NCBI RefSeq assembly: GCF_963676685.1 | Contig: NC_092353.1 | Span: 34,038,001 to 34,102,000, forward strand | Direction of reading: 5' to 3' | Length of the DNA: 64,000 nucleotides | DNA from: Mytilus edulis | Taxonomy: Eukaryota | Shown: positions 1 to 64,000 of the stretch, piece after piece | How positions within the stretch are numbered: position 1 is the first letter of the stretch | How the letters are laid out: each line of letters opens with the position of its first letter | The notes under the pieces: generated by a model | The model's input: the letters and a program-made list of their open reading frames with translations, nothing else | What the model was told of the DNA's origin: nothing | Database searches by the model: none | Translations under genes and position numbers: made by a program

Positions 1-632
1 CATCTTTAATACAGCATGTATAAGATTATCAATAGTTCCCTGGATACAGTTGTTGTTCATATAGAACTGTTAATCTTTTTACCTTGTTCCAAGGGAAAGG
101 GGGTATTTCTAGCCCATCTCTGACTGTTAGTCCAATTCTGTGTTGGTTCATCTACCCATTGAAATTATTATCTCATTTTCTCAGAAACTATTAAACTTAT
201 GTCATCCTGAAATTTAGTATCAAGCTAAGCTTAATGTGAGTATGGTTTACTGTCAGACACATTTCAAATCAATCACTTTAATTTTGAGCTTTTGTGTTCT
301 AGCTAGAATTTAAGAGCAGAGGGACACTTTAAAATAATTGGCATAATTGAAGGCTATGATGGTTTTTTTTATAGGTTTTATGGGTTGAAAAAGGCTTTAA
401 CAAAAAGAAAACACATTTTTTTTCACTGAAAAATGCTTTTTTTCCATCAGAAAACAAAGGGCATAGTGCAGGGGCAAAAGAGGGGAGACAAAGGCACTGT
501 GCCAATCTTATTTGGGTCTACTATAGTACAATGACATCAAAATTCCTGTACATATCATTGTTCATATATACTTACGCCAAATCAGAGTTCCCTGAAATTT
601 GGTATCAAGCGCTATGTTAGTATATTCTATAC

Positions 633-1252
633 CAGGGTTTCCGCTGGCGGTCGCCATTTTCGCAATTTGCGAAAAAATAATAAATGTGGCGATAAAAATT
701 CGTCATTTGCGAAAGAATTTGGCGAAAGAATTATATAGAACGATTTATTTTCCTCCATCTTGTTTATTTACTTTTTTCGAGTTTTTCGGACTTTACCCGA
801 TCAGACAATACTCGGAATTTACCTTAAGCTCATTAAGATTTGGACAGAAAATCCATAATCAGCTGATTGCATTTTATAGCTATCGGCAACAAAGGACTAA
901 TTAATAAAGGTGTTGATTGAATTGTTTGACAAAATGATATGATTAAATGGCTTCCGATAAATGTCACATACAGAATTTATTTACCACTTTGCGACGCACG
1001 TGTTTGAAGCAAACTTTTGACGTCTCCTCTCCTTTTAAAGATAGTTTAGAAAAGAAAGCTGTTGTTGTGACGAAAAATGTTCAAAAGCAAGAAAAATCTC
1101 CGATTTAAAACTTTAATATATGTAATTGATTAGAGAGACTACTTTAAAGTCGTTTGAGTGACACGCGTGTTTCAAGCATAGTTTTACGTCTCATCTTTTT
1201 CATTTTGGCGAAAGAGGTGGCGAAAAAAATAATTAACCCAGGGGAAACCCTG
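633..1252. mobile_element. Non-autonomous hAT-type TIR element (MITE)
   Basis: 15-bp TIR CAGGGTTTCCGCTGG / CCAGGGGAAACCCTG (1 mismatch); perfect 8-bp TSD TTCTATAC at 625-632 and 1253-1260; subterminal GGCGAAA motifs. An 8-bp TSD with CAG termini is typical of hAT. Confidence 0.9.
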
Positions 1253-1650
1253 TTCTATACTGTCAGATATGTTTCCACAGCCATCACTCATCAACATCAT
1301 GTTAAAAAATAGCTATATCTAGGGTTTCTTTAGTGAATTATAGTTAACATCTAGTTGCCCAAGCTGTAACTGTAATTACATCTTGATAAAGGATATTGAC
1401 AAGCATAAAATCCGTTAATTATCTTTTTATTGTAAGCAGCTGTTTATGCAAACAATATTTCTTAAATAAATCAAGAAATAAATTGTGTTTAAATCTAGCA
1501 TTTTGACTATACAAAATACCCAATTCAAGGCTTATTTTTGTCTTTCGATTTATGCTTAAAATAAATACTATAAACCTTGATATTTATCATTGCTATCATA
1601 ATTGATATATGTACCATGAAAGGGTTATTTCTCAGTGACGATGTTGATAT

Positions 1651-2996
1651 CTTTCTAAATTATTAACATCTATTTTATCAGCAATCAAAGACGAGCTTCA
1701 AAGTTATTGTGAAACTGCCTATTCTAGAGGTGGCGTGAATCAGATGTGGATACTTAAAAATTCCAAAGATCTTTTAGAGTACATACAATCTAACTCTCTT
1801 TCATCTTGTAACAGTATTAAAACATTTGACTTTTCTACTCTTTACACAAGTATTCCACATTCCAAACTAAAAGACAAATTGAAAGAGTTGGTATTACTTT
1901 GCTTCATAAAAAAGAATGGCCAACGTAGATACAAGTATCTTGTCTTAGGGAGGGATAAATCATACTTTGTAAAGAATCACTCTGATTCAAACAAAAAATT
2001 CTCTGAAACCGATATTATCAAGATGCTTGATTTCTTGATTGACAACATATTTGTAACGTTCGGAGGACATATGTTTTTCAACAGACTGTCGGCATCCCAA
2101 TGGGAACAAACTGTGCCCCTCTACTTGCCGACTTGTTTCTTTATTATTATGAGGCTGACTTCATGCAGGAATGTCTTAGGAAGAAAGATAAGAAGTTATC
2201 AATAGCCTTTAACTCTACTTTCCACTATATAGATGACGTTCTTTCACTAAACAATTCAAAATTTGGTGACTATGTGGAACACATCTATCCCATCGAATTG
2301 GAGATAAAGGATACTACAGATACAGTTAAGTCGGCTTCATATATTGACTTACATCTAGAAATTGACAATGAGGGTCGGTTGAAAACAAAACTTTACGACA
2401 AAAGAGATGATTTCAGCTTTCCAATTGTGAACTTTCCATTTCTAAGTAGCAACATTCCAGCAGCACCTGCATACGGGGTATATATCTCCCAATTGATACG
2501 ATATTCCCGGGCTTGCATTTCCTATCATGATTTTCTTGATAGAGGGTTACTGCTCACAAGGAAGCTATTAAACCAAGAGTTCCAAATGGTGAAGTTGAAA
2601 TCATCCCTTCGTAAATTTTACGGACGCCATCACGAGTTGGTTGACCGTTATGGAATAACCGTTTCACAAATGATATCGGATATGTTCCTTATGTCGTAAC
2701 TACAATCCCCTTCCCTTTCATGAATGTGACCTACCGAATTAGACTATTTACCGGATTTGTAATCACATAAGCAACACGACGGATGCCACATGTGGAGCAG
2801 GATCTGCTTACCCTTCCGGAGCACCTGAGATCACCCCTAGTTTTTGGTGGGGTTCGTGTTGTTTATTCTTTAGTTTTCTATGTTGTGTCATGTGTACTAT
2901 TGTTTTTCTGTTTGTCTTTTTCATTTTTAGCCATGGCGTTGTCAGTTTGTTTTAGATTTATGAGTTTGACTGTCCTTTTGGTATCTTTCGTCCCTC
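1651..2996 (+). mobile_element. 5'-truncated Penelope-like retroelement (RT + thumb, no C-terminal endonuclease; probably Naiad-type), frameshifted
   Basis: ORFs 1735-2205 and 2100-2699 carry PLE RT motifs KTFDFSTLYTSIPH, GIPMGTNCAPLLADLFL, YIDD and TKLYDKRDDF. One frameshift near 2070. The ORF ends after the thumb and is followed by a ~300-bp 3' UTR. Flanked by 7-bp direct repeat TTGATAT (1644-1650, 2997-3003). Confidence 0.88.
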
Positions 2997-4056
2997 TTGA
3001 TATAGCTATATATAGGAAGTTTTCAAATTCTGGAATTATTTAAAGATGTTGACTTGTAAGATAAAAACATTGCTCTTTTCAAACACAAACTCTTGACTTT
3101 TGCATTTGATCTGAAGAGTGAGAACCCTGGTCATAGCAAATACTAACATTCTGTATGAAGAAGATTAAGGGCCTAATTTGCCTAAGAATCAGGCAGTCAT
3201 GTAACATGACAAACAAAAACCCACTCAAATTGACATTCATTTGAGTTCAAAATGTATAATGATGCATGATTATAATATTTGTCTCCTTTACTTGTTCTGG
3301 TATTTCAAGATATAATCTGGGACTACTATTCTATGTTAGTATAATAGTCCAAGATATAAATTAGATGGAATGAACTAGAAATTAACAATTAAGGGGAACT
3401 AACTCAGTAATTTGCTATCATTCTAAAAGTTATTCAAAGAATTCTCAATTACTAGACAGGCAGAAAAAAAGATCTACCATTTCTAACTCAGGATGAGGTT
3501 AACTTCAAAATAGGTTGGCTAGGTCGATATTTTTTTCCCTGCCATGTTGAATAAGGTAAACATAAAACGATCATTGGAAACCAGTGTTTTATGTTCTACT
3601 CCTATGGTCATAATGATAATGATCAAATGCTGAGCCTGTCATTTAAAATTCGCCAAAGGAGAGTAAGCTGTCTCATAACTACAAAAAGTCCATAGAAAAT
3701 GTATGAAATCCATATAAAGTTATAAAGTGTCTACACTTTTTGTGTGTATTTCTTACTGGTGCTATCTTATTAACCATGGGCATGAGTTGCATGACTTATG
3801 ATTACTAAAGATGGATGGTGACCCCATTTGGTATACCATGAAATTATTAATAATATAAACAGACAGGTAAAAAGCAATACAAACTGAATACTGTTTTTAA
3901 GTGTGTATTGTGCACACACCCTTTATGGTCCAAGAAACTTGAGAAAAAAAGTGTGGTTCAATTAATACTCATCAGTGAAGTTTCTACTGTATTGACAGGT
4001 TGACAAAATTAGTGATTTAATTTTATTGTGTTGACATTTTAATTATATCTTTGCAG

Positions 4057-7000
4057 TGAAAGCAGTATGTTTATAACACAGAAGCGATTCATACTAAAGA
4101 CATGTGGAAGGACAACTTTGCTACTTGCCATGGAACCATTGATCAGACTGGTAACAGAAAAATGTGGTGACCATAAAGTTGTGGTAGGTTATTGACAAAT
4201 TTATGGTTTTTGTTGATTGACTGAAAAAAGGCAAGGTTTCTTTACTAAAAATGTACCATTTTCTGCCATATGTAATGTATATGTTGTCTGCCACCTCTTT
4301 GACACTGTAATTGTTATGAATCTACTTACATGCACAGTGATTCATAGCAGAGAAATATAATATTTTTGCCTTCAAGATAGATAGATAGATATATGAAAAA
4401 AGCTAAGCCTTTTAGCTTTCTGTTTGACGACATCATGCATAGTAGTACTAATTTCATTTTGACATCGTTACTAAACATTTCTAAATTAAAAAGTCAAAAG
4501 AAGCATGTAAAAGATCTTGTTTAAAGTCAAATCAACTAAGCATGAAAATAAAATATTAAACACATGTATATATTAATTGTGCATATTTATAGGATGTGTT
4601 TTACTCAAGGAAGAAATTTGCAAAGCCAGAGCAACAACACAAGATACACAGAACTTTTGAAGATGAGGTAATTAGACAAGGGTAGACTAATTTTTTAATT
4701 GTTTTCTTCAGAGAAGTTTTGCAAGCTTCTAGCATGAACTTTAACCTGTTATTCAAATGTAAACAAACAAAAAATAGAAAATATATGAAATGGTAATAGT
4801 GAAATGTTCATTTGACACATTCCCCATATCCATCCTCAATTTAACCTTCATGACCGTACTTAAAATATACAAATGAAGAATTACTGAAAATTCATGAGAT
4901 GATAAAACTTCTTTCATCAGAGTAATTCCTATTTATATTGCCATTCAACTTAACATGCATAAGTTTTCTACCTGGCTGATTTATTTTCTAACCCATTTTT
5001 ATGGCAATTTCAGGGGCCAAGTAATGACTGTATTTTCATTTCTTACTCTATTGTTATAGTAATTCATTCATGACAGTATGTTTTTCTTTTAGGTACACCA
5101 CCTTGATCAGCTGTTTAAAAGTAAGTAGTTTCTGGCCAATGATCTTGTACTGTAAATTTAAAAATTATGTCAAGTTTTTATACGCCCGTCAAAATTTTGA
5201 CGGGACGTATTATGGTATACAAATGTCCGGTGTCTGTCCGTCTGTCCGTCTGTTCGGCGTAAACATGTCGCACCGTAACTTGAGAACGACTTATCCAAAT
5301 TTCATGAAACTTAATATAGTTGTTTCTTATGATGGTCACATGATCTGTATACTTTTTGGTGAAAATAAGATTTAAACTTTTTGAGTTACGGCACTTTATA
5401 ACTAAAACAGGGGTGTGTTTTTTTTCACATGTCGCACTGTATCTCAAAAACGATTCTTGATTATGACTTTAAAACTTTAAACACTTCTTAGTTATATTAA
5501 TCTCAATATCTGTATACTTTTTGGTGATGATTCAAAATTTCATTTTTGAGTTATTGAGTATTTTGTAATAAAGGGGGAGGTTTTTTTACATGTCACACCA
5601 TATCTCAAAAACTATTTATGATTATTGCTTAAAACTTTACACATGTCTTTGTTATATTAATCTCAATATCTGTATACTTTTTGGTGATGATTCAAAATTT
5701 CATTTTTGAGTTATTAGTATTTTGTAAAAAAGGGGGAGGTTTTTTTTTTTACATGTTGTGCCGTATCTCAAAAATAAGTTATGATTATTGCTTAAAACTT
5801 TACACACTTCTTTGATATATCTAAAGATCTGTATACTTTTTGGTTTTGATTCAAAATTTTATTTTGGTAATATTTAGTTTTTGTAAAAAAAAACAGGGTG
5901 GGGGGTTTCACATGTCCCGCCGTGTCTCTAAAACAATATATGGTTATTGCTTAAAACTTTCTCATAAACTATTTATGATTATTGCATAAGACTTCCACAT
6001 AAGACGTCGGGCGTATCATGTGCTCATGGCGCAGCTGTTTATTATTAATTAGAATAATTTTACTGGATAAGTATCACAATAATAAGACGTTGCATTCTGA
6101 ATTTGATATATAAATTTTTATAAAGATTTTCATCAAATCGCAAAAATTAATTTCATATTTTTGTGCAATTATAAATTTTCACAATAATTTCTGAATTTAC
6201 AGTATTCTAATGCTAAATTTATGATATCTTATAAATCAATAATTTCTCATTATTGATTTTATCAAATTGCAAAAATTCAACATGACATATCACAGATAGT
6301 AAAACCTTTATGACTTCTTGTCACGTCTGAAACAACATACAACTATATAGTCAATTACAAATGTGTTTCACAAATTTTGTTGTTAAACCTGCATGTGATT
6401 CTCTTATGGTTAACATTCACATTGTGATGCAATGGAGGAAATATACATTGTTTTGACCTTTGAAAGGCATCACTGACCTAACAAACAACCGAATATTTTT
6501 TCATGATGTTGGATAAGGCAATCAAATTAACTAATCACCACCATCAGAGAATAGCTCTATCATATCTTCATTTTGATTGAAGTGGAACAAAATTTTAATA
6601 GAACATGCATATAAATGTTATTTGTAGATGGCGCTGCTTACACACTTGGGAAGATTAATAAAGACTGTTGGTGAGTTGACTATTGTAGAAATTTCCATTG
6701 TTTATCACACACAAATATTTTATTGGGCTTTTTCCCTTTTTCAAAAACCTGTATCTGCTATATTTATACACAAAACACATGAACACTTATATGCAGCAAA
6801 AAGAGAGAGAATTATTTAATGGCCATTTAAAATAATATCCCTGTATAAGTATGCAGACAGATAAACATGTACATTGTTTGTTGATTTCTCCACATTCAGG
6901 GATATGGATTAAGGGGAGAGGGTGTATTTCATCAATTATAGATCTGAAAGCTTCATGTAATTACTTCTTGTGAATATCGATGGAATAATTATCAAACACA

Positions 7001-10000
7001 CACATTTTTTTTAACATTGGCTTAGAAATATTTATCTTTTAATCTAGCTTGAAAAAATAAAGTTCTTTTAATCAAACACTGATGTTTTAATTTGAAAATA
7101 TTCTGGATACATACAATGACATATAATGTACCATGGTTCCAAAATCAATAGTATAACTAAGTTTGTTTCGTAAGTCAAAAAGCATTTCAAGGTATTCATA
7201 TAATTCCATTTCAAAGAAATTTTATTTTATTTTCAGTCTTTTATAACACTGATTTTAATGAATTTTTACTCTTACAATTAATTAAAAATAAAGCAAAAAA
7301 TATAGCATGAAAAGTTTGATTTAATTGTTTATATCAATCATACTGAAACTATTTTATTTTGTCCTCTTGAACAGGTTATCGGACCAAATGAAAATTGGTG
7401 CTTAAGACCATGGCCAAGGATGAACGGACGGTCATGACAAATTTTGATTGGCTTTGAAAGTATGACTACATTCACAAACTCAGTTTTCAAACTGAACTGA
7501 ATTTTGATTGGTCAATTTAAATTATAACTGGGGTTCAGATTGGTCATACATCAGCCAGTTATATTTGTTATGACCCAGGTTGTACCTTTATACAAAGTTA
7601 CCTGCTAATCACTCTTTATGCCTTGCAATTAAGTTATGCTTAGTGTATTAAAATTTAAAAAAAAAGTGTACTTAAATTTTATAGAAAAACGTGAAATAAT
7701 GTTCTTTTAAAAACAGAATATGAAGGAGTTTGGTCAATTGGCAGTGTTTGTTTGTCTGTTTATTATTTGGTCAATTATCAAAGACCGTCCTTTGTGATAA
7801 GCAGTACTACTCAGTATTTATTTAAATTTTGGTATTATACTTAACTAAACATTCAGAAAGTGTATTCTTCTTTGTAGTAGGTATTACTTCACTATAAAAA
7901 CAATGTTGTAGTATAAGATAAGATACCGTAGTTAAATCATTCCTAATCCTGACCTGTTAGATAGCTAAATCATTGCTACCCCTGACTTTTTTTGGCTTTC
8001 CTTGATGAAGTGGAGAAAAAGAGACTTGGACATGCTTTATACATCATCAGCATCAACAATGTATTAGTTTGTCAGTAAACAGGTAGGGACTAGTAGTAGG
8101 TCATTGATATTATGACTGCATTTGTATTTTCAGTCATATCCAATTTCCATGGAGATTATTTGGCCATGCCCCTCAATTATGGTCTATTGTCTTTGAAACT
8201 TGCTTAGTCCATGCAGTTTACATGTTAAAGTTGTAATTAGGTTAGTTTAAGAGAAACTACTAATGGCAAGTCAATGATATTCAGTAAGCAATTGTTTTAG
8301 TGTTTGCAAGTTTTATTACCATGGATTTTATGTGTCTTTTCCACCTTATAATGGTTTATTGCCTTTGAATCTTTTTCATATTCTACAGTACATATCAAAG
8401 TTTGTGTTTAGTTAGCTTAAAGGGAACTACTTATGATAAGTCAATGACATTTGGTATGGAGTTGCATTAGTATTTGACATTTCTCATTTCAGCAAAGGTT
8501 ATATAGTCCTGCAGTCTATAACTAGTTATGATTCATCGACTGAATGTTTTGCATAGTTTATATGTTGACATTTTATATTTTAACATTTGCATTCTTCAAA
8601 AGTACAAGGCATATCATATCTCTGTGTCAACAGTTTATCTGGTTCAGAGATAGAAAGTTCTATATTCTGACACCAGCTCAAACAATGATAAATCATTTTA
8701 CTGTTGGCATGTTGCCAAGGTTACTTATGTTATCTATACCAGTGGTCCTGAGATTTTAAACTTTGTGTATGACCGAAATTAGCCTGTTCAAATATTATCC
8801 ATCATTCTTGTAGAATGTTCTACTGCTACCAAAACCAGACTTATAATTTATATAAAGCATATTTACATGAATTATCTTAGGTAATTCCTCTGCTTGTATT
8901 GATATTAAAAAGGGGAAGAGAAAATTGTATGTATCTGAATGTTTTTACACACTATAATGTAAATATATATTTGTAAAGAAAAATGTGAAGATAACTGTAT
9001 TTGAGTTTTATTATTTATATATATTTATGGATGTGACTATAGAAATATAAAAGCTATCATGTCCTATTGACACATTTCTTATTTAAATTAGCTAATAATT
9101 TTGCACATATGTTTTCATGTTCAGCAGTAAATTTTTAGAAATTCTTGATGTTTAACAAAATTAAGAAAACAACATTACAGTAGATTTCATAGAAAAAGGT
9201 CCATTAAACTGATATATATTTGGCCTAAGAGTCCTTTAGAGTTTAGACTTCAATTTTGGGATCGAAATATGTTTTACACACCTGATATAGAACAGATGAT
9301 GATATTGAGACTAAGAGTCTAACTGTTTATTATTCATGACTTGAGTTCTGCAGTTATTGTGGCTCCGTTATTGTCTTATTTACCGTATTATGGAAACAGC
9401 AACTCATAAATGGAGGAAAGTTGTTGTAATTGATTTTTAAGATAAACTTGTGAAGCACAAAAACAAAATTTAGAAATCATATTTTGACTTTTTTATTGTT
9501 GAAAAATAAACAGATATTATCACAGTAATTTGCTCTAGTTTGAATAAGCATTCAAATTGATCTTTCTTTTAGTCTATGCTAAACAAAATCAAATTATATT
9601 CAGGAATAAAAAGATGTTTCTAACTTTATCTAAATCTAACTATGGTATAATTCTTTCATTATCAGGTTTTTATTTGTGAATGAAATGTTAATTAGTTATC
9701 TTGAATGTTTCAGGCACTTGTATATGTTGGAGGATGTACCTGGTGTTAAAGATCCAGATCAGACCATTGAAATATCCTTAAAAAATGGACATTTCAATAA
9801 ACATATGTTCTATATAACATGTTTTATTTCAAAGATCTAAATATGAACAATCACATATGTGACCCGCCATGACATTTGCAGGCTTATGGAGGTAGAACGT
9901 CATTGTTAGAAAAATTATAAACATGATAAATATCGAGATTCAATGAAATACGTATTGCAAAGAAGAGATGAACACTTTCCTTGGCTTCTTTTTTGCGGAC

Positions 10001-13000
10001 GCCGAATTATACATCATATATAAGTTTGGAGAAGTTTTAGTTTATTGTGTGAAGTGAAAAATATTTGAATCTACATTTTAAATTGATACAAAAAAAAAAA
10101 ATTCTGCTCTATAGATTTCCTTTCATAAATGAAGTCTGAAATATATCCATAATAATAAATTCACCGTATTAAATGCATTTAAGAGAACACCTACTTATAA
10201 ACTGTTACGTGTTGCATACTATGTAAAGAGACATGCATAATAAATCTAAAAAAAAAAAGGAATTCTTAAAGCTTATTTTGACAAATTTTAAACATATTTC
10301 AACAAGTTTAAATTACATGTTCTAGAATAGAGCTACAAACAAAACAAAAATGCTGAGACTGCTCTAAAGATTTTTTTTTATAAATGAAGTCTGAAATATA
10401 TCCATAATAAATTCACCGAATTAAATGCATATATGAGAACACCTCATAAACTGTTACGCGTCGCTTACTATGTTTAGAGACATGCATAATAAATCTAAAT
10501 TAAAAAAAAAGAATTTTTAAAGTTTATATTGACAAATTTTAAGCTAACTACATTTCAACAAGTTTAAATTACATGTTCTAAAATAGAGATCAGAATTGTT
10601 TGTATTGTAGTAAATTTAAGTCTTTGATATTTTATTCAAATACGCTATTGAACATCACCAAGAGCCAATAAATACAATTTTGTGTTTTATAAATTAGTGC
10701 CTTCAATAAATAAAAGTCGTCATAGAACAGTCTCATTTCCATACCGGTATTCGAAATGACTCGTTGCTTTTACAACAAAAATGTCATAAAAACATTACTA
10801 GATCTTCTAGATAAATATACAAATAGCAAATTTTAAACAATGTACCCTCCGAAACCTTGAAGTGGTTAGTCACATATAGTTAATGGTGTTTTTCTCACAA
10901 TGACTTTCTACCTCCATAAGCCTGGATATGTCGTGGCTGGTCACATATGATGAGGTTAATCTGACTATTTGAGATATATATCCCGGTATATAATTTATAC
11001 TGAGAATATTGTTGAGCATGTCATATTATATAATTTCTTTTTTTTTTAAGTGCCAAGTGTTTTAGGATTAACTTTAATTGCTCATGATTAAGATTTTGTT
11101 TTAATAATGAGATGTGATATGAATTCCAATGAGACAACTCTCAACTAAAGTTCAAACGATATGTATGCAACTATCCCCCAAGGATACTTGTATTTCGTGT
11201 ATTTGAACACTTAAGATTTTTTTTAAATCTCTCGATGTACTGGTATGTGTAGTTTGTGAACATCATCTGGCAGTGCAAGCATTTTAATTGTTCTTATAAA
11301 TTACTTCTTATCCTAATTTTTCCTTAACCTATGAACCTTTTAATGTGGGATATGTGTCCAGAGAAAATGAAGATATTTACCAAGGAAGTTTCAGAAGATG
11401 GTGCAGAAGCTACACAGGTAGTTATCATGAATTAAATCTTGTTTTCTATTTAGCTTACTGTGGATTCATTGTTATTCGTTGGATGCCAATTTTCATGGGT
11501 TTCATGGAAACAGGTGAACCACGAATTCAAATGTTCAAGTTACTACAAATTTTCTATAGGCTTTGTACACAGAAATCGGCAAACCACGAAATCAAATAGC
11601 CATAAAAAGGCAAGTTTTTCTCAATCCACGAAAAATAAAAGAATCCACAGTAACTTTAAATTTTAATTGAATAGGGATAAAAGTAAATTTTAATTGAATA
11701 GGGATAACATTAATTTTAATTGAATAGGGATAAAAGTCAATTTTGATTGAATAGGGATAAAAGTCAATTTTAATTGAATAGGGATAAAAGTCAATTTTAA
11801 TTGAATAGGGATAAAAGTCAATTTTAATTGAATAGGGATAAAAGTCAATTTTAATTGAATAGGGATAAAAGTCAATTTTAATTGAATAGGGATAAAAGTC
11901 AATTTTGATTGAATAGGGATAAAAGTCAATTTTGATTGAATAGGGATAAAAGCCAATTTTTGTTAGATGAATATTGCCTTGAAGGAATTCTTTATCCACT
12001 AGTTCTAGTTTTAGTTTTGACCATTCAGATTTATTTCCTGATCTCATGAATTAAAGTAAAGCAAACAAAAATTGATTGGTTCAAAAACAAGCATGCATTC
12101 AATGCAAACATGACTTATTTTTTTAGAAATCTGGGATAATTGATATCATACCAGGACTACAGATAGATGACTTCTTGTTTGATCCATGTGGATATTCTAT
12201 GAATGGAATTCTGCCAGGGGTAAGTACTGTTCCATTTGGACATAAGTGTATGATCAGATGACATGCTATATATAATAGTAATTTGTGGAACTTATTAAAG
12301 ATATCTGAAGTAACGTTGAAAGTCAAACAGAAGCAATTCTGAATGTCTTTTAAATTTCTGAGGTATTATATTTCAAATAGAAGAGAAAATTCAACTTTTT
12401 ATAAATGCACTGCCTACAGTATGGTTTGGCTCATTATTGAAAGCTGTACTGTAGTCTTTTTTTGTTTACATCCGGGGAGGAAAGTTGTCTTATTGGCAAT
12501 CATACCAAAATATTTTTATCTTATAAAAGAGTAGGTCGGTCCGGTAAGGGCCCATTTTGGCCCCAAATTTCAGGTTCGTCTGAAGAAAGATTTTGTACAC
12601 TTTTTAAACACTTAAGTGTCTACTACGGTTTACTCAATTAGTTTGTGTGAAAAATTTGAACTGATTTATTCAGTTAAGAAGCTCATATTCAAGCTTAAAT
12701 ATAAAAAATCTGATCAATTACCGGTATGTCATAATATGTCACTTTTCAGATAGTTCTTGTCAAAAATGAAAGTGGCCGCATCCATGTTCATCCTCAAATT
12801 TTATATATGTTATGTATTATTATCAAATACAACTTACATTTAATATTGAGACAACACGAATGCAGCCACTTCCATTTAAGACGAAAAGTGTCTAAAATAT
12901 AACTCAAATACTAAAATTGTGAAGATTTCATTACTTTTACATGACTTAATGATGCTAGTACCCAATATATGTGCATTATATTGTCAAAAACAGCCCATAT

Positions 13001-15956
13001 TTATGTAGCAGAAGTATTCTACTTTCCAATAAATAACTAAAAGTTTACATTATAACAATTTTGCAAAACTGATATATTTTGGGGCCAAAAAGGGGTCCTA
13101 CTGAACCTACTCCTTTCTGGCGTGAAGATAAATTTGGAATAGAAGTGTTTAAGAACTGCATCATAATTTATGAAGTACTTCAAAGGAGAATGACTCCATA
13201 TTTATGTTTAGCAGTAATAGTGATGAGTTTTAAAGTATTAGCTTTTTTTAACCTGTCCAACACAGACTTTTTGATTTATATTTTATATGGGGGAGTATAC
13301 TTAAAAATTGACAAGATGTTTATTTTTCTTTTATTGTACATTACTATCCACATTTTCTTTCTAGGGATATTACATTACTATCCACATTTTCATTCTAGGG
13401 ATTTTACATTACTATCCACATTACACCAGAGCCACATTGCTCTTATGTTAGTTTTGAAAGCAATGTTCCTCAAGTAAGTACTGTTCTAACTATAGAATTT
13501 TATTATAAAGTGTTGATTTAAAGTCATATGAAACCAGTGAGTGTTGAAAAATAATGTTTATCCAATTCTTGAACCAATGCATGTATATATCATAAACTTA
13601 GAACTCTGTGCACGATTTTGTCATTTTTTACGCAAATATTTCGTATTTATAATCGTCAATTTTTTTTCTCTGTGTCTGTTATGATTTAACAAATATGGCT
13701 GCTCATTAAATGCCGTGTTTTAAAGCCGAAGTTTACCGATTGTCACCTTATAGTAAATAAATAACAAAAAGCATGGGTATTAAGCACGTGTTTAACATGT
13801 ACAATCAGATAATTGTTATTTAATGACAGATCCATGCGTATTGCGATCGCCGGATTTTTACGAGGAGGGTTAAACTCAGGTCACTATGCATACGGAAAAT
13901 ATGTCGGTGAATTGTTTCCTGGAAGCAAGCAAATAAAAACAAATAAACTTCTTCTAATTGTGGACAAGTTAAAAAAATTTCCTCAGAAAAAGTATATGTA
14001 CATAAGTTGTATAATGAAAACTATCCATTTAGTTATAAAAACATATGCATGATTTTTTTTTTAATTTGAGGTTTCTTATGACTTTAAGTTTGGGGTATAA
14101 GAGTTATACTTTCCTATCATCACACAAGTTTTGTCTTCTGAAAAAGTAGTAATTTTTTTTTTGGCATTGTATAATGTTAGCTGTTAATTCCTAGAGAACA
14201 CAACAGTTAAATGTTAATCTGCAGATGTAGTTGCACAAATTTGTATGAAAAAATATATCAAGCAAACAAATTTTTGTTTTTGTTTTTACATTCAGTGGAT
14301 TCATTAATATTTTCACAGGATACTAATTTTCTTGGATTTCATAGTTACCCAAGAACCTTAAATTCAAAAGTCCAACCAATTACAAATCTTCTTCAGGAAT
14401 GTATGCAGATTTTGGCAAAACAACGAAATCAAATATCTTCAAAAATGCAAATTGTTCTCAATCCAGGAAAAATTGGTGGCCACTAAATATAAATGCATCC
14501 ACAGTAAACCACCCAATCTTAGATTTTACTTTTTTCTCCTGATTTCTTAGTTCTACCAATGTTTGATATTTGATATTTATGACTGCCTAAATGTTTGGTC
14601 TCAACTCTTTAACTTTAATATTCTGAAAAAAATGCATGTACAGATAAAAAATCATTTAAGGTAGTTTGGTTTGTTTTAAAGTGAGTTTTATTTTGTTTGC
14701 AGGAATCATATTATGATTTGGTTCACAAGGTATTGGGTTGCTTCAATCCAGGGAAATTTCTGATGACTGTCTTCTCCAACAAGGTGAGTATTACAGTGCA
14801 GCGATATAAAACCCATATTTAAGCCTGTTATTTACTCCTGTGTATACCTTAACCAGTACAGTTAAAGGTTTTATAACAAGTGAGAATTAGATATTGTTTA
14901 ATATCTACTGAGTTTAATATTTAATTTCAATTTATAATAATCTATGAGTCTTTGCGAATTATAATTATTATTGCAATTTAAAAATAACAATAGTTGATTT
15001 CAACCCATATCAGGTTCTCAGGAGTTTATTCCACTATGGCAAAAAATATTCAGGGCAAACACTGTTCTTTTGCACCAAAACAGTATGACGTCATAAGTTC
15101 ACCTTTGGTGTTAAATGTTTACATCAGATGTTTTAAGCTTTTTATTTTGAGAATGGAACCAAATTTATAAAAAAAAGAATATTTTCAGTTGATATATACG
15201 AGTGTTTTACATTTTATTGAAGAAATCACAAATCTTTGTAGCCATATCGGAAAAGTAGTCCATTATGACCTTTGGAATAACATTAACAGTACCAATTTTC
15301 CTGCACCAGATGCGCATTTCGACAACACATGTCTCTTCAGTGATGCTCGTGGCCAAAACATTTGAAATCCAAAGCTTATATAAGAGATGAAGAGCTATAA
15401 TCCAAAATGTCCAAAAAGAATAGCCAAATCCGTGAAAGGAATCAGAGCTTTGCATGAGGGAGATACATTCCTTAATTTATAATAATTTCTAAATTTTGTA
15501 ACAGCAAATTTTAATTACACAAAAATCCGTATTTTCATGCCAGTACCAACGTACTGGCTACTGGGCTGGTGATACTCTTGGGGACTAACAGTCCACCAGC
15601 CGAAGTCATTGACCTTACAAGTAACCAATGTAATGTTGCAATTTAGAATCATTTTGTTAACACTGCAAGTTATTATTCATTCGACATACTCATTCAGTGT
15701 GATATGATAAATATCACTTGTTTCAACTTTCATGAAAGAAAAAGATAATAGGCCACAATCATGACTTTAATTCTGTGAAGAAATGGATAAATGTCAATAT
15801 ATCATTTCTTTGTTTTAGATTTCTATTGCTAAGGAGTCTCACAAGCATTTTGAAGATTTGTACCGATTGAAAGGTTACAAGAGAAAAGATCATCAGTTCT
15901 GTGCCTTCCAGAACTACAATCTTACTTACACGATGTACACACGACCAATCATCTAG
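4057..15956 (+). CDS. AMD1: S-adenosylmethionine decarboxylase proenzyme, 3' part; join(4057-4183,4593-4667,5093-5120,6628-6670,9714-9771,11337-11417,12127-12219,13399-13473,14703-14783,15819-15956); 5' exons not found, probably upstream of the window
   Basis: Spliced translation: (S)[22 protein letters not shown]...DVFYSRKKF...[18 protein letters not shown]...PDQTIELLMWD...[10 protein letters not shown]...[18 protein letters not shown]...[11 protein letters not shown]...TRPII*. Contains the ESS autocleavage/pyruvoyl site and the KTCG, PCGYS and HITPE motifs of eukaryotic SAMDC. All exon phases are consistent. Introns are GT-AG except 9772-11336 (AT-AC). Confidence 0.95.
5148..6204. mobile_element. 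TA-flanked CTGTAAATT-terminus MITE interrupted by a Helentron-type element
   Basis: Left end TACTGTAAATTTAAAAATTAT (5148) and right end ATAATTTCTGAATTTACAGTA (to 6204) match the TIRs of the intact copy at 34403-34612. Confidence 0.65.
5175..6040 (+). mobile_element. Non-autonomous Helentron-associated element (HINE/DINE-1-like) with ~160-bp internal tandem repeats
   Basis: T-run, then subTIR ATACGCCCG (5180-5188), hairpin CCCGTCAAAATTTTGACGGG, (GTCY)n microsatellite, and four ~160-bp repeats (TGTATACTTTTTGGT at ~5347, 5511, 5671, 5831). 3' subTIR CGGGCGTAT (6008-6016) plus a terminal stem-loop. Confidence 0.8.
9772..11336 (+). other. U12-type (minor spliceosome) AT-AC intron of AMD1
   Basis: 5' splice site ATATCCTT at 9772; branch site TTTTCCTTAAC ending at 11328; 3' splice site AC at 11335-11336. 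Splicing joins PDQTIE|LLMWD in frame, matching the conserved SAMDC PDQTLE-ILM motif. Confidence 0.92.
9858..10945. mobile_element. Non-autonomous TIR DNA transposon inside the AT-AC intron
   Basis: ~40-bp imperfect TIRs TGTGACCCGCCATGACATTTGCAGGCTTATGGAGGTAGAA / TTCTACCTCCATAAGCCTGGATATGTCGTGGCTGGTCACA, flanked by TA on both sides; internal ~250-bp tandem duplication (~10100-10590). Confidence 0.8.
11456..11652. mobile_element. Short TA-flanked MITE (CTGTGGATT termini); a related degenerate copy lies at ~14293-14506
   Basis: TACTGTGGATTC...GAATCCACAGTA terminal inverted repeat. Confidence 0.7.
11660..11960. repeat. 27-bp minisatellite, about 11 copies
   Basis: Unit AATTGAATAGGGATAAAAGTCAATTTT; it produces the repetitive IDFYPYSIK pseudo-ORFs. 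Confidence 0.95.
12528..13114. mobile_element. Non-autonomous TIR element
   Basis: Imperfect TIRs AGAGTAGGTC...CCATTTTGGCCCCAAA / TTTGGGGCCAAAAAGGG...ACCTACTCCT. Confidence 0.7.
13522..14083. mobile_element. TTAA-flanked TIR element (Kolobok-like)
   Basis: 14-bp TIR AGTCATATGAAACC / GGTTTCTTATGACT (1 mismatch); TTAA at 13518-13521 and 14084-14087; purine-purine termini. Confidence 0.75.
15270..15600 (-). mobile_element. Non-LTR retrozyme-like repeat (single partial monomer)
   Basis: Contains the hammerhead at 15303-15346. Shares the GCTGGTGGAC...GTCCCC...GTATCACCAGCC.AGTAG block with the retrozyme at ~63200-63250. Confidence 0.75.
15303..15346 (-). ncRNA. Type I hammerhead ribozyme
   Basis: Minus strand reads GCAUCA-CUGAAGA-GACA(UGUGU)UGUC-GAAA-UGCGCA-UC/UGGUGC: intact core, 4-bp stem II, minimal stem III with palindromic GCGC, AUC cleavage triplet, 6-bp stem I. 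Confidence 0.88.
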
Positions 15957-18900
15957 GAGATGTGGTCCGGAAGTCTCCCAATTGAAGTCCAAAATGTAGA
16001 TAGTGTGTGGACTCAATGTAGCCTTTGCAGCTGTCCTGGGAAACTTCCGCTTTATTTTTGTAGTATTAGATTAGCTTTCAATATTAGTATATATTTATTT
16101 GTAACAATGTGTGTGTATTATGTACATCTTTGGGGCACTTCTAAAACAAGAAAGAAGTACCATTTAAGATTCAATTTAAACTGTCAGAAACCTAGATAAA
16201 TTGGCCCTACCTTTGAAAGACTTTTCCACTGTTTTGTATATTAAGATCTGTTTTAAGATCTTTATTGTTATTCTTAAGACTATTACAAATTTTTACTAAA
16301 GTTTTTGATATATTAATAATAAAATAATATGAGCTTTTTCTCATATGCGTTTTTGTTACTAATGTTTGTTTTTTATGTGCAAAATTTCCTTATGATTCTA
16401 TAAATCTCAATTAGTTAAATAACATTTTCAAAAATATTTTTTAAAACCAAATTGAAAATTTATTTCGATCATTAAAAGTATTAATTAGGTTCACATCAAC
16501 AATTATTGTTTAGTGTGAACTTTATTAAGGATCGACCTGAACACTTGATTGTAGTAACTATTGCACTGAATTACCTGTTCTAATGGATATAAGACTTCAA
16601 TAAAATATTGAAGCTATAAACATTATTTTAGTTTGGTCAGAAGAGGTTTTGGGATATACTTTTCATTTAGGTATTAAAGTAATCAAGTAATGATGAACAC
16701 AAATGGTTTGCTATAATGAATGTATTGTGATCATCAACATTAATAATGGTTTATAACAAGGTATTGATCTTGTTTTACTTGTTGTTTATTTTTTCTTTTG
16801 CTTACATTGCAAATAAGAAACAAATGAAGCCAAACATAGAATAAATTGATTTGACCTAACTTGGCAATGCTATGCTATTTTTAATTAATGACTAAATCTA
16901 TCATTTATAATCTAAATTCACAATTAAAAGATCTGGATAGGACATGTGTTAAGGGCCTTTGGGGTCAAAAACAGCAAAGTTTAAAAAAAAAAATTAAAAA
17001 ATTTGAAAATAAAAATTGTAAATACATGTACAACTTTTTTAGAATATTTACTCAGGTTTTAAGGAAAGAAGATGACAAAATTTCCGTAGTTTTGATTTTT
17101 GATCACATGGAAATATCAAGTTTATGCAAAACCCTTAATACATTAATAAGAGGGGTAGTTTTCAAATTGACAAATACTGTAGTAAATCATGTTTTGGTTC
17201 TCATATGTTCTATATTTGAAAATCTGAAAACCACTTAAAAAATAAAAAAATGTATCTTTCTCATAAACAGGCTTAGAAATCTCCTTTTTATGCTATCATT
17301 ATTTCATGTATTATCATACCATAGCTCCTTATTTGTTTAATTTCAGTTTTGTAATATTTCAATTTTGATAAAAAAACAAAATTGAAATATTTCAATTACA
17401 ATTTTGTGTAACTTCCTCAAAATGCATTTACAGAATACAATTAAATAATTGGAATATGACTTTTCAGAGGGCATTGATAGAATTCTGTGTTCAGATTTTA
17501 AACAGTTTTGCAATATTTCTGCTTGGCCAGTACTGTTTACATTTATACATCTGAATTTTCTTTGTACATGGCTGCCTTGTTATTTTTATGAACAAAGTCA
17601 GTACAGTCATTTGAATATAAAGAATCAGAATATTGTTATATAAATAACTTATTTGTTTGTGGGATAAATATGACTGTGGCTTACATTTTAATAAAAGTAT
17701 GAAGGTGTTCGTTTCCTTTTAAAAGTTTTGTGTACAGATTTTGTCAAAGCCACCAAATCAAGTATACAGGAAACTATTGTTTTCTCAATCCATGAAAATA
17801 AATAAATCAAAAGTATATAATTTGTAGCCATTGTGGCTGCTCCAAAACTGATCATGTAGAGGGATGGAAGTACTTCATAAATGGTGGATGTTTGCATTTA
17901 TTTTCCTTAGAATTTTTGTAAAATAAAACTCTAATATTATGGTTGGTTGTAGGTATAAAAAAAAGTAACACCCATGCTCCCATATGTTTAGTAATGGAAA
18001 GTGTATACAATCCATGTACAAAGTATTTGCTCCTCAAGACAATTTTTGTTTGGTTACACACCCAGAAAAACAAATCTGTCAGACCAAAGTGAAAGATATG
18101 ATTTTAATCACATTGGCTATTTTTATAAGGCACTTTAAAACAACAACAACCTGCAGTTGTTGACATCAACATACATATCATTTCCATGGATGTGTTTTCT
18201 AAAACTCTGTAAAAACATCGGAAATTAAATTTTAAAACTTCCAACTGTTGACAAAAATGTTTGACTGGGACCAAGGAATAACAATGATTTTTCTTTTTTA
18301 TCCCGGTCTACATTGGTGTTTTTGAATATGGGTTGTGCTTGAGAAGCTGAAAATACCTTGTCTTTGACTAAATGATGTACTTTTATAAATATATGTTATA
18401 CATGCTATTTAGCTTTTTTTTAATTAACATGCTTTTACAGGAAGATATTTTTGTATTGCCAAGTATACTTGATAATTGGTCTGACAGTAATATATAATAC
18501 ATTTATTGTTTTCCAATTCCTTTCTTACATTAGTTGAATTATCACATAGTTTGGTAATTTTTCATATGTATGTATACAGTTAATCAATAAATATACTCTA
18601 CTTAAATCTGTCTCTTGTTAAAATACTATTAAAATCTACTTGTCGTGTGTTCAAAATGTTGTCAAAATATTTCCTAACATATACTGTCAAAGTATACACT
18701 GGTAAAACAATCAGAGTATATATAACACAGACATTTTTCTATTGTTAAAATATACTAGTTTGTTGCTGAAGATATATACAGTTGTTATATATATAATCAA
18801 ATATATATTGTCTCTTGTTAAAGATTGTCAGGAAACAGATCACATATCTTGTTCTTATTAAAGATTGTCAGGAAACAGATCACATATCTTGTTCTTATTA

Positions 18901-19059
18901 AAATGTCAGAATTTGTATACTGATTATATCTTTTAAAGATTTATGAGTTATTTTCATTTTGGACAGCAACAGAATTGCATTTGACAATTTAAAATTTATT
19001 ATAATTGATCATTTGTGACATATTGTGGGGGATGAATATGTTTAATATAATGATATAAT

Positions 19060-19528
19060 CAGTGGCGGATCCAGAAATTTTCATAAGAAGGGGCCCACTG
19101 ACTGCATGAGAGGGAGCCACTTGGGTCATACTTCAGTGATTCTTTATAAATTAATCCAAATTTTTCCCAAATCCGCCTCTGATGATAGTTGTTAAGTTCA
19201 TCTTAATAGTTGTGTTCATATTTTATATACTCAAAGTATCAATTCAAAGAAGGAAACACCATTGTTTCTTAGTATAATTGAAAGTAATAAAATAAATCTA
19301 GATTGACTTGCTTAATAGGTTATCATAATTATTTAATGTCAGAAAGGGTGGTTGAAAAATATTAAATATATACATTGGCGGATCCAGGGGGGTCCAGGGG
19401 TTGGACCCCCCCTTTTTTTTGACGATCAATGCATTTGAATGGGGACATATGGTTGAAACACTTGAAACACACCCCCCTTTATCCTGTGTTTGGAACACCC
19501 TCTTTTTAAAATAGCGGAATCAGCCCTG
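19060..19528. mobile_element. Two short CA(G/T)TGGCGGAT-terminus MITE remnants (19060-19180 and 19373-19528)
   Basis: CAGTGGCGGAT...ATCCGCCTCTG and CATTGGCGGAT...AATCAGCCCTG inverted termini with G/C-run interiors; TSDs not clean. Confidence 0.55.
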
Positions 19529-20747
19529 TATATACCTGTATATAGTGGCCTTAATAAATTTAAGATTTGATTTTGATAATACAGTATTAAGCTTAATTTT
19601 ACCATTTGGATACAATTTTCAACCTTTATATAGAATCTTTATTGAATTTACTGTAAACGTTCTTTGAATTTCTTCAGTGAATTTATATTAAATAAAAATA
19701 CCCAAATTTATACTTACAGCATAATACTCAGTCATTTGCTCACAGTAAAATAACTGAAATCCATATGAATAGTTTTGGAATGATTTTTTTGTGACATTTT
19801 AAAAATTTTAATGTTGTTTTGTTAACAGAAATAATCATGATTATTTCAAATGATAAACAATATATGCATTCTTGTATTATATGTAGTTTGTTAACTTTGT
19901 CCTATTAAATGAGTCTTATCAACTTGGTTAGTTGTATTATTATTGTCTAACATGTAACAAAATTTCCTTGGTATGAGCCTCAGTGTGACTTTTCTAGTGG
20001 TGATAGCATCATTACCCATTGCAAATATCTTGATGCTCTATTTTTCCATTCTCAAGGCTATGATAAGGCTTAAGTGTCAGCAACAATTTAAGTCAAGTTG
20101 GTATGTTGATTAATTATTTACCCATAACCTCATTTTCACAATAGTTTTATGCTCATGTTTTTATCTTTATTCAGATTCCTATTAGCTATGCAATACTGTT
20201 GTATGAACATATCAATTTATTCTGTAAATTTTTTTTCAGACTAATATATGTTTCTCTGAAATGTAACATTATATATGAATCTCTGTTTCTTTGTTAACCA
20301 TGTTCGCTAGCCTGTTTCAAAATAATACAAGCTCTTTAAAAGACTTATAAATTGATAGTATATAAATAAAGGAACTAAAAAGCAGAAAAAATCAGGTCTG
20401 TGTCCTTGTTGTTGATATATAGGCCATGGAAAATTTGGCAGGAATTGATTCTCTAGACTTTAACATACATTATACATTTAGAAGCTCTTTCAAATATGGC
20501 TTTTTAAAATATATGTATTAGAATAATTTTTAAAAATTGGGGTAAGCAAGGATTTTACGATTTTTTTTAATGGCTGTACATGGATAAAACCAGAGGATTC
20601 CAAATATTTTGCAAAAATCCAAAAACAAAAGAGAACATCCTTAATTAGATGACAAAATTTGCAGAATATGAAACATATGGATTACAATCAGGTATAGCAA
20701 TGTCAGCTTTTGTATAAGCCTTTATACATGAACATGTATTTCAGGGG

Positions 20748-20896
20748 TTTCCAGTGGCAGTCCAAATTTCCCCAACCATCATCCCAGATGGCCTCTATTG
20801 TATCAACCTACCTATTGTGTTTATTGTGAACTTGTTCTCGTCCTGAATATGCATGAAATATTTGCCACTGGACGTTAAGCAACCAACAATCAATCA
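20748..20896 (+). mobile_element. 5'-truncated SINE/LINE 3' end with (AATC)n tail
   Basis: Ends GACGTTAAGCAACCAACAATCAATCA; flanked by perfect 14-bp TSD ATGTATTTCAGGGG (20734-20747, 20897-20910). Confidence 0.8.
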
Positions 20897-21294
20897 ATGT
20901 ATTTCAGGGGCTAGATAATTATTCTTACCATGTAAATTGAAGGCTTATGTTACCAAGTATCTTTTTGTCAAATGTTTGATGTCCTTGTCCATCAGACCAG
21001 GTTCACATGTCCTAGACTACATTTCAGGAATCAATGATCAAGGTAAAGTTTACGTTGTCAAGTCCATATCTGTCAACTATATTTGGTTTATTAATTGATT
21101 AGTAGACCCTGTTTGACTGGCAGGTTTTATCTGACCTTGACCTCATTTCCATGGTTCATTGTGCAACATGATTTTTTTGTGTTTTTGTCTCTCAAATACA
21201 AGCTAGTACTCTCGTTAAGTTATTGATAACTATTGGGTTGGTTTTTTCAAATATATCAGCAGACCTATATAAGTTATGGAACTGGCACGAATCT

Positions 21295-22785
21295 TGCAGT
21301 CAATGGATGGGCAGGTGTCAGGCAGTCAATGGATGAGCAGGTTTCTGGAAGTGAATGACTGGGCAGGTGTCTGGCAGTCAAAGGATGGGCAGGTGTATGG
21401 CAGTCAATGGATGAGCAAGTGTCTGGCAGTCAATGGATGAGCAGGTGACTGGCAGTCAATGAATGGCCAGTTGTCTGATAGTCAATGGATGGGCAGGTGT
21501 CTGGCAGTCAATGGATGAGAAGGTGTCTGGCAGTCAATGGATGGGCAGGTGTGAGGCAGTCAATTGGTGAGCAGGTGTCTATCAGTCAATGGATGGGCAG
21601 GTGTCAGGCAGTCAATGTATGGGCAGGTGTATGGCAGTCAATGGATGAGCAGGTGTCTGGCAGTCAATGGATGGGCAGGTGTCAGGCAGTCAATGTATGG
21701 GCAGGTGTATGGCAGTCAATGGATGAGCAGGTGTCTGGCAGTCAATGGATGGGCAGGTGTCTGGCAGTCAATGGATGGGCAGGTGTATGGCAGTCAATGG
21801 ATGGGCAGGTGTCTGGCAGTCATTGGATGGGCAGGTGTATAGCAGTCAATGGATGGCCAGGTGTCTGGTAGTCAATGGATGGGCAGGTGTCAGGCAGTCA
21901 ATGTATGGGCAGGTGTATGGCAGTCAATGGATGAGCAGGTGTCTGGCAGTCAATGGATGGGCAGGTGTCTGGCAGTCAATGGATGGGCAGGTGTATGGCA
22001 GTCAATGGATGGGCAGGTGTCTGGCAGTCATTGGATGGGCAGGTGTATAGCAGTCAATGGATGGCCAGGTGTCTGGTAGTCAATGGATGGGCAGGTGTCA
22101 GGCAGTCAATGGATTGGCAGGTGTCTGTCAGTCAATTGATGGGCAGATGTCTGGCAGTCAATGGATGGGCAAGTGTATGGCAGTCAATGGATGAGCAGGT
22201 GTCTGGCAGTCAATGGATGGGCAGGTGTATGGCAGTCAGTGGATTGGCATGTATATGGCAGTTAATGGATGAGCAGGGGTCTGGCAGTCAATCGATGGGC
22301 AGGTTTATGGCAGTCAATTGATGGGCAGATGTCTGACAGTCAATGGATTGGCATGTATATGGCAGTTAATGGATGAGCAGGTGTCTGGCAGTCAATGGAT
22401 GGGCAGGTTTATGGCAGTCAATTGATGGGGAGATGTCTGGAAGTCAATGGATGGCCAGGTGTCCATCAGTTACATGATGAACAGGTTGAATTAAGTCATT
22501 GAAGATGAGTCTAACAGTTAATTGATTGGTATGCAACAGGCAGTCAACAGATGAACAGGTGTCCAGCAGTTACAGGATGAACAGGTTTAATTAAGTCGTT
22601 GAAGATGTGTCTAGCAGTTAATTGATTGGTATGCAACAGGCAGTCAATGGAAGGGCAGGTGTCCAGTAGTTCAATGATGGACAGGTTTAATGCAGTCATT
22701 GAAGATGTGTCTGGTAGTTAATTAATTGGCAAGTGACAGACGGTCAGTGTCTGCATGTCTGGGCAGGTGTCTGGCAGTCAATGAC
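21295..22785. repeat. 26-bp G-rich minisatellite with higher-order periodicity
   Basis: Consensus GGCAGTCAATGGATGGGCAGGTGTCT, over 50 copies; 208-bp (8-mer) duplication in the core and ~104-bp (4-mer) diverged blocks at 22450-22740. Confidence 0.95.
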
Positions 22786-25700
22786 CAAATTATGTTACTT
22801 GTTCTGAATAATTATCTGCAGTTTGCAACACAGAGTATCTAAGCATTCTAGTATAGATATTTAATTTTTGATTTTCCCATTATGTGAACATTTTTGTAGA
22901 TTTTGGACATGCTGAAACTCACGAATCGTTTCATTTTGATCAAGCGTACCACTTTTTCAAGAATTTACCTGTTTTATAATTCCTCTGTACAGAAAAACAA
23001 GCTAGTGGCATAGATGTTTTAACATGGTCATTTTTTTTTTTGTTACTTTGGTGCGCATTCATCAATATATATGACAATCATGGCCTTTTTTATGTTTTTA
23101 TGTCTGGTTGGCTTAACTTCGGTAATCTTATCAAGAACAACTGAAATAACTGAAACTAAGCTTTACATATATTCCTTTAAAGTCCTTTAAAAGTGTTGTT
23201 ATTTGCCACCGATCAGACATTCAGAATAGATGCCAGTTGTAGTCAAAGTCTACAACCACTTGGGGAATACGTTTTGCTTTTCTTTTCTATAATGTTTACT
23301 GTGTATTTGGTGCCATGATATTGGTTACGTTTAGATAATTTGTGTTTCAACATATATTGCCTTCCCATCGGAACTTCTTCTTCTACTTGCTGACTCGTTC
23401 CTATTTTGCTTTGATTTTAAAGAGCAAATAAGTGACATGAAAAACATTTACTCAGAAATATTCCCTGGATGGTATAAATTAAAAGTGTTAAAGTGTTATG
23501 TTTACTTAAAGTTTGATTCTGGGTAAACGGTCAAATTTGGCTACTAAGGGCCATACAGATTGTTCAATTAGCCAGAACTTCCAAGCACTGTTGACTTGGT
23601 TGGTATATAACCTAACAGATGATGTTACATGGTGCCGATTTAAAATTAAATACGATAGACAATAGAGGTAAACGTTAACATTGAAACATGGGAAATCGTG
23701 ACATTTCTATACTCCTTTCGAGAACATAAGACATAGATAAAAATACGAAGATGTGGAATGCTTGCCAATGAGATAACGTTCCATCAGAGACGAAACGACA
23801 TATAATTTAGCAACGTATATGTCACCATAGTGCCCTCAACATTTCCGAGAAAAACTCAAACCTCATAGAACGCTATTAAAGGTCCTTAAATGATAAAGAT
23901 GAGACAATTTTAACGAGAAAACTTAACAGACTGATTTATACACAAATCAATAAATAAAAAAACATATACGATATACAGCCAAAAAATATAACCACCAAAT
24001 TGCTTTGGTTATAATAAAACAGCATTTACAAAGGTGTTTTAAACACTTCAACATATCGGAGTGAACGATCCAGACTGCAGGTGGTACATGTTTGATGGCA
24101 ATCTTCCAGCAAATGAGACTTATGAATTACAGTGCGTTGTTCTTATTTTCATTCATACAACCTTAACATGAATACCTTAGCGTTGAAAAAAAGTGTCCCT
24201 ATCAGTACATCTGAAAACATTTTACACTTTACATATTTTGTTTTTACATTGTAGAAGTTGCACATGAAGATGTTCGGACAAGATTTTTCTTTTTCTTTCT
24301 TACTTGAATTTTTCGGGAAATTACGAGTTGGTGACCTAGTAATATTTAACTAAAAATTCAGACTTCAGGGTTTGTGATTCGCTTTCTGTTACAATTTATA
24401 AAGTATAAACTTTCTATTTTGTAATCTTCTATATCATAATTTTGATAGAAGAAAGAATTCCAATTTCCCCAAAATTAATCACAAAATTGCTAGTTGGCAG
24501 TTAACTTGGTCATTGTTTTTGGTTGGTACAGTCAGAGTTTGTCAAACAAAATCCTAACAAGTCGCAAGGTTAGACCTTTGTTTAAAAGTAAGCCATTATG
24601 TGTGATATGACTACTAATTGGTGTATATGAGATCATCGGCAAACTCTCAATGCGGTCGTCACTGAAATAATACAATATCTCTTACGTTGTTTATTCAGCG
24701 ATAAGACATCATCAATACGTATCAGAAAGAACTTTTCAAGATTGCTTTATTTTCTTTTTGTCTAAAAGTCACCCAGTAGTGATCCGCACATAGTACACTA
24801 TTTGTATGATAGCTCAGAGGATAATAGAGCCAATTGTTCCACCTAGAAAACATTGTCAATCTGAGGTTGACAATGCTGTTCGTGGTCTTATGCAATTATA
24901 CTAGTATGCCATTTTTGAATGTTCTTTGATCATTGCCTTGAAAGTTCTGAACTATGACGTCACGTACAAAACAACGTTATGTACAGTTATTAGAAAAAAC
25001 AACACGGAACCGTGAATCAAGATATATTTATTTTGATTTTGACAGTCTATGCGCATTGTCTTTCATTTGTCGATGCTAATTCACTTTAAATTATCTATTT
25101 GTGAATGTTTAGCAGGAGAGGGTGACATTAAATTACGCCCGCTGAGCCACGGGATAGAAAAAATATTATCGTATTATCCAATCAAAATTTGGCAATTTGA
25201 CATGGCTGGTATAGAATATCGACTGCATGTTGAAAATCTTACACTCGTCAGTCATTATATTTAGATATTGTCTTCTTTTTTGTACTTTATAGTCCTATTT
25301 GCGCATACCTTATATTATAAAGATTATAAATTTACAAAAAAAAAGACAATTGAAATTTATTTACGTACTTTCTGGTGCATTATTTTTTGTTGTATAATGG
25401 GTATTCCCTTGGATCATAATTGTTTTTAACTTCTTCAGAAGAGAGTTCCATTACCAAACACTGGGATTTAAAACATGACGCACAAAGGATAACTATCTCA
25501 AAAATAAAAACAGTAGTAGACCAAAATAAGAAAATACTGTCAATATAAAACGAAGCCCTGAGCCACACAGATAACTGTTTCATGAAAGAATTCCGTTGGA
25601 AATCAGTTCCATAGCGTAAGCTAAATTTAGAATCGAACATGCTTACGCCATACTTTTGTCAACAAAGCGTTATTCGACATGTGTGTCAATTTTCTACATA

Positions 25701-25948
25701 TCTGTCTATTTGTCAAATGAAAATTGATTGTCAGTAAGGTTGCTAAATATAAAATCTCCATCTTCTTTATTTGAAATGAAAAGAATTTTTATTGGGTTTC
25801 ACTTCAGTCATTCATTCAGGCCAAGTCAAGAACAAACATGTACATTTCTGTGTCCTATAATTTCACTGAAAAGGATAAGATTCATTCATCCTTGTTACAT
25901 GTTAATTCAGGGTTCATTCACACACAGTAATTTCGCCTTAATTGTTAA

Positions 25949-26936
25949 TATGAAGCAGGCATTACATGTGAAAGGGGACGAAGTCTGTATGAATTAATTT
26001 TTTTTGTAAGTTCAAAATCTGTTAAAAAAGAAACGGAAATACTGTAACATTTCCGATTTTGGTTCTGTTTGGGATTTTACTTGTGACGTTATTTATGTTA
26101 TCACGTCATGTTCAATGAAAACAAAGAAACGCGATCATCAGGTAACGTTCATTCATCGTGTTCATATCAAAGACATTTGAAGAATTATTGAAAATGAAAT
26201 TGGTATTGTGTTCCTTGAGTTCCTATATTTTACTAGACAACTCAAAAGTCTCATGACAACAAGACCGAAAAAAGGAAGTAGATTTCTGCGTTCTGCGCAA
26301 ATGCGAGAATTTAAAAAAGCATAACAATTTTGAGTTCATTAGTACAATGAAAATTTCGTGAAATTTTCCCCGATTTTATTTATTTAAAAATTTTTTTTTA
26401 TTGATTTTTCTATTGTAATAGGGGACTTTGTCCCCATAATATGAGGCAGGCATTACCTGTAAATGGGGACGAAGTCTGTATGTTTTATTTTTTTGTTACT
26501 TAAATATTTGTTAGAAAAAAGAAACCGAAATACCGTAACGTTTCTGATTTTAGGTCTATTGTTAGGGATTTTAGTTGTGACATTATTTAAGTTATGACGT
26601 CATATGCAATGTAAACAAAGAAATGCTATTATCAGGCAACGTTTTTTCATATCAAGGAATTATTAAAAATGAAATTGGTATTGCTTTCCTTCCTATTTTA
26701 TACTAGACTGATCGATATATATTTTGCTCAAAGTTTCATACAAACGAGACCGGAAAAAGGAAGTTCATTGTAGAATTCTAAGCAGATGCGGGAATTCAAA
26801 ACATGACATTAAAAAAATTGAATGATTTTGAGTTCATTAGTACAATAAAAAAGTCGGGAAAATTTTCCTGATTTTTTTTTTTTTTTTTTATTGATTTTTC
26901 TACTGTTATCATGGATATTGGGGACTTTGTCCCCAT
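25949..26936. mobile_element. Tandem pair of ~490-bp diverged MITE-containing units
   Basis: Units start TATGA(A/G)GCAGGCATTAC at ~25949 and ~26440. Each contains GGGGACGAAGTC ... GACTTTGTCCCC inverted termini. Confidence 0.75.
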
Positions 26937-27163
26937 ATAAAAAATAAAAAAAAAAAAGGAAGAAGGGTTCTTATAAATACATGTATACTGAATCTAAAAT
27001 TGATGAAGCAGAGGGCAAAACGAAATATTTTATGAATCAAGATTCTCCTCATACTTTCTACTGTTTAATTTTGAACTTTTTCATTGTAGATAGGATGGAC
27101 TACTAAATTATGATAATGTTATTTACATTTGTGTATCTATTTCTTTTTTTTTAGGGTTGAAGT

Positions 27164-30100
27164 ATGGCCTACTGGGATGGAGGCTCGGGAAGTGGTGGAA
27201 AGAAACCATCTGATATGAGGCAGCTTTCACCTCGTAAAGGGCAGGTAACTCCAGAATCAGAGGAACAAGTTATAGAAGAGACAGAGGATGTTGTGAGAAA
27301 TTTTTTATTTGAACGATATACAGAGGACCTATCCAGTCAGTCAGACGACAGTTCAACTGAGACAACACCTCAGATTCAAGAGTTTATGAATTTTACATCT
27401 GACCCACTGAGGTAATATGATACAATTACATAGCAAGAAAATAAAAGACCTTTAGTTCCACCATGCCCACTGAAAACAGAAGTAATGGTACATGTAGCAT
27501 AGTAAGAACATTCAAATACTTTGAAAAAGTTCTATAAAAAAAAATCATGAGAAATAAATTGACATCCTGTGTAATTGATGAAAATCAATAGGTTAAAAAC
27601 TATTTGTAAGGGAATTACTTCATTCAAGTAGGACATTCAACATTTGTTAGCTATATATAGGGGGAAAAGCCTTTACTAGCTATATATAGGGAAATGATTT
27701 ATTTAATCAAAATCATAAATTTGCTTATGAATCTCATCTTGGCCTGTGTAAGCTGTGTTGTGATATGATTCAATGCAGATATCATATACATGTATGAAAA
27801 TATTTTAAAATAAATTGAGTCACTAATAGAAAAGATAACAATATTTTTAAAGCCAGGTCCCTATACCTAAATGTATTGATAATGTAAACACATTGATAAT
27901 CATTAAATTATATGATTGTGATGCCCAGGTCTACTTCCTGCTAAATGCTTAAAATTAGTTGTTATGGTTGATCTGCTTTTGACCTCATAAAAGCTTTATG
28001 GTGAAGAAATGTTCACAAAAATTATGTTTCACTACTGTTTTTAGCAACTTTAATGTACATTATGTTGATTAAAAGAAAATAAGACTAAAAGAAAATAAGA
28101 CATTCTTGATGGGGAATGTACAAATTTTTGATTTCCCTATAAATACTGTGAGACACAAAACAGCCTTGGCAGGTGCTGATGAAACTGATACATCTATTGC
28201 AGCTTCCCAGGATACATACACATATACATGTTTGGTCTTTCTTATTCAAAGCATATAATGTCATAATATATTACACCTTTATTTTTCAGTCAAGCATCAC
28301 AAGTAGGCAGACAGCTTGCCATCATTGGTGATGATATAAATAGGAGATATGCTGATGAGTTCAGTGATATGATACAACAGTTGAGAATTACTCAAGACAC
28401 AGCATATGATGTATTTGCCAGAGTTGCCAAAAAGTAAGCAAGTTCAATTTTGGTTTATTACGTAAAGGTATTATTTTTTCATTCACTGTAAACAACTGTC
28501 AAAAATAAATTTATTGGTTCAAATAGATACTATCCATGTCTACTTAAAGCATTTTATTAATGAAATGAACTCAGATATTTTGATTATAAAATGATGTGCA
28601 TGTGTATAACCATAATGTAAAGAAAAGTATTTTATTCTTAATTTAATACATATTGTGCATGGCATACAAATTAATCTGTTCTATATACAATTATAGATAA
28701 AGAAAGATAACTCTGAAATTAAAAATATTGCCTTATATGTTCTAATTTATTTAATACTATGCATTTTGAGTTTACTATGCAAAATCAAAGCAATCTTTAC
28801 CCCTCAGTAATTCAAAGCACTTGATTCTAATTGTATATATGGGAGAACATCCCTAATGCGCCTCGAAATGAGGAACTCAAAAGTCACGTGTAAAGAAAAA
28901 ATCTCTGTGTAGTGATATTTTACATGTTTCTATTTTTTACAAATGACTGAGCTTAACCATTTGTGGTGATTTGGAAAGTAGAGGAACATAGAATAAATGT
29001 GTAAAAAAATATGGAGCTATTAAATGTGTTCAAAGTATTAAATTTTTAAAGAACTTATTGTGTTGAAAAGGGGATATTTTGCCACAAGGAGCCGCATCAC
29101 GAAAGGATGTTCGGGGTATGCTAATTTACGGAAAAAGTAATCTCATTTCGTACCCCGAAAATTTAACCACATATGTGAAAATGTCACAGCTTGGAAACGA
29201 GCTATCATACATGTCCAAGTTTACGATATGGACTGAGCAACGGGAAAAAACGTTACCATTACCGCCAATGTAAAAAAAATTAAAGATATTGACCCATATG
29301 TTCCTACCACACATTTGTTATATTGTCAGAACAAAAATTCTGTACTTTTCTCTGCGACATTAGCTACAAAACAGAAATACTTCATATTTGGTTGAAATGC
29401 ACTGATAAGATGTAATGTGTGCCGGAATGCACTTTCCAAATCTGCGACACATCATTTTTAACAATTTGCTGGTATTTTTAATTTTACATATGTTGAATAA
29501 AACAAATATTTTCATCACACAATTATATCAAAAACTAGTGAATAAAATGCCTCCATTTTAAGTCAGGAACTGGTTGTTCAGCGGTTGTCACTTGTTGATG
29601 TGGTTCATATTTATATTAAGTGTTTCTTGTTTTTTGTTTGTTTTATTTTTTAGATTAGATAGTTGGTTTTTCTGTTTGAATTCATTTAAACTACTGATTT
29701 TGGGGCTGTTTATAGCTTGCAGTTCAGTGTGAATCAAGACTCTGTTGAAGGCCATACTTTGACCTGTAATGGTTTATTTTTTTTCAGACATTCTGACAAG
29801 GATAGAGAGTTTTCTCATTTACACTCATACCACACCTTCTTATTTCTATATACTTATTGCATATAACCAGTTCTATTACCGCTAGTGGACTTTAAAAAAT
29901 CAAGCTTTAAAAAAAAACTCCTCATACCGCTATATCTTAAACAAATTGTTAACATTAATTACATTCCATGTTTGTTGTCTATTTATAGAATTTTTGCTGA
30001 AGGTATTAACTGGGGACGTGTAGCAGCATTACTATGTTTTGCCTATCGTATTGTGATAGAAGTTTCCAAAGAAAAAGCTTCTCAGTTTGGACAGTTTGTT

Positions 30101-30886
30101 AAACTAATAGTTCATTATGTAGTGAGATTTATCAGGGAAAAAATAGTGGATTGGATTGTACAAAGAGGTGGATGGGTAAGTTGTCATAGTTACTTGATAC
30201 TGTGTTACAACTTGTTATATTTGTCTATGATGGAGGAAGATATATGTTAATTATCATCTGATCCAAACAAGTCATATTTGGTAGGATATCTTTATCTTGT
30301 GGTTTATTTTGTTATAAATAGCTACACCTACATCAGGTAAAGAAACAGTCTTATTTTCTGGAATTTCATGGGTCAAGTGAAAAAAAAAATCTATCTGTAG
30401 GTTGAATTCATGTGTATGCAGATTGTGTAAAAAATATATTGTTTCACTTTCTTAATCCAAAATCAGTACCATAAGAACAAATAATCCACAGAATATACTG
30501 CTTCTATCAATCTCAACTTCTAGTTGACAATGTACAAAACTGCAGTTAAAAAGCAGGACTGGATTTCATAAATAATGTTAAAAAATAAGCAGTTTGCACA
30601 ATGTTTTAAACCTTATTAAAGTGACTTACCAGAAAACACTTGACCCGTATACTTATTACAAAAATGTGTGCTGGTAATAACAAAGGCTTTTTGTCCTAAT
30701 TAATTTGATTGTTATTTTTCAAACATTTTTGTAAAATAATGGATACAAGATTTAAATCTTACCGTTTTATATTTTCAGAGTGATGCCCTAAATTACACCC
30801 TACCCTCTAGTGTAGGTTATATAGCAGTTGGTGTGTGCTGTCTTGCTGCTGTAGCTGCAGTGTTGTATTTCAAAAGAGGAAGTTAA
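27164..30886 (+). CDS. BAK1: Bcl-2 homologous antagonist/killer (Bak)-like pro-apoptotic protein, 228 aa; join(27164-27411,28290-28433,29989-30175,30779-30886)
   Basis: BH3 QVGRQLAIIGDDINRRY, BH1 IFAEGINWGRVAALL, BH2 WIVQRGGW, C-terminal TM anchor VGYIAVGVCCLAAVAAVLYF-KRGS*. GT-AG introns with consistent phases. An acceptor at 27153-27154 implies a non-coding first exon upstream. Confidence 0.95.
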
Positions 30887-32581
30887 CTTAGAGTGACACC
30901 TAGTGTTAGATATTATTATAGTAGAGACATTCTATGGTGATATCTTGTGGTAACCACATGCAGATCTCTCGTTAATAAAATATGCTGATTAAAATATGCA
31001 TAATTAATTGTTACAAATGTAGATATATTTTGTTTTAACAATTGTAAATATATTAAATTTATAATTTTATAATAAAAATTGTTAGAAAAATGGTCATAGG
31101 TACATTTAGGAAGAAAATGAAATTTTTTAACTTTTCTAGAAATAAAGTTATTAAGAGAGGGGAGGAAGGTACTTCAGATCACACTTCCTAGCATTTTTCA
31201 GGCAGATTTACTAAAACAACATCCTTTAAGATTTCTTTTCAAGTGCCTTTCAACAACAAGTGCTATTATTTCTGGTAAATTAGTTTTGGATAGTGTAAAA
31301 TTTTGATCATGGACAAGCACACTTTTTTTTATTTTTGCCCAAATTACAAGATAGCCTACCATACTCATCTTCAAGGGTTTATGCTTAAACCCCAAAATTG
31401 AAAATTCCTCAGTAATAATATAATTCTCTTTGCTCAGATCACATATTTAGAATGTACTTAGTGTTATTTAAAAAACCCATGTACTAACACAGGTTTTGAA
31501 AATGAATTTCTGAATGCCTTTCATACTGTGATCAAAGAACCTTATTGTTTTTTGTTATCTTTGTGCCTTGTTGGTGCATTTAGTTTTTAATTTATTTTGT
31601 TATATGCAATTTTACTATTCAGAATGTTGAAGTCTTGTACTTGCAAGAGATTATTTGGATTTGTTTTAGTCAGATGTGAAGTGTTGATTTGTAATATTTG
31701 ATGAGCAACATTATCTAAAGGACATACTTGCCTTTTTAAGGCCAACGTTGAGTTTGCATGTGTTACACAGTCAAAATCTTTGAAAGGAAAATATCACTTA
31801 GATGGGATTTTAAGACAATCTGGTCATAATTTGTGACATGGGTTTCAACTTGCTTTGATTATAAAGAAAGAACATGAATTAATAGAACATTTAATTTTAA
31901 TATCATAGTTTAAGGAAAATAGATTTGAAATTACATTTTTACACATTTTTCTCCTGTGTGATGATTAATCAAGTACATAATGTTTTTGTTCCCCTTAATT
32001 TGAGAGTTGAGCTTCATTTTATCCACATTCCTGACATAATTGTAGTTATAAAATACTTCTTTGTACACTTATTTATACTAATATATTTATATGTTTTATG
32101 CAAATTATTCCTGTTAATTGCAAAACATGACATAAATGTATTAATGCATGGTGTCCAGTTGTTTAGAACAAACAACAGTTTTGTGTGTAGTCTCATGTTT
32201 GATGATTAAACTCAGGTTGAATTGTAAATATAATGAAGTATTTAACTATTATTTCATGTATTTAACATTTAATCCAATTAAATTTTTGATGGATTAAAGA
32301 AGAAAATTTTCAATATCTTAGCTCTATTGATTATAATTTAGATACCAAGTTTTTTTTCTACTCTCCATACAAATGATCCATCAATAATTGAACTCTTTTC
32401 CTCATAATATTTAAAAAAAAAAAATACAATTTTCATTTGCAAATTTTGAATGTAGGATACCAATAAAGAGGTTATTTTTTTATTTTAAAATTTGTTTGAT
32501 GTGATATGCATATTAGATAGGCAGATTATATATGTATTAGTACTTCAGCGATTATAATTTGAGAGTTTGAGTCATTTACAA

Positions 32582-33387
32582 TCATCAGATATGAATATAC
32601 AATCTAGTGCCAAATGTTAAAATGAAAAAGGGTAATAATGTTGGCCATCTAGTCATCTTTTCAATGTTTTTACCATTCTTATATGAAGGAAAAACCAGAA
32701 CTGCATCAGATATTACTGATTTGTAAGGGGGTGTTCCCTGAAGTTTGCTATGGGTTTTGAGAGGGGTTGGGAACACATGAAAATAATGACATAACCATTT
32801 GAAAGATAGGTATACCGTTATTGAGGTTCTGCTTCTTGACTCTCTTTTAAATCAGATATGAATATACAATCTAGTGCCAAATGTTAAAATGAAAAAGGGT
32901 AATAATGTTGGCCATCTAGTCATCTTTTCAATGTTTTTACCATTCTTATATGAAGGAAAAACCAAAACTGCATCAGATATTACTGATTTGTAAGGGGGTG
33001 TTCCCTGAAGTTTGCTATGGGTTTTGAGAGGGGTTGGGAACACATGAAAATAATGACATAACCATTTGAAAGATAGGTATACCGTTATTGAGGTTCTGCT
33101 TCTTGACTCTCTTTTAAATCAGATATGAATATACAATCTAGTGCCAAATGTTAAAATGAAAAAGGGTAATAATGTTGGCCATCTAGTCATCTTTTCAATG
33201 TTTTTACCATTCTTATATGAAAGAAAAACCAGAACTGCATCAGATATTACTGATTTGTAAGGGGTGTTCCCTGAAGTTTGCTATGGGTTTTGAGAGGGGT
33301 TGGGAACACATGAAAATAATGACATAACCATTTGAAAGATAGGTGTACCGTTATCTAGGTTCTGCTTCTTGACTCTCTTTTAAATCA
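32582..33387. repeat. Three near-identical tandem copies of a 267-bp unit
   Basis: ATCAGATATGAATATACAATCTAGTGCC recurs at 267-bp spacing; identical pseudo-ORFs at 32585-32776 and 32852-33043. Confidence 0.95.
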
Positions 33388-34402
33388 AACAGTAGAACAG
33401 CCTGAACCCTTTTATTTTGCATTTGATCATTACTATTGAAAACAAATGGGAGCAGCTGATACTGGTTGAAATCAGAATATCTCTGGTGATTTTTTCCTAG
33501 ATGACAAGTTGTGTTATGGGTCTAGTAATAAATATTTAGACCTTATATTTAGTGATGTAATTAGAATTTTCATCAACCATAGCACATATCATTTATAAAG
33601 TATAAATGGCCAGTACTCTATGAAAATTTATGTTTTTTGTTTGTAAAGATGAACATGTATATTGAATGGAGTTTAGATAAATGTAAATATGTGCAGCAGC
33701 TGTCGTTTATATCAAGAAAGAATCTGTGGAACATATTGTTTGTCCGGTGTTAGCATGTCATGCACTAGCTCAAGAATGCCTCAAGTGATTTACTTCATAC
33801 CAAATTATTGAGAATAGTGGTTTAAGGGTCTGCATACTTTTAAACAATTTTGACTTATACTTTTTCTGAGTTATGGGACTTCATTCATGTTTTTACATGT
33901 CACACTCTTTTTTGTTTGTCAAAAAGTTTATATGATCGCTCTCATTGTTGTGTTAATATGTGCATAAGGTGAACTTGGAGAAGCACTTTATCAAGAATTG
34001 AAATCATCTTTTTTTGTCTTCATATTCTGTAGGTGTTTCTGTTATTTTTTAACAATCATAGGAGATACAACATATCTAGTTTAAGGTCTTGCTCAGATTT
34101 ACTTTATTTGCTCAAGATAAGATAATCTCTAGAAGAGTTCATAGCATAAATTTCTATCATTAGAGACCAACATAAGCATTTGATTACAAACCTTCCACAT
34201 TATTCAAATAAGTTACTATGTCACTCTTTATGTTATGATGTCATATTGATAGTGTCATCATAGTTGACATTTCAACTTTTTGTATGAAATTGTTTTCAAT
34301 ATTTCATATTATGATAAAAGGGAAATATACAATTACTTAACTTACTTAAAATGAGTAACTTTAAGAATGATAACCTAGCTTCCGGTTAGATTTTACTTAG
34401 GA

Positions 34403-34612
34403 ACTGTAAATTCAGAAATTATTGCGTGCATTTATTATTGCGATTTTGTGTCATTTTAGACTTAAATGCAATTTTAAATTTAAGGATTTTGAGAAAAATC
34501 CTGTTTAATTGATATAAAACAATTCAAAATGCGAGTTTAAATTATTGCGTTTACAACGCTGTCATATTTTTTGCAATAATAAAAACATCGCAATAATTTC
34601 TGAATTTACAGT
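34403..34612. mobile_element. MITE with 24-bp perfect TIR
   Basis: ACTGTAAATTCAGAAATTATTGCG (34403-34426) / CGCAATAATTTCTGAATTTACAGT (34589-34612). Confidence 0.85.
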
Positions 34613-35547
34613 ACATGTAGTATTATTATCATTTGTATTGGCTTTTATGCAGTTGTTGAGAAAACCATCATATTTAATATAATTTTCATTTTGAATTTAA
34701 TAAATTTGTTCTCATTCTACGAAATTGGTTCCCACAAAAAAAAAAGAAATGAATCCACACAAGATAAAAGTTTGTTAGCAATATTCACCATTTCACAATA
34801 ATAAAATGCATGTAGTCATTAAAAATTAAGATAAGGTCATTTAAAGTGATCAAATCTTTATTGTTTTGATCACATTTCACAAAGTTAACTTGATAATCTT
34901 TGTAACCACCGCCAGTTTCAAAAGATCGAACAGGTTTAAATGACAAGACTGATGGTTAGTTTTAGTTATATTCATTTTCAATCTAAGCATATATATATAT
35001 AGATGAAATGATAATCTTAGATTAGATTGGTTACAAAATAAGAATGAAAATCTTAGATTTAGATTGGGCACAAAATAAAAATGATAATCTTACATTAGAT
35101 TGGTCACAAAATAAGAATGATAATCCTACATAATTTTTGTTATAGAACAAAACTAAAAACCTAAAAACAGTATTGACAATAAAAGTACTTACTTTATGTT
35201 TGTGTGTATTCTTATGTCTGTGTGTGTTTCATTGAATCCAATGAAAGGGATTTTACTGTAGATTGTAATGTGCTTTAAACATTCAACAATTGATAAGTAA
35301 ACTTTTTATTACAATGTAATACTTTTTTGCTTTAAGTGCTGTGATTTACAAATATATGATATTATTGTGAAGTCAGCCTTGATACTTTTATTTTCGTAAA
35401 TTGACGAATCAAGATTCTATTTATATACTTGTTTATTTTCTTACAAAGCAGTATTGAGCAAGATACTTAAATTTAGCTTTACCTAATAACAAATGAAAAC
35501 CAGTTTATTTACACCCTTATCAAGAAATAGATATTTAAAGAGCTTAA

Positions 35548-35755
35548 GGAGGTAGACCTTGGTGAAGGGAAATAAGTCTTAAAATCATCAGTACGTTTGT
35601 GTCAACCATTTTCAAAAACATATTCTAAGCTTCTAGGTTACATAGATTATTTTCAATCTGTTTCAGGTAAATGCTTAAAATACATTGATGAACTTGACTT
35701 TCACAAACGCTTTACTGATTTAAAGAGTTATCTCCCTGAACCAAGGTCTTCCCCC
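35548..35755. mobile_element. TTAA-flanked MITE (Kolobok-like)
   Basis: TTAA-GGAGGTAGACCTTGGTGAAGGGA ... TCCCTGAACCAAGGTCTTCCCCC-TTAA. Confidence 0.7.
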
Positions 35756-38028
35756 TTAAATAACATGCAGATATTTTTTTATGAAGCACAGAACCATGTA
35801 GTTAATTATATGACCATTTTACTGATTACCAATAATATATTTTATTATGATTTTCATTAGTGTAATGAAGGATATGTTCATGAAATCCACTGTAAACAAA
35901 TTGAATTTCATGTTCTCGGGACATCTGTTGATGTAAATAATAAAAAGATAATAGAAAAAAAAGAAAGTTTGGATTTTCACCCGGCATAGATATTGTTTTA
36001 ACAAAAAGTCGAGGTGAAAACTAGTTGGTTTACTTTTTTCGTGAAAAAAAAACTCAGAAAAAATTCTTATCTGCTTCCATTTTATGAATAATTGTCATGA
36101 AATGACTCTAAAGAGGAAGTTTTTGACCTGAATGATAAATTATTATAATTAAAAATCTATACCTTTTATAAATACTTAACTAGTCCAAACTATTTTATGG
36201 CATTGTAATTGTTTGAATGTTAAATTTTTTGTTACAAATTTTATGAAATGATTTTATTGACAAAAGAAAACTAAAGATATAAGGACTAAACTTTCTTACA
36301 ATTAACTGAACTAAAGAAAGTAAAATAACATGCTTATGTTGGTGAGATGGACATATGTTTTACTGAATTTTAAAGTTCATGTTTGAAATGTATGATTTTA
36401 TAAAAAGTCTCAAATTGATTGTCATATTATAAGAATGTTTCTACATCATTGCTTCACCTCAGACACAATGATTTATTCACCTGGGGTTGAATTTATAAAA
36501 CTTTGCTAAGTGCTTAGAGCACAAAAATCATGCTCGAAACATGAAATCCAAAATTTTCATTGGTTGATTTTCAAGTACGAGTACAAAAAACCGACTCGAA
36601 AGTTTTATGACTGCAAGGACTCCTATTCTAGATAAAAGATTCATATTTTTCTTTAAGCATCTTACGCTTTTTCATTGTTTGTAATTTCAAAATCAGAAGA
36701 TAAATCCCAACGTATGTTGTTTACAAATTAAGAGTAATATGAGTTTACTGTTTTCATTATTTTATTGTTTTATTTTACATGGTGAAAGAAGTTTTGAAGA
36801 AGGTTTTAATCTTATTTGTATCCATAGATTATGCTCTTCATAAAATATGTATAAATGGACGATAAAAACATGTGATTAAAGAAGAAGTAACTTAATTTCA
36901 GCAATCAGAACAAATTTTAATCAATTCATTTTCCATTTATGTATCATTATTATATGCAAATGCAATCACTGAGATTATTGTTTAGAATTAGGAATGGGCT
37001 ATTCCTTAATTAAATCCAGATGGTAAAAGGCACTGAAAATGAAAAAAACAAGGTATGGTGATTTCAAAATAATCTTTTGCACTAAAATTAGTTAAATTAC
37101 TTAATAAATTAGCATCAGTGGGGTATTGCAGAATTAGGTACCTGATCTACATGATAAAAACATTAAATTAGATGATATATGATGTGGTAAAAATTTTGAA
37201 ACTATCTCGTTACTTTCATCATTTGAGAATGTATGTGTTTAACAATGAATTTGAATGAAAATGACCAAATAAATAGCTTTAAAATAGCAGAAAAGTTAAA
37301 ATTATTGAAAATAGTCAGTTTAGTAAAAGTCTTGAGAATACTTTGTTTTTGATGCTCAGGATTTTGACTATTTTATATATTTTCCATGAACTTCAACATG
37401 ATTCATTTTATTTGTTTTTATAATGAACTACTGAAGTGCCTTTGAAAATATAGTTAACAATATGAGTGTTTGTTGATTTTCAGTTTTTGTGAACAATTGT
37501 ATAAAACATTTGTTATTGAGATATTAAACCACTTACTACAAACATATTATTTTTTCATAAGGCATTATAACTTCAAAACACAAAAAAGGTGGAAATGTAC
37601 CATTGCTCCTTAGCTTAATGACCATGCAACTATCAAATTCTCTTAACTTGATTGGTTGATCATATCCTTGTCTGAAAAAAAAATTGATCAAAGATACCAG
37701 GATTATAATTGTGTACATCAGAATTTTATCTGAGGTCATTATTGTATTTCTGTGGTAGGCTGAAACATTGAATGCTGTTTGATGATTTACCTGATAAGCT
37801 ATGTTCTATGGTCTTCTTCTTTATATGCAGAAAGTAGAAAGTTGATGAACCAGGACTATGTCAAAGAACATCTCATCATCTTTGGTATATTTTGTGTTCT
37901 TGTCTTTCGTTTTTGCTTGTGTGCATTGTCTAGATGTCTTTTTGTCTGTCTTTGTTGACATATTTGTTTGTTTTATAGTATTTAAAATGATGATACAATT
38001 CTGATGCTGTAACCCAAGTTTTTGACGT

Positions 38029-39296
38029 TTTTACACGACCGCAAAAAAAAATAAAAATTGGTCGTATATTGGTATCACGCTGATGGCAACACTGACGAAT
38101 GATTGTTTCTGGATAATAACTTTTTAATAACTAAGAAATCAATAAGATTTTAACACAATGTTTATAACCACAAATGAAAGCATGGGATTGATTTTGGGGT
38201 TTATGGTTTAGGAATTAGGGGCCCAAAGGGGCCAAAAACAACATTTATCTAGTTTTAGGACAAAAAGTTGTGTATTAGTATTTCAATTGTTCTGAAATTG
38301 TACCACCATGTTAAATACCATTGGTTGGGATTTATTTTAAGGGGTTATTGGGCAAACAGTCTAGAAATTAAGGGCCAAAAACAAGCATTTTTCTAGTTTC
38401 AAGACAATCACTTGTGTGTAACTGTATGGATCTTTCTGACATTGTACCACAAGTTTCCATATAACACGGGGAAAAGCTGAGATTCAGTTTGGGGTTAATT
38501 TTCTTGAATAAAAAAGAAGCAATTTTGAGGTTTATAGACAATCACTTGTGTTTATCTGTATGGATCTCCATGAATTTTTACAAGAAGGTTTAATACCACT
38601 AAAGGTAGGTTGGGATTGATTTTGAGGGTTATGGTCCCAATAGATTAGGAATTGGGGACCAAAAAGGGGGCCCAAAATAATCATTCTTGTAGTTTACAAA
38701 CAATAACTTATGTTTAAGTGTATGAATTTCTCTGAAAAAATTAAACCACAAGTTTCCATACCATGTAGGGATGGTTAGTATTGACTTTTTTTTTTGGGGG
38801 GGGGGGGGGGGTGAGGTTTGGAATTAGGGGCAAAAAGGGAAAAAACTAGGTATTTCTGGTCAATGGACAATTAAGACAATTTAAAAGCAGTGTAAGGGAG
38901 GTAAATCAAAAATATTTAACATACAGTGTTGGGTATGTTCGGATTTACCTCCCTTACACTACTTGTATATTATGTATAAAGAAATGTCAGGTTTTGGACT
39001 AATTGCAAAAAAAAGGAAGGTGGTAGTTGTTTTCAATTTTTTTTTCTTCAAATTTCTCAATTTCCAAATTTTTGAAAAGTTCAAAGAAGAAATCTTTAAT
39101 AGCACAATATTGCGCAATAGATTTGGAAGATCTTGACATTTGTTTTGTGTCAGAAACTCATATTATGTCAAAAATTTGACCGCAATCCGAATTCAGAGCT
39201 GTATCAAGCTTGAATGTTGTGTCCATACTTTCCCCCAACTGTTCAGGGTTCGACTTCTGCGGTCGTATAAAGCTGCGCCTTGTGGAGCACCTGGTT
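38029..39296 (+). mobile_element. Non-autonomous Helentron-associated element (HINE) with degenerate ~150-bp internal repeats
   Basis: T-run + TACACGACCGC 5' subTIR and adjacent inverted GGTCGTAT; internal tandem repeats (GGAATTAGGGG...CCAAAA); 3' GCGGTCGTATA subTIR plus stem-loop GCTGCGCC...GGAGCACCTGG. Confidence 0.75.
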
Positions 39297-39339
39297 ACCT
39301 ATTATGTCTTTTTGTTGGTCACGCATTGTTGTCAATATG

Positions 39340-39565
39340 ATAGAGTTTTATGCAACTGTCATACAAGTGAGGGTTAGCTAGCTATAAGACCAGATTTAAC
39401 CCCCCCCCCCCCCATTTTTTACATAACGAAATGACTGTATCAAGTTAGGAATATGACAATTGTTTTCCAATCGTTTAATGTGTTTGAGCTTTTGATTTTG
39501 CAATTTGGCAAAATCCGTTTTGAATTTCACTTGCAATTCGGTATTTTTGTTATTTTACTGTTTTC
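39340..39565 (+). repeat. Dispersed interspersed repeat; related pieces at ~29560-29850, 42470-42525, 59290-59520 (-) and 61690-61800
   Basis: Shared block CAAGTCAGGAA...TTCGTTTGATGTGTTTGAGCTTTTGATTT...CCGTTTTGAATTTTCCTCGGAGTTCGGTATTTTTGT recurs in the window. Confidence 0.65.
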
Positions 39566-40210
39566 AGACAAATGCTAGATCTGTACACTTAATGGTATGT
39601 AGGCAAATGAGAAAAAAATCCAATTGATATCTAAGACTTTTATTGAAACTGTTCAAGTTGAGAAACAAACCTGAAATACTATATTTAAACTGGCGACAAG
39701 GAAGACGACAATTGATGATGACGACATTCAACATAAAAAAAAGTCTTTACATCTATAGTTAAACCTATATTTCAATATTTACATTTGACAGATAAGAATA
39801 AATGAACATTAATTGACATACGAAATGTATCAGTTAGCACATACAAGTCAGTATCTCTGATACTATATATGGAGGTATTGACCAATGCTCGACAACAATT
39901 AAAATAACAGAAATTGATCACTATCAAAGTAATCATTAAAAACAACTAAACCATACGATAGGCCTTGTTTAGTTTTAATAACTATCAATGGTGCATCTGA
40001 ATTTTGTCGTATCATATGCTTTACATGTTTTCAATCTATCTCCTTAATATATTTTCATAAAAGAAGAAACATTGCTGTAAGCTACTACATTGATATATCT
40101 TTTTTCACATGAGAGATATTAATAAACATAATTAATTACAATAGAAAGAAATTCGTGGTATCAAAACTAGCCTCCAACGTTCGATTGGATTTTGTGTATA
40201 TGTTACCTGG

Positions 40211-43200
40211 TTAATCATAACTTTTTCTGATTGACTTGGAAACACGCCTTGTTGACAAATTTGCAATCGCAAACAACAAGCCTTGAATACTGCAAGTAGT
40301 TATAAACAAGTATTCCATAAACTCAGTCTGAACAACGGCTCCCAGTATTCCAGTAACCCAAAATGCACCTGTCACGATGCTTATTCGAACAAAAACTGGA
40401 ATGAATTTAAAAGAACTTGACTTCCGTATGTGCCGTGTCTCATATGACTGCTTAGTTATTACAACAGCAATACAAATTAGACTGACAACATTGATGAGAA
40501 CCGACAAACCTATCGGAGCAGATACAAAGATTAAGTTAGCGGGATACCCTGTAGGGAAGCAAATACTCCCGCTGTAATCAAGAGTAACACCAGGAATAAT
40601 CAAATCAATTATCATTGCAGGTCCTACAAATATAACTGGCAACAGAAGACCAAGAACTGTAAGATATGCTTTCTTGTTTTTTATACCAAGTGCATGTGCA
40701 TTATTAGCTGACATTTGTCTTATATTATGACACATATAAACCAGGGCAACAGACTTGAATGAAAACACAGACAGCCAAAGGTAGTGGAGAACAACACCTA
40801 CGGTATAGCAGACTATATAATGATCATTGGCGCCAACACCCACCATGAATAAAATATCTGAAAGTAACAAAGCAATGGATAAATTTTCTACGTTTGAACC
40901 AGGAATTGTTTTATGCATTCCGAACTTTCTGTGTACAGTCAGATATACAGTTAAGGCAAGTATAGAAACACCCATACCAGTATATGTTATAATATTCTTC
41001 CTAAAATCCTGTGATGTTAATGTTTGATCCAATTCATTCCAACATGTTACCTTTGTAACTATCATAGCTGCTGATTTTTCCTCTATTTCAGATTCAATTG
41101 TATAACTGTCACATAGTTGTTCACTGAAGTTGGTTTTGATGCTGACATTTATCTCTTCATGCGACAGTCCTTTTTTATCCAAGGTCGTAGAATCAGTATC
41201 ATTATCAATTAACAACCGCTCCACTTTAAACGTGGAAAACTCGAAATCATGTCTGTTTGATGATTTAATTCGCATGAACCATAAACAGTTGTGTAGTTTA
41301 GTTTCAAATTTTAACATTTCAATTGAATTGAGTTTCTTGATGATTTTTAGTTGCATTTTTGTTGGAGTAACATAATGTGTTTTATTACTTTTATATGTTT
41401 GATATCTATATACTGACATACTCAATGTTTCAATATCTCGCTGGAACGACCATGCCATCACCAGCAGAATTTGTTTCATCATTTTGTCCTCCATTGCAAA
41501 CGGATGCAGCCAGTGAATTATTTTCTCTGTTCGATAACCAGAAAACAATTCAGTCTCTATGCAGAATTTGTTAACCTAAGAGAAAAGAACGACATTTAAG
41601 TACATACAATGTTTAATTGCTATGGTGTTTCACCACTGCCTCATGAAAAGATTATAGGAGAATTTGGCACTTAATAACAATTTAAACCCATTACATCTAT
41701 CGACCCGATGTCCAATGAATGTTGTTGGCTGACTTATCTATGGTTGTGTGATGACTAACAATGATATACTTACCTACATTTGAGACAGCACATTAACCCA
41801 ATGTAGTTGTTTTCATATTATTCACGAAAACCTGAGGACCTATATGACAAAAAAGGACTACGAAAATAGTGAAATTCAACTTTGCCTTAGAGGGGTAATA
41901 ACTTAATCGACAGGTTGTAGATAATCATTTGGGCCTCAATAGCGCCCGTTCGAGAGCATACATAGTCTTGCACAAACTTATTCCCCTGTATTGTTATAAA
42001 TTACAATGCACATGTGTATGGCAAAACACAAAATGTAAAAAAAGATCCTTTTAGCTATTACGGAAACCAACATCAACACTTAATTATAATTTTGCTTGGA
42101 ATTACCAGAAAACAAAAATGAGTGGGAAATACCAAGAGAAATTTGGTGCTCATAAATCGAAGATAAACTGACAAAGTCATAAAAAATATATCTAAAGAAA
42201 AACGTCAAACAGTTACACAAAAGAAAACACCAATAGAAATCTAGATTCTGAACAACTGAAAACCCTATTCACGTTTGTGTTGATATCAGGTGCTTCGGAA
42301 TTGCTTCAGTCGGTGCTTATACATTTATACGGAGATAGCCGCCAGGTGCAAATACACCTATATGGCCCTCAGTTACGCAATGTATTTGTCTGTTGTATGT
42401 AAGTAGCAGTGAAACCTAATGAAAATTGACACTTTTATGCGTGCAGAAGATGAAAAGAAAAAAGATACATCTTTCCGTTTTGAATTTTCCTCGGCGTTCG
42501 GTATTTCTGTGATTTTACTTTTATTGTAATATTTGTCTTTCCAGGTTGATTTATGAGATATGAATAAAGGTAAACTTCTGTAACTATAAAATGTTTCGTC
42601 TAATAAAAAAGTATTAAGACTGCTTATACTTTTATACGGAGATAGCCACCAGGTGCAAATACTCCTGCATGGCCCTCAATAACGCAATGTATTTGTCTGT
42701 TGTATGTAAGTAGCAGTGTTATATTCAAACGACAGGAAACGATATATATTCAAATACATCTGTTTTATCAGATGAACAGAAGGTTCTAAAGTATTGATTT
42801 TAAATATTTCATCACTTTGAAGTCATTTTACTGAAATAGTGTCTGAATTCAATTTCAAAACTGTCACTTAATCTTAACGACGTCAAAGACATACTCATGT
42901 GTTGCAATATACGATATATGTGTCGTCCGGTGTTCTATAGATAAATATGATCAATGCAAGTTATCAGTATAATATAAGCCTAAGGTAACTCTAATATGTA
43001 TACATTACCTTGTTATTACAGTACAGATTCCTTTCTGTAAACGAGAACACCACCGATAGCGGAAACCAGTTATACCACTGACCAAACGAATCACTTGATC
43101 CTAAACATGAACATCCATAATCAGGAGGTACACAAAACACATTCATATATAATTCCCGTTTACCACTCTTTGCACGAACAACTGGATTCATGTAGTAATT

Positions 43201-44232
43201 AAAGCAGTTTTCTGTATTTTCTACCTTTGGTTTATCAAATAACACGCATTGCCGAACTGCAACTGTTTTCGGAGGAATAAGTTCCATCTGAACATCTGTA
43301 AACTTGTTAAATTGATAATGATTTAAAACTTCAACTAGTTTATGCAACATTGTCGTGTTAGTTTCCATTGTAAGATACTTTGATTCAACATTTGAAAAAT
43401 TTACTGAAAAATGTTGAAAAGCAGTCACTCCGTTGCATTCAGCACAAAATTGATTTTGAAAAACAACATTATCATCGCTTACAACCCATGGTCCAACTGT
43501 CAATAAATCATTTGAACGACACTTCAAATCAATGTCTGTGCTCGTGAAAAGTTCTGGACAATTTTTGATAATGAATATACCATCGATTCTATCTTTTCTG
43601 GATGTATGTGGTGAACATTCGAAATTTAAATTGAAATTTACTTTGGAATGATTTATATTATTAGCGTCAATACAACAATCATTATAAAATGTACAAAAAT
43701 CATCACATCGACAAAACGGAATAGACAAATTAGAAACATGTTTGCACGTACCATACTGTGAACACGGGTCCAAGCTAAGCAGATCCATTTTCCCCTTTGT
43801 AACCGATAACGGAGTCATCGTGGACATATGTCGTAAGGGATCGTTTGTGATATGGTCAATAGAAGAAATGAACATCTTTCCAAAGGAATATTGTTTACCA
43901 GATTGAACAGACAAGTCAGCATTGCTCTGAAACTGTCTAGGTTCTGTTGTTGAAACGTTACATCGTAAGGGAACATCTAGCCCTAGGGTTGTGACTGGTA
44001 GAATACTGCTGCAGTTGTCGGAAATGTTTGCTGAGTTATTGAATGTTAAACGGGTTGACGAATCGTGACCATATTTATTATCAGTTGTCGGTTCATTGAT
44101 ATCTGGTGTGAGTTCGGTTGAATTTTGTAGATATTTCGAAGTTCTATCATTAATTTCCATACAAAAAGTAAACGAAAACAGCAAAGTTAATAAAGCATTT
44201 GTACATAAAGATTCCATTGTTTTTACATCCAT
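40211..44232 (-). CDS. Family-B/adhesion (methuselah/latrophilin-like) 7TM receptor with somatomedin-B-like Cys-rich ectodomain, 862 aa; complement(join(40211-41575,43009-44232))
   Basis: Exon 1: signal-peptide-like N-terminus, S/T/N-rich stalk, SMB-like CRCDDFCTFYNDCCID and FQNQFCAECNG. Donor AAG|GTAATG at 43009 and acceptor TTTTCTCTTAG at 41575 are in frame. Exon 2 has seven hydrophobic helices with secretin-family motifs (NLSIAL, C...VVLHYLWL, ICF, PIG..VLIN, GAFW, SIQG). Confidence 0.88.
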
Positions 44233-46007
44233 TAAGTCTGGGTTTTATTGTGTATTGCTTGTATATATAGTATATATATATATGGACAAATAAAAAAGTC
44301 ATGATCGTGTCATTTCCACTTTGTTGATTGTTTCATCTGTCATTATATGGAAGCTTTTAAGGAATTTTCATTTTTCTTTTTAAGTCTCATGATTTCAATT
44401 AAAACTAATATTTTAATATAATTAGCAGGTGCGTTTCCATTATATTTTTCAATTTTAAAGATTATGTTTATAAAAGGGTTTTTTCTTTTGATACTAGTAA
44501 TGGGATAATTGACTGATATACTGTGAAGATTGTCTAACCGAATTTAATATCAATATGAAAATGTTAATTATAAAGGAAAAAAAAAACTTTTTGAAACTTG
44601 TCATAGAAAATAAAAATGTGTATTTGTCTTTTATTGACTCTGTAGAGTCATATAATCGTGGAAATTCAAATTAGGAGCATTTTAATTTTGAATTACACAT
44701 CTCAAAAAGTATCATTGTAACAGGATTTAGACAGCTAAAGGATTTCTAAAGGTTTGCAATTTCTTTTTTAGGATGCACAGTTTCTTTTTCTGCTATTATA
44801 TATTGATATGAAATAGTAATGGGACTATATAATACCACATGTAAGGGAATCTAACAGTTGATTGTCCGTAAAGAACGAATACCTTGAACAAAATTAAATA
44901 TGATACCCAATTATGTAACATATTTATTCGGATATCTTTAATGTTTTGAATGAAAAATACGATTAATTAATAATGATTTTTTAATGAGAACTTGCTGCAA
45001 AAAGTGGTCAAATAGTGCGAACGTCTATCAGAATGAATGTAGGGTAACCGTTCGCTCCGGACCTACAATATAATAGTATCAGTTAAACTATTAAAAGGTA
45101 TATTTAAAGTTGAATTTCAATTCAATGATTCAATATATTTGCATATTTAAACGTTTACATTAAAGGGAAGTAATAATTGTATTCAACAAAAATATATACT
45201 ATATCAAAAGTACAAATGTTGAAATAAAAAGCATGCCGATATGCATGAGAACAGAATTCATACAGATACAAATACTTCGAGAGTTCTTAGTATCAAAAAT
45301 ATGTTATGGCGGGCATATATAATGAAATTCTCATTAAGTTTTTACAATAGAAACATTGTGTTTTTAATGTTAATAATACTGAAAAGTACTCCCTTGTAAC
45401 AATATTTTAGTTAATAACAGATAGTTTACAGGTAAACATAAATATGCTACACTTTATGAGAACCTGCTAATCCCTATTGTTGTTTTAGTCTAATTTTTCA
45501 AACGTTGTTGTTTTTTTTTGTGTTATTGCACTTCTGTGTTATGTTATTTCGTTGTTTTCCTCTTGTAGTTGAAGTGTTTCCCTCGGTTTTAGTTTGTAAC
45601 TCGGATTGGTTTTCTCTCAATCGATTGATGACTTTTGATCAGCGGTACAATACTGTTGCCTTTATTTAACCCAACCCTTGTACTGACGATCCATATCTTA
45701 CAGGCTTTAAGTTCATTAAAGAGATTGTATACATTTACAGCCAGTCTTATTTGTTTAACAGAGATGTTGTTCAGTGGCCTATCTCGTACAATCATATTAT
45801 TGGCATAATCAAATGTACAAATTAGATAAAACGGTAACCGTTACATTCTAACATCTTATCTATAAATGACTGTCTTATTGATTTGGCATTTAAAACTATT
45901 TTGTATCAAACGCCACTCGTGTGTAGACAAAACGTGGGTCTGGCGTACGAAGTTATGTTTTACTATAGTATTCAATATCAAAACCGAGATATTATGTGTA
46001 AAATCCG

Positions 46008-46340
46008 ATTTTCCCAATGATTCCTACTTATTAAAATACTAGTACATAATTCACAGATCTGACAATCTTTTCTGGTATACATCTGTTTAGATATTATTCA
46101 GGTGAACGATGGCTTAACAGTAGCACAGTGACATTTTCCCAATGATTCCTACTTATTAAATTACTAGTACATAATTCACAGATCTGACAATCTTTTCTGG
46201 TATACATCTGTTTAGATATTATTCAGGTGAACGATGGCATAACAGTAGCACAGTGAAATTTTCCCAATGATTCCTACTTATTAAATTACTAGTACATAAT
46301 TCACAGATCTGACAATCTTTTCTGTTATACGTCAGTTTAG
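46008..46340. repeat. 125-bp tandem repeat, about 2.6 copies
   Basis: ATTTTCCCAATGATTCCTACTTATTAAA at ~46008, 46133 and 46258. Confidence 0.9.
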
Positions 46341-46463
46341 CTATCAAATGAAAATGTATAGTAGGTAGAGGCTCCAAGATTGATATTTCTCGCTCAGAAT
46401 ATGTGAAGAAGGAATACTATGCTGTGCTATTTTCAGAATAAGTTCCATAACGACTTTTAGTAA

Positions 46464-47076
46464 ACAAAACTTTACGACAAAAGAGATGATTTCAGCTTTC
46501 CAATTGTGAACTTTCCATTTCTAAGTAGCAACATTCCAGCAGCACCTGCATACGGGGTATATATCTCCCAATTGATACGATATTCCCGTGCTTGCATTTC
46601 CTATCATGATTTTCTTGATAGAGGTTTGCTGCTCACAAGGAAGCTATTAAACCAAGAGTTCCAAATAGTGAAGTTGAAATCATCCCTTCGTAAATTTTAC
46701 GGACGCCATCACGAGTTGGTTGACCGTTATGGAATAACCGTTTCACAAATGATATCGGATATGTTCCTTGCGTCGTAACTGCAGTCCCCTTCCCTTTCGT
46801 GAATGTGACCTACCGAATTGGACTATTTGCCGGATTTGTAATCACATAAGCAATACGACGGGTGCCACATGTGGAGCGGGATCTGCTTGCCCTTCCGGAG
46901 CACCTGAGATCACCCCTAGTTTTTGGTGGGGTTCGTGTTGTTTATTCTTTAGTTTTCAATGTTGTGTCGTGTGTACTATTGTTTTTCTGTATGTCTTTTT
47001 CATTTTTAGCCATGGCGTTGTCAGTTTGTTTTAGATTTATGAGTTTGACTGTCCCTTTGGTATCTTTCGTCCCTCC
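46464..47076 (+). mobile_element. Short 5'-truncated copy of the same Naiad-type PLE (thumb + 3' UTR)
   Basis: Nearly identical to 2385-2996; flanked by 8-bp direct repeat TTTAGTAA (46456-46463, 47077-47084). Confidence 0.9.
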
Positions 47077-47354
47077 TTTAGTAAGCACCAAAAATGAAAA
47101 ATCTCTTCATCATATTTCCTTTCACAAATCAGAAAGATACCGTCTTCTTGTTTGAGGAAGAAAATAAAAAAGCTATCATAATCAAGCATTGCTTGTCGCA
47201 GTCACATTTTTCGTCTAATAGAAAAGTATTAAGACTGCGGTATTTTTGTGATTTTACTTTTTTTGCAATGTTTGATTTGTCTTTCTAGTTGATTAAACGA
47301 TATATAAAGATAGGTAAACTTCTGTAACCATAACTTATTTCTGTTGAAAACATT

Positions 47355-47602
47355 TAAATTGTATAAATTTCAAGATTTAGAAAAGTTTTTAGTTTGAATA
47401 TATTGACATGATTCATTTGACATCGTGTTATTATTGAAGAAGGATATCTGTTATCCCAAATATCTAATATTTGTTCATTTTATAGTTATTTAATGGTGAT
47501 GTTATACCCTTTTTGACTTGTTATATATTATATTTTGTAGTGTACAGAATCATATTACATGATCCCGTAAGATTGATCGTTGACTATTTATTCAGTCATT
47601 TT
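47355..47602 (+). mobile_element. Older diverged PLE 3' terminal (pLTR) fragment ending in (TA)n
   Basis: Diverged inverted copy of 47623-47880; homologous to 54400-54570. Confidence 0.75.
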
Positions 47603-47622
47603 TATATATATATATATATATA

Positions 47623-50600
47623 AAATGACTGAATAAATAGTCAACGATTAGTCAACGATCAATCTTACGGGGCGATGGATCATAAAAACGATTCAGTACA
47701 CTACAGAATATAATATATAACAAGTCTAAAAGGGTACAACATCACCAAAAACACAATAAAACGAACAATATGTTAGATATTTCGGAAAACAGATATCCTT
47801 CCTCGGCAATTGCACGATGACAAATGAATCATGTCAATTAAAATTAACACTCTATCAAAATCTTGAAATTTATACAATTTAAGCGAACGGTTGAACAATT
47901 TTTAAAATTTCCAAACACGGCACAGACTACAAAGATATGCCAAAATAAAAATAGATATTAACGATGTGAACTGGCACAACTCTAAATTCCCAAAGGTGGT
48001 GACAGTTGAGATGTTAAACAACTGCGTGGAAATACAGTCCCAATAAACAGTCCTGACAGATCTAAGCTGGTATAATATTTAAAATATGACAACGGTAGAG
48101 CAATTGCAACAGAGACTGCGTTTTTAAACATCCCAAAAATATAGTAATTAGATGATTAGAAAAATGAGTAATAAATTTTTACTAAGGTTAAGTAATAGAA
48201 CGTGGCTGCGTATTTACACATCCCTGCCAACTATAATTAAAACTAGTATAATTAAAAAATTCCTGAAAAGTATAAGAGTCCAGTACGGAAGCCGGAGTTA
48301 CTGGACACAAGTGATGGCAGGAAATTAGTGATGGTAGGGAAAATGAGTGACTCTTCTATGTTTTTTTCGTTAATGCCCTCTGGGGAAACTGTCCTGAGCT
48401 TTCTTATCCAAAAACTTTCCCGAACAAGTCTGTCGGCCTTCGACCAGTCCTCGTTGTGATCTATGATGGTGATGGTAAGTTGTTTAAGATCAGCTTGGGC
48501 GTGCCCATGTGATCGTAAATGACGACTTACGGGGAGGTCGGGCTTGCAGGTGTATTCACTACGATGACCATTCATGCGTTTGTTGAATGGCTGTTCTGTC
48601 TCGCCAACATACTGCATGCCACATCGACACTGAAGAATGTATACAACATTCTGGGTTTTGCAAGTTACATTACAAAATATTGTGTACACAGACCCAATGG
48701 AGTGGCAAGTAAATGTTTGAGTATTCAGTATTTGTTGGCAAGTCAGACATCGTTTGTTACCACATGACTTGCACCATTCTGTAATTGAACAGCTTTTATT
48801 AGAGGAGACGGCAGCTTTCACAAATAAGTCTTTTAGACTTGCTGGTCTCCGAAAAGCTAAGACAGGAGGATCGGGAAAGATTTTGGATAATTTTGGGTGA
48901 TTGGCAATACTTTGCCAATTGGCACGGATCAAACGTGAAAGGTAAGTAAAGGCGGGGTTGTATGTTAAAACAAATGGAACTTCTTTGCTGCGCCTCTTCT
49001 TTTTGTACTGTAACAGGTCATTGCGGCTGTTATTGTTAGCACGCGCAAACTCCTTATCTATGTCCAATTTCTTAAAACCTCGTTTGATTAAAAATCCGCG
49101 AAGTTCCTATAACCGCTGAGTGACAGCCTCCTTAGAGGAGCAAATCCGCTTTACTCTGAGAGCTTGACTGTACGGGATACTTTTTTTACAGTGTTTGGGG
49201 TGACAACTTTGGGGAGAAAGGTACTGATGTTTATCTGTAGGTTTACAGTAGAGGTGTGTTGATATGACACCGTCTTTTATAGATGTAGTTGTGTCTAAGA
49301 AAGATATCTTAAGAGTCGGATATTTCATATGTAAATTTAATTGACTGGTGGGCGTTGTTTGCATGTCTGATAAAAGCATCCAATTTTTGTTGGGATTCAA
49401 TCCATTTCATGTCAACGTCATCGATGAAACGGAACCAAGACAGAGGTTTGGATAAAGATGTTGAAATAATTTGTTTCTCTAATTTGCCCATGAAAATATT
49501 GACGTAAGACGGTGCCATTTTCGTCCCCATCGCTGTCCCGTTTATTTGAAGGTAATTCTCACCATTAAAGGTAAAATTGTTGCATTTTAGGACCAGAGTA
49601 GGCAGCTGGACTAAACATTCGGTAGGTGGTTCTAAAGTGTTGCGCGAGTCCCATATTTCCCTACACGATTGTATTCCGTCATCATGAGGTATGTTGGTAA
49701 ATGCAATGAGGTGACATCTAAAGTGACAAGGAGAGTTTCCGGAGGAAGAGGGTTCATGGATTCCATTTTGCGAAGATAATCTGTAGTGTCTTGAATGTGA
49801 GAAGGAAGATTTTCTACATGAGATCTTAAATGAAAGTCTACAAATTCCGAGATTTTCTCAGTCGGGTGGCCGTTGGCGGATACAATGGGTCTACCGAGGT
49901 TGTTAACCTTGTGTATTTTAGGAAGAAGATACAATCGACCAGGCTTGGCGTTCTCTGGTTTTTAATATCCAATTGTATCCTCATCTATGTGACCGTCATT
50001 GTGCATGGTTTGTAACGCAGTAATAATTTGGGAACTAAACTCGGAAGTAGGTTCATAGTAAAGTTTCTTATAAAATCTCTCATCAGAGAGCTGATGTTCT
50101 GCGTCCGCGATGTAGTTGGCTTTGTCCATTATCACAACGGCACTTCCCTTGTCTGCTGGTTTTATAACAATATCATCTCGGTTTCTCAGCGATTGTATGG
50201 CATTTTTTCTCGTCAGAAGAGGTGTTATAAAACGACGAGTACTTATTGCTGGCTAGATGAACAACATCCGATTTCATTTTATCAATAACATCTTACAGTG
50301 TAGCAGATTTGCTGGGCTTTGGAACCCATGAACTCTTCTTTTTAAAATGCGGAATTATGATTTCGTCCTCCGAGTTGGACGTGGCTGTGTCTTCCTCATT
50401 ATCCTCCTCTTTATCCTTGTTACCAAAGTATTCTTTAATTCTGAGGGTTCTGGCAAAGTTATTGAGGTCATCCTCCAGTTTCATATTATCTATGTTACTT
50501 GGATTAGGGCAAAAGTTCAAACCCTTAGATAAGACTTTAGTTTCATCCTCAGTAAAAGAGACTGTTGACAAATTAACAACTGGGTTGTTGGGATTGGCCG

Positions 50601-50636
50601 TAATATGTATTTTTTTCGAAATCTACGGTTGCGAGG
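47623..50636 (-). mobile_element. Penelope-like retroelement, Neptune-type (RT, Cys linker, C-terminal GIY-YIG), frameshifted
   Basis: Broken ORF pieces: VLSKGLNFCP (50293-50571), [23 protein letters not shown] (49632-49934), [16 protein letters not shown] (49309-49530), YCKPTD..YL...SCHP (49107-49400), CKSCGNKRCLTC linker and NVVYILQC..CGMQYVGET...RMNGHRS...RESFWI..L.T..PEGIN (48252-49067). The 3' non-coding terminus runs into (TA)n at ~47603-47622. Confidence 0.92.
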
Positions 50637-51302
50637 CTTTTCCCGATCCTCCTGTCTTAGCTTTTCGGAGACCAGCAAGTCTAAAAGACTTATTTGTGAA
50701 AGCTGCCGTCTCCTCTAATAAAAGCTGTTCAACTACAGAATGGTGCAAGTCATGTGGTAACAAACGATGTCTGACTTGCCAACAAATACTGAATACTCAA
50801 ACATTTACTTGCCACTCCACTGGGTCTGTGTACACACTATTTTGTAATGTAACTTGCAAAACCCAGAATGTTGTATACATTCTTCAGTGTCGATGTGGCA
50901 TGCAGTATGTTGGCGAGACAGAACAGCCATTCAACAAACGCATGAATGGTCATCGTAGTGACTACACCCGCAAGCCCGACCTCCCCGTAAGTCGTCATTT
51001 AAGATCATATGGGCACGCCCAAGCTGATCTTAAAAAACTTACCATCACCATCATAGATCACAACGAGGACTGGTCGAAGGCCGACAGACTTGTTCGGGAA
51101 AGTTTTTGGATAAGAAAGCTCAGGACAGTTTCGCCAGAGGGCATTAACGAAAAAACATAGAAGAGTCACTCATTTTCCCTACCATCACTAATTTCCTGCC
51201 ATCACTTGTGTCCAGTAACTCCGGCTTCCGTACTGGACTATTACACTTTTCAGGAATTTTTTAATGATACTAGTTTTAATTACAGTTTGCAGGGATGTGT
51301 AA

Positions 51303-54067
51303 TAACCTCATTGGTTGATATCTTTGGCGGAAGTACATGTGATACATCCTCATTCTTTCAATATCCAAGCTGTGGGAAGGTCGTGCTCCACGTGTTGTCG
51401 GCAAAGTAACTATATTCTTTAACTTTTACTTACATTTGCCTTGGTGGCTTTAAGACCTTGGTGGTCATTTATATATGCCTTGGTGGCAAAAGACCTAGGT
51501 GGTCATTTATATATGCCTTGGTGGCAATAGACCTAGGTGGTCATTTTTATATGCCTGGGTGGCAATAGACCTAGGTGGTCATTTTTATGATTTTTTACAT
51601 TTGCCTTGATGGCAACAATGAATTAAAATACTAGCCTTGGGGGCGTCAAGACCTTGGTGGTCATTTATATTTGCCTTGGCGGCTTCTTGATAGAACTAGA
51701 TGGTAATGTTTGACCTTGGTGGCAAAAATGTTTTGGGATTTAGACTTTAATAGGTAGTTATTATCAACCAAGGTGGTCAGATATTTGTTATGCCGTGCGC
51801 CGGTTAAACGCAGGGCAAAGTGCTATCGCTATATAAAATATATGCGGAAGTGGGGGCTCTGGCCATTTTGGAAAATTGTAGTTGAAAGGAGAATAATAAA
51901 TTGTTTGTAGGGTAAATAGTTTCAATTGTTACTTTTGACTGTGTTGTGGACTTTTCATTTATTTTTACATCGTACATACTGATAGAAATGCTATTTAAAG
52001 ACTTTGTTAGAAAAGAATAGAATTATTGAGAAAGTGGAATAATTTAGTGTGACATGTCACTTGATATTCATGTTTTTTATCGGAGTGATGTGTATTGAAT
52101 TATAAGGTGTCTTCGTCGAGGTCCGTGTTCAGCGGTCTGTTTGATTGTACATAGAATTGAATAGAATGTTTTTGTTTTCAGATGGTGTTACCTACAGCTT
52201 TGACAGGGTGACGAATGAAGGAGAAGTAATATGACATTGCACGATGATTCATGTCAATGAATTCGAACAACCTTTTTTAAAAGGAAAGGATTTTTTCTAA
52301 TCAGAATATGGTGAGAACAAATTACAATTGAAGTAATGTTTTGATTTCTGAAAATAGGAAAATAATGAATGGGAAAAATATTGATACTACACTAAATTAT
52401 GTATGTCTGTGTTGAGAAAGGCAGAAGATGCCAATATGGCACGGTACTAAAAAAAAAAAAAAAATCTGTGATGGAAGCAGCTTTATGTTCAAATGAACCT
52501 ATTTAAAAGTAATGCTAATAATTTTTCCGTAATTTCATGATGTTTTCTATTGATTGTGTATTTAATTTCATTGATGTGTTGAAATATGTCACAAAAATCT
52601 TTTTGTCATGGGAGATTAAATAATGGTTGCAATATTTTTGTTTTGTTTTGTTTTATCTAAATTAATAAATAAATATAATGTTGAATGATTTTGTATACTA
52701 GTACAAATGTATACTTAAATTTTATGTATGGTTAAATTTTTTAATTTAAATTTCTTTGTCTACAGTTCGAGGGACACTGATTCCCTAGTGGTTTTCCACG
52801 TGGATTGTAGGCAAAGGGATTTTTCCTTTTCAAAGTGTGACTAATGCTGTCTTTAGTACAAATAAACAATTTGTTATTGGTTAATATATTTTCAGCAGAC
52901 ATTTGAAGAATCGAGTGGAAATACAATTGTCAATGTTCCTGATTATGAAGTAAAGAGTGTGTTTGATTCAACAACAGTAAAGAAAGAGACAAGCCAGCAT
53001 AGTTTACACTTGGAGGTTAAGTCCCTTTGCTTACAAGCTTTCCACATGCTGAAGATGTTATTAGAATAATGACAATGTTCATTTTGATATGAGTTCATTG
53101 CCTTAACTCAACTTTTAAAAGTCTGTATGTGGTCAAATTCATGAGAATTTATTGAATTATGAACGATTTATAAAGAACTGTGTACATGCATCTTTAAATG
53201 TTTAGAAGTGTTTTAACGTAATTTTAAAAGGAATTATATTTAATAAAAGTGTTGAATTTGTTTTGAGTATTGGGAATACTATTCCTTAAGGGAAAGCCTT
53301 GCTAGTGGTGTATTTTGAGATTGGCCTGCAAATATGCTGTATGGACTATAGAGTTTTCTATGCCCATAACTTAACATGAACTGGATGCAAGATTATATCA
53401 ATCACTGAGGATATGTGTATAACCTCATTGGTTGATATCTTTGGCGGAAGTACATGTGATACATCCTCATTCTTTCAATATCCAAGTGGTGGTTGGTTTA
53501 AGGGCTATGTTTGGTCAGGCAATACATATTGCCTGTTTGGGTTGATGAGGTTCTTGATAAGTTCCCCCCTCTCCCACCCATAAGTACCAAAATGTGGATA
53601 TGTTTTTATATTTATATTTCAATATTGGTATTACATGTATGCATTTTGGGTTGATGAGCACGAGACAACATTACAAAAACATGAGCATTACCATGGGATC
53701 ATGTTGACAAAACAAACCTTCGCTTTATCGATTTTCAAGGGAAAGGTCAATTAGGGCAAGTGTATTGGCATGTTTGTATTTGCTTTTTCATTACAATGGT
53801 AAAAATAAGATTATATATCTCTGATGACAAAAATTTTGATTATAATGCTTCATTTTATGAGCTCCAGAGTAGTTTTATAACTGAAAAACAACTGTGCACT
53901 ATATCTAGTGAGCTCTTCTGCATTGCATTGTGCATGGTAGTCCACATTTTGGTTTCTGAAACGTTAAGATATTATCTTGTATTCGGTTCTTTCCTCTAGA
54001 GTTTTCTATGCCCATAACTTAACATGAACTGGATGCAAGATTATATCAATCACTGAGGATATGTGTA
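51303..54067 (+). mobile_element. Non-autonomous split-direct-repeat element, putative tyrosine-recombinase (PAT/Ngaro/TOC1-like) type
   Basis: A1 51303-51369 = A2 53420-53486 and B1 53349-53419 = B2 53997-54067, in the order A1..B1A2..B2. No long ORF. The empty site is visible at 48200-48230 (minus strand). Confidence 0.8.
51436..51725. repeat. ~38-bp tandem repeat of alternating GCCTTGGTGGC / GACCT(A/T)GGTGGTC motifs
   Basis: Four clear units TGCCTTGGTGGCAATAGACCTAGGTGGTCATTTATATA (51437-51588), followed by degenerate units. Confidence 0.9.
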
Positions 54068-54578
54068 ATACGCAGCCACGTTCTATTACTTAACCTTAGT
54101 AAAAATTCATTACTCATTTTTCTAATCATCTAATTACTATATTTTTGGGATGTTTAAAAACGCAGTCTCTGTTGCAATTGCTCTACCGTTGTCATATTTT
54201 AAATATTATACCAGCTTATTTCTGTCAGGACTGTTTATTGGGACTGTATTTCCACGCAGTTGTTTAACATCTCAACTGTCACCACCTTTGGGAATTTAGA
54301 GTTATGCCAGTTCACATCGTTAATATCTATTTTTATTTTGGCATATCTTTGTAGTCTTTGCGCCGTGTTTGGAAATTTTAAAAATTGTTCCAGCGTTCGT
54401 TCAAATTGTGTAAATTTCAAGATTTTGATAGAGTCTTAATTTGAATTGACATGATTCATTTGTCATCGTGCAATTACCGAGGAAGGATATCTGTTATCCG
54501 AAATATCTAACATATTGTTCGTTTTATTGTGCTTTTGGTGATGTTTTACCCTTTTAGACTTGTTATATTATATATATA

Positions 54579-54690
54579 CAACTCGTCTAAACATCAACCC
54601 AACAATGTTAGATCTGTAAATTTGCTTTCGCAAAATTTTGGTTCTTCCCTCGCCGGGATCCGAACCCATGCTACTGTGATATCGTGACAC
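54579..54690 (-). mobile_element. 5'-truncated tRNA-derived SINE inserted in (TA)n
   Basis: Minus strand carries a B-box-like GGGTTCGGATCCCGGCGAGGG; TA runs on both sides; no complete cloverleaf. Confidence 0.65.
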
Positions 54691-54691
54691 A

Positions 54692-54940
54692 TATATATAA
54701 ACGCCAAAAAAAGTGTACACAACAACTCCAAATACAAAAAAAGGTAATTATAAATGTGATTATGTATAAATATTTCGGATAACAGATATCCGTCCTCAGT
54801 GAGATTCTGATGTTAAATGAATCATCTTTCGGTCTTCTTACATTAAACTGTTACAATCTTGAAATTTATAGAATAAAAAAGTCAAACTGAACATCAGTTT
54901 TTGGAGTTGTTGTGTACACTTTTTTAGGCGTTTATATAAT
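54692..54940 (-). mobile_element. Related PLE terminal fragment with hammerhead-like motif, plus a short inverted copy at 54895-54940
   Basis: Minus strand reads CTGAGGAC-GGATATCTGTTATCC-GAAATATT, homologous to the terminal region at 54478-54510. 54692-54735 is inverted relative to 54895-54940. Confidence 0.65.
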
Positions 54941-55109
54941 TTATTTATTGTGTACATGTATCGTTACTCGTAACGACCCAGCGCCCTCGTGGGGAAAATC
55001 GTTGACTACTATTCAGACGTTTTATATATATATATATATCTTATTGTTTCCATATGCATTATACACAATAGTTTAAAATCTAAAAGATTTAATTTCATTT
55101 TAGCTGAAA

Positions 55110-55490
55110 CCACTGAGTCGATGATCCCGTTGGTGGCTTTTTTATTCCTCGAGATTTTCACAAGCCCAGTAGTCAGCACTTCTGTGTTGACATGAGTTAT
55201 CATTGATATGGTCATATTTATAAATTAGCCGTTTAAAAAACTTTTTATTTCCTTTGAAATACTACTACTTGTAGTAAAAATTCTGTATATCAGAAATAGA
55301 TTACCATAGCTTTATTTGGCAAAACCTTTAGGAATGTTTGATCCTCAATGTTCTTCAACTTCGTACTTTATTTTGGGCTTTTTAATACTTTTAATTTCGA
55401 CATGTTCGAGCGTAACTGATGAATATTATGTAGACGAAACGCTCAAGTTACTCATTTCAATACTGGTATCTATGATGAGTTTATTTGTAC
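55110..55490 (+). mobile_element. Degenerate retrozyme monomer
   Basis: Colinear with 63181-63420 (ACCACTG.GTCGATG...CAGTAGTCAGCACTTC.GTGTTGACAT...TCCTCAATG.TCTTCAACTT). Decayed hammerhead GAGCGTAACTGATGAATATTATGTAGACGAAAC at ~55408-55440. Confidence 0.75.
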
Positions 55491-55579
55491 ATGTATGAAA
55501 CTATTTATATTTAGTAGGCTTAAATGAAGCCTGCTCTGTTTTGTGCAGTTGATGACAGAATTTCCGGATTTGATGGAAC

Positions 55580-56130
55580 ATATAATCACACAACATGCAC
55601 TTGCTGAGAGTGTAAGCAGACAGGTAGAAACATACAATTTGCACCAATATTGCTAAAAGTGTTAAATAGACAGGTAGTTTTTTGCTGACAGTGTGAACAA
55701 ATTTGATTGAATATATAATCATACAGCACTTACTGACAGTATTGGCAGACTATTACATACTCATAAGATAATACGACACTATTTCTAACAGTGTAAACAG
55801 ATTTGATTGAATATAAATTACGAAAATATTGCTGACAATGTAAGCAAACTGGTAGAAACATGACATCATATGAAACTTTTGATGACAGTGTAAACAAAGT
55901 TGGTGGGACATATAATCATCCGATTTTTGATGACAGTGTTGTCAGTCTGGTTTATATATATAATCATACGACATTTTGCTGACAATGTGAAAAAATTTGG
56001 CGGGATATAAAACCATAATTCACTATTGCTGAAAGTGTCGAGCGGAATGGTAGAACCATAAAATTATACGACACTATTGGTTGAAATGTAAACAAATTTG
56101 ATGGGACATATAGAACATATAATTATTCGA
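55580..56130. repeat. Degenerate ~58-bp tandem repeat
   Basis: Recurring TTGCTGACAGTGTAAACA(A/G)A...ATATAATCATACGAC blocks. Confidence 0.75.
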
Positions 56131-57094
56131 CCTTTTAAGGCTTTTTCTACTCAAAATATCAGTACAACTGACAAGCTACATAAGCGCTTATAGAGCGATA
56201 AGGATAAACCATCATATTGCCGATAATAATAGCAATACAATCGTACAAAGATATATCCATCCATGTTTTATGAAAAAAATCATAAGAAATATAACATTAA
56301 CAAATAAAAGTCACGGTTATTTTCAAATGCTATATTTTAATATTAGGAAAAAGTGTTGAAAGCGTAAAAATAAATAAAACCAAATTCAAATATAATAAAG
56401 TAATATAAAAAAAGACTTCAGTATGCACCATAAATCAATACATAAATGAACACTTATACATGAACAACGCGGCAAACAAAGATTTTTATATTTAAACGTA
56501 CATGATAGACATATACATGCCCCAACTTTTAACAGATTATAAAAAAACAGAGTAGCAGCTGGAAAAAACATGAAATCTATTAGTATATAAACAAATGTAG
56601 AGTTTTTCTATTTAGTCAATTTTGAACTAATGTCAATTACAATAATGTTTAATTATTTCTAATGTAACAGACAGCTGATTGGTAAAATACTCTAAAAGGA
56701 CTGTAATTATTAAATCTGACATAATACTTAAAAATAGGGAACTATTTTAGTCATTATGTAGATAGGTAAATAAAACTGAAGTTACATAAGTTTCTTCTCC
56801 CAATTTGGTTGGAAGTGGTTCCAATGTATCACCAAGTAAGATAACTGTTCATTGTTTAGAGATATACGCACCACCAAAATTGGAATGCGACAAAGTGGAT
56901 GTCTGGCTAATTATTTAAGGTAGTACGATGACCTATAGTTTCTAACCTTTTCGTCTATCTGGTGGAAAGTGATCTCATATGGTATCATTCCAGATCTTAT
57001 TTTTTTTATGAAGTATACCACACTCAGTCTGGATTTCAACTGTTCGTGGCTTTCATTTACCATTATATTCTAAAACAACCAGCACATTCTTATT

Positions 57095-60000
57095 CTAAAT
57101 ACGTTCATAATTATCATATTCTCTTCTATTACCAATACATGGGCTTATAAAGAACAAGTACCCGTCTTTTATTAAACCAGGAAGAGCTGCCCAAAAAGTG
57201 ACATTAGGTATAAGTTGTAGGCCAGACACTCCTAATACAGCTTTCTTGTATAGTATACCTGGAAAAAGGAAATTTCAGATTAAGTATTGACATTAGTGTG
57301 TCTTTAAAAAAATATTTTTTATCATTTCAGAAAGTCTATAGCAAATTCTAGAAGTTTTGTCCTCCTCTTAGCTTCAATTTCATCGAGAAAATCGTAATAA
57401 AAACATTTTGCAGACCTCTTAAAAATTTAAAAAGTCAAAAACTAGCTACAACAGTTTTACACTGAATTAAGAAATTATATTCAGATTTGAAAATTAATCA
57501 GTTATATAATCATGTAGTTTGACAACATTTAAAGATGGCCTGAAAAGTACCACGATTAACCAATTCTAAAAATTGTGTCAAAAAGACTGTGGATTGTTTA
57601 ACATTTCTACATAATTGTAAATATTAAATTGCATTTTGCAAAACCAAACTTATTGTATAGCCTTCTGGTTTATTTATCAGACGATTTCTCTCGTTTTTGG
57701 TTTGTAACCCGGAATTGATTTTGAACATCGGTATACTACTGTCGCCTTTATTTATTTCTATACATTTCAAATTTCGATTCGACATACACAAGAACAGATT
57801 ACATATTTCCATAATTTGTCAAGTGTTCACTCCTTATAGTGTTATGGGACTGATACTTCAATGCTAGCTCGTCAGATCATGCTTTCAAACACTTGATATG
57901 ACTTCATTCTCTTTATCAGAATTTCTATCTAAAAAAAGCATTTCGCATGTCTATGCGATAACCCTAGTTTGTACATTCAGATGTTGCTTGTGATGTTTTC
58001 ACATGTCTTGTTTTGTAAACAACCGTCCTTTTTTTTGATGGCTCATTATTTTGCCACATTAAATAACATTAAAGGTGCCATTTTTTCCTGGTTGAAGCTA
58101 AAGCAATGTTACAAAAAAGACCTTATAAAAAAAATTCACTGTTGGAATCATTTATATTGAAACTCACCTACGACTAGATACACGAGTACAATGGATAAAA
58201 GAGAAACACACATAATAGTACCAATGCTGAATTTACTTCTACAGAATCGTGTTGATGCCAGTGAAAAGTAGTATTTGTCTTGAAGGTCAGATCTTCTATA
58301 TCGAAATTGCGGTTTATCAATATACATACATTCCAAAGTTATGGTACTATCTGCAATGGATACATAAAAAAATAAATGCAATTTGTTTGTGAAATGCATG
58401 TTTCAAATTGTTAAGTATTTTTATATGATCCCTGTAATAAATGCATCCTCTTTCTATTTGTTTTGTTGAGCAAACAAATATTCAACTTACCACTGTATAT
58501 GGCGTATCTGTAGTAGAACACACATATTGGCTATACTTTCCAAATTGTGTGCCGTTCATTTCTGTCTTTGATAACAAGAGGCTGTGTCGCTCATCTGATA
58601 TGTTTATTTACAATTGGCAGGCAGGGTCATCGGACACATTTTTAAAACTAGTTACCCTAATTATGCTTGATTTGGATTAATTTGTCTCAGTTGTGTCAGA
58701 GTGTAAGAATTTAGTGAAAAATTACAAAAATTGTTAAAAAAAAATGACTTTAAAGGGCAACAATTCCTTATGGGGTCAATTGATAATTTTGGTCATGTTG
58801 ACTTCTTTATAGTTATCAAAGGTACCAGGATTATAATTTAGTACGCCAGATCTTACTTTGCTGAACATTATTGCTGTTTAATGTTTATCTCTATCTAAAA
58901 GTATTCAAGATATTACGGCAAAACTGCAAAATTTCCTTAATTTCAGGGGCAGCAACCAAACAACGGGTTGTCTGATTGGTCTGAAAATTTTACGACAGAT
59001 GGATCTTAACCTGGTAAACATTTATACAGTTGTTAAATTTGCTCTTTGTGCTTTAGTTTCTAAAAAAGCCGAACACTGCATTTGACCCCTATGTTCTATT
59101 TTAAGCCATGGCGGCCATCTTAATTGTAAGGCCGGGTCAATTTGATACCCCAATCATGATTGTGGCAAGTTTGGTTAAATTTGGCATAGTAGTTTCAGAG
59201 GAGAAGATTTTTGAAAAGTTAACGACGGACGACGACGACTGACGACGACGCCAAGTGATGAGAAAAGCTCACTTGGCCCTTTAGCTAAAAAGTCATATCA
59301 CAAAAATACCGAACTCCGAGGAAAACACAAAACGGAAAGTTCCTAATCAAATGGCGAAATCAAAAGCTCAAACACATCAAACGAAAAAATAACAACTGTC
59401 ATATTCCTGACTTGGTACAGGCAGTCATTTACGTAGAAAATTGTAAATTGAACCTGGTTTTATAGTGCTAAACCTCTAACTTGTTCGACAGTCGCATCAA
59501 ATTCCATTATATTGAGAACGATGCGTTATTAAAATATCACAAATAGGGGAACAACAACACGAACCCCACTAAAACCTGGGGGTGATTTCAGGTGCTCCGG
59601 AAGGGTAAGCAGATCCTGCTCCACATGTGGCACCGGTCGTGTTGCTCATGTTATTACAAAGCCGGTAAATAGTCTAATTAGGTAAGTAATCTTCCTCTTT
59701 TGTAGTTTGATGTTGTTTGTTGACCATGTTGACTGATCAGTATTTATTCAAAAATCTTTACAATTTTTTTTTGCGCTCTGAACTTTTATTCCCTATGCTT
59801 TAATTTTACTTTCAGATATAATAATGATGTCATGTCCATTTTAACTCACACCCTAGCGAATGCCTTAATCTCATATATTCAAGGAAACTTGATATCTAGG
59901 ATAATACCTAAACTAGAAGGTCTATTTCATTATCGATCTTTTCCTCAATATTTACACATATAAATGACTTCAAATAAAAATTAATGACAAACCGTATCAT

Positions 60001-63000
60001 TTCAACTTTCTATTTGTAAACTTTCTATTTTTAAGTAGTACAATAGCCTTTGTCCAGTCGTATAGTGTGCTTGTATCTTAATAAGTACTTTACGCACGTG
60101 TATGTCAACTTTCAACAGACTTTATTAATAGGGAGGTTCTCCTTAAACAAAAACTGATCCAAGAGAGTTATGAAGAATGAGTGAAAACGACACTACATAG
60201 GGGTTACTTTTACCCTCAGGAATTTGTTAACTGCTATATGATGTTTGTATACTATCTCTCTGACGACATTTAAAATCTTTAGATATCCGAATAGTCGTCT
60301 TATCTGTAAATTGACGGATCGTGTCCTATTCCTGATTGGGACATACTGACTTTGTGTAGAGTGGTATGATAATGCATACAATTTTTAGAGGGAGGCACTA
60401 ACCCCCTCAATTAACGCACCCAGCATTGCTGCTTTCGAGTTCGTACGAGCCCCTCAGCCATAGATTATTTATTACCTCTGATTTGTTACTTCTAAATTAT
60501 CTTATGAGGTTCAAAATCTCCAAATTAACCATTGTTGAGTTTCATTTTAAATAGTTTTGTATATTAATTGAACTTTTCGTTTTCATGTGAGACAAAAAAT
60601 ACCACAGGAACATTAAAACTCTTAAATCGAAAATACCACAAAACACAACATAGGACACTAAGGAATGAGATAGACGAATTTATTTTAAAACCGGGATTGA
60701 TCTCAAAAAGAGTAGACATATCCTGCTCCACAGGTGGCACCTGTTGTTTTGCTCGTGTGATTGAAAGCTCGTAGATTTCGGTAGGTAAAATTCGGAGAAA
60801 AGAGGACGGGATTGTGGTTACGACAATAAGAAAATGTCGGTCGTCATTTGGGAAACATGACGGTAAGCCAACTCGTGAAGGCGTCTTTATAATTTATGTT
60901 AGAAGGATTTCAACTTCACCACTTGCAACTCTTGGTTTAATAGCTTCCTTGTGAACAGCATCGTACAGTTTCATTGATTATCAGTTGCGTTTTCTCGAAA
61001 ATCTTCTCTGAAAACACTGTGCCACACGGATTCATCTCTTTTGTATATTTAAAATTGATATCCGATCTTTAGTTTTTTTGTTATTTAGTGTTCACGTTCT
61101 AGTCAAAATGCTGTGTGTCTTTCATCTAGGCTTATGGCTTTAACAGAACATTAGTGTATTTTCATACTTTTTTTAAATATCCGCATGAATTGAAATGCTA
61201 TAAGTAGCATAGACAGAAACGGTTTCGTAGATCAATGAATTGGAACTGTTTATTTCTGTCATCGTACAGTTTTTTGCCTATTGTTATTGGTTAATATGAT
61301 ATAGGTTAGTACTTTGTTAACCATCAGATCAGATCAACCAAAGAGGAATTAGTTTTGAAATAAAACCGGTCATACATACTTTATTGTTCTCTGTTTTTAC
61401 TTATGTGTTTCGAGCATCTAAATGTCCATACAAACTACGTTATATTGCTATGTCATCTTGGTGCTCCACGAAATCTCTTTTTAAATTATCAAGATCAATT
61501 TCATCAGCAATCAAAGCCAGGCTTCAAAGCTATTGTGAAACTACCTACTCTTCAGGTGGCATGAATCAGATGTGGATACTAAAAACATCCATCGATCTTA
61601 AAGAGTACATACAATCTAGGACCCTTTCATCTTGCATAGTATTAAAACATTGGACTTTTCTACCCTTTACACAAGTTTTCCCCATAAATTTTTTTGACAG
61701 TTTTGTGCGATGTTTTCCATTCGTTTGATGTGTTTTGATCCGTTTTTGATCTGTTTAGAACTTTCCTCTGAATTCAGTATTTTTGTTATTTGCTTTTTTT
61801 TAAATGAAAGAAAATTTGAAACAGTTGGTCCTGCTTGTTACATAAAAAAGAATGGACAACGTGTCTTACAATCTTAGGAAGCGACTTTGTAAATAATAAC
61901 ACTGAATCAAACAAAACATTTCTCTGAATCTGACATTATCAGAAGCTTGATTTCTTGATTGACAACATATCTATTACGTTTGTAGCACGTGTATAATTTA
62001 ACAAACAAACAGCAGTCCAATGGGAACCAGCTGTGTCCTCTTCTTGTCGACTTTTTTTTTATCTATTCGTATGATACTTACTTCATTCTTCTTGTGAAGA
62101 AAGAGAATAAGTTATCAGTATCCTTTAAATTTACTTTCCGCTATATAGATGATGTTCTCTCACTTAAATAACTCAAAATTTGACGACTATCTTGGACGTA
62201 TTCAACCCCTCGTTTTGAAATAAAGAAAACATCAGATACAGTTTAGCCTAGAAATTAACTATGAGAGTCGGCTGAAAACATCACTGAACCATAAAATAGA
62301 TGATTTCAGCTTTCAAATTGTTAACTGTCCATTTTTATGAAATAACATTCCAACAGAACGTGAATACTGAGTATACGAATTATACCAAGATATTACGTAT
62401 ACATGAAATGTATTTCCTATCAAGATTTCCTTGATAGAGGGTTGTTGCTCACAAGGAAGATGTTATACCAGGAGTTCAAAGTGTTAATTTGAAATCAGTC
62501 CTTCGTAAATTTTACGGACACCATCACGAGCTGTTTGCCCATTATGTAATATCTGTTTCCAAAACCACATTCTCGTCATCTCTTCCCCGAGTGTGGGATA
62601 CCAAAATAAACTATCATCGAGCTTTTAATTACATAAGCAGCACAGCAGGTGTCACCTTTGGAGCCGGATCTTCTGTTCAGTGGAACAAATATACGTTGAC
62701 AAGCTTACCCTCATCATGTTGCTCAGTCTTTATAGCGTTATAAAGTTGTCATATTGGCACTCATAATACATCTTCTGATATGTATATGTTGCGTTTTGTG
62801 TACATTTAGTGCTAATAGTCCGTTTGTCTTTTTCTTTTTTCATGGCGCTGTCAGTTTTTTTCATCTTATGAGTTTGAATGTCTTGTTGGTACCTTTTGCA
62901 TCTCTTTCAATGATGAGTCTTTTGCAGACGAAAAGCACGTCTGACATGCAAACTTTCAATCCTAATATCCATGACGAGTTTATTTGCAGCTCATTACGAC

Positions 63001-64000
63001 ATGTACGAGTGGTCAATGAAATTCAGTTTGTATTTATAAAATTTAATTGTATTCTCAACATGATTCTTAAAAGTAACTTTTTAACTATTTTGATCTGAGC
63101 GTCACTGATGAGTCTTATGTAGACGAAACGCACGTCTGGCGTATAAAATTATAATCATGGTACTTTTGATAACTATTTACACCACTGGGTCGATGCCATT
63201 GCTGGTGGACGTTTCGTCCCCGAGGGTATCACCAGCCTAGTAGTCAGCACTTCGGTGTTGACATAAATATCAATTATATGGTCATTTTTATAAATTTTCA
63301 GTTTACAAAACTTTTGGGAATTTTGGGTCCTCAATGCTCTTCAACTTTGTATTTGTTTGGCTTTTTAACTATTTTGATCTGAGCGTCACTGATGAGTCTT
63401 ATGTAGACGAAACGCGCGTCTGACGTATAAAATTATAATCCTGGTACTTTTGATAACTATTTACCCATTTCTGTGCTTTCTAATAAATACCGAGTGTTTG
63501 GATTAGAAATAGCAAAACAGTTTTTAAACTCGTTTGGTTGAACAGAACATCAGGCTCACATGGGATGGGGTGGTATACATTTGTAAATGTGTATCACATA
63601 ATCATTACGACGATAATATACGATGTACATCGATTATGACATGTATGATGATACACATAAGAGCAATGAAGGGTAGAATTATTGAATCGATGACAGAAAT
63701 CATCTTTATTGAAGTTATTGAAAGAAATCTAATCAAATTTGATAGCAACCGTGTAATTAATTCTTAGATACATACCTTTTTTCACTGATGTCTGTAATAC
63801 ATTATAATCAATTCTGTAGTAGTCACCATTACTTAATATTTCTACTCTTACATCAGAAAAATCCCCGATATTTTCGAATTCAGAATTCAGTAAGTCTTCT
63901 TTGCACAACGCACTTGTATTGCACATTGCATTCCCATTGTTGAGCATGTAACACGGGTTGTAATAAAATCGGGTTGAATTATTTTTGTCATAAGTTATGA
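57095..64000 (-). CDS. Cation-dependent mannose-6-phosphate receptor / ATG27-like MRH-domain type I membrane protein, 3' part; complement(join(57095-57258,58168-58350,63776->64000))
   Basis: Spliced translation: ...TRFYYNPCYMLNNGNAMCNTSALCKED...YYRIDY...KKDSTITLEC...YYFSLASTRFC..FSIGTIMCVSLLSIVLVYLVVGILYKK...GLQLIPNVTFWAALPGLIKDGYLFFISPC...YDNYERI*. YNPC and ITLEC fit the MRH pattern, followed by a TM helix, the G.Q.IPN..FW..LP.LIKDG tail typical of the M6PR/ATG27 family, and a terminal Yxx-hydrophobic motif. GT-AG phase-1 introns are consistent. Confidence 0.85.
58570..59290 (-). mobile_element. Helentron-type non-autonomous element (minus strand)
   Basis: Minus strand begins TTTTTAGCT...GGGCCAAGTGAGCTTTTCTCATCACTTGGCGTC with a (GTC)n microsatellite and ends CAGATGAGCGACACAGCCTCTTGTT. 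Confidence 0.65.
59545..59685 (-). mobile_element. Naiad-type PLE 3' UTR fragment; more decayed pieces at ~59950-60200 (+) and 60680-60960 (-)
   Basis: Reverse complement of ~2730-2865 (GCCACATGTGGAGCAGGATCTGCTTACCCTTCCGGAGCACCTGA). Confidence 0.75.
61415..62905 (+). pseudogene. Heavily decayed Naiad-type PLE RT copy
   Basis: KCPYKLRYIA, GGMNQMWILK, FRYIDDVLSL and LRKFYG pieces with many stops and frameshifts; colinear with 1651-2996. Confidence 0.8.
63099..63142 (+). ncRNA. Type I hammerhead ribozyme (copy 1)
   Basis: GCGUCA-CUGAUGA-GUCU(UAUGU)AGAC-GAAA-CGCACG-UC/UGGCGU; predicted cleavage after 63136. Confidence 0.88.
63383..63426 (+). ncRNA. Type I hammerhead ribozyme (copy 2)
   Basis: GCGUCA-CUGAUGA-GUCU(UAUGU)AGAC-GAAA-CGCGCG-UC/UGACGU; predicted cleavage after 63420. 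Confidence 0.9.

Follow-up and report, generated by a model that had tools for sequence, protein, structure and literature searches.

INTRODUCTION

Sites such as loxP and FRT, used by the tyrosine recombinases (YRs) Cre and Flp, consist of inverted arms around an 8-bp spacer, with the cut one base inside the spacer. A 44-bp motif of this shape, at positions 53395 to 53438 of a 64-kb stretch of the Mytilus edulis genome (the window, meaning the whole stretch of DNA analyzed here), raises the question of what uses it and how strands are exchanged there. The first-pass annotation had taken it for a loxP/FRT-like site of an uncharacterized animal YR, with spacer homology directing exchange and a third arm as in FRT. 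Comparison of copies leads us to a related but distinct reading, in which the motif is the internal junction of a retrotransposon without genes and probably the place where an ALOG-domain YR from related full-length elements inserts it, with a predicted exchange of the minus strands only.

RESULTS

The motif has exactly the anatomy that had been claimed, with a left arm (53395 to 53412) and an inverted right arm (53421 to 53438) of 18 bp each, matching at 15 of 18 positions around an 8-nt spacer (53413 to 53420; all plus strand). It is the only site in the window with at least 15 of 18 arm matches around an 8-bp spacer, and shuffling of the arm bases at fixed geometry gives a P value of 5e-5. 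Since 20 block-shuffled windows contain 0.1 such sites each, the 44-mer alone is moderately unusual, and the weight of the case comes from the comparison of copies. The spacer had been described as asymmetric; it is weakly so, the two outermost bases on each side being complementary. The right arm contains what we take to be a reverse CCAAT-box-like word. A plant ALOG motif, YACTGTW (PMC10927535), was considered in the left arm and rejected, the match being 5 of 7 and found in the nearest lineages only.

Self-comparison shows that the 44-mer is where the B and A ends meet (B|A) inside an element of 2,765 bp with split direct repeats (51303 to 54067, plus strand), a nonautonomous retrotransposon arranged A1-body-B1|A2-spacer-B2 with no long open reading frame. 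Repeat A1 (51303 to 51375), with which the element begins at spacer base 8, is identical to A2 (53420 to 53492) at 71 of 73 positions, and B1 (53346 to 53419), which terminates in spacer bases 1 to 7, is identical to B2 (53994 to 54067), the right end of the element, at 73 of 74. An empty paralogous target survives in the other terminal repeat of the element into which it inserted (48214 to 48221, minus strand). This empty site equals left flank plus right flank exactly, with nothing gained or lost, and contigs from two DNA-type runs jump exactly 2,765 bases at 51303 to 54067. A 34-mer spanning the junction has 67 exact copies in the genome (control, 0). Contigs break at the 73- to 74-bp repeats, and no back-joint of the kind that a circular DNA intermediate would give is listed among them; no circle was seen. 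The family has the features of the DIRS order, namely, split direct repeats, multiple copies with precise ends and no target-site duplication, and an RNA intermediate; the window element itself lacks coding capacity, and its ends are related to those of autonomous YR elements.

The host of the window element is a reverse transcriptase (RT)-bearing element with a weak Pfam RT match (47708 to 54575), the inverted terminal repeats of which lie at 47708 to 48878 and at 50639 to 54575 minus the insertion. It has GIY-YIG-like frames in both orientations and is, by that motif, presumably Penelope-like. Two loci (L295:3562-4212 and L300:3541-3998, oriented coordinates) contain solo A-spacer-B units that resemble the SIRE of VIPER and have normal flanking host DNA; homologous recombination of A1 with A2 and YR activity on the internal junction fit these units equally well.

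Two introns with GT..AG borders lie within the element on the plus strand, intron 1 (51406 to 52181, 776 nt) and intron 2 (52311 to 52895, 585 nt). The joint of intron 1 is present in one RNA read and one contig and that of intron 2 in one RNA contig; the intron 1 donor site is kept in 87 fetched loci (not deduplicated). In the genomic copy L063, the ends are normal but intron 1 is missing precisely. In 58 copies, 7 private variants are common to A1 and A2 and 6 to B1 and B2, compared to 0.13 and 0.09 in shuffles. The intronless copy and the variants shared by paired repeats show that the element is copied through RNA and that its ends are rebuilt from the internal junction; gene conversion could add to the sharing. 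Intron 1 also holds 38-bp tandem repeats (51430 to 51725), which differ in copy number between copies and match, over short stretches, the 5' part of auto-2, one of the full-length families described below.

The ends of the copies locate the crossover. After duplicate removal, the set comprised 87 left and 98 right ends, with L189, L190, and L296 set aside as degenerate internal junctions (an earlier symmetry profile was made without L102, L075, and one end each of L083, L088, and L114). Left ends begin at spacer base 8 and right ends finish at spacer base 7, so that the crossover (7|8) falls between 53419 and 53420 in the window, and other insertions likewise cross over inside the spacer rather than outside it. 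The donor 7-mer, with at most 1 mismatch, is found on 94 of 98 right ends, and the donor 6-bp core stands ahead of the left end in 0 of 87 cases, the closest having 2 mismatches (8 cases). After insertion, the host spacer is thus at the left end and the element spacer at the right. The four exceptional right ends are L075, shifted in register by a 4-nt insertion, and L088, L104, and L293, which are interrupted; no right end clearly carrying a host core was found among the 98. We considered L088 as a reverse-type junction, its end being replaced right after the arm, and left it as an interrupted copy, as its left end was not found.

Spacer homology does not appear to guide these insertions. Host and donor spacers agree at 2.09 of 7 positions on average in 74 paired sites, versus 2.01 ± 0.14 by chance, contrary to the first-pass annotation, and out-of-register homology is at chance level at offsets -2 to +1; at +2, where the comparison overlaps preferred W bases, 2.43 positions match. 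These sites have no excess of target-site duplications, overlap lengths being equal to shuffled ones. The window target (51295 to 51302) looks like a target-site duplication, since it contains the donor 7-mer shifted by one base; slipped pairing may account for it, but we treat this case, 1 of 74, as chance.

What the targets copy is the inner part of the arms. In the right half, C is at +4 in 59 of 94 targets (P = 4e-35), W at +2 in 83 and at +3 in 84, and A or C at +5 in 74, with T at +1 in 49. The left half, counted on 68 left flanks not selected by a left-end query, has a purine at -10 in 55 (P = 1e-9), G at -11 in 26, and a weak excess of A at -1 (36; P = 0.02). The resulting consensus is a loose palindrome, G-R-W-W, 8 free bases, and W-W-C-M, stronger on the right side, and the profile is self-complementary about the midpoint of the spacer in the element itself (r = 0.66, against 0.27 for the second-best axis). 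Target positions -11 to -8 mimic the inner 4 bases of the left arm, and +2 to +5 mimic inner bases of the right arm; the host targets are degenerate, copying these inner bases only, and are not second full sites.

Arm symmetry and spacer length, which the first-pass annotation had suggested aligning across copies, are kept well beyond the family. We compared 13 junction types, including four further ALOG-YR lineages of the genome, the YRs of which are 30 to 45% identical, and six metagenome junctions (23 loci searched, 17 giving no usable junction). All 13 have 11 to 15 of 18 paired arm positions around an 8-nt spacer, with differing sequence (shuffle P, 5e-5 to 9e-4); the innermost arm pairs are nearly fixed, and outer pairs take up to four Watson-Crick types. 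The cut is set independently by both host flanks in 7 of 13 types and is placed partly or wholly by symmetry in auto-5, L314, L316, L318, L319, and L321. In auto-5, pairing is 1 of 18 at the first register and 11 of 18 after a 2-nt shift of the cut, which its left ends allow because all its targets share AC|T. Pairing is conserved while sequence changes (both sides of a pair have changed in 4 of 31 pairs among six close relatives), in sequences that are related rather than independent, and symmetric protein binding gives the same pattern.

Some of these lineages have features of their own. In auto-5 (L336 to L340, L270 to L272, L287, and L353), AC|T is shared with all targets seen, AC in 4 of 4 left and T in 5 of 5 right. 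The window-element family has no such three-base homology, which is DIRS-like. The pol frame of auto-5 has a weak GDSL-like tail. In L292, a copy of auto-4, the host spacer is close to the donor spacer and the crossover is shifted into the spacer. Judging from these junctions, homology matters in some lineages. The metagenome contig L319 carries an ALOG-YR element closing on itself through repeat A with a 46-base overlap, either an assembly loop or a true circle.

The junction is predicted to form a long bulged hairpin centered on the spacer (53374 to 53458), on both strands and more stably on the plus strand. Across junction types, 100-nt junctions fold as bulged hairpins with DNA z scores of -2.6 to -7.5 (plus) and -0.9 to -6.5 (minus), the plus strand folding better in 12 of 13. 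G-T pairs outnumber A-C pairs 15:5 (P = 0.04), an excess that loses significance when composition is controlled for (P = 0.095). The distal part pairs significantly in 7 of 13 lineages, the window-element family not being among them (P = 0.12), and distal helices are bulged and out of register in 7 of 13. A folded recombination site would have the exchanged strand as the better-folding one and both boxes in the stem; this was not the pattern found, and the spacer lies in the loop. The better folding of the plus strand and the G-T excess would favor an RNA or plus-strand role for the hairpin over that of a minus-strand substrate.

The third arm proposed by analogy with FRT is present as a motif at 53463 to 53481, yet it matches the right arm at 11 of 18 positions. 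The best match to the arm elsewhere is 8 to 11 of 18 in 12 other lineages, a range that includes the third motif, and the motif does not covary with arm sequence, as an FRT-type third arm would. Its core (53467 to 53472, plus strand; copy in A1 at 51350 to 51355) is a TCAKTY word, which we take to be the Initiator consensus, and this word occurs at +40 to +63 of repeat A in 9 of 12 lineages versus 0.66 expected. The motif is more likely a promoter Initiator than an arm, and transcription likely begins at 53467 to 53472, a start predicted from the word; no position could be mapped from 30 reads. With such a start, the RNA would retain approximately 24 nt of A with which to jump to A2, which fits the shared variants at A positions 1 to 50.

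The cognate YR that the first-pass annotation had called for has predicted candidates in this genome. No full-length element with the exact junction of the window-element family was found in the genome. Two families of approximately 7 to 7.5 kb, auto-1 (found by a pattern of inner arms plus free spacer) and auto-2 (found by a variant spacer), have the same inner arms and different spacers. They carry a gag-like frame, RT/RNase H (RH) with a methyltransferase (MT)-like tail (E, 1e-12 to 1e-16 with a profile made for this analysis), and, after RT/RH, a YR of 410 to 417 amino acids with an N-terminal ALOG domain (Pfam E, 1e-17 to 3e-19). With their MT domain and with split direct repeats beyond the YR, they fall in the PAT-like structural class rather than with Ngaro, which has no MT domain. 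A quick tree of 18 RTs, all from the genome under study, groups the ALOG elements by themselves, outside both the PAT-type and the Ngaro-type elements found there; it was built with no named references and carries a long-branch warning. The YR catalytic motif is R-K-HxxR-H-Y, and helper residues at these positions align with those of other YRs of the genome. The predicted YR fold (pLDDT 59.9, low confidence) has Cre as first match (E, 1.4e-7) and matches a plant ALOG structure weakly; the closest named homologues of the helper proteins are from Mytilus, oysters, and clams.

Eight auto-1 copies are 99.4 to 99.8% alike, and all three frames are open in 3 of 8 auto-1 and 3 of 4 auto-2 copies. The ends of both families obey the same 7|8 rule, the window-element A/B repeats are 75% alike to those of auto-1 and 81 to 83% to those of auto-2, with short internal matches in addition, and an older subfamily of the window element has the auto-2 spacer. 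We infer that the helper is auto-1 or auto-2, two young full-length families sharing the inner arms. Raw reads of one run, inspected for helper expression, are mostly first-mate-plus with many loose ends and likely stem from embedded or antisense copies.

Other candidates were rejected. Among the first 20 Pfam phage-integrase loci, 10 are PAT-type with another junction and the rest have inverted ends or none, and five further loci (L238 to L242) were likewise excluded; two long members of the family (L077 and L124), considered as carriers of the YR gene, contain nested insertions instead. The PAT-type elements of the genome (L169 to L173, L177, L179, L181, L186, and L188) have the junction ATAA, 6-bp core, TTAT. 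In all 10, the donor core lies on the left, and the host flanks mimic the short arms. Each of the 7 that were folded forms a hairpin within B that is attC-like, its stem containing the cut, and the mirror pattern of these elements would imply use of the plus strand there.

DISCUSSION

That the 44-mer is a tyrosine recombinase site, as the first-pass annotation held, is very likely from the sequence comparisons, with the crossover inside the spacer, the arms kept, targets that mimic the inner arms, and candidate YRs in the genome. The enzyme is uncharacterized in the biochemical sense; its family, the ALOG-domain DIRS-order retroposons, has been described (PMC3537659).

YR chemistry proceeds through a 3'-phosphotyrosine and, in Cre geometry, leaves a 6-bp 5' stagger, by which the 7|8 cut would be the bottom-strand cut. 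We predict that the exchange is probably a one-strand, homology-free event, in which the minus strands of donor and host would be swapped, the second exchange would not occur, and replication or repair would fix the insertion, the enzyme being supplied by the ALOG-domain YR of auto-1 or auto-2. A minus-strand-only swap entails that the host spacer ends up at the left and the donor spacer at the right, that nothing is duplicated, and that the target is more constrained in its right half, all of which are seen; a full double exchange would be expected to give both outcomes unless repair were wholly biased. The donor for a minus-strand exchange would on balance be a duplex or nicked circle, with a folded minus-strand cDNA as a serious possibility.

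Exchange of both strands without homology, from a double-stranded circle in a Tn916-like manner, has the same cut geometry and target mimicry, and a duplex circle belongs to the standing DIRS model (PMC7192593 and PMC3266345, as far as the available passages go). The L292 crossover inside the spacer implies, further, that intermediates can shift. However, the 6-bp heteroduplexes at the ends would segregate both ways if unrepaired, and with no donor core at any left end and no right end found clearly carrying a host core, complete strand-biased repair toward the minus strand is demanded at both junctions, a requirement that renders this route improbable. The long inverted repeat could instead be mainly an RNA hairpin, serving template switching, priming, or packaging in reverse transcription, while the recombinase uses the inner 3 to 4 bp on each side. 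The better-folding plus strand, the G-T excess, the bulged distal helices, and an outer arm sequence that is free while pairing is kept, with targets mimicking only inner bases, all fit such a hairpin, but it does not by itself explain one-sided spacer inheritance, the G-T excess loses significance after composition control, and the hairpin axis is the recombinase axis in all lineages. We think it quite improbable as the main function; as an added role, an RNA hairpin is compatible with minus-strand exchange.

The loxP/FRT-type account, in which two full sites recombine reciprocally, spacer identity directs exchange, and the third motif is an accessory arm, draws on the arm-spacer-arm anatomy, on a 7|8 cut that matches Cre geometry as generally known, on Cre being the first fold match (a low-confidence model), and on the out-of-register 7-mer of the window target. 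Inverted arms and a crossover in a 6- to 8-bp spacer are indeed shared with Cre/loxP and Flp/FRT. The window element differs in having no spacer homology (host spacers are at chance level at offsets -2 to +1, and the window case stands alone among 74), a degenerate target in place of a full site, nonreciprocal spacer inheritance, from which the lack of two-strand exchange is read indirectly, and no true third arm, the motif behaving as an Initiator. End statistics and spacer-match counts refute this account for the window-element family, and we accord it hardly any probability.

Returning to minus-strand exchange, a folded donor is allowed because DIRS-1 cDNA is single-stranded and antisense, its circle junction not having been amplified (PMC7192593), and because integrons provide a precedent (PMC4792948), on the available passages of both. 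We hold a folded single-strand donor to be possible overall but less likely than not. One recombinase would open the loop and two more would hold the 4+4-bp degenerate host palindrome; a single homology-free strand exchange would then yield a three-way junction resolved by replication. The fuller picture, of ALOG-domain YR retrotransposons alive in mussels and directly integrating single-stranded minus cDNA via the B|A hairpin with the spacer in the loop, is similarly tentative. If true, PAT-type families, with their attC-like stem, would mirror the ALOG-YR elements, folded single-strand integration would be the rule for split-repeat retrotransposons, and a Cre-like animal enzyme would insert kilobases without scars at very common sites. 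A linear donor with hairpin telomeres (protelomerase-like) was rejected, as spacers are not palindromic in most lineages, and so was a plus-strand hairpin as the YR substrate, which would place the donor core on the left, the opposite of what is observed.

Several known systems share parts of this pattern. The ALOG-domain DIRS1-type retroposons of molluscs and other marine animals (Iyer and Aravind 2012, PMC3537659) have the ALOG-domain YR, RT/RNase H, and MT-like tail, with 159-bp terminal direct repeats. All metazoan copies were inferred there to be dead, unlike the open-framed auto-1 and auto-2 copies and the gene-less family riding on them here, and the available passages give no split-repeat junction, cut site, or target rule. 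PAT-like, Ngaro, and VIPER elements, with the nonautonomous TOC1 and SIRE (PMC4157794, PMC6681497, PMC8547959, and PMC9940879), are alike, in the passages at hand, in the A1-body-B1|A2-B2 layout, the absence of target-site duplication, gene-less derivatives, and solo A-spacer-B units. DIRS1-like elements are described as sharing a 3-bp junction word (in passages of PMC3266345), whereas the window-element family has no fixed word in common with its targets.

The proposed strand behavior resembles that of bacterial strand-biased integrative elements (SEs), which, by the passages available from PMC10214605, use a tyrosine recombinase and imperfect inverted repeats around a 6-bp core and leave the donor core at the right end and the host core at the left end by one-strand exchange. 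These differ in being DNA elements with several proteins, selected targets, and nicked duplex circles, whereas the window element takes an RNA route and its targets are degenerate hundreds-fold. Integron attC x attI recombination and CTXphi integration (passages of PMC4792948) also exchange one strand, are resolved by replication, and keep pairing while sequence varies. There, both binding boxes of attC lie in the stem and a 3-bp microhomology is needed, unlike the window element, with its spacer in the hairpin loop and no need for homology; the PAT-type families of the genome are more attC-like.

According to a 2020 study (PMC7192593, seen in part), YR specificity had not been investigated. 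For split-repeat retrotransposons, the passages available from PMC13465315, PMC6681497, PMC7192593, PMC8547959, PMC3266345, PMC3537659, PMC10214605, PMC4792948, PMC4157794, bioRxiv 2026.09.21.753150, PMC10927535, PMC9210276, PMC12477816, and PMC9940879 contain no arm-spacer-arm site, target logo, or one-strand exchange. For the study of YR retrotransposon integration, the window-element family offers a donor site that is defined, a position for the cut, a rule for targets, and enzymes that are candidates, and its copy statistics argue against a model of homology at a shared word for the ALOG-YR clade. The clade from which the ALOG transcription factors of plants derive appears young and open-framed in an animal, with a natural DNA site on offer. 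If the model holds, a homology-independent, duplication-free animal integrase would be of interest as a tool.

Other features of the window

Large exons of a secretin-family 7TM receptor gene lie at 40211 to 41575 and 42991 to 44244 (both minus strand; Pfam 7tm_2 E, 1.6e-12 for the first). Tandem arrays occur at 21292 to 22463 (26 bp), 11659 to 11960 (27 bp), and 32584 to 33387 (267 bp).

What the first reader, a model, noticed from the sequence alone, without database searches (positions are those of the whole stretch)
51303..54067. Non-coding split-direct-repeat element integrated by a base-conserving crossover: candidate new non-autonomous tyrosine-recombinase element
Seen: a 2,765-bp insert splits one arm of a PLE inverted repeat, so the other arm gives the empty site GCAGGGATGTGTAA^ATACGCAGCC. 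The insert's left end (A, ~67 bp) and right end (B, ~71 bp) recur exactly, abutting as B-A, at 53349-53486: CACTGAGGATATGTGTA^TAACCTCATTG. This is what a circle junction would read. Crossing that junction with the empty site reproduces both flanks exactly (AGGGATGTGTAA-TAACCTC and GAGGATATGTGTA-ATACGC) with no base gained or lost. The apparent 10-bp TSD is therefore junction/target homology at ATGTGTA. Known: A1..B1A2..B2 split repeats and TSD-less integration of circles characterise PAT/Ngaro/TOC1 tyrosine-recombinase retroelements. Inference: an ORF-less element with unusually short repeats, mobilised in trans and recently, since the repeats are identical. Alternative: two cassettes (2.1 kb and 0.65 kb) with shared ends stacked at one att-like site, as in a Crypton or integron-like array.
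Basis: partly seen in the sequence, partly recalled or inferred. Interest (0 to 1): 0.88.

Follow-up and report, generated by a model that had tools for sequence, protein, structure and literature searches.

The report
Non-autonomous tyrosine-recombinase retroelement in a mussel
The 2.77-kb insert is one of about 100 young, gene-less copies of a split-direct-repeat retroelement, and the same genome holds a rare 7-kb relative whose reverse transcriptase and Cre-like recombinase probably copy and insert it.

Summary
Window 51303-54067 reads A1 .. B1A2 .. B2, with A 67 nt and B 71 nt, both pairs 100% identical. It sits in one arm of a Penelope-like inverted repeat, and the other arm gives a clean empty site with no duplication and no loss.

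It is a real mobile family, not an artefact or two stacked cassettes. The genome holds 206 A ends, 203 B ends and 101 B-A junctions, so about 100 copies carry the full arrangement. Of 20 fetched copies, 17 were complete, and none of 23 filled sites has a duplication longer than 2 nt. All ORFs are 79 aa or shorter.

A 7.0-kb relative (L059 238-7266) has the same architecture. Its ends are 81-86% identical at aligned positions. It has open gag-like, RT/RNase H and ALOG-plus-tyrosine-recombinase ORFs, and the recombinase model has a Cre fold. At least three copies have an intact recombinase ORF, and no closer partner exists in the assembly.

New details:
- The B-A junction is a lox-like site: 18-nt inverted arms around a 6-nt spacer.
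- The crossover always falls at the A-proximal spacer edge.
- Right flanks mimic the A arm (NAWCM, p=2.5e-10).

Other first readers noted similar elements elsewhere in this genome. Verdict: a new member of a known kind, the non-autonomous DIRS-order elements such as TOC1.

The parts
51303..54067 (+). Whole non-autonomous split-direct-repeat element (2,765 bp), ORF-less
   Evidence: Its boundaries are fixed by the empty site in the other PLE arm.
51303..51369 (+). A1, left terminal repeat (67 nt), identical to A2
   Evidence: Nucleotide diversity among 18 copies is 0.0046, against 0.03-0.04 inside the element.
51430..51588 (+). Tandem array of CCTTGGTGG-containing units (38 nt x 4.2), with looser copies further downstream. 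The autonomous relative has the same motif array at the same place.
   Evidence: (L059 428-554).
52749..52849 (+). Relic homologous to the gag-pol spacer of the autonomous element (L059 2971-3069, 83%)
   Evidence: colinear BLASTN hits.
52977..53071 (+). Relic homologous to the start of the pol ORF of the autonomous element (L059 3192-3291, 71%)
53349..53419 (+). B1, internal copy of the right terminal repeat (71 nt)
53396..53437 (+). Lox-like core at the B1|A2 junction. The 18-nt arms are 53396-53413 and 53420-53437 (15/18 complementary), around the 6-nt spacer TGTGTA (53414-53419). The B|A boundary is the right edge of the spacer.
   Evidence: 0 of 2000 shuffles reach 15/18. The same dyad is seen in the autonomous element at 13-14/18.
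53420..53486 (+). A2, internal copy of the left terminal repeat
53997..54067 (+). B2, right terminal repeat, identical to B1
   Evidence: Diversity is 0.0046.
48208..48227 (-). Paralogous empty site in the other arm of the PLE inverted repeat. The insertion point is equivalent to between 48214 and 48213.
50639..51302 (+). Left part of the host Penelope-like element arm that was split. It includes the end of a GIY-YIG ORF (50900-51157).
   Evidence: and (PF01541, E=1.5e-5).
54068..54575 (+). Right part of the split PLE arm

Best explanation

It has kept only the cis parts: the A and B terminal repeats, the internal B1A2 junction, a CCTTGGTGG repeat array after A1, and a few colinear relics. It has lost all genes.

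Inferred mechanism, step by step:
1. It is transcribed.
2. It is reverse-transcribed in trans by the RT/RNase H of the related 7-kb autonomous family found at L059. The internal B1A2 junction serves as the template that rebuilds complete ends or a joined B-A junction, as the ICR does for DIRS-1.
3. The Cre-like ALOG tyrosine recombinase of that family then recombines the lox-like B-A junction with a weakly matching genomic half-site (N-A-W-C-M).
4. The exchange is conservative, happens at one fixed position, and makes no target-site duplication.

Shown here: the anatomy, copy number, absence of TSDs, constrained ends, target bias, the homologous autonomous element and the fold of its recombinase. 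Inferred: the RNA step, trans-mobilisation by this particular partner, and the recombination chemistry.
For: Architecture:
- A1..B1A2..B2 is present in 17 of 20 fetched copies.
- Genome-wide there are 206 A ends, 203 B ends and 101 junctions. This is what one junction per element predicts.

Insertion sites:
- There is no TSD. The longest flank identity in 23 reconstructed sites is 2 nt.
- The empty site in the window is exact.

Constraint on the ends:
- Diversity in A1 and B2 is 0.0046, against 0.03-0.04 internally.

The autonomous relative, L059 238-7266:
- It has the same architecture.
- Its ORFs are on the same strand as A to B. Pol carries RVT_1 (2.6e-14). The 404-aa ORF carries ALOG (3e-19) and a weak Phage_integrase match.
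- R208, K237, H324, R327, H349/W352 and Y361 are invariant across 20 homologues.
- The recombinase model has pLDDT 79 and its best PDB matches are Cre, at E=6e-9 with TM 0.58/0.72.
- Its ends, junction, 5' repeat array and several internal patches are colinear with the non-autonomous element.

Partner assignment:
- The only genomic relatives of its junction are its own few copies and the roughly 100 non-autonomous copies at 81-82%.
- The recombinase ORF is intact in 3 copies at 99-100% identity.

Concerted evolution:
- A1=A2 and B1=B2 at 99-100% within each family.
- The two families differ at 14-19% of aligned positions in A and B.
- That pattern is expected if the ends are regenerated from the internal junction at each cycle.

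Literature:
- The SDR definition and lack of TSDs: PMC8969392.
- The SDR reverse-transcription model implies identical repeats at insertion: PMC6681497.
- The DIRS-1 ICR is essential and its RT acts in trans: PMC7192593.
- ALOG-recombinase DIRS1-type elements occur in molluscs: PMC3537659.
Against:
- The ends of the two families differ at 14-19% of aligned positions, plus indels. Cross-recognition is therefore plausible but unproven, and the true helper could be an extinct or unassembled closer relative.
- No polyadenylation signal or promoter was identified in A or B.
- One solo A2..B2 unit exists (L056). Some copies are 5'-truncated (L049, L028). The model explains these only by secondary events.
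- The sample used for flanks and diversity was chosen through perfect B1A2 matches, so constraint on B1A2 itself rests only on the genome-wide counts (74 of 101 junction 25-mers exact).
Confidence: 0.85

Rival explanations
1. The element moves as DNA only, in a Crypton-like way. The recombinase excises it as a circle by recombining its two ends and re-inserts it, with no reverse transcription. The internal B1A2 junction is then merely an inherited passenger.
For: A lox-like site and a Cre-fold recombinase are all that a DNA circle would need. No RNA evidence is available.
Against: - An excised circle would carry two equivalent B-A sites and should resolve into 2.1-kb and 0.65-kb circles. Solo units would then be common, but junction count equals element count and only one solo was seen.
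- A1/A2 and B1/B2 have evolved in concert across two families that differ at 14-19% of aligned positions. Templated regeneration explains this; cut-and-paste does not.
- The homologous autonomous element encodes an RT with an intact YIDD motif.
Confidence: 0.07
2. It is a true non-autonomous SDR retroelement, but the L059 family does not mobilise it. The helper is a closer autonomous relative that is extinct, unassembled or polymorphic.
For: The ends are only 81-86% identical at aligned positions, with indels in A. A spacer variant, ATGGGTA followed by a TAACC-type A end, occurs at five or more loci that could not be fetched.
Against: The junction search finds nothing between the L059 family and the non-autonomous copies. 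The next recombinase lineage is only 61% identical in protein. The inner arms and the spacer differ at just 2 of 25 positions.
Confidence: 0.25
3. It is a Helitron/Helentron-type rolling-circle element in which read-through of the terminator produced a head-to-tail 1.x-mer that then spread.
For: It has no TSD, head-to-tail abutting ends, subterminal inverted repeats and an internal tandem array, all of which recall bivalve Helentron derivatives (PMC7492417).
Against: - Flanks show neither an A^T nor a T^T target.
- The ends are TAACC... and ...GTGTA, not TC... and ...CTRR.
- The only homologous coding element encodes RT plus a tyrosine recombinase, not Rep/helicase.
Confidence: 0.02
4. It is two independent cassettes (2.1 kb and 0.65 kb) stacked at one att-like site, or an assembly artefact.
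For: The two units share the same ends.
Against: About 100 dispersed copies on all large contigs carry the same two units in the same order. The units almost never occur alone.
Confidence: 0.01

Closest known systems
TOC1 of Chlamydomonas reinhardtii (non-autonomous DIRS-order/PAT-group element)
   Same: It is a gene-less element with split direct repeats, active through the proteins of related autonomous elements. The literature calls it an 'active nonautonomous DIRS retrotransposon' (10.1101/2022.06.16.496473). PAT-group membership of the TOC elements is given in PMC3266345.
   Different: The host is an animal (a mussel) and the sequence is unrelated. The repeats are much shorter (67 and 71 nt). 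Here the candidate helper is identified through colinear homology and carries an ALOG-type recombinase.
ALOG-recombinase DIRS1-type retroposons of marine invertebrates and Ectocarpus (Iyer and Aravind 2012, PMC3537659)
   Same: The autonomous relative (L059) has the same gene set and order: a gag with a zinc knuckle, RT/RNase H with a C-terminal extension, then ALOG plus a tyrosine-recombinase catalytic domain. The class was reported from the molluscs Lottia and Crassostrea.
   Different: That paper found all metazoan copies disrupted. Here the recombinase ORF is open in three near-identical copies, and gag and pol are also open in the one copy read (L059). The window's element is a gene-less derivative, which that paper did not describe.
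PAT-like / Ngaro-like split-direct-repeat retrotransposons
   Same: They share the A1-internal-B1-A2-B2 layout, the absence of TSDs and near-identical repeat pairs (PMC8969392, PMC6681497).
   Different: The subgroup is not resolved. A methyltransferase-like extension is suspected, because nearest Atlas clusters carry PF05869, but Pfam did not detect it. The ORFs do not overlap, as in Ngaro.
SIRE, the short derivative of VIPER in Trypanosoma cruzi
   Same: It is a non-autonomous derivative of a tyrosine-recombinase retroelement.
   Different: SIRE corresponds to the A2-B2 region only (PMC6681497). The mussel family keeps the complete A1..B1A2..B2 frame, and its solo A2..B2 form is rare.
Cre/loxP
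   Same: The recombinase model superposes on Cre over both domains. The junction has inverted arms around a 6-nt (or, read more loosely, 8-nt) asymmetric spacer, and the crossover falls at a spacer edge.
   Different: The arms are imperfect. The genomic partner is only a degenerate half-site. Only one of the two expected crossover positions is ever seen in the products.

Membership tests
DIRS-order split-direct-repeat retrotransposons (PAT-like/Ngaro-like) | Termini arranged A1-internal-B1-A2-B2, with A1=A2 and B1=B2 | tested here: met
   Genome counts are 206 A ends, 203 B ends and 101 junctions.
DIRS-order split-direct-repeat retrotransposons (PAT-like/Ngaro-like) | No target-site duplication | tested here: met
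   The empty site is exact. In 23 filled sites the longest flank identity is 2 nt.
DIRS-order split-direct-repeat retrotransposons (PAT-like/Ngaro-like) | Encodes gag, RT/RNase H and a tyrosine recombinase | tested here: not met
   The window's element has no ORF above 79 aa, so it is non-autonomous. The homologous 7-kb element L059 238-7266 meets the feature.
DIRS-order split-direct-repeat retrotransposons (PAT-like/Ngaro-like) | Sequence homology of the ends and junction to an autonomous member | tested here: met
   A is 54/67 and B is 59/69 identical at aligned positions. The 25-nt junction differs at 2 positions, and the internal patches are colinear.
DIRS-order split-direct-repeat retrotransposons (PAT-like/Ngaro-like) | Replication through RNA and cDNA | not testable with these tools
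The only support is indirect: concerted evolution of the repeat pairs.
PAT-like as against Ngaro-like | Methyltransferase-like domain after RNase H (PAT/DIRS1) or its absence (Ngaro), per PMC3266345 | tested here: inconclusive
   Pfam gives no Dam hit on pol residues 401-708. The nearest Atlas clusters carry PF05869 Dam. A YPPF motif is visible in the pol tail, which I read from memory as methylase motif IV.
Helitron/Helentron | Insertion between A^T or T^T, 5' TC and 3' CTRR ends, Rep/helicase partner | tested here: not met
   Flanks. The partner encodes RT plus a tyrosine recombinase.
DDE transposon / MITE | Terminal inverted repeats flanked by a TSD of fixed length | tested here: not met
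   There is no TSD. The inverted repeats are subterminal and asymmetric.
Crypton (DNA transposon with tyrosine recombinase) | Tyrosine recombinase without reverse transcriptase | tested here: not met
   The homologous autonomous element carries RVT_1 at 2.6e-14 with a YIDD motif.
LTR retrotransposon derivatives (TRIM/LARD) | Two complete LTRs and a 4-6 bp TSD | tested here: not met
   The repeats are split, not complete at both ends, and there is no TSD.

The most novel reading that the evidence does not exclude
Integration may use only one of the two canonical strand exchanges. In all 32 right ends and 26 left ends examined, the crossover lies at the A-proximal edge of the 6-nt spacer. A Cre-like enzyme would cut the bottom strand there, and the bottom strand is the antisense, first-strand-cDNA strand. 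The target resembles the junction only on that side, as a half-site (N-A-W-C-M-T against T-A-A-C-C-T). A two-strand exchange across a non-homologous spacer should leave the spacer at the left end in half of the progeny, and this is never seen. The pattern would fit a single exchange between a single-stranded minus cDNA and duplex target, resolved by replication. That is the way integron attC x attI and CTX-phage integration work, and it agrees with the single-stranded DIRS-1 cDNA reported in PMC7192593.
Probability: 0.25. Interest if true: 0.75.

Novelty: new member of a known kind. Interest (0 to 1): 0.5.

Why it matters
How DIRS-order elements integrate is still argued mainly from sequence models. 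Direct experiments exist for Dictyostelium DIRS-1 only.

This mussel family offers about 100 very young insertions with base-exact boundaries, a defined lox-like junction, and a measurable target half-site. It also has an intact candidate helper whose recombinase is predicted to fold like Cre.

Three questions thereby become directly testable:
- Is the internal B1A2 junction the template that rebuilds the ends?
- Does the recombinase act on one strand or two?
- How far can the ends of a parasite diverge from those of its helper?

For genome annotation, it explains a gene-less 2.6-3.0-kb repeat that lacks TSDs and that standard classifiers would probably leave unclassified.

Tried and rejected
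- **Helentron idea.** I started from it because the window's empty site is A^A (T^T on the other strand), the ends hold subterminal inverted repeats, and there is an internal tandem array. I dropped it when 19 further copies showed no constant flanking base and the homologous coding element proved to be RT plus recombinase.
- **Long copies as possible autonomous forms.** Five copies had A-to-A spacing of 3.7-10 kb. All turned out to be ordinary copies with nested insertions of Penelope-like or other elements.
- **TA target-site duplication.** The ends read TA...TA, but the empty site contradicts a TA duplication.
- **Three-base shared core, as in the DIRS1 model.** B and A abut without overlap, so no shared core sits at the boundary.
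- **Left-flank homology to ATGTGTA.** Mean matches are 2.04, against about 2.0 at control offsets.
- **Rfam.** There was no match in 51000-54400.
- **More genome letters.** The ATGGGTA-spacer loci, the C11 and C12 autonomous copies and the 61%-identity recombinase lineage were therefore not read.
- **Pfam Dam domain on the pol tail.** No hit.
Full report
**1. The observation**

- A 67-nt block A occurs at 51303-51369 and again at 53420-53486.
- A 71-nt block B occurs at 53349-53419 and again at 53997-54067.
- B1 abuts A2 directly at 53419|53420.
- Both pairs are 100% identical.
- The end motifs occur nowhere else in the window.

The left flank motif recurs once, on the minus strand at 48214-48227. 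There the sequence runs straight on into what is the right flank at 54068 onward.

With the insert removed, 50639-51302 plus 54068-54575 forms a single ungapped 1,173-bp inverted repeat, 97.0% identical, with 47708-48878.

The insertion is therefore exact to one ambiguous A. No base was duplicated and none was lost. The insert has no ORF above 79 aa and no Rfam match.

**2. It is a family**

The 147-nt B1A2 stretch finds at least 40 near-perfect matches on all 14 large contigs of the 1.37-Gb assembly. In the 3-kb loci returned, the whole element aligns at 88-99.6%.

Twenty copies were fetched with 4-kb flanks.
- Seventeen show the complete A..BA..B layout, 2,639-2,975 bp long.
- One of the other three (L043) is complete but interrupted by a nested insertion.
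- One lacks B2, and one is 5'-truncated.

Genome-wide 25-nt pattern counts (2 or fewer mismatches) are:

| Pattern | Count |
|---|---|
| A end | 206 |
| B end | 203 |
| B-A junction | 101 |

These are the numbers expected from about 100 elements that each have two A, two B and one junction.

A single solo A2..B2 unit was found (L056). Recombination between A1 and A2 of a full copy would produce such a unit. This disposes of the 'two stacked cassettes' alternative and of an assembly artefact.

Copies with A-to-A spacing of 3.7-10 kb are ordinary copies carrying nested Penelope-like or other insertions.

**3. Insertion sites**

In 23 sites where both flanks are known, the longest identity between the end of the left flank and the start of the right flank is 2 nt. 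So there is no TSD.

The left flank does not resemble the element's ATGTGTA end. Mean matches are 2.04 of 7, the same as at control offsets. The resemblance in the window's copy is particular to that site.

The right flank is biased:

| Position | Base(s) | Count | p |
|---|---|---|---|
| +2 | A | 20/32 | 0.0015 |
| +3 | A or T | 29/32 | 0.0024 |
| +4 | C | 18/32 (16% expected) | 1.5e-7 |
| +5 | A or C | 26/32 | 0.0004 |
| +6 | T | 16/32 | 0.03 |

The full motif N-A-W-C-M is present in 10 of 32 flanks against 1.9% expected (p=2.5e-10). It occurs 0-2 times at each control offset.

The motif echoes the first bases of A (T-A-A-C-C-T). The one autonomous copy read also has a right flank that fits it (CAACA).

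**4. Constraint and age**

Among 18 aligned full copies, pairwise divergence runs from 0.14% to 7.3%, with a median of 2.1%.

Diversity is 0.0046 in A1 and in B2, against 0.026-0.041 in the interior. A1 and B2 were not used to choose the sample, so this is real constraint on the termini. Such constraint is expected of cis-acting sites in a family whose lineages went on transposing while their interiors drifted.

B1 and A2 were the selection criterion, so their zero diversity in the sample means nothing. The unbiased figure is that 74 of 101 junction 25-mers genome-wide are exact.

**5. The autonomous relative**

Among the junction variants, three read ...ATGGGTATAGCC.... One was fetched as L059 and holds a 7.0-kb element.
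- Layout: A1 238-318, B1 6849-6921, A2 6921-7001, B2 7194-7266.
- ORFs on the A-to-B strand: a 224-aa gag-like ORF with a CX2CX4HX4C knuckle, a 708-aa pol and a 404-aa ORF.
- Pol hits RVT_1 (2.6e-14), reads YIDD, and weakly hits RT_RNaseH.
- The 404-aa ORF hits ALOG (3.1e-19) and, below threshold, Phage_integrase (0.0018).

The recombinase assignment was checked in four ways.
- An alignment with 19 homologues of 39-66% identity keeps R208, K237, H324, R327, H349, W352 and Y361 invariant. This is the tyrosine-recombinase catalytic set.
- The profile finds the ALOG structure 8p5q at 3.6e-18.
- The profile also finds Cre, weakly, exactly over the H-x-x-R...W...Y region.
- An AlphaFold2 model (pLDDT 79.4) finds Cre-lox complexes first: E=6e-9, probability 1.00, TM 0.58/0.72 over both domains. 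XerH, Tn1549 integrase, lambda integrase and Flp follow.

The two families are related as follows.
- A is identical at 54 of 67 aligned positions and B at 59 of 69.
- The inner arms and spacer differ at 2 of 25 positions.
- Both carry a tandem array built on CCTTGGTGG 100-300 nt after A1.
- BLASTN patches are colinear: A, the array, the gag-pol spacer, the pol start, the pre-B1 stretch, B1A2, and pre-B2 plus B2.

So the window's element is an internally deleted, diverged derivative of this lineage.

In the genome the recombinase ORF is intact at 99-100% identity in three places, with one fragment. The next lineage is 61% identical.

A DNA search with the autonomous junction finds only those few copies and then, at 81-82%, the roughly 100 non-autonomous copies. 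The assembly holds no closer candidate helper.

**6. The junction as a recombination site**

Across B1|A2 lie two 18-nt inverted arms, 15/18 complementary, which 0 of 2000 shuffles reach. They can be read around a 4-, 6- or 8-nt centre.

With the 6-nt spacer TGTGTA, the B|A boundary is exactly the right spacer edge. The autonomous element keeps the dyad (13-14/18) with spacer TGGGTA.

From established knowledge of Cre, lambda Int and XerCD, the two strands are cut at opposite edges of a 6-8-nt spacer, each at the 5' side. The right edge is therefore where the bottom strand is cut.

Every end examined has the whole spacer at the B end and none at the A end. This holds for 32 right ends and 26 left ends.

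A two-strand exchange across a spacer that does not match the target would leave a heteroduplex. After replication, half of the insertions would then carry the spacer on the left. That class is absent.

The target resembles the junction only on the right, where the monomer that cuts the bottom strand would sit. This is the basis of the 'novel case', and it is inference.

**7. Why retro rather than DNA-only**

Three indirect arguments favour the retro route.
- The helper lineage encodes an RT.
- Solo units are nearly absent. A DNA circle with two equivalent junctions should fall apart into the two units.
- A1/A2 and B1/B2 are 99-100% identical within each family, while the families differ at 14-19% of aligned positions. 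This is concerted evolution, which the SDR model predicts. In that model the ends are rebuilt from the internal junction in every cycle (PMC6681497).

For DIRS-1, experiments show that the analogous internal region is essential, that the RT acts in trans, and that the cDNA is mostly linear and single-stranded (PMC7192593).

**8. Comparison with what is known**

- PMC8969392 defines SDR DIRS elements by 'A1-internal-B1-A2-B2' and the lack of TSDs. Both features are met here.
- PMC3266345 separates Ngaro (no methyltransferase domain, no ORF overlap) from the PAT group (SDRs, sister to DIRS1, includes the TOC elements).
- PMC3537659 describes a DIRS1-type class whose recombinase carries an ALOG domain. 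It occurs in molluscs, cnidarians, echinoderms and Ectocarpus, and has gag/Zn-knuckle, RT/RNase H and an inactive adenine methylase. All metazoan copies seen then were broken.

L059 fits that class. Whether its pol tail is the methylase could not be settled.

Known non-autonomous relatives are TOC1, 'the active nonautonomous DIRS retrotransposon' (10.1101/2022.06.16.496473), and SIRE, which is the A2-B2 part of VIPER (PMC6681497). A phrase search for non-autonomous DIRS or Ngaro found only the TOC1 statement. A survey of bivalve transposons mentions DIRS and Ngaro only as low-copy (PMC10294476).

So the kind is known. This family, its host, its helper and the integration details are new.

**9. 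Host**

The nearest recombinase homologues are from Mytilus trossulus (98%) and M. edulis (93%). One M. edulis protein sits on a contig of 93,901,275 bases, which is the length of contig C6 here. By inference the genome is a Mytilus, probably M. edulis.

**10. Limits**

- No reads could be used.
The copies were only compared.
- Other first readers' notes on this genome describe similar ORF-less SDR inserts and lox-like junctions elsewhere. I treat these as leads, not as support.

Noticed in passing
window 47708-48878 and 50639-54575: This is a 1.17-kb inverted duplication (97%) of the 3' part of a Penelope-like element, including a GIY-YIG ORF end. The two arms are about 1.8 kb apart once the insert is discounted.
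   Followed up: partly
L059 1281-1762: Inside the 5' region of the autonomous element, a 135-aa ORF with no Pfam match is followed directly by a pure 47-nt poly(A) run. It looks like a retro-inserted passenger or a captured transcript. The non-autonomous element has its own 17-nt A run at window 52447-52463.
   Followed up: no
L051 3922-6306 (minus strand); L043 5202-6569 (minus strand): Penelope-like RT ORFs of 794 aa and 455 aa are nested inside copies of the element, in the same orientation as the host copy.
   Followed up: partly
L055 1227-9615: An 8.4-kb nested block lies inside a copy. It has several large ORFs (239, 162, 640 and 491 aa) of an unidentified, probably DNA-transposon type, plus PLE fragments.
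   Followed up: no
G000 C10:32807547, C10:80369693, C13:14205029, C14:32548191, C8:32907043, C6:52779518, C5:91277168: A second ALOG-type recombinase lineage, 61% identical to L059's, has seven intact 411-aa ORFs. Further lineages at 45% and 34% also have intact ORFs. Several tyrosine-recombinase retroelement families therefore look recently active in this genome.
   Followed up: no
G000 C2:49713788, C7:51009705, C7:51128786, C8:48567351, C4:99645975: These junction variants combine the autonomous-type spacer (ATGGGTA) with the non-autonomous-type A end (TAACC). They may be an intermediate subfamily.
   Followed up: no
G000 C5:33379542-33386424: Two copies lie 6.2 kb apart on the same strand and share the same private junction variant (GTAGAACC). 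This looks like a local segmental duplication rather than two insertions.
   Followed up: no
L049 about 5511 (minus strand) and L028 about 627: Two copies stop abruptly at element positions 613 and 688, with unrelated sequence beyond. They may be 5' truncations or large nested insertions beyond the fetched range.
   Followed up: partly
left flanks of 26 copies, position -10: A purine sits at position -10 in 23 of 26 left flanks (p about 1e-4 before correction for the positions examined). This is unexplained.
   Followed up: no
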